IMG/VR virus record: IMGVR_UViG_3300045988_034723
Location: 1-15,715 of that record
DNA: 15,715 nucleotides
Reading direction: 5' to 3' (one strand)
Source of the DNA: a virus
Positions 1 through 15,715 of the stretch are shown piece by piece (the first letter of the stretch is position 1; each line of letters opens with the position of its first letter). The notes beneath the pieces were generated by a model. That model was not told the origin of the DNA. It was given only the letters and a program-made list of their open reading frames with translations, and did not search any database. Made by a program: the position numbers and the translations under genes.

Positions 1-24
1 TTGCCCCTTTAATTTTTTTTCGCC
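1..24. repeat. Left inverted terminal repeat (perfect 24-bp core; degenerate similarity continues to about nt 110)
   Basis: nt 1-24 TTGCCCCTTTAATTTTTTTTCGCC is the exact reverse complement of nt 15692-15715. Further inward, shared blocks are a C-run, TTAACCTTAAC, and CGTC + A-run + TTATCG(C/A)GATAACAT. ITRs are expected for terminal-protein-primed linear genomes. Confidence 0.95.
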
Positions 25-48
25 ATCGTCAGTTCCCCCATCGCTCTC

Positions 49-108
49 TTAACCTTAACCGCACCACCGTCAAAAAATTATCGCGATAACATAAGTGTTA
101 ACCTTAAC
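49..108. repeat. Subterminal motif cluster: two direct copies of TTAACCTTAAC (49-59, 98-108) flanking the perfect 12-bp palindrome TTATCGCGATAA (78-89)
   Basis: Read directly from the sequence. One TTAACCTTAAC copy and the palindrome (with one central mismatch) recur at the right end at a similar distance from the terminus. Confidence 0.85.
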
Positions 109-136
109 ATCACCCAACACCCTATAAAATAACCTA

Positions 137-166
137 TTGACAAAAAAGAGAGTCCTATGTTATAAT
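137..166 (+). promoter_or_regulatory. Early promoter P1 (sigmaA/sigma70-type, extended -10)
   Basis: TTGACA (137-142), 18-bp spacer, TG (158-159), n, TATAAT (161-166). Confidence 0.7.
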
Positions 167-206
167 GGAATTGATACCCTCATTTCAAGTTTTATGTAAA
201 CCAATA

Positions 207-229
207 TTGTTAACAAATTGTTCACAATT
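207..229. promoter_or_regulatory. Operator-like palindromes just upstream of P2: TTGTTAACAA (207-216) and AATTGTTCACAATT (216-229)
   Basis: A perfect 10-bp palindrome and a 6+6 palindrome (AATTGT-TC-ACAATT) share the ATTGTT/AACAAT half-site. They end 7 bp upstream of the P2 -35 box. Confidence 0.35.
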
Positions 230-235
230 AATCTA

Positions 236-263
236 TTGACATATTCAGTATTAAGAGTATAAT
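236..263 (+). promoter_or_regulatory. Early promoter P2 (sigmaA-type)
   Basis: TTGACA (236-241), 16-bp spacer, TATAAT (258-263). The upstream context CTATTGACA matches that of P1. Confidence 0.65.
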
Positions 264-308
264 AGTATATAGATACAAGATAAACAATAACAAATAAGGA
301 TGGCTAAT

Positions 309-506
309 ATGGTTCTAGAAGTATACGAGAAATCGTCAAACAAAATAGTTGATGTGAAAAAAGACAGCCATTTTAAAGATTATGGTGTTGTGGTTAGCCT
401 GGATGGTCATATGATGCTCACTAGTTATGGAGATATAGTTTGTAGTGTTGACGATAGAAAATACGGAGTAAGGCTAGCAAGCCAGGGAGGTGAATCTAAA
501 TGCTAA
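309..506 (+). CDS. Hypothetical early protein (65 aa; 68 aa if started at ATG 300)
   Basis: First ORF after the early promoters. The SD TAAGGA (295-300) overlaps ATG 300 but lies 8 nt upstream of ATG 309. I recognise no motif. Confidence 0.55.
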   Translation: MVLEVYEKSSNKIVDVKKDSHFKDYGVVVSLDGHMMLTSYGDIVCSVDDRKYGVRLASQGGESKC

Positions 507-727
507 AAGTATTATTCGAGCAGATGATAGCTCAATACAGCATTTGGACTATGTACAAGATACCAAAATCTGATTCGCCATTTACCAAGTATAGACTCTC
601 ACCCCTAGGTGAAACCTTCTCAATGATAATTGAACTAAACACGCAACATTGGGTAAACGATTTTAACTTATTACAGGAATTAATCAACAAGGAAATATAC
701 GTAATAATGTCCATCAAATTTTATTAA
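500..727 (+). CDS. Hypothetical early protein (75 aa)
   Basis: SD GGGAGGTG (485-492) lies 7 nt before ATG 500. The start overlaps the upstream stop (ATGCTAA), suggesting translational coupling. No motif recognised. Confidence 0.55.
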   Translation: MLKVLFEQMIAQYSIWTMYKIPKSDSPFTKYRLSPLGETFSMIIELNTQHWVNDFNLLQELINKEIYVIMSIKFY

Positions 728-864
728 CCAGTTGTCAACGCCTACACCCAACCAATAAAAAATTCACAGAAACCTCACTCACCTGTGCAATGTATAAAAT
801 GTCAAGTAGGCGTTAACATAAAGAAGCCATTAACTAAATCAAACAAGAAAAGGAGAGAAACATC

Positions 865-1161
865 ATGGCAAAAGAATCAATGGTAACAAGAACAATCATC
901 AGCACCCAGGTAACTGTATTAGGCGTAGACGAGGTAGCTGGAGAAGCAACAAACGCAACCTATAACCTGCCCGGAGATTACACCGATAAGGCAAAGGCCC
1001 TTAAGATGGTAATCAAAGCCAACACTGTAGAAACCTACCACCCCTCTGTCGTAGTAGACATGAAAAAGGAAGAGCGTGTTTTAGGTATCCCTGTATCCAA
1101 GTTCATGGAACTCGCAGTAGAGGTAGAACGTCCGAAGTCTCAGCAGAAGAAAGAAGCGTAA
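865..1161 (+). CDS. phi29 p6-like histone-like dsDNA-binding / replication-origin-organising protein (98 aa)
   Basis: SD AGGAGAG lies 7 nt upstream. The size, the N-terminal MAK..T.T..V pattern, the C-terminal block IPVSKFMELAVEV (cf. remembered phi29 p6 LPVEKFLEVATV) and a charged tail all fit. The gene occupies the gene-6 position in a 6-5-3-2 gene order. Confidence 0.6.
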   Translation: MAKESMVTRTIISTQVTVLGVDEVAGEATNATYNLPGDYTDKAKALKMVIKANTVETYHPSVVVDMKKEERVLGIPVSKFMELAVEVERPKSQQKKEA

Positions 1162-1199
1162 CCAGTAACCACAACAAACAATGAAAAGGAGATTAAACC

Positions 1200-1553
1200 A
1201 TGACAATCACAACTATGAGTAGCGAGAACTTCACCAAGTCAGAACTTTACAGGATGACCAAAAGCCCATCAATCGTTTCAGTCAAGACTCTTGCAGACGG
1301 CACGACAATGACCCCTATCGGATGGTTGACCTTTGACGATGAGAACAACAAAGGAGAAGTCTCCCATATGCTTTCCATCATAGGCATAGGAGAGGACGAC
1401 CAGGAAACTGTCTGGTCTTGTCAGTCACAGACATTCAAGAATAGTTTCATTGACCTGTGGGAGCTGTTCAAGGGTGATACATTCAAGATTAAGAAGTTAT
1501 CAGGCGAAACTAAAGCAGGACGTGAGTACGTTAACTGTGACCTTGCAGTATAG
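1200..1553 (+). CDS. phi29 p5-like single-stranded DNA-binding protein (117 aa)
   Basis: SD AGGAG is upstream. Size and position (between the p6-like and TP genes) fit. The C-terminal pattern TFKIKKLSGETKAGREYVNCDL resembles remembered phi29 p5 TFKVKVVQGTSSKGNVFFSLQL. Confidence 0.5.
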   Translation: MTITTMSSENFTKSELYRMTKSPSIVSVKTLADGTTMTPIGWLTFDDENNKGEVSHMLSIIGIGEDDQETVWSCQSQTFKNSFIDLWELFKGDTFKIKKLSGETKAGREYVNCDLAV

Positions 1554-1565
1554 AACGGAATAACC

Positions 1566-1603
1566 AGGGAGGGAAACCTCCCTAATATTTTATCATTTTA
1601 TTT
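1566..1603 (+). terminator. Putative partial intrinsic terminator / attenuator between the SSB and TP-polymerase genes
   Basis: Stem AGGGAGG (1566-1572), GAAA tetraloop, CCTCCCT (1577-1583), followed by the T-rich AATATTTTATCATTTTATTT. The T-run is not immediately adjacent to the stem, so it is probably leaky. Confidence 0.4.
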
Positions 1604-1622
1604 AGTTAAGGAGGGAAAAGAA

Positions 1623-1703
1623 ATGATTGATACATCTTCATTCGTATTTGGAATAATTGTAGGGTTTGTGGTATTTGCTCTGTTAAAGTATATTAATGAT
1701 TAA
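1623..1703 (+). CDS. 26-aa single-pass hydrophobic peptide (MIDTSSFVFGIIVGFVVFALLKYIND), below the ORF-track threshold
   Basis: Strong SD AAGGAGGG (1608-1615) lies 7 nt before ATG 1623. The stop TAA at 1701-1703 sits inside the SD of the next gene. The hydrophobic core is about 17 residues. Confidence 0.5.
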   Translation: MIDTSSFVFGIIVGFVVFALLKYIND

Positions 1704-1714
1704 GGAGGTTACTC

Positions 1715-2392
1715 ATGGCAAGGAAACCTAAAATATCTGATGTACAACAGGCATACCGAAAGGAACGTCGTAGGATACAGCGTCAGATACGACGCATGGA
1801 GAACCGAGCCTATGACGTTCCATCGTTACTCCCAGGCATACCTAAACGCATCACGCAAGCTAGCGTAAACCGTTTAAAGAAGATAAGCACAGAATATATA
1901 TATAAGCATTCCAGGTACATTGACACCGATACAGGGGAAATTCTAACAGGTGAACAGGGAAGAAAGCGGGAGCGCAAGGAAGCGACGCGGAGAGCATCCG
2001 CTACACGAAGAGAGCGCAAGAAGGAACTAGTTACCCCTCCTTCGCAGCCAGTAACAGTCACGGCAGATGTTGATTATATAGATTTCACGACTCAGATATT
2101 TACAGTTTTCCAGATTGAAATGACGCATATATATGGACGGAACGAAAAGCTGTTTAACTATATTACACACTGGTTTTATAAAACCAAGTCTATATATGGG
2201 GATAGAGTTTTTGCAGATGTACTGGAACAATCTAAAGCAGAAGGCATGTGGCCTGGATGGGAAGGGGTATCTGACAAAGAGATACTGGTTGGAAAGCTGA
2301 ATGGAATACTTGATTTAATAGGTGGTTCAGCCGAAGAGCGTGAGGAAATCATTGAAAGCCTAGAAGCAGACGAGGAATGGGAAGAAGTCTGA
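1715..2392 (+). CDS. Terminal protein (protein primer for DNA replication), 225 aa
   Basis: Lies immediately upstream of the protein-primed DNA polymerase, as in phi29 (gene 3 then gene 2). It has a phi29-TP-like start MARKPKI (cf. MARSPRI), a very basic N-terminal half and an acidic C-terminus. SD AAGGAGG is upstream. Confidence 0.65.
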   Translation: MARKPKISDVQQAYRKERRRIQRQIRRMENRAYDVPSLLPGIPKRITQASVNRLKKISTEYIYKHSRYIDTDTGEILTGEQGRKRERKEATRRASATRRERKKELVTPPSQPVTVTADVDYIDFTTQIFTVFQIEMTHIYGRNEKLFNYITHWFYKTKSIYGDRVFADVLEQSKAEGMWPGWEGVSDKEILVGKLNGILDLIGGSAEEREEIIESLEADEEWEEV

Positions 2393-2432
2393 CATAATTA
2401 TTTAACGGCACCGATTGGAGGATTATAAGAAT

Positions 2433-4295
2433 GTGCGAACACGCAATTATGAGTACTATGTATGTGACTTTGAAACAACAGTATTTAAAGGCCAAACCTA
2501 TACAGAAGTGTGGGCCGCCGCATTGGTCAAACTCGGGTCAGAAGATGTAGAAATTTATCAATCCATCAGCGATTTTCTGGATGGAGTATTTGACTTAGGA
2601 TGTAATGTAATAGGATACTTCCATAATCTTAAGTTTGATGGTAATTTTATCATAGATTACCTTCTGCGAAACAATTACAAGTGGAACAGGACATCCGAAC
2701 GTAACATGAACAACAATGATTTTAAGTGTGCTATCAGTGATAGAGGTGCATGGTATACCATTACTATTAAGCATAAGAACAACATCATTGAGTTTAGGGA
2801 TTCGCTAAAGCTTTTACCATTTAGTGTAGAACGCATTGGAAAGTCATTCAAGACGAAACACAAGAAGCTTAATATGGAATACGAGGGATTCAGATTTGCC
2901 GGATGCGTGATAACTCCAGAGGAAAGGGAGTATATAGCTAATGACGTATTAGTAGTTAAAGAAGCACTTGAAATTATGTTTGAGAGGGGTCACCAAAAAT
3001 TAACAATTGGTTCCTGCTGTCTGGAGGAGTTTAAGCAGACATACGACAAGCAGGATTATCAGAACTTTTTCCCGGATTTAACGGAGGTGGAAATAGATGA
3101 ACAGACATATGGGGAACGAACTGCCGATGCATACATCCGCCATAGTTACCGTGGAGGATATTGCTACCTTGTTAAAGGAAAAGAGAATCATATGTACAAC
3201 CGAGGATGGACAGCAGATATCAATAGTTCTTATCCTTCAAACATGTCCTCAGAATCAGGAAATTACTACCCCGTTGGCAAACCACAATTCTGGACAGGAG
3301 AAATTCCAGAGGTGGCTAAAGAAAACTATTATTTTGTCAGAATCAGATGCAGATTCCAGGTAAAACCAGGGATGTTGCCAACGGTACAGATTAAAGGAAG
3401 CTTTCTGTACGTAGGTACAGACTACCTAACCACAAGCGATTATTATGATTATAGCACGGGAACATACAAACGTTATTACATGAAAAATGGGAAGTTACAT
3501 GATAGCTATGTAACCATGACCATGACAGGCGTTGACTATGAGTTGTTTCTTAAGCACTACAATGTATTCGACTTAAAAATACTGGACGGGTGCTGGTTCC
3601 GGCAGGAGATTGGGTTATTTGATGAGTACATGTATAAGTATAAGCAGATTAAGGAGAATAGCAAGGATGCTGAAAGGGAATTAGCAAAGCTTTACCTTAA
3701 TAATCTGTACGGCAAGTTCTCATCTAATGACCTATCAAGTTACAAGGTCCCATATATTAACGACAAGAATGTCTTAGGTTTTGAAATAGTAGAAGAGCAT
3801 GAGAAAAAGCCGGGTTTCATAGCAGTCGGAAGTGCAATCACATCATATGCAAGGAGGTTTGTAATCAATGCCGCACAAGCTAATTATCAAGGGCCGGACA
3901 GGGACGGTTTCATATACTGCGATACAGATTCCATTCATTGTAGTGGCAATCCTAATGACGCCAAAGGAATTAAGATTCATCCTACAAATTTCTGCGCGTG
4001 GAAACTCGAGAGTTATTGGGACAAAGCGATTTTTGTTCGGCAGAAAACGTATATTGAGCATGTCACTCACAACGATGGGGAACCAGTAGAACCATATTAC
4101 TCAATCAGGTGTGCTGGTATGGGTGAGAAAGCAAAACAGGAGTTCCTTAAAGAATATGATATACACGAGTTTAAAGAAGGTCTTAAGCTTAATAATATGT
4201 TAAAACCAGTCAGAATGCCTGGAGGAATTGTATTAGTAAATAAGGGTTATCATATGACTCCAAAGCGGTTTAATAAATTCAAGGAGGAAGAATAA
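2433..4295 (+). CDS. Family-B protein-primed DNA polymerase (phi29 p2-like)
   Basis: Motifs seen: ExoI CDFETT, ExoII HNLKFDGNFI, ExoIII YIANDV, YRGG, motif A DINSSYPS, motif B KLYLNNLYGKF, motif C IYCDTDSIH, and KxY as RQKTYIE. There is no in-frame ATG. Candidate starts are TTG 2415 (ORF track, no SD) and GTG 2433 (SD GGAGGA 2417-2422), which places the ExoI Asp at residue 12 as in phi29. Confidence 0.95.
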   Translation: MRTRNYEYYVCDFETTVFKGQTYTEVWAAALVKLGSEDVEIYQSISDFLDGVFDLGCNVIGYFHNLKFDGNFIIDYLLRNNYKWNRTSERNMNNNDFKCAISDRGAWYTITIKHKNNIIEFRDSLKLLPFSVERIGKSFKTKHKKLNMEYEGFRFAGCVITPEEREYIANDVLVVKEALEIMFERGHQKLTIGSCCLEEFKQTYDKQDYQNFFPDLTEVEIDEQTYGERTADAYIRHSYRGGYCYLVKGKENHMYNRGWTADINSSYPSNMSSESGNYYPVGKPQFWTGEIPEVAKENYYFVRIRCRFQVKPGMLPTVQIKGSFLYVGTDYLTTSDYYDYSTGTYKRYYMKNGKLHDSYVTMTMTGVDYELFLKHYNVFDLKILDGCWFRQEIGLFDEYMYKYKQIKENSKDAERELAKLYLNNLYGKFSSNDLSSYKVPYINDKNVLGFEIVEEHEKKPGFIAVGSAITSYARRFVINAAQANYQGPDRDGFIYCDTDSIHCSGNPNDAKGIKIHPTNFCAWKLESYWDKAIFVRQKTYIEHVTHNDGEPVEPYYSIRCAGMGEKAKQEFLKEYDIHEFKEGLKLNNMLKPVRMPGGIVLVNKGYHMTPKRFNKFKEEE

Positions 4296-4471
4296 TGGAA
4301 TATTATAAATGTAGTGTATGTGGTGCTATACACCCCATCAAAAAGTATTATTCGTTTGATGGTTATCAGGGTGAAAAGCCTGAGTATGTTTATTATTGTT
4401 TAAATTGTAACTATAAGATTACAACACCTAATCAGGCAACTATACGTGAAATAGTAGAATTATTGAAATAA
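4295..4471 (+). CDS. 58-aa zinc-ribbon miniprotein (CxxC...CxxC), below the ORF-track threshold
   Basis: ATG 4295 overlaps the polymerase stop (TAATG), and the polymerase 3' end carries AAGGAGGAAG. Translation: MEYYKCSVCGAIHPIKKYYSFDGYQGEKPEYVYYCLNCNYKITTPNQATIREIVELLK. The four Cys form two CxxC knuckles. Confidence 0.55.
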   Translation: MEYYKCSVCGAIHPIKKYYSFDGYQGEKPEYVYYCLNCNYKITTPNQATIREIVELLK

Positions 4472-4493
4472 CAATATTTGCGCAAGTATTGTT
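4470..4493. other. 24-bp near-perfect palindrome AACAATATTTGCGCAAGTATTGTT
   Basis: Arms AACAATA/TATTGTT plus inner TTGC/GCAA. It overlaps the stop of the Zn-ribbon ORF and shares the ATTGTT/AACAAT half-site with the 207-229 palindromes. It could be a hairpin or a protein-binding site. Confidence 0.4.
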
Positions 4494-4530
4494 AAAGGGA
4501 GGATAAGATTATCCTCCCTTTGTATATCTG
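4494..4530. terminator. Intrinsic terminator at the convergence of the early operon (+) and the ATPase unit (-), possibly bidirectional
   Basis: AAAGGGAGGAT (4494-4504) pairs with ATCCTCCCTTT (4511-4521), about 11 bp. It has an A-tract on one side and TTTGTATAT on the other. Confidence 0.6.
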
Positions 4531-4688
4531 AACAGATGGTCTATAAAGTGGGTTTCCAGTACCCTATACCCCATCGGCATGTTTTACCATGTGGATTCCG
4601 ACAGTGGCAAATTATAGATAACACCTGTAGATACTATAATGTAGCGCACTGATGCGCACGTAGGTTCTCGTCCTAAAGGACGTAACAA
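4522..4688 (-). ncRNA. Candidate structured RNA (possible packaging/prohead RNA); strand uncertain
   Basis: No SD-preceded ORF. A closing helix 4532-4546 / 4612-4628 (7+7 bp) encloses two arms (4550-4564 and 4571-4607), forming a three-way junction. Complementary 4-mers TCCA (4555-4558) and TGGA (4592-4595) sit in the two arm loops. Extra hairpins lie at 4644-4657 and 4669-4682. The region is adjacent to the packaging ATPase. Confidence 0.3.
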
Positions 4689-5720
4689 TCAATATGAAAG
4701 TAATTTGATAAGCATCTGTTTACAGTCTAGGTTCTTGAATCTAAAACACCCCTGGTTGAACAGCATACGGAAATGATTGATTAACAGTGCATTCTTTGCT
4801 ATCATAACATAGTTTATGTTGTGGTCGTCTGTAGTCAATGAAAGCTTATATGGGAAGCTACTGTCATAGTTATCAGTAACATACATGATGCCCAAGCCGT
4901 CATACTCATAGACGGCGTAGTGCTTCTTAAGGTACTTTACCGTGTAGCAATACCTTCCACGCCCCTCAGGCTTATCGATGAATGAGAAGTTATCATTAAG
5001 GTACACATTTTGACTTGCGTACATAACATAATCGCTGGATGCGAATGCCCTGTTGAATCCTGAGTCTAGTTGTGCATCGCTAGCAGACTGAATGAAACCT
5101 TGCTCAAGGACAAATCCATCACCTCTCAGGAAATTAGTTTCTTTCTTAAGCCTATCACTGATTCCAAGGCTTGCGTAGTAAGGATTAAGAAGGCTTACAG
5201 TGTTGCCACACATATACACTGGCACGTAACGAATCTGCTTACCGTTACCACGGGCAATACTGGTATGCACTGATAACAGTTTACGGATTTCATCCGTGCA
5301 ATATTTGTTTGTCTCGCTTTGAAACTCATCCATCATCATACGTTCCACGTCATTAAACAGGTGACTGTATTTCTTGATTGCGTCAGCGTTATTAAGCGCA
5401 ATAGCATAACCGCATGGCTCATCATTTAGGAACATTTCATGGAAGATTCCTTTAGCCATAGGACGGCTTGTCATTTCATCATCAGGAAAGAACAAGCCAT
5501 GTATATCCTTAAAGAATTTCTCTGCACAATCTGACAACTCATAGTTGAACCTATAAATCAGGCAGAATTTACCCTTACCCTGTTTGAACTTCTTAACAAG
5601 ATAACGGCTAAACCACGTGGTCTTACCACCTGTTCGGTTGGTAGTCACCATAAACAGTTCTGGTTCACGACCGTTAAGGTCTTTCATGGACAACAACTTT
5701 GTCCCGTCATAGTAAGCCAT
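4689..5720 (-). CDS. DNA encapsidation (packaging) ATPase, phi29 gp16-like, 343 aa
   Basis: Walker A TNRTGGKTT, Walker B MMMDEF, and CGNTVSLLNPYY (cf. remembered phi29 gp16 LSNAVSVVNPYF). SD AGGAG lies 6 nt before the ATG. It is the only convincing minus-strand gene. Confidence 0.9.
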   Translation of the reverse strand: MAYYDGTKLLSMKDLNGREPELFMVTTNRTGGKTTWFSRYLVKKFKQGKGKFCLIYRFNYELSDCAEKFFKDIHGLFFPDDEMTSRPMAKGIFHEMFLNDEPCGYAIALNNADAIKKYSHLFNDVERMMMDEFQSETNKYCTDEIRKLLSVHTSIARGNGKQIRYVPVYMCGNTVSLLNPYYASLGISDRLKKETNFLRGDGFVLEQGFIQSASDAQLDSGFNRAFASSDYVMYASQNVYLNDNFSFIDKPEGRGRYCYTVKYLKKHYAVYEYDGLGIMYVTDNYDSSFPYKLSLTTDDHNINYVMIAKNALLINHFRMLFNQGCFRFKNLDCKQMLIKLLSY

Positions 5721-5754
5721 GCCTAACTCCTTTCAAATTATAGATTCTCTTATT

Positions 5755-5783
5755 ATTGTAGCACATTTTCATTGACAAGTCAA
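5755..5783 (-). promoter_or_regulatory. Promoter of the ATPase gene (sigmaA-type, extended -10)
   Basis: On the minus strand: TTGACT (complement of 5778-5783), 17-bp spacer, TGc, TACAAT (complement of 5755-5760). Confidence 0.7.
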
Positions 5784-5800
5784 GATAAATTTGATATAAT
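5772..5800 (+). promoter_or_regulatory. Promoter of the lysis/morphogenesis operon (perfect consensus with extended -10)
   Basis: TTGACA (5772-5777), 17-bp spacer, TGa, TATAAT (5795-5800). Its -35 box abuts the -35 box of the divergent ATPase promoter (TTGAC-AA-GTCAA). Confidence 0.8.
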
Positions 5801-5823
5801 AAAAGGTAGGAAGGAGGTTCCAC

Positions 5824-6015
5824 ATGAATGATATTGTAAGTATCATCAGTACGGTTGGTTTCCCAATTGCTCTTACCCTGATTCTGTTATGGTACATCTA
5901 TGACAGCAGCAATAAGCACAAGGAAGAAATCGACAAAATTTCAGAAGCATTGAATAACAACACTATTGCGCTGACAAAACTGTTAGACAGAATGGAGAGT
6001 GACAAACATGTTTAA
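5824..6015 (+). CDS. Holin, BhlA/UviB-like (63 aa, one N-terminal TM segment plus a charged coiled C-terminus)
   Basis: SD GGAGG is upstream. It has a TM segment IISTVGFPIALTLILLWYIY followed by a K/E-rich helix, and lies immediately upstream of the endolysin. Confidence 0.7.
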   Translation: MNDIVSIISTVGFPIALTLILLWYIYDSSNKHKEEIDKISEALNNNTIALTKLLDRMESDKHV

Positions 6016-6655
6016 GGGGATTGATGTTTCCAGGCACCAAGGGGAGATTGATTGGGAGAAAGTAATCGGTTCTGAGCATTCAGATTTCGCTATCATCCGT
6101 GCTGGGTTTGGAAACAATAATGCTGATGCTCAGGCACATCGTAACGTAGAATGGTGCGAGAAGCTTGGTATACCATATGGGTTGTACTGGTTCAGTTACG
6201 CATTGCATCCAGATATGGCTAAACGGGAAGCTGAACATTTACTTAACTTTGTCGGCTCAAGAAGGCCATCATACCCTCTGGTCTATGACTTTGAGTATGA
6301 TAGCGTAACGCACTGTAACAAGAATGGAGTTAAGGTAACCCGTGATTTTGTTCTTAAGTGTACAGAAGCATTCTGTGAACGCTTGGAAGAATCAGGATTC
6401 TATGCTATGTTCTACTCTAACAACGACTATTACCAGAGGTATTACCAGGGTTCCAGATGCGCAGAAAAGTATGACATGTGGTTCGCACGTTACGCCGCTA
6501 ATCCCGGCAGACCAGTAACCTTATGGCAAACATCAGAATCCGGTAAGATACCAGGCATAGCAGGACGGTGCGACCTTGACCAGACAGAAAGGGATTACCC
6601 TTCTATCATTATCCGTAACAATCTTAACAATTGGAAGGATGTTTTACATGGCTAA
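6008..6655 (+). CDS. Endolysin, glycoside hydrolase family 25 muramidase (catalytic domain only)
   Basis: N-terminal FKGIDVSRHQGEIDWEKV is the classic GH25 signature. ATG 6008 has SD GGAGAG 8 nt upstream; the ORF-track start at 5999 is GTG. No recognisable cell-wall-binding domain. Confidence 0.85.
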   Translation: MFKGIDVSRHQGEIDWEKVIGSEHSDFAIIRAGFGNNNADAQAHRNVEWCEKLGIPYGLYWFSYALHPDMAKREAEHLLNFVGSRRPSYPLVYDFEYDSVTHCNKNGVKVTRDFVLKCTEAFCERLEESGFYAMFYSNNDYYQRYYQGSRCAEKYDMWFARYAANPGRPVTLWQTSESGKIPGIAGRCDLDQTERDYPSIIIRNNLNNWKDVLHG

Positions 6656-7646
6656 TATCCAGGTTGCCTATAATTGGGCCATAGAAGTATGCAACAAACC
6701 GAATGTCGGATACTCTCAGCAGTACCGAAACCAGCGCACTGTTAACGGCATAACCTATTATGATTGTTCATCATTCATATGGTATGCGCTGATAGCAGGA
6801 GGTTGGGATTTAGAATCGAAATACGGAACATGGCCCTTTACCACATCCACCATGGCTAACATTTTAGTACAGGAGGGATTCACACGTCATGAACCATCAG
6901 TCCCATGGCTGAAAGGGGATATCCTTCTCAGGTCTACCCACACTGAAATGGCGTTCGATGTGACAAGAACCATGGGCGCGCATACCAGCACAGTCCCGTT
7001 AGACCAGCAGGTATCAATTAATGCGAATGATTCCCGTGGTAACTGGTTGCACTTATACCGTTATGGACAGGGGGCAATCAGTGAGTGGATTAAAGGCAAC
7101 CGTTATCTTGCTATAGGCGAGATGCAGAACAACGCTACCATCCAGTTTGCATACTTTATGGATAAGGGATGGACAGCAAACGCCGTGGCGGGAATGCTAG
7201 GCAACCAACAAGTGGAATCAACCCTAAACCCAGGCATATGGCAGAACCTTACACCGGGTACTGGGGGTTTTGGTTTAGTACAATGGACACCTTCCACCAA
7301 CTATACCGATTGGGCTGACCAACATGGTTACGCCCACGATGATGGTAACGGTCAGATGGAGTGGATAGATACAGAAACTGTGCCATTCGGTCAATGGATA
7401 CCTACATCACAATACCCGGAGACATTCGCAGAGTTCAAGGTAAGCACTGAGACACCGGAATATCTTGCAGACTGTTTCCTAAAGAATTTTGAGCGTCCGT
7501 CTGAAATCGACCAACCGAAAAGACAGGAATACGCAAGGTATTGGTATGACTGGTATGAAGGACACTACGTGCCGCCGCCCAATCCTAAACCGGAACCTGA
7601 TTGGCGGCACCGTATGCCATTGTACATGTATTTAAGAAAATTTTAA
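6648..7646 (+). CDS. Tail-associated peptidoglycan hydrolase: N-terminal NlpC/P60-type cysteine peptidase plus C-terminal phage-tail-lysozyme-like domain (functional analogue of phi29 gp13)
   Basis: YYDCSSFIWYAL (catalytic Cys) and GDILLRSTHTEMAF (His). The C-terminal AGMLGNQQVESTLNP...GGFGLVQWT resembles the phage tail lysozyme domain. ATG 6648 has SD GGAAGGA; the ORF-track start at 6576 overlaps the endolysin gene and lacks an SD. Confidence 0.75.
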   Translation: MANIQVAYNWAIEVCNKPNVGYSQQYRNQRTVNGITYYDCSSFIWYALIAGGWDLESKYGTWPFTTSTMANILVQEGFTRHEPSVPWLKGDILLRSTHTEMAFDVTRTMGAHTSTVPLDQQVSINANDSRGNWLHLYRYGQGAISEWIKGNRYLAIGEMQNNATIQFAYFMDKGWTANAVAGMLGNQQVESTLNPGIWQNLTPGTGGFGLVQWTPSTNYTDWADQHGYAHDDGNGQMEWIDTETVPFGQWIPTSQYPETFAEFKVSTETPEYLADCFLKNFERPSEIDQPKRQEYARYWYDWYEGHYVPPPNPKPEPDWRHRMPLYMYLRKF

Positions 7647-7656
7647 GGAGGTAAAC

Positions 7657-7971
7657 ATGGCAGTTTTAGACAGGGACAAATTTTTTGAACGCATCAGGGA
7701 ACGGCTTGGAGAAGACGATTCCGAAGAAGCCTTATCCTATTTAGAGGATATGACTGACACCTGGGATGACCTTGAAGCAAGGGCTCGCAGGGAAGGACAG
7801 GAAGACTGGGAAGAGAAGTACAACAACCTGGATGCTGAGTGGCGCAAGCGTTACAGGGATAGGTTCTTTAACACCCCGGAAGGTGCAAAGGAGGACCAGG
7901 AAGAGGATGTTAAGGACGACGGTAAAGTACGTAGCTTTGAAACATTATTTGAAGAAAGGGAGGGCGAGTAA
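7657..7971 (+). CDS. Scaffolding protein (phi29 gp7-like by position and composition), 104 aa
   Basis: Highly acidic, predicted helical and about 100 aa, lying directly upstream of the major capsid gene. SD AAGGAGG. Confidence 0.6.
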   Translation: MAVLDRDKFFERIRERLGEDDSEEALSYLEDMTDTWDDLEARARREGQEDWEEKYNNLDAEWRKRYRDRFFNTPEGAKEDQEEDVKDDGKVRSFETLFEEREGE

Positions 7972-9426
7972 ATGCCTATTAAACCAGAGAAAGTCACAAT
8001 GAACACCGTGACCGCAAATGCGGCACAGCAGTACAGGGCAGAAGCGACTAACGCAAACCTCGAGGGAGTAAGCAACATGAGGTTGGCAACAGCGCAGATT
8101 CTTAACACAATCAGAGACAATGCATCCGCTAACTATAGGGATTACATCCCGGAAGCAGACCCCATCAGTCAGGCAAGCGTAAGACAGATTGGCGGTATTA
8201 TCATGAACTACCCGGCCTTACAGAATGAGTTCCTTAACGCACTCATGAACCGTATCGGTCGCGTGCTGATAACTTCCAAGATGTTCTACAATCCATGGTC
8301 TGGTCTTAAGAAAGGCCTGCTTGAGTTTGGCGAGACAGTGGAAGAGATTTTTGTGAACATAGCAAAGCCTTTCCAGTTCGACCCGGCAGTAGCTGAGACT
8401 GATGTATTTAAGCGTGAAATCCCGGACGTGCGTGCGGCTTTTCACATCCTTAACTATCAGAAGTTTTATAAAGCCACAATCAGCAATGACCAGCTTAGAC
8501 AGGCGTTCCTGTCATGGCAGGGAATCACAGACCTGATTGCAAAGATTGTTGACAGCATGTATACAGGTGCAAACTACGATGAGTTCCTGACCATGAAATA
8601 CATGTTGGCACGCAACATCTTACAGGGCCGCATGAACGTAACTGAGATTGCACCCGTGACCGCTGAGAACGCTAAAACCATCGTTTCAACCATTAAGGGT
8701 GTAAGCAACGTTTGGGAGTTCCCGTCCACAAAATACAACCTGTCAGGTGTTACCACACAGACAGAAAAGCGTGACCAGATTCTGCTGATTAACGCTAAAT
8801 TTGACGCACTCATGGATGTGGAAGTACTCGCCGCCGCCTTCAATATGGAAAAGGCAGAGTTCATGGGCAACCGGGTTCTGGTTGACAGCTTCGGCTCACT
8901 TGATACGGCAAGGCTGGAAATCCTGTTTAAGGATGACCCCAACTTCGTTCCGATTAGTCAGGCAGAGTTACAGGCACTTGATGCCATCCCCGTGGTTATG
9001 GTTGATAGGGATTGGTTCATGATTTTTGACAACTTCTACAACTTCACTGAGAATTACAACGGTCAGGGGTTGTACTGGAACTACTTCTATCACACCTGGA
9101 AAACGTTCAGCGTTTCCCCGTTTGCAAACAACACGATTTACGTTGGAGGTGCGCCAAGCGTGACAAGCGTAACCGTTTCTCCTGCAACCGCCACAGTCGT
9201 TAAAGGACAGACCATTAAACTTGCCGCAACCGTGGTGACGACAAACTTTGCCCCTAAGTCAGTGGTATGGGCATTGACAGGTGCTACTTCTTCAGATACA
9301 CACATTGACATTTACGGTAACCTTTATGTGGGTGAGAATGAAACAGCCGATACCATAACGGTTACTGCAACATCAACCTTTGACAGCGCAAAGGATGGAA
9401 GTGCAACCATTACCGTCACGGAATAA
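7972..9426 (+). CDS. Major capsid protein (phi29 gp8-like) with a C-terminal Big_2 Ig-like domain
   Basis: Blocks VLAAAFNM, VDRDWFMIFDN, GLYWNYFYHTWKTFSVSPFAN match the remembered phi29 gp8. The C-terminal VTSVTVSPATATVVKGQTIKL...TITVTATS is Big_2-like. Confidence 0.9.
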   Translation: MPIKPEKVTMNTVTANAAQQYRAEATNANLEGVSNMRLATAQILNTIRDNASANYRDYIPEADPISQASVRQIGGIIMNYPALQNEFLNALMNRIGRVLITSKMFYNPWSGLKKGLLEFGETVEEIFVNIAKPFQFDPAVAETDVFKREIPDVRAAFHILNYQKFYKATISNDQLRQAFLSWQGITDLIAKIVDSMYTGANYDEFLTMKYMLARNILQGRMNVTEIAPVTAENAKTIVSTIKGVSNVWEFPSTKYNLSGVTTQTEKRDQILLINAKFDALMDVEVLAAAFNMEKAEFMGNRVLVDSFGSLDTARLEILFKDDPNFVPISQAELQALDAIPVVMVDRDWFMIFDNFYNFTENYNGQGLYWNYFYHTWKTFSVSPFANNTIYVGGAPSVTSVTVSPATATVVKGQTIKLAATVVTTNFAPKSVVWALTGATSSDTHIDIYGNLYVGENETADTITVTATSTFDSAKDGSATITVTE

Positions 9427-9435
9427 TATGATTAA

Positions 9436-9457
9436 GGCCCCTGGTTCTCCGGGGGCC
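9436..9457 (+). other. GC-rich hairpin between the capsid and tail-knob genes
   Basis: GGCCCCTGG-TTCT-CCGGGGGCC: a 9-bp stem (one T.G wobble) with a tetraloop and no T-tail. It ends 3 nt before the SD GGAGGA of the next gene. Confidence 0.5.
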
Positions 9458-9472
9458 AATGGAGGATTAAGA

Positions 9473-10987
9473 ATGTATGTAGCCCCAAACAGTAATGTCA
9501 GGGTACTTAAGAATGTACCAGTTGACAATACTTATCGTAATACAATCTATTTTTCAACGGCGGCAGCACAGGCGGCTTATTTCACCACGCTTACAAAATT
9601 TAACAATCCTGCTCTGTCATACGTTAATCTTAATGAGCCAATCATGATTGGTATTAACGCAGAACAATTGTATGATTGTAATTACATGATGTTTCAGAAC
9701 GCATCCTTTGGTACAAAATGGTTCTACGCTTTCATTACATCTGTTAAGTATATCAACAACGAAACGTCTGAGATTACGATGGAAATTGACGTGATGCAGA
9801 CGTGGTTCTTTGATTATACAGTTAATCCGTCATTCGTGGTTAGGGAACACTCACTGACAGATGGCATAGGTGAGAACCTTGTGCCAGAAGATTTAGAGTT
9901 AGGAGAATACATCTACGATACGGCGTTTAGGACGGATTACATGAACGACTATTCAGTGGTAGTAGCGGCAACCGTTGATAGCACCGGACAGCCTGGAACA
10001 AGCACAGGTGGATATGGTAACATCTATTCTGGTTGTTGGCTACACGTATTTGACACGTTTCCAGCCGTGGCGGTGTTCCTTGATAAACTTGTTAACGATA
10101 ACAAGGCGGACGCTGTAGTATCTATTTTCATGATGCCGTCAAGCTTCACCACAGCAATGGGTTCCCCGGCTAAACACTATACCATAGAGCGTGACAAACA
10201 GCGTGGAAGCATTGATGGCTATACCCCAAAGAACAACAAGTTATTCACATACCCATACTGTTTCCTATATGTAACTAATCTCATGGGTAATAGCGCAACC
10301 TACAAATATGAGTACTTTAACTCAGCAAATTGCGTGTTTGACTTTGCAATGGATATGTCCCCTAACCCTACCGGGATGCTCACGCCATTAGGATACAAGA
10401 ACGTTGGGGCTAACTACAACGAGTCCATGACAATCAGCGGATTCCCTCAGTGCTCATTCACCACTGACACATATAGGGCGTGGCTTGCTCAGAACGGTTC
10501 CAGCATGACCATTGATATGCTGGGTAGTGCCATGGCGGCTTCGGTCGGTGCAATTACAGGTGGTCCTATCGGCGCAATAGGTGCGGTGGGTGGATTCACT
10601 AACGTGGCTAAAACACTCGCACGTGTTAACGCTATATCCGCACAGCCACCGCAATCACATGGCTCTCAATCAAATACTGCACAGGTTGCGTTTTCAGTTA
10701 AGGATTTCTGGTTCTTAAACTATCACATTAGGGCTGAGTTCGCGAAAATCATAGATGATTACTTTAACACATATGGTTACGCGACCCATAGAGTTAAGGT
10801 CCCCAACCGCAGTCAAAGGCCACATTGGAATTATGTAAAGACACAAAACTCTAACCTGACAGGCAGTGTTCCAGCAGAAGATATGGCTAAACTTAGAGGG
10901 ATATACGACAACGGGTTGACGTTTTGGAAGAACGGTTCAGAAGTTGGTAACTACGGATTGGATAACAGAGTGGGAGGAGGCGCATAA
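9473..10987 (+). CDS. Tail knob / distal tube protein (phi29 gp9-like), 504 aa
   Basis: NVRVLKNVPVDNTYRNTIYF and YMMFQNASFGTKWFYAFIT...EIDVMQTWFFDY...FVVREH match the remembered gp9 N-terminus. A Gly/Ala-rich hydrophobic loop (AMAASVGAITGGPIGAIGAVGG) fits the membrane-inserting loop. SD GGAGGA lies 6 nt before ATG 9473; the ORF-track start at 9380 overlaps the capsid gene. Confidence 0.85.
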   Translation: MYVAPNSNVRVLKNVPVDNTYRNTIYFSTAAAQAAYFTTLTKFNNPALSYVNLNEPIMIGINAEQLYDCNYMMFQNASFGTKWFYAFITSVKYINNETSEITMEIDVMQTWFFDYTVNPSFVVREHSLTDGIGENLVPEDLELGEYIYDTAFRTDYMNDYSVVVAATVDSTGQPGTSTGGYGNIYSGCWLHVFDTFPAVAVFLDKLVNDNKADAVVSIFMMPSSFTTAMGSPAKHYTIERDKQRGSIDGYTPKNNKLFTYPYCFLYVTNLMGNSATYKYEYFNSANCVFDFAMDMSPNPTGMLTPLGYKNVGANYNESMTISGFPQCSFTTDTYRAWLAQNGSSMTIDMLGSAMAASVGAITGGPIGAIGAVGGFTNVAKTLARVNAISAQPPQSHGSQSNTAQVAFSVKDFWFLNYHIRAEFAKIIDDYFNTYGYATHRVKVPNRSQRPHWNYVKTQNSNLTGSVPAEDMAKLRGIYDNGLTFWKNGSEVGNYGLDNRVGGGA

Positions 10988-11896
10988 ATGGCTAGAGGGC
11001 ATAACAACGTAAACGGGCCAAAGGGCGACAGGGAGTTCTGGAATGCCAAGAAATGTAATGACTGGACGTTCATACAATACTACAACCGTTTGGTTGACCT
11101 GTGCATATCTCAGTTTGAGTGGATTAACTTACCACCAACCTGCGACAGAAGGTTCCTTGAACTTACGCTTATGGCAGATGGCATGGCCGTGTTCTTTAGG
11201 GATGAAATCATGGGCTACCTGTCATTGCAATGTATGATATCAGGTCCGCTTGATGTATACAGGATACCTATCTTACGCAGAGCCTACGCTAGTAACGGCT
11301 ATCAAATGCCGCTAGATAATTTAAATAGTGTGCTTATCTTTAACAACTCACTGCACACAAACAGTCAGTTGGATATCGAGATGTATGCTTGGAGATTATA
11401 CGAAGTACAGAGGGCAATCGACACCAATATAAAATTACAGAAAACCCCAAAGATTGTTAAGTGTTCCGAAAATCAGCGGTTGACCATTATCAATCTGTTT
11501 AAACAGTACGAGGGTAACTATCCGTTCATATTTGCTGACAAGGCAATGGACTTGAAGGGCCTGGAATCAATTGACATAGCGGCACCTTATGTGTCTGATA
11601 AATTGATGGTTATAAAACAGCAGATATGGGACGAAGCTATGACATATCTTGGAATAGCTAACACTAACACATCAAAACGTGAAAGACTTAACACGTCTGA
11701 GATATCGGTAGGAATGGGGGATGTGGAAGCACAGAGATATACTCGATTGATGGAAAGAGAGATTGCTGTTGAAAGGATTAATGCCATGTTTGGTCTTGAC
11801 ATGGAAGTTAGATACAAACAGGTAATACCAACATTGCCGGATAACCTGGAAGATGGCGAAGAAGTAGAAACTGAGGAAAAGGAGGTTGACGAATGA
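10988..11896 (+). CDS. Portal / head-tail connector (upper collar, phi29 gp10-like), 302 aa
   Basis: FEWINLPPT, QKTPKIV...NQRLTIINLFKQYEGNYPFIFA and APYVSDKL match the remembered gp10 blocks. SD GGAGGAGG. Confidence 0.9.
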   Translation: MARGHNNVNGPKGDREFWNAKKCNDWTFIQYYNRLVDLCISQFEWINLPPTCDRRFLELTLMADGMAVFFRDEIMGYLSLQCMISGPLDVYRIPILRRAYASNGYQMPLDNLNSVLIFNNSLHTNSQLDIEMYAWRLYEVQRAIDTNIKLQKTPKIVKCSENQRLTIINLFKQYEGNYPFIFADKAMDLKGLESIDIAAPYVSDKLMVIKQQIWDEAMTYLGIANTNTSKRERLNTSEISVGMGDVEAQRYTRLMEREIAVERINAMFGLDMEVRYKQVIPTLPDNLEDGEEVETEEKEVDE

Positions 11897-12726
11897 GTGT
11901 ATACACAACACAAGTTAGGTTTATCTGTGAGACAGAAGCCGGGCTTAAGAAAAGCGTTGGATACGATGATGTTGAAACGGTCATTCAGAATGCCATACCT
12001 AAAATATTCAGCTTCGATTGGCCTATATTTGACGAGACTTACAGGAACGTGCTTGAAACAAAAATCCTTAAGCACTACTACACTCGGGAGATTGGGTTGG
12101 AAACGTATGGCCTGTGGAAACTTAAACTGGACACTAAACTTAACGAGATTATGCCGTATTATAACCAGTTGTACAGAAGTGCCCTGTTGGATTTCAACCC
12201 ATTTTACGATGTTGACCTGACCAGGAATCACACTGGTAAGAAAACAGGCACAGAAGCTTTGAAGGGCAACGTAGATATTAATGGACAGGTAATAGTTGAC
12301 AACCACGGGAATGTTAACACAACTGACAATACCACGGTAAACAATACAACTACGTCTGAAAACTTGGATAAGTATTCGGCAACCCCTCAGGGTGGATTAG
12401 ATAACTTAAAGAACGACAAGTATCTGACAAATGCAAGAATGATTACAGATGCAAATAACAGCAACGGAACAACAAACGGAAAAACAGATACCAGCACGGA
12501 CAGTACAACGGACACGACTACAAACACAACAACTGTCACGAATAATAACACAACCATAAACAATACTGAGGATTATTTAGAAACAGTTAAGGGCAAACAA
12601 GGAACTCAAAGTTACGCTGGATTGCTGTTGGAGTTTAGGGAAACTTTCCTTAACATAGACATGATGGTGATAGAGGACTTGAGTGAATTGTTTATGAATA
12701 TATGGACAGGGGGTTATCCATTTTGA
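11893..12726 (+). CDS. Lower collar protein (phi29 gp11-like by synteny) with an internal Asn/Thr-rich low-complexity insertion
   Basis: ATGA start/stop overlap with the portal gene and SD AAGGAGG. It sits between portal and tailspike, as gp11 does. The N/T-rich tract is encoded at about 12290-12570. Confidence 0.6.
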   Translation: MSVYTTQVRFICETEAGLKKSVGYDDVETVIQNAIPKIFSFDWPIFDETYRNVLETKILKHYYTREIGLETYGLWKLKLDTKLNEIMPYYNQLYRSALLDFNPFYDVDLTRNHTGKKTGTEALKGNVDINGQVIVDNHGNVNTTDNTTVNNTTTSENLDKYSATPQGGLDNLKNDKYLTNARMITDANNSNGTTNGKTDTSTDSTTDTTTNTTTVTNNNTTINNTEDYLETVKGKQGTQSYAGLLLEFRETFLNIDMMVIEDLSELFMNIWTGGYPF

Positions 12727-15407
12727 CTACTACAAATTTTAAAAGCATACCATTGCTTAGACAGTGGTGCATGTTGACATTGCCAACCGTGTTTAATGAC
12801 GCATTAAGCTATAATGAACAGGTGTGCAAGCTGACACAGGCAATCAACGAAATGGCTACCACAATTAACGGTTTACCAGACTACATCATTGAGTTAGTCA
12901 AGGAACTGTTAGACCAGATGAACTTGGAAGAGATTGTAAAACAGGTACTTGCTGATTACTTTTTCATCAACGTTAAGAATCCTCCTGCGCTGTTAGTTGC
13001 GGCAAAAGGTGATGGAATTGCCAATGATACTGCCGCTATACAGGCAATGATTAACTATGTCAGCGGTAAGAAAAACTACCTGTTCTTTCCGGCTGGGATT
13101 TATTCTGTGAACGAGTTAACAATGGTACCCAATGTTAGCTTGGTGGGGCAGGATAGATTCCAGGCAATCATAAATCTGGAAGCTGGTAGCAACACCGACC
13201 TGCTTACAGGAGAGATGGGAAACTGCACGATTAGCAACTTGACCTTGAGTGCTAACATGCCTGGGCAGACTCAGAACTGTAGCGTTTACAACGGCAACGT
13301 GACAAGTATGCTGTTCGATAATGTTATATTTAAGAATGGATTCAATGTTCTTAGTCTGGATATTGATGGACTGGTTCAGATGAGTAGTGTTGTTGTGGAT
13401 GGTGCACAGGGCAACGGTGTCATGATTGGTGGCTCAAGATGTAGTGTGGATAACATTGATTTTATCAACACTAGCGCACTTAATAACGAGACACTGTTAA
13501 CTGTCTCAGGTGCCAACCACGTGATTCAGAACGTTACTTGCTACACGGCTATTAAAAACGGTGTGACTGTTAACGGCAATAACAATGTGGTAAAAGGAGT
13601 GATACTCAATGCTATTACTCCAGTCACTAATACTGGAACTAATAACAGAATTGAGATTGTTACTACGAACAATAACATCGAGATTCAGAACGGAACCTCA
13701 AAGACTGTTTCCGGGCCTTACGAGATATCGGCTTCTAGTTCAACCGAATTGATTGCTGGAGATAAGGACATTACTGCAAATAATGTGGAAATAAGTGCTA
13801 CTGGAAATCTGAATGTACATGGGGCTACTGCGGATGTCGCGGCTACGAACGGGGTGACGATTGCTGGAACAGATATTGCATTAAACCCCACAAATCCTTT
13901 ACGGTATAAGACACCAACCCCAATTAATAACAGATTAAGTTATGTTCCTTTTAAAGACGCAAATTCTGTATATCAGGTGTTGGTGGGTAGTAATGACCTG
14001 ACAAATGCAATGATGTACTACCCAGCAGAAAATACGGATATAACAACAGAACTTAATCAGTTGCTTACACAAAGAGATGTTGTTATTGCCCCCGGAACTT
14101 ACATTATTAGTTCGAGAATTTTAATACCAATCAATCGTATGTTAATTGGAAATAATACGATACTTACTACCTCTAGTACGTATACAGATGCATATATGGT
14201 CCAGATTGGGGCTAATACACCTCCGGCGGCTGACAGTGACGCTACTTATCAGAAATCGAAAACTGGTATGTTCGGAGTTAATCTTAATTGTAACTTAAAA
14301 TGTAGTGGAATTTTGGTTATGACAAGAGGGGCGGAAATTCACTACTCTAAAATCACTCTTCCTATTATTACAGGGTGCGGTATAGATATATTCCCGTATG
14401 GAGTTGAACCACCTATATCCGCTGATTGCTACGTAAATTACGTGGAAGTTGTAAACAATGATAAAGGAAATGCTGAACCTAATCCTGCAACTGTATTTGC
14501 ATACGGCATTAGAACAAACGGAAGTGATAACTATATCTATGGATTTAGAACTTTCGGTAGTAAGGTTGGTATATGGTGTAGCGCATACTCTGGAGGAACA
14601 ACTATTACAGATAGCCATGTTTTATGTTGCAGTTCGGCTGATAGTGCGTGGACTGGTAGCATAGGCTATGATTGCTCTTTAAGCAATAGCATTACTTTGA
14701 CGGATTGCTATGCAGACAACTTTAACACGGGTTGTATTTTGTACTTGAATAGTTGTATTACAAATTTCTTCTACTATTGCTGGGAAACCACAAGCGATAC
14801 AACAAGAACTGCTATAAAGGTGTTAAACACAAACAACTCAATCTGTGGGCTAGTAAGTTTCAGTCCAAAAACTATAATGCTGGACGTTGCAAAGGAATAT
14901 CCGTTTCAGAGTACAAACCTTATTAGCGTGGGACAATTCCCGTATCATGACACATTTATTCCAGATGATGATATGTGGAAAATGATTCTTAGAAATTGCT
15001 ACAGCTACTTTGTGGTTCCCACTACAACTACGTTTGTGTTTGGCGGCATTAACGGATATGGTGCTCTTGCACCTAATATATTCAACTTACATGCTGATAA
15101 AGTAAATCTTACTGGATTTAGTATAGGCACTACTGAGGTAAAATGGGGTGAGTGTGACTACAATGGGGCTATCGCAACTATTTACAACAAACCGGGTACT
15201 AATATTAGATATGTTACCTTGGAATTACCTGGTTACACAATAACTCCAAACGAAGCGTTTATTGTAAGTACTCCGGCACCTATTGCACATTTAATTATGC
15301 CTAGAGAGATTAGTAACTTAAGTGTAGCTGGTTGGACAAATGAGGGTAGCCATACGTATACGGTTCCTGCGACGGTTACTAGTGTTGAAAATGAGGAGGT
15401 ATTATAA
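12702..15407 (+). CDS. Tailspike / pre-neck appendage (phi29 gp12 analogue) with pectate-lyase-type right-handed beta-helix module(s)
   Basis: N-terminal anchor motif PTVFNDALSYNEQVCKL, then AAKGDGIANDTAAIQAMINYV...FFPAGIYSV (pectate_lyase_3-like). A second beta-helix-like entry motif is VVIAPGTYIISSRILIPINRMLIGNN. The start is ambiguous: ATG 12702 has no SD, TTG 12723 has SD AGGGGG 9 nt upstream and a TTGA overlap with the collar stop, and ATG 12771 is a third option. Confidence 0.8.
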   Translation: MDRGLSILTTTNFKSIPLLRQWCMLTLPTVFNDALSYNEQVCKLTQAINEMATTINGLPDYIIELVKELLDQMNLEEIVKQVLADYFFINVKNPPALLVAAKGDGIANDTAAIQAMINYVSGKKNYLFFPAGIYSVNELTMVPNVSLVGQDRFQAIINLEAGSNTDLLTGEMGNCTISNLTLSANMPGQTQNCSVYNGNVTSMLFDNVIFKNGFNVLSLDIDGLVQMSSVVVDGAQGNGVMIGGSRCSVDNIDFINTSALNNETLLTVSGANHVIQNVTCYTAIKNGVTVNGNNNVVKGVILNAITPVTNTGTNNRIEIVTTNNNIEIQNGTSKTVSGPYEISASSSTELIAGDKDITANNVEISATGNLNVHGATADVAATNGVTIAGTDIALNPTNPLRYKTPTPINNRLSYVPFKDANSVYQVLVGSNDLTNAMMYYPAENTDITTELNQLLTQRDVVIAPGTYIISSRILIPINRMLIGNNTILTTSSTYTDAYMVQIGANTPPAADSDATYQKSKTGMFGVNLNCNLKCSGILVMTRGAEIHYSKITLPIITGCGIDIFPYGVEPPISADCYVNYVEVVNNDKGNAEPNPATVFAYGIRTNGSDNYIYGFRTFGSKVGIWCSAYSGGTTITDSHVLCCSSADSAWTGSIGYDCSLSNSITLTDCYADNFNTGCILYLNSCITNFFYYCWETTSDTTRTAIKVLNTNNSICGLVSFSPKTIMLDVAKEYPFQSTNLISVGQFPYHDTFIPDDDMWKMILRNCYSYFVVPTTTTFVFGGINGYGALAPNIFNLHADKVNLTGFSIGTTEVKWGECDYNGAIATIYNKPGTNIRYVTLELPGYTITPNEAFIVSTPAPIAHLIMPREISNLSVAGWTNEGSHTYTVPATVTSVENEEVL

Positions 15408-15577
15408 TGGATATGTATGATAACTATAGGTTGATTGAGGCCGCTAAAGTTAGAAGTGTAGAAAGGATAGAGAACGGTATTCAGTTAACACCTGAGGATG
15501 TGGTGGTGAAGATTGAGAGGAATAACGGGACTGAGGATTACTATGCTGGATTTAGTGATTATCACGGACCTAGGTAA
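15407..15577 (+). CDS. 56-aa hypothetical protein, translationally coupled to the tailspike gene, below the ORF-track threshold
   Basis: SD GAGGAGG lies 7 nt upstream of ATG 15407, which overlaps the tailspike stop (TAATG). Translation: MDMYDNYRLIEAAKVRSVERIENGIQLTPEDVVVKIERNNGTEDYYAGFSDYHGPR. Confidence 0.5.
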   Translation: MDMYDNYRLIEAAKVRSVERIENGIQLTPEDVVVKIERNNGTEDYYAGFSDYHGPR

Positions 15578-15584
15578 ATAAGTT

Positions 15585-15613
15585 AAAGGAGGGCGGTTGC
15601 TCTCCTTTTTCTT
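15585..15613 (+). terminator. Intrinsic terminator of the late operon
   Basis: Stem GGAGGGC (15588-15594) / GCTCTCC (15599-15605) with loop GGTT, flanked by AAA and TTTTTCTTT. Confidence 0.75.
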
Positions 15614-15624
15614 TAAGATAAATG

Positions 15625-15665
15625 TTATCTCGATAACTTTTGGACGATGAACGAGTTAAGGTTAA
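15625..15665. repeat. Right-end counterpart of the subterminal motifs: near-palindrome TTATCTCGATAA (15625-15636) and GTTAAGGTTAA (15655-15665, complement of TTAACCTTAAC)
   Basis: Direct comparison of the reverse-complemented right end with the left end. Confidence 0.85.
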
Positions 15666-15691
15666 ACTGGTCGTTGGGGGAAAATGGTGAC

Positions 15692-15715
15692 GGCGAAAAA
15701 AAATTAAAGGGGCAA
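15692..15715. repeat. Right inverted terminal repeat (perfect 24-bp core; degenerate similarity extends inward to about nt 15606)
   Basis: GGCGAAAAAAAATTAAAGGGGCAA is the reverse complement of nt 1-24. Subterminal blocks at 15655-15665 and 15622-15646 mirror left-end blocks at 49-59 and 67-92. Confidence 0.95.

Follow-up and report, generated by a model that had tools for sequence, protein, structure and literature searches.

We found that the DNA beside the encapsidation ATPase gene of a phi29-like phage encodes a conserved, covarying structured RNA, which is likely to be the prohead/packaging RNA (pRNA) of this phage (positions 4524-4634, minus strand). The window, i.e., the whole stretch of 15,715 nucleotides that was analyzed, is the complete phi29-like genome of a small gut phage of the protein-primed linear type. 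A perfect 24-nt ITR is present at both of its ends, and its Pfam matches are PolB, Podovirus_Gp16, Phi29_MCP, gp9 tail knob and Phage_connector. The RNA is therefore encoded by a phi29-like phage, as judged from ITRs, PolB, gp16 ATPase and gp10 connector. The RNA, its parts and the surrounding features are located as follows.

4524-4634, minus strand (5′ end at 4634, 3′ end at 4524): pRNA-like RNA core of 111 nt, a three-way junction, closed where the 5′ and 3′ ends pair (MFE z = -3.53; covariation).
4612-4634, minus strand: 5′ strand of helix A, with GUAUCU (4634-4629) and ACAGGUG (4628-4622) in the lower helix, UUA (4621-4619) as a 3-nt bulge or internal loop, and UCUAUAA (4618-4612) in the upper helix of 7 bp.
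4524-4546, minus strand: 3′ strand of helix A, with UUAUAGA (4546-4540), an unpaired C (4539), CAUCUGU (4538-4532), a UC bulge (4531-4530) and AGAUAU (4529-4524).
4567-4609, minus strand: C/E arm, in which the C helix pairs 4609-4606 and 4604-4598 with 4577-4567 and has a 1-nt bulge (A at 4605).
4597-4592, minus strand: one-sided "CE-type" bulge AAUCCA.
4592-4595, minus strand: UCCA, the "right-hand" kissing sequence within this bulge, complementary to UGGA of the D loop.
4591-4588 with 4581-4578, minus strand: E helix CAUG/CAUG, capped by the E loop GUAAAA (4587-4582).
4550-4564, minus strand: D hairpin, with GGGU (4564-4561), the 7-nt loop ACUGGAA (4560-4554) and ACCC (4553-4550).
4558-4555, minus strand: UGGA, the "left-hand" kissing sequence in the D loop.
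4494-4521: G+C-rich hairpin AAAGGGAGGAUAA...UUAUCCUCCCUUU, common to the convergent early operon (plus strand) and the ATPase/RNA unit (minus strand).
4637-4688, minus strand: lineage-specific insertion of 52 nt between the ATPase stop and the RNA (5′ of the RNA), absent from L001-L013.
4689-5720, minus strand: gp16-type DNA encapsidation ATPase of 343 aa, the constant companion of the RNA (Pfam PF05894 Podovirus_Gp16, E = 3e-27).
5755-5783, minus strand: promoter-like TTGACT-17-TACAAT, TG-extended, upstream of the ATPase gene.
10988-11896, plus strand: gp10-type connector (portal; Pfam PF05352 Phage_connector, E = 5e-56; N terminus MARGHNNVNGPKGDR...).

Aligning the homologous regions of relatives, a check proposed in an earlier, sequence-only reading of this DNA, revealed compensatory changes throughout the fold. 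In a sequence-only MAFFT alignment of 25 relatives (alignment A1), 93.3% of helix cells pair and 26 of the 43 pairs show double-sided change; none of 500 shuffles matched, and slid controls paired in only 33 to 42% of cells. The two parts of helix A (columns 9-21/106-120 and 25-31/98-104) are 96.6% and 97.1% paired, with double-sided change at 10 pairs. Such change is also seen in 8 of the 11 pairs of the C helix and in all four of the E helix. A structure-fitted alignment of 66 distinct sequences (alignment A2) is likewise 93.3% paired, with 29 of 39 pairs changed on both sides and a covariation score of 0.653 (at most 0.094 in slid controls); its D helix is 93.9% paired, with double-sided change in 3 of 4 pairs. 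The A, C and E helices are also recovered independently by RNAalifold; support for the D helix comes from the structure-aware alignment. Two short stretches stay nearly constant: ACC at 4540-4538 on the 3′ strand of helix A does not vary in the 25 sequences, and nearly all of the 66 have a GNAAAA-like E loop.

The three-way junction that the sequence-only reading had drawn by eye thus has covariation in all of its helices, in both alignments. Its coordinates and sequences were all correct, including the pairing of ACAGATGGTCTATAA (4532-4546) with TTATAGATAACACCTGT (4612-4628), the GGGT/ACCC hairpin with a 7-nt loop at 4550-4564, TCCA at 4555-4558 and TGGA at 4592-4595, and two small hairpins at 4644-4657 and 4669-4682; its compound arm lies at 4567-4609. 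The closing helix was accurate as far as it went, but its outer 6 bp (4524-4529 with 4629-4634) had been missed.

The RNA is closely linked to the ATPase gene. The R1 covariance model matches the window at 4516-4639 (minus strand, 135.8 bits). The window and all 80 IMG/VR loci (81/81) have one covariance-model match per locus, on the ATPase strand and directly 3′ of the ATPase stop. Eight divergent genomes likewise have the RNA beside the ATPase gene and on its strand, so the coupling noted in the sequence-only reading holds far beyond the window. The top match of our R2 model abuts the ATPase gene, on its strand, in CH17P1, CI130P2, MT835826 and MT835873 (ATPases with 23-26% identity to that of the window), and in MT835904 (46% identity). 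Overall, every genome in which the RNA was found encodes a gp16-type ATPase, and the RNA is always beside the gene for it. IMG/VR stretches encoding the cognate ATPase number at least 278. Isolates carrying the RNA are CS229P1 (host, Clostridium symbiosum), CH17P1 (Hungatella), CI130P2 (C. innocuum) and HM2; in CS229P1, the locus is an unannotated gap of 180 nt. The same phage group carries other small structured RNAs, such as a Pistol ribozyme in MT835826.

The immediate surroundings of the RNA differ among clades. In the closest relatives (L001-L013), the TAG stop of the ATPase gene abuts helix A. In the window, the 52-nt insertion separates them and forms two small hairpins (CGUCC-UUUA-GGACG and GUGCGC-AUCA-GUGCGC) outside the conserved RNA; copies of the insertion occur elsewhere in related genomes. 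The suggestion that these hairpins (4644-4682) resemble domain II of pRNA is therefore rejected, as the insertion is missing from the nearest relatives. On the other side, every clade has the hairpin at 4494-4521 immediately 3′ of the RNA, with compensatory changes in its stem. The hairpin is similar to terminator portions of Rfam models and probably marks the 3′ end of the transcript that contains the RNA, although its T-run is too short for it to be called in a strict terminator scan.

Promoters also vary. The 90 nt upstream of helix A contain no promoter-like site in the window, in agreement with the sequence-only reading, and no RNA promoter was found in the window clade; the site at 5755-5783 is the sole candidate promoter in the window for a transcript of the ATPase plus the RNA. 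In CH17P1, CI130P2, MT835826 and MT835873, promoters of the sigma-70 type (TTGACA-17-TAnAAT) end 3 to 7 nt before helix A, and in MT835904 the -10 hexamer of the promoter overlaps the assumed start of helix A by 2 nt. In HM2, a weaker promoter is followed by the RNA and then by a strong hairpin with a U-run. In HM2 and MT835904, the RNA is its own promoter-to-terminator unit after the ATPase gene.

Given this linkage, the RNA could be a cis-acting UTR element of the ATPase mRNA, such as a stabilizer against exonucleases or an autoregulation site of the ATPase, with no free motor RNA. In favor of such an element, the RNA of the window clade adjoins the ATPase stop codon and lacks a promoter of its own, that of CH17P1 and CI130P2 immediately precedes the ribosome-binding site of the ATPase gene, and all copies are on the ATPase strand. 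However, it is located 3′ of the ATPase gene in some clades and 5′ in others, and such variation, together with the separate units of HM2 and MT835904, hardly fits a cis function that depends on position. A separate small ORF also stands between the ATPase gene and the RNA in the L015 group. Moreover, a stabilizer needs neither a covarying complementarity between bulge and loop nor a phi29-like A helix. We consider this explanation improbable.

The architecture of the RNA points to a pRNA instead. Bacillus phages phi29, PZA, Nf, M2, B103, SF5 and GA-1 carry pRNAs of the Rfam family RF00044. The phi29-type pRNA forms a ring on the prohead via intermolecular loop pairing, is needed for packaging (which is RNase-sensitive), and is missing from mature virions. 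When the window RNA is compared with the RF00044 consensus for phi29, the order and sizes of the elements agree almost one for one, and the pRNA-type reading proposed earlier is upheld element by element, the packaging role itself being suggested by analogy. A phi29-type pRNA has a domain of about 115-120 nt, which an A helix with a bulge in its 5′ strand closes. The corresponding helix of the window RNA consists of 13 bp, UUA and 7 bp and leads, from 5′ to 3′, into a three-way junction with a C helix that carries the E hairpin and then the D hairpin. The lower A helix has 14 bp in phi29 and 13 bp in the window RNA, and the upper one has 8 and 7 bp, respectively, with a 3-nt bulge in the 5′ strand of both (CCA in phi29; UUA, with an opposing C, in the window RNA). 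Both RNAs have a C helix with a 1-nt 5′ bulge, a one-sided C/E bulge in the 5′ strand, an E helix of 4 bp, an E loop of 6 nt, and a D hairpin, the D helix of which has 4 bp in the window RNA and 6 in phi29. In size, the window RNA (111 nt) is close to domain I of phi29 pRNA (117 nt). The phages also share their genome type (protein-primed linear double-stranded DNA with a gp16 ATPase and a gp10 connector), and the gp10-type connector is, by this analogy, the expected docking partner of a prohead RNA.

The gene's location and the hosts differ. In phi29, the pRNA gene is at the left genome end, downstream of the early promoter A1, whereas in the window it lies internally (4524-4634), 3′ of the ATPase gene, and not near a genome end or reading outward from an early sigma-A promoter of its own. 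Some relatives come nearer to the phi29 arrangement: in the L057-L080 clade, the RNA is 20-390 nt from contig ends, five divergent genomes have promoters for it, and HM2 has a weaker one. The phi29 A1 promoter ends 7 nt before the pRNA, a geometry also found in relatives of the window phage. The hosts are gut Clostridia for the window RNA family and Bacillus for phi29.

The likeness does not extend to the sequence, in which no similarity is detectable, or to covariance models. The Rfam pRNA model, a search with which had been proposed in the sequence-only reading, does not detect the RNA: RF00044 (gathering threshold, 100 bits; positive control phi29, 145.4 bits) has no match at E <= 10 in the whole window or in the 211-nt region 4490-4700, and none in CH17P1, CI130P2, MT835826 or MT835873. 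Rfam scans of the window and the 211-nt region gave only chance or terminator-like matches and no family for the RNA. Because neither of our own models, R1 and R2, detects the pRNA of phi29 even with filters off, homology with the classical pRNA is not demonstrated, and convergence is possible. The second-best R2 match in 185 kb is in Bacillus phage BeachBum at 175-286 (minus strand, 13.5 bits). It shares its locus with the RF00044 match to the divergent pRNA of BeachBum/Harambe (Harambevirus) at 171-288 (minus strand, 24.8 bits), both scores being far below any family threshold. In BeachBum, the two models agree on which nucleotides form the C helix, the bulge, the E hairpin and the D hairpin, and the BeachBum/Harambe ATPase is the closest Bacillus-phage ATPase to that of the window (28% identity). 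Unlike the window RNA, the BeachBum/Harambe pRNA is at the canonical left end, is transcribed outward, and does not neighbor the ATPase gene. BeachBum may thus offer a weak bridge to the classical pRNA.

Outside Bacillus phages, Streptococcus phage Cp-1 provides a precedent. Its putative pRNA was reportedly described by Martin, Lopez and Garcia in 1996 (J Virol 70:3678). A covariance model based on Bacillus pRNAs could not identify it with confidence (PMC6266182), and in this respect it is like the window RNA. The Cp-1 GenBank record lists no pRNA feature, and R2 gave nothing meaningful in Cp-1 or Enterococcus phage vB_EfaP_2/Chl-5. A sequence-free architecture descriptor (written in Python) ranked the true locus first in the window, phi29, CH17P1 and HM2 and missed those of CS229P1 and CI130P2; because its top score of 31 was also reached in 5 of 30 shuffled genomes, we do not count it as evidence.

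A further pRNA-like feature is the complementarity between the one-sided C/E bulge and the D loop, which spans 4-5 nt and covaries between phages both in phi29-type pRNAs and in the window RNA family. In alignment A1, 99% of cells pair and three of the four positions covary. Across clades, the mutually complementary loops that the sequence-only reading had spotted covary through about 14 distinct pairs, including UCCA/UGGA, ACCA/UGGU, GUCUG/CAGAC, UGUCA/UGACA and GCAA/UUGC. The divergent genomes have CUGUA/UACAG, AAGCA/UGCUU, GGGA/UCCC, GCUA/UAGC, UACAA/UUGUA, UGUGA/UCACA and GUAGU/ACUAC. Because the insert columns of A2 are out of register between clades, complementarity was scored per sequence rather than by counting on that alignment: over 21 distinct combinations, the cognate Watson-Crick run averages 4.14, versus 2.30 for shuffled loops. 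With 11 bp between the bulge and the junction and only 4 bp in the D helix, a contact within one molecule, although conceivable in principle, would presumably need a sharp fold-back. Pairing between molecules, with formation of a ring, is the interpretation that we favor by analogy with phi29.

Alternatively, the RNA could act in trans in some other way, as a regulatory sRNA, an anti-defense RNA or a ribozyme, with the bulge and D loop forming an intramolecular pseudoknot and the likeness to pRNA being convergent. Such a role would agree with the lack of similarity to RF00044 at the level of covariance models and with the Pistol ribozyme of MT835826, which indicates that the group has other structured RNAs; in addition, sequence analysis cannot separate intramolecular from intermolecular pairing of the bulge and D loop. 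Nevertheless, no other Rfam family matches, the RNA is confined to genomes with gp16-type ATPases and is always next to the ATPase gene, and the order and sizes of its elements are close to those of pRNA, while the geometry of the bulge and the D helix would demand the fold-back described above. We therefore give this alternative little credence.

The strand bias and the folding of the gap speak against a function in DNA. A cruciform, a replication or packaging signal, or an extended terminator might be expected in a region between convergent transcription units and beside a bidirectional terminator-like hairpin. Yet the helices contain 308 G.U cells against 30 A.C cells, i.e., G.U is tolerated on one strand only, and this difference identifies the minus strand as that of the RNA, as the sequence-only reading had weakly favored. 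When both strands were folded and compared with shuffles, also as that reading had proposed, the minus strand folded far better (-53.1 kcal/mol, z = -3.53, 1 of 200 shuffles equally good) than the plus strand (z = -1.6 only). There is, furthermore, no DNA rationale for a three-way junction with covariation between loops, and we regard a DNA-level element as very unlikely. The gap was also correctly described as noncoding: no ORF longer than 38 aa overlaps it in the window, no reading frame is conserved across the RNA family (open in at most 11 of 66 sequences), and no tRNA or tmRNA was found. Finally, a single-sequence z of -3.5 and a 4-nt complementarity can be accidental, and the loose architecture descriptor was matched in 5 of 30 shuffled genomes, but a chance fold in a noncoding spacer is already refuted by the conservation and the compensatory changes seen in 66 distinct sequences and in several distant clades.

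By analogy with phi29, we infer that the window RNA is a sequence-divergent, relocated pRNA that binds the prohead and the ATPase and is required for packaging. The RNA would fold into the three-way junction, and UCCA of its C/E bulge would pair with UGGA of the D loop on a neighboring copy, so that several copies could join up as a ring at the portal vertex of the prohead. The A helices would protrude and, with their conserved 3-nt bulge 7 bp below the junction, dock the gp16 ATPase, which would then pump the protein-primed linear genome into the head. Because the RNA gene stands between the ATPase gene, which it directly follows, and the shared terminator hairpin, we infer that, in the window clade, the RNA is most likely co-transcribed with the ATPase gene, as the 3′ portion of that transcript, and then trimmed.

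A bolder proposal, which we consider doubtful, is that a prohead RNA, rather than being peculiar to Bacillus phages, is ancestral and general in all motors with gp16-type ATPases, tied genetically to the ATPase in a two-part "motor cassette" and serving as the 3′ UTR of the ATPase mRNA in the window clade. If so, a newly made ATPase could load on the A helix of its own transcript before release of the RNA, which would amount to co-assembly of an RNA-protein motor in cis.

According to a 2024 review (PMC11476376), pRNA is, to current knowledge, exclusive to phi29 and related Bacillus phages, and an Infernal survey of 2025 found further pRNAs solely in Bacillus phages (PMC12670572). Our finding places a pRNA-type RNA, missed by both Rfam and genome annotations, in a large group of podophages of human-gut Clostridia. 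The many natural kissing-loop variants and three-way-junction scaffolds could be of use for studies of RNA rings and for pRNA-based RNA nanotechnology, and the cultured isolates CS229P1, CH17P1, CI130P2 and HM2 make the pRNA reading directly testable. The linkage of the RNA to the ATPase bears on the age of pRNA, which may have belonged to the motor since ancient times or have been recruited late. Together, these observations suggest that RNA-dependent packaging motors extend beyond Bacillus phages to a large group of phages that infect human-gut Clostridia.

The window, 15,715 bp long, is the complete genome of a phi29-like podophage. Its perfect 24-nt inverted terminal repeat (TTGCCCCTTTAATTTTTTTTCGCC; positions 1-24 and 15692-15715) indicates that the linear genome is complete at both ends, and terminal-repeat similarity reaches further, to about nt 94. 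The genome also encodes a major capsid protein of phi29 type, a tail knob (gp9), and a connector (gp10). Among deposited sequences, it is closest to human faecal contigs and the Clostridium symbiosum phages CS229P1-3. Between the hairpin at 4494-4521 and the stop codon of the encapsidation ATPase lies a 167-nt gap. No ORF longer than 38 aa was found to overlap it, in line with the claim of a sequence-only reading that the gap holds no SD-preceded ORF, and no tRNA or tmRNA was found there. The features of the locus are as follows, with helices, bulge, and loop named after those of the phi29 packaging RNA (pRNA).

Features of the ATPase-RNA locus in the window
2415-4295, plus strand: protein-primed type-B DNA polymerase
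4494-4521: hairpin common to the convergent early operon, one boundary of the 167-nt gap
4560-4554, minus strand: D-hairpin loop ACUGGAA, 7 nt
4597-4592, minus strand: one-sided bulge between the C and E helices, AAUCCA, 6 nt
4689-5720, minus strand: gp16-type encapsidation ATPase
5783-5755, minus strand: ATPase promoter

On the ATPase (minus) strand, the gap folds at -53.1 kcal/mol (z = -3.53), compared with z = -1.60 for the plus strand. The minimum-energy fold is the three-way junction proposed from sequence alone, and every helix and motif listed in that proposal lies where it was placed. The closing helix is as it was described, except that six further pairs (4629-4634 with 4524-4529) had been missed; these set the RNA core at 4524-4634. 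The bulge and the D loop are complementary over UCCA/UGGA.

A search of IMG/VR with the ATPase returned 278 encoding stretches, and 80 loci (ATPase identity, 64-99%) were kept. Window positions 4481-4636 are retained directly after the ATPase stop in relatives (blastn). In a MAFFT alignment of 25 representatives, made without structure information, the proposed structure has standard pairs in 93.3% of cells and double-sided change in 26 of 43 pairs, values matched by none of 500 shuffles; sliding the partners by 1-3 columns lowers pairing to 33-42%. RNAalifold independently recovered the A, C, and E helices, 21 of whose pairs covary. The covariance model built from this alignment (R1) has exactly one match in the window and in each of 79 of the 80 loci (142 down to 33 bits), always immediately 3' of the ATPase gene on the same strand, so that the suggested coupling to this gene extends across the loci. 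The 80th was recovered by R2, another covariance model built here. Among 66 distinct sequences from the R1 and R2 matches, in an alignment fitted to the structure, 93.3% of cells are paired, 29 of 39 pairs show double-sided change, and the covariation score is 0.653 (≤0.094 in slid controls). Such covariation excludes a chance fold. An element acting at the DNA level is excluded by the G.U asymmetry: G.U cells number 308 and A.C cells 30, which indicates that selection acts on the minus-strand transcript and bears out the earlier, weak preference for that strand. No conserved reading frame was found, with any frame open in at most 11 of the 66 sequences. We conclude that positions 4524-4634 almost certainly encode a functional structured RNA.

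The bulge and D-loop sequences co-vary between clades with complementarity retained, as listed below.

Bulge/D-loop pairs
Close and intermediate clades: ACCA/UGGU, UUCC(A)/(U)GGAA, GUCUG/CAGAC, UGUCA/UGACA, GCAA/UUGC, AAGC/GCUU, AGCAA/UUGCU
CS229P1: CUGUA/UACAG
L055 (related IMG/VR locus): AAGCA/UGCUU
More distant genomes: GGGA/UCCC, GCUA/UAGC, UACAA/UUGUA, UGUGA/UCACA, GUAGU/ACUAC

Across 21 distinct combinations, cognate Watson-Crick runs have a mean length of 4.14 nt (minimum, at least 3), compared with 2.30 nt for shuffled D loops, about 8% of which reach 4 nt. The complementarity first noticed between two 4-mers in the window is thus one that co-changes, which is exactly the pattern of natural pRNAs (PMC4201828, PMC12670572). 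In the relative MT835854.1 (10284-10429), the D arm carries an insertion of ~25 nt and extra small hairpins, and the bulge and D loop are possibly complementary as GGUC/GACC; this RNA may represent a structurally variant family member.

Two small hairpins beside the core had been likened to pRNA domain II, a comparison that did not hold: positions 4637-4688 are missing from the closest relatives, in which the TAG stop abuts helix A. In the window, this ~50-nt two-hairpin element (minus strand, CGUCC-UUUA-GGACG ... GUGCGC-AUCA-GUGCGC) has entered after the last ATPase codon and ahead of the ancestral TAG stop, giving rise to a new TGA stop (4689-4691). Related copies whose stems show compensatory changes lie elsewhere in intergenic regions or, in several clades, directly 5' of the RNA, and this small element may be mobile or have a part in processing.

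Similar two-hairpin copies in related IMG/VR loci
L031: 1004-1033, minus strand; 6968-7006, plus strand
L024: 954-983, minus strand
L012: 710-737, minus strand
L020: 4034-4075
L033: 4240-4280

In one clade (L015 at 4066-4230, and L016, L017, L025, L029, L030, L032, L033, L018, L024, and L035), a 54-aa cysteine-rich ORF with a ribosome-binding site (MNFYNCPYVIVIPFRNGNEYDEDYGCDATGEYCQCCQCKLTAEECEQLIRKHEN in L015) separates the ATPase stop from the RNA, so the RNA is not always contiguous with the ATPase gene.

The window RNA and phi29 pRNA have an identical element order, and most sizes agree within 1-2 units; the larger gaps are in the C helix (9 versus 11 bp in the window) and the C/E bulge.

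Elements of phi29 pRNA (RF00044) and the window RNA
Lower A helix: 14 bp versus 13 bp (2-nt bulge in the 3' strand)
A-helix bulge: CCA (3 nt, 5' strand) versus UUA facing one C
Upper A helix: 8 versus 7 bp
C helix: 5 bp + 1-nt bulge + 4 bp; 4 + 1-nt bulge + 7 bp
C/E bulge, one-sided in both: 9 nt; 6 nt
E helix: 4 bp in both
E loop: 6 nt in both, GNAAAA-like in the window
D hairpin: present; 4-bp helix, 7-nt loop

Element by element, the window RNA is therefore pRNA-like in every testable architectural respect. RF00044, the Rfam model of Bacillus phage pRNAs, detects phi29 pRNA as a positive control (201-318, minus strand, 145 bits); it has no match in the window, even on 211 nt alone at E ≤ 10, or in four divergent relatives, and R1 and R2 do not detect phi29 pRNA. 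The likeness is one of architecture; by sequence model the RNA falls outside RF00044, and it may share ancestry with classical pRNA or have converged on it. In Bacillus phage BeachBum, the second-best R2 match over five genomes (175-286, minus strand, 13.5 bits) coincides with a sub-threshold RF00044 match (171-288, 24.8 bits, E = 0.007 in 700 nt), and both models place the same nucleotides in each element. This coincidence is the only bridge between the two groups of RNAs, and a weak one.

In several far more distant genomes, the best R2 match again adjoins the ATPase gene on the same strand.

Position of the RNA in distant genomes
MT835904: 12 nt after the ATPase stop
Hungatella phage CH17P1 and Clostridium phage CI130P2: in the polymerase-ATPase interval, immediately before the ATPase ribosome-binding site
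MT835826 and MT835873: just upstream of the ATPase

The MT835904 ATPase has 46% identity to that of the window and the other four have 23-26%, a distance about that of phi29. These matches are individually weak (E = 0.01-2); each has the full architecture and complementary loops, and a random match would adjoin the ATPase on the correct strand with a chance of ~1%. In the clade of loci L057-L080, only 20-390 nt separate the ATPase-RNA pair from contig ends, an arrangement resembling the near-terminal, outward-facing phi29 pRNA gene. One of these contigs (L070, IMGVR_UViG_3300045988_122797) ends in 22 nt of Illumina adapter (AGATCGGAAGAGCGTCGTGTAG), ~75 nt past the RNA's terminator; this end is an assembly artefact and may mark the physical genome end. 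Near one end of the phi29-like gut phage genome MT835826.1 is a Pistol self-cleaving ribozyme (RF02679; 16259-16334, minus strand; 55 bits, gathering score 34.5).

CH17P1, CI130P2, MT835826, and MT835873 each have a TTGACA-17-TAnAAT promoter, with a TG extension in three of them, whose end lies 3-7 nt before helix A, the same geometry as that of the phi29 A1 promoter, which ends 7 nt before the pRNA. In MT835904, the -10 hexamer overlaps the assumed helix A start by 2 nt. In Clostridium phage HM2, the ATPase gene is followed by a weaker promoter (TTGACC-17-TAAGAT with TG, 9/12 matches), an RNA of the same architecture, judged by eye to span ~90 nt, and a long hairpin followed by a U-run. No promoter of its own was seen for the RNA in the window clade, as had been noted for the window, or in CS229P1 and the L058 clade; there, the RNA lies directly against the ATPase stop or comes after a small additional ORF. 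Most simply, in these clades the RNA would be the 3' end of an mRNA from the ATPase promoter, subsequently trimmed. In CH17P1 (13786-13810) and CI130P2 (~9978-10010), a U-run comes after the helix A 3' strand and precedes the ATPase ribosome-binding site, and helix A upstream of the ATPase might be a leaky terminator that determines how much free RNA is made relative to ATPase mRNA.

Less probable is a trans-acting RNA of another kind whose loops form a pseudoknot within one molecule; it would need to reproduce pRNA in each of its elements while being confined to the neighbourhood of gp16-type ATPase genes. A role purely in cis, as a UTR element, is hard to square with an RNA that is 3' of the ATPase gene in some clades, 5' of it in others, and a separate transcription unit in still others, and that another ORF can separate from the ATPase. 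The pRNA reading is supported apart from the domain II hairpins, and we consider the window RNA likely to be the pRNA of the packaging motor.

According to PMC11476376 (2024), pRNA is confined to phi29 and its relatives among Bacillus phages, and a 2025 Infernal survey added pRNAs from Bacillus phages only (PMC12670572). A putative Cp-1 pRNA (1996) has been cited that a covariance model could not find (PMC6266182), and a preprint (bioRxiv 10.1101/2020.07.06.188573) mentions an RNA resembling pRNA for an archaeal ampullavirus. Our literature search found no description of a window-type RNA family or of a pRNA gene adjoining the ATPase gene; given this and the same fold, we class the window RNA as a variant of the known pRNA kind. 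Judged from sequence, it would be the same machine part with the same fold, diverged beyond the reach of current models. New relative to known pRNAs are its place in the genome, in linkage with the ATPase gene, and an abundant new host group.
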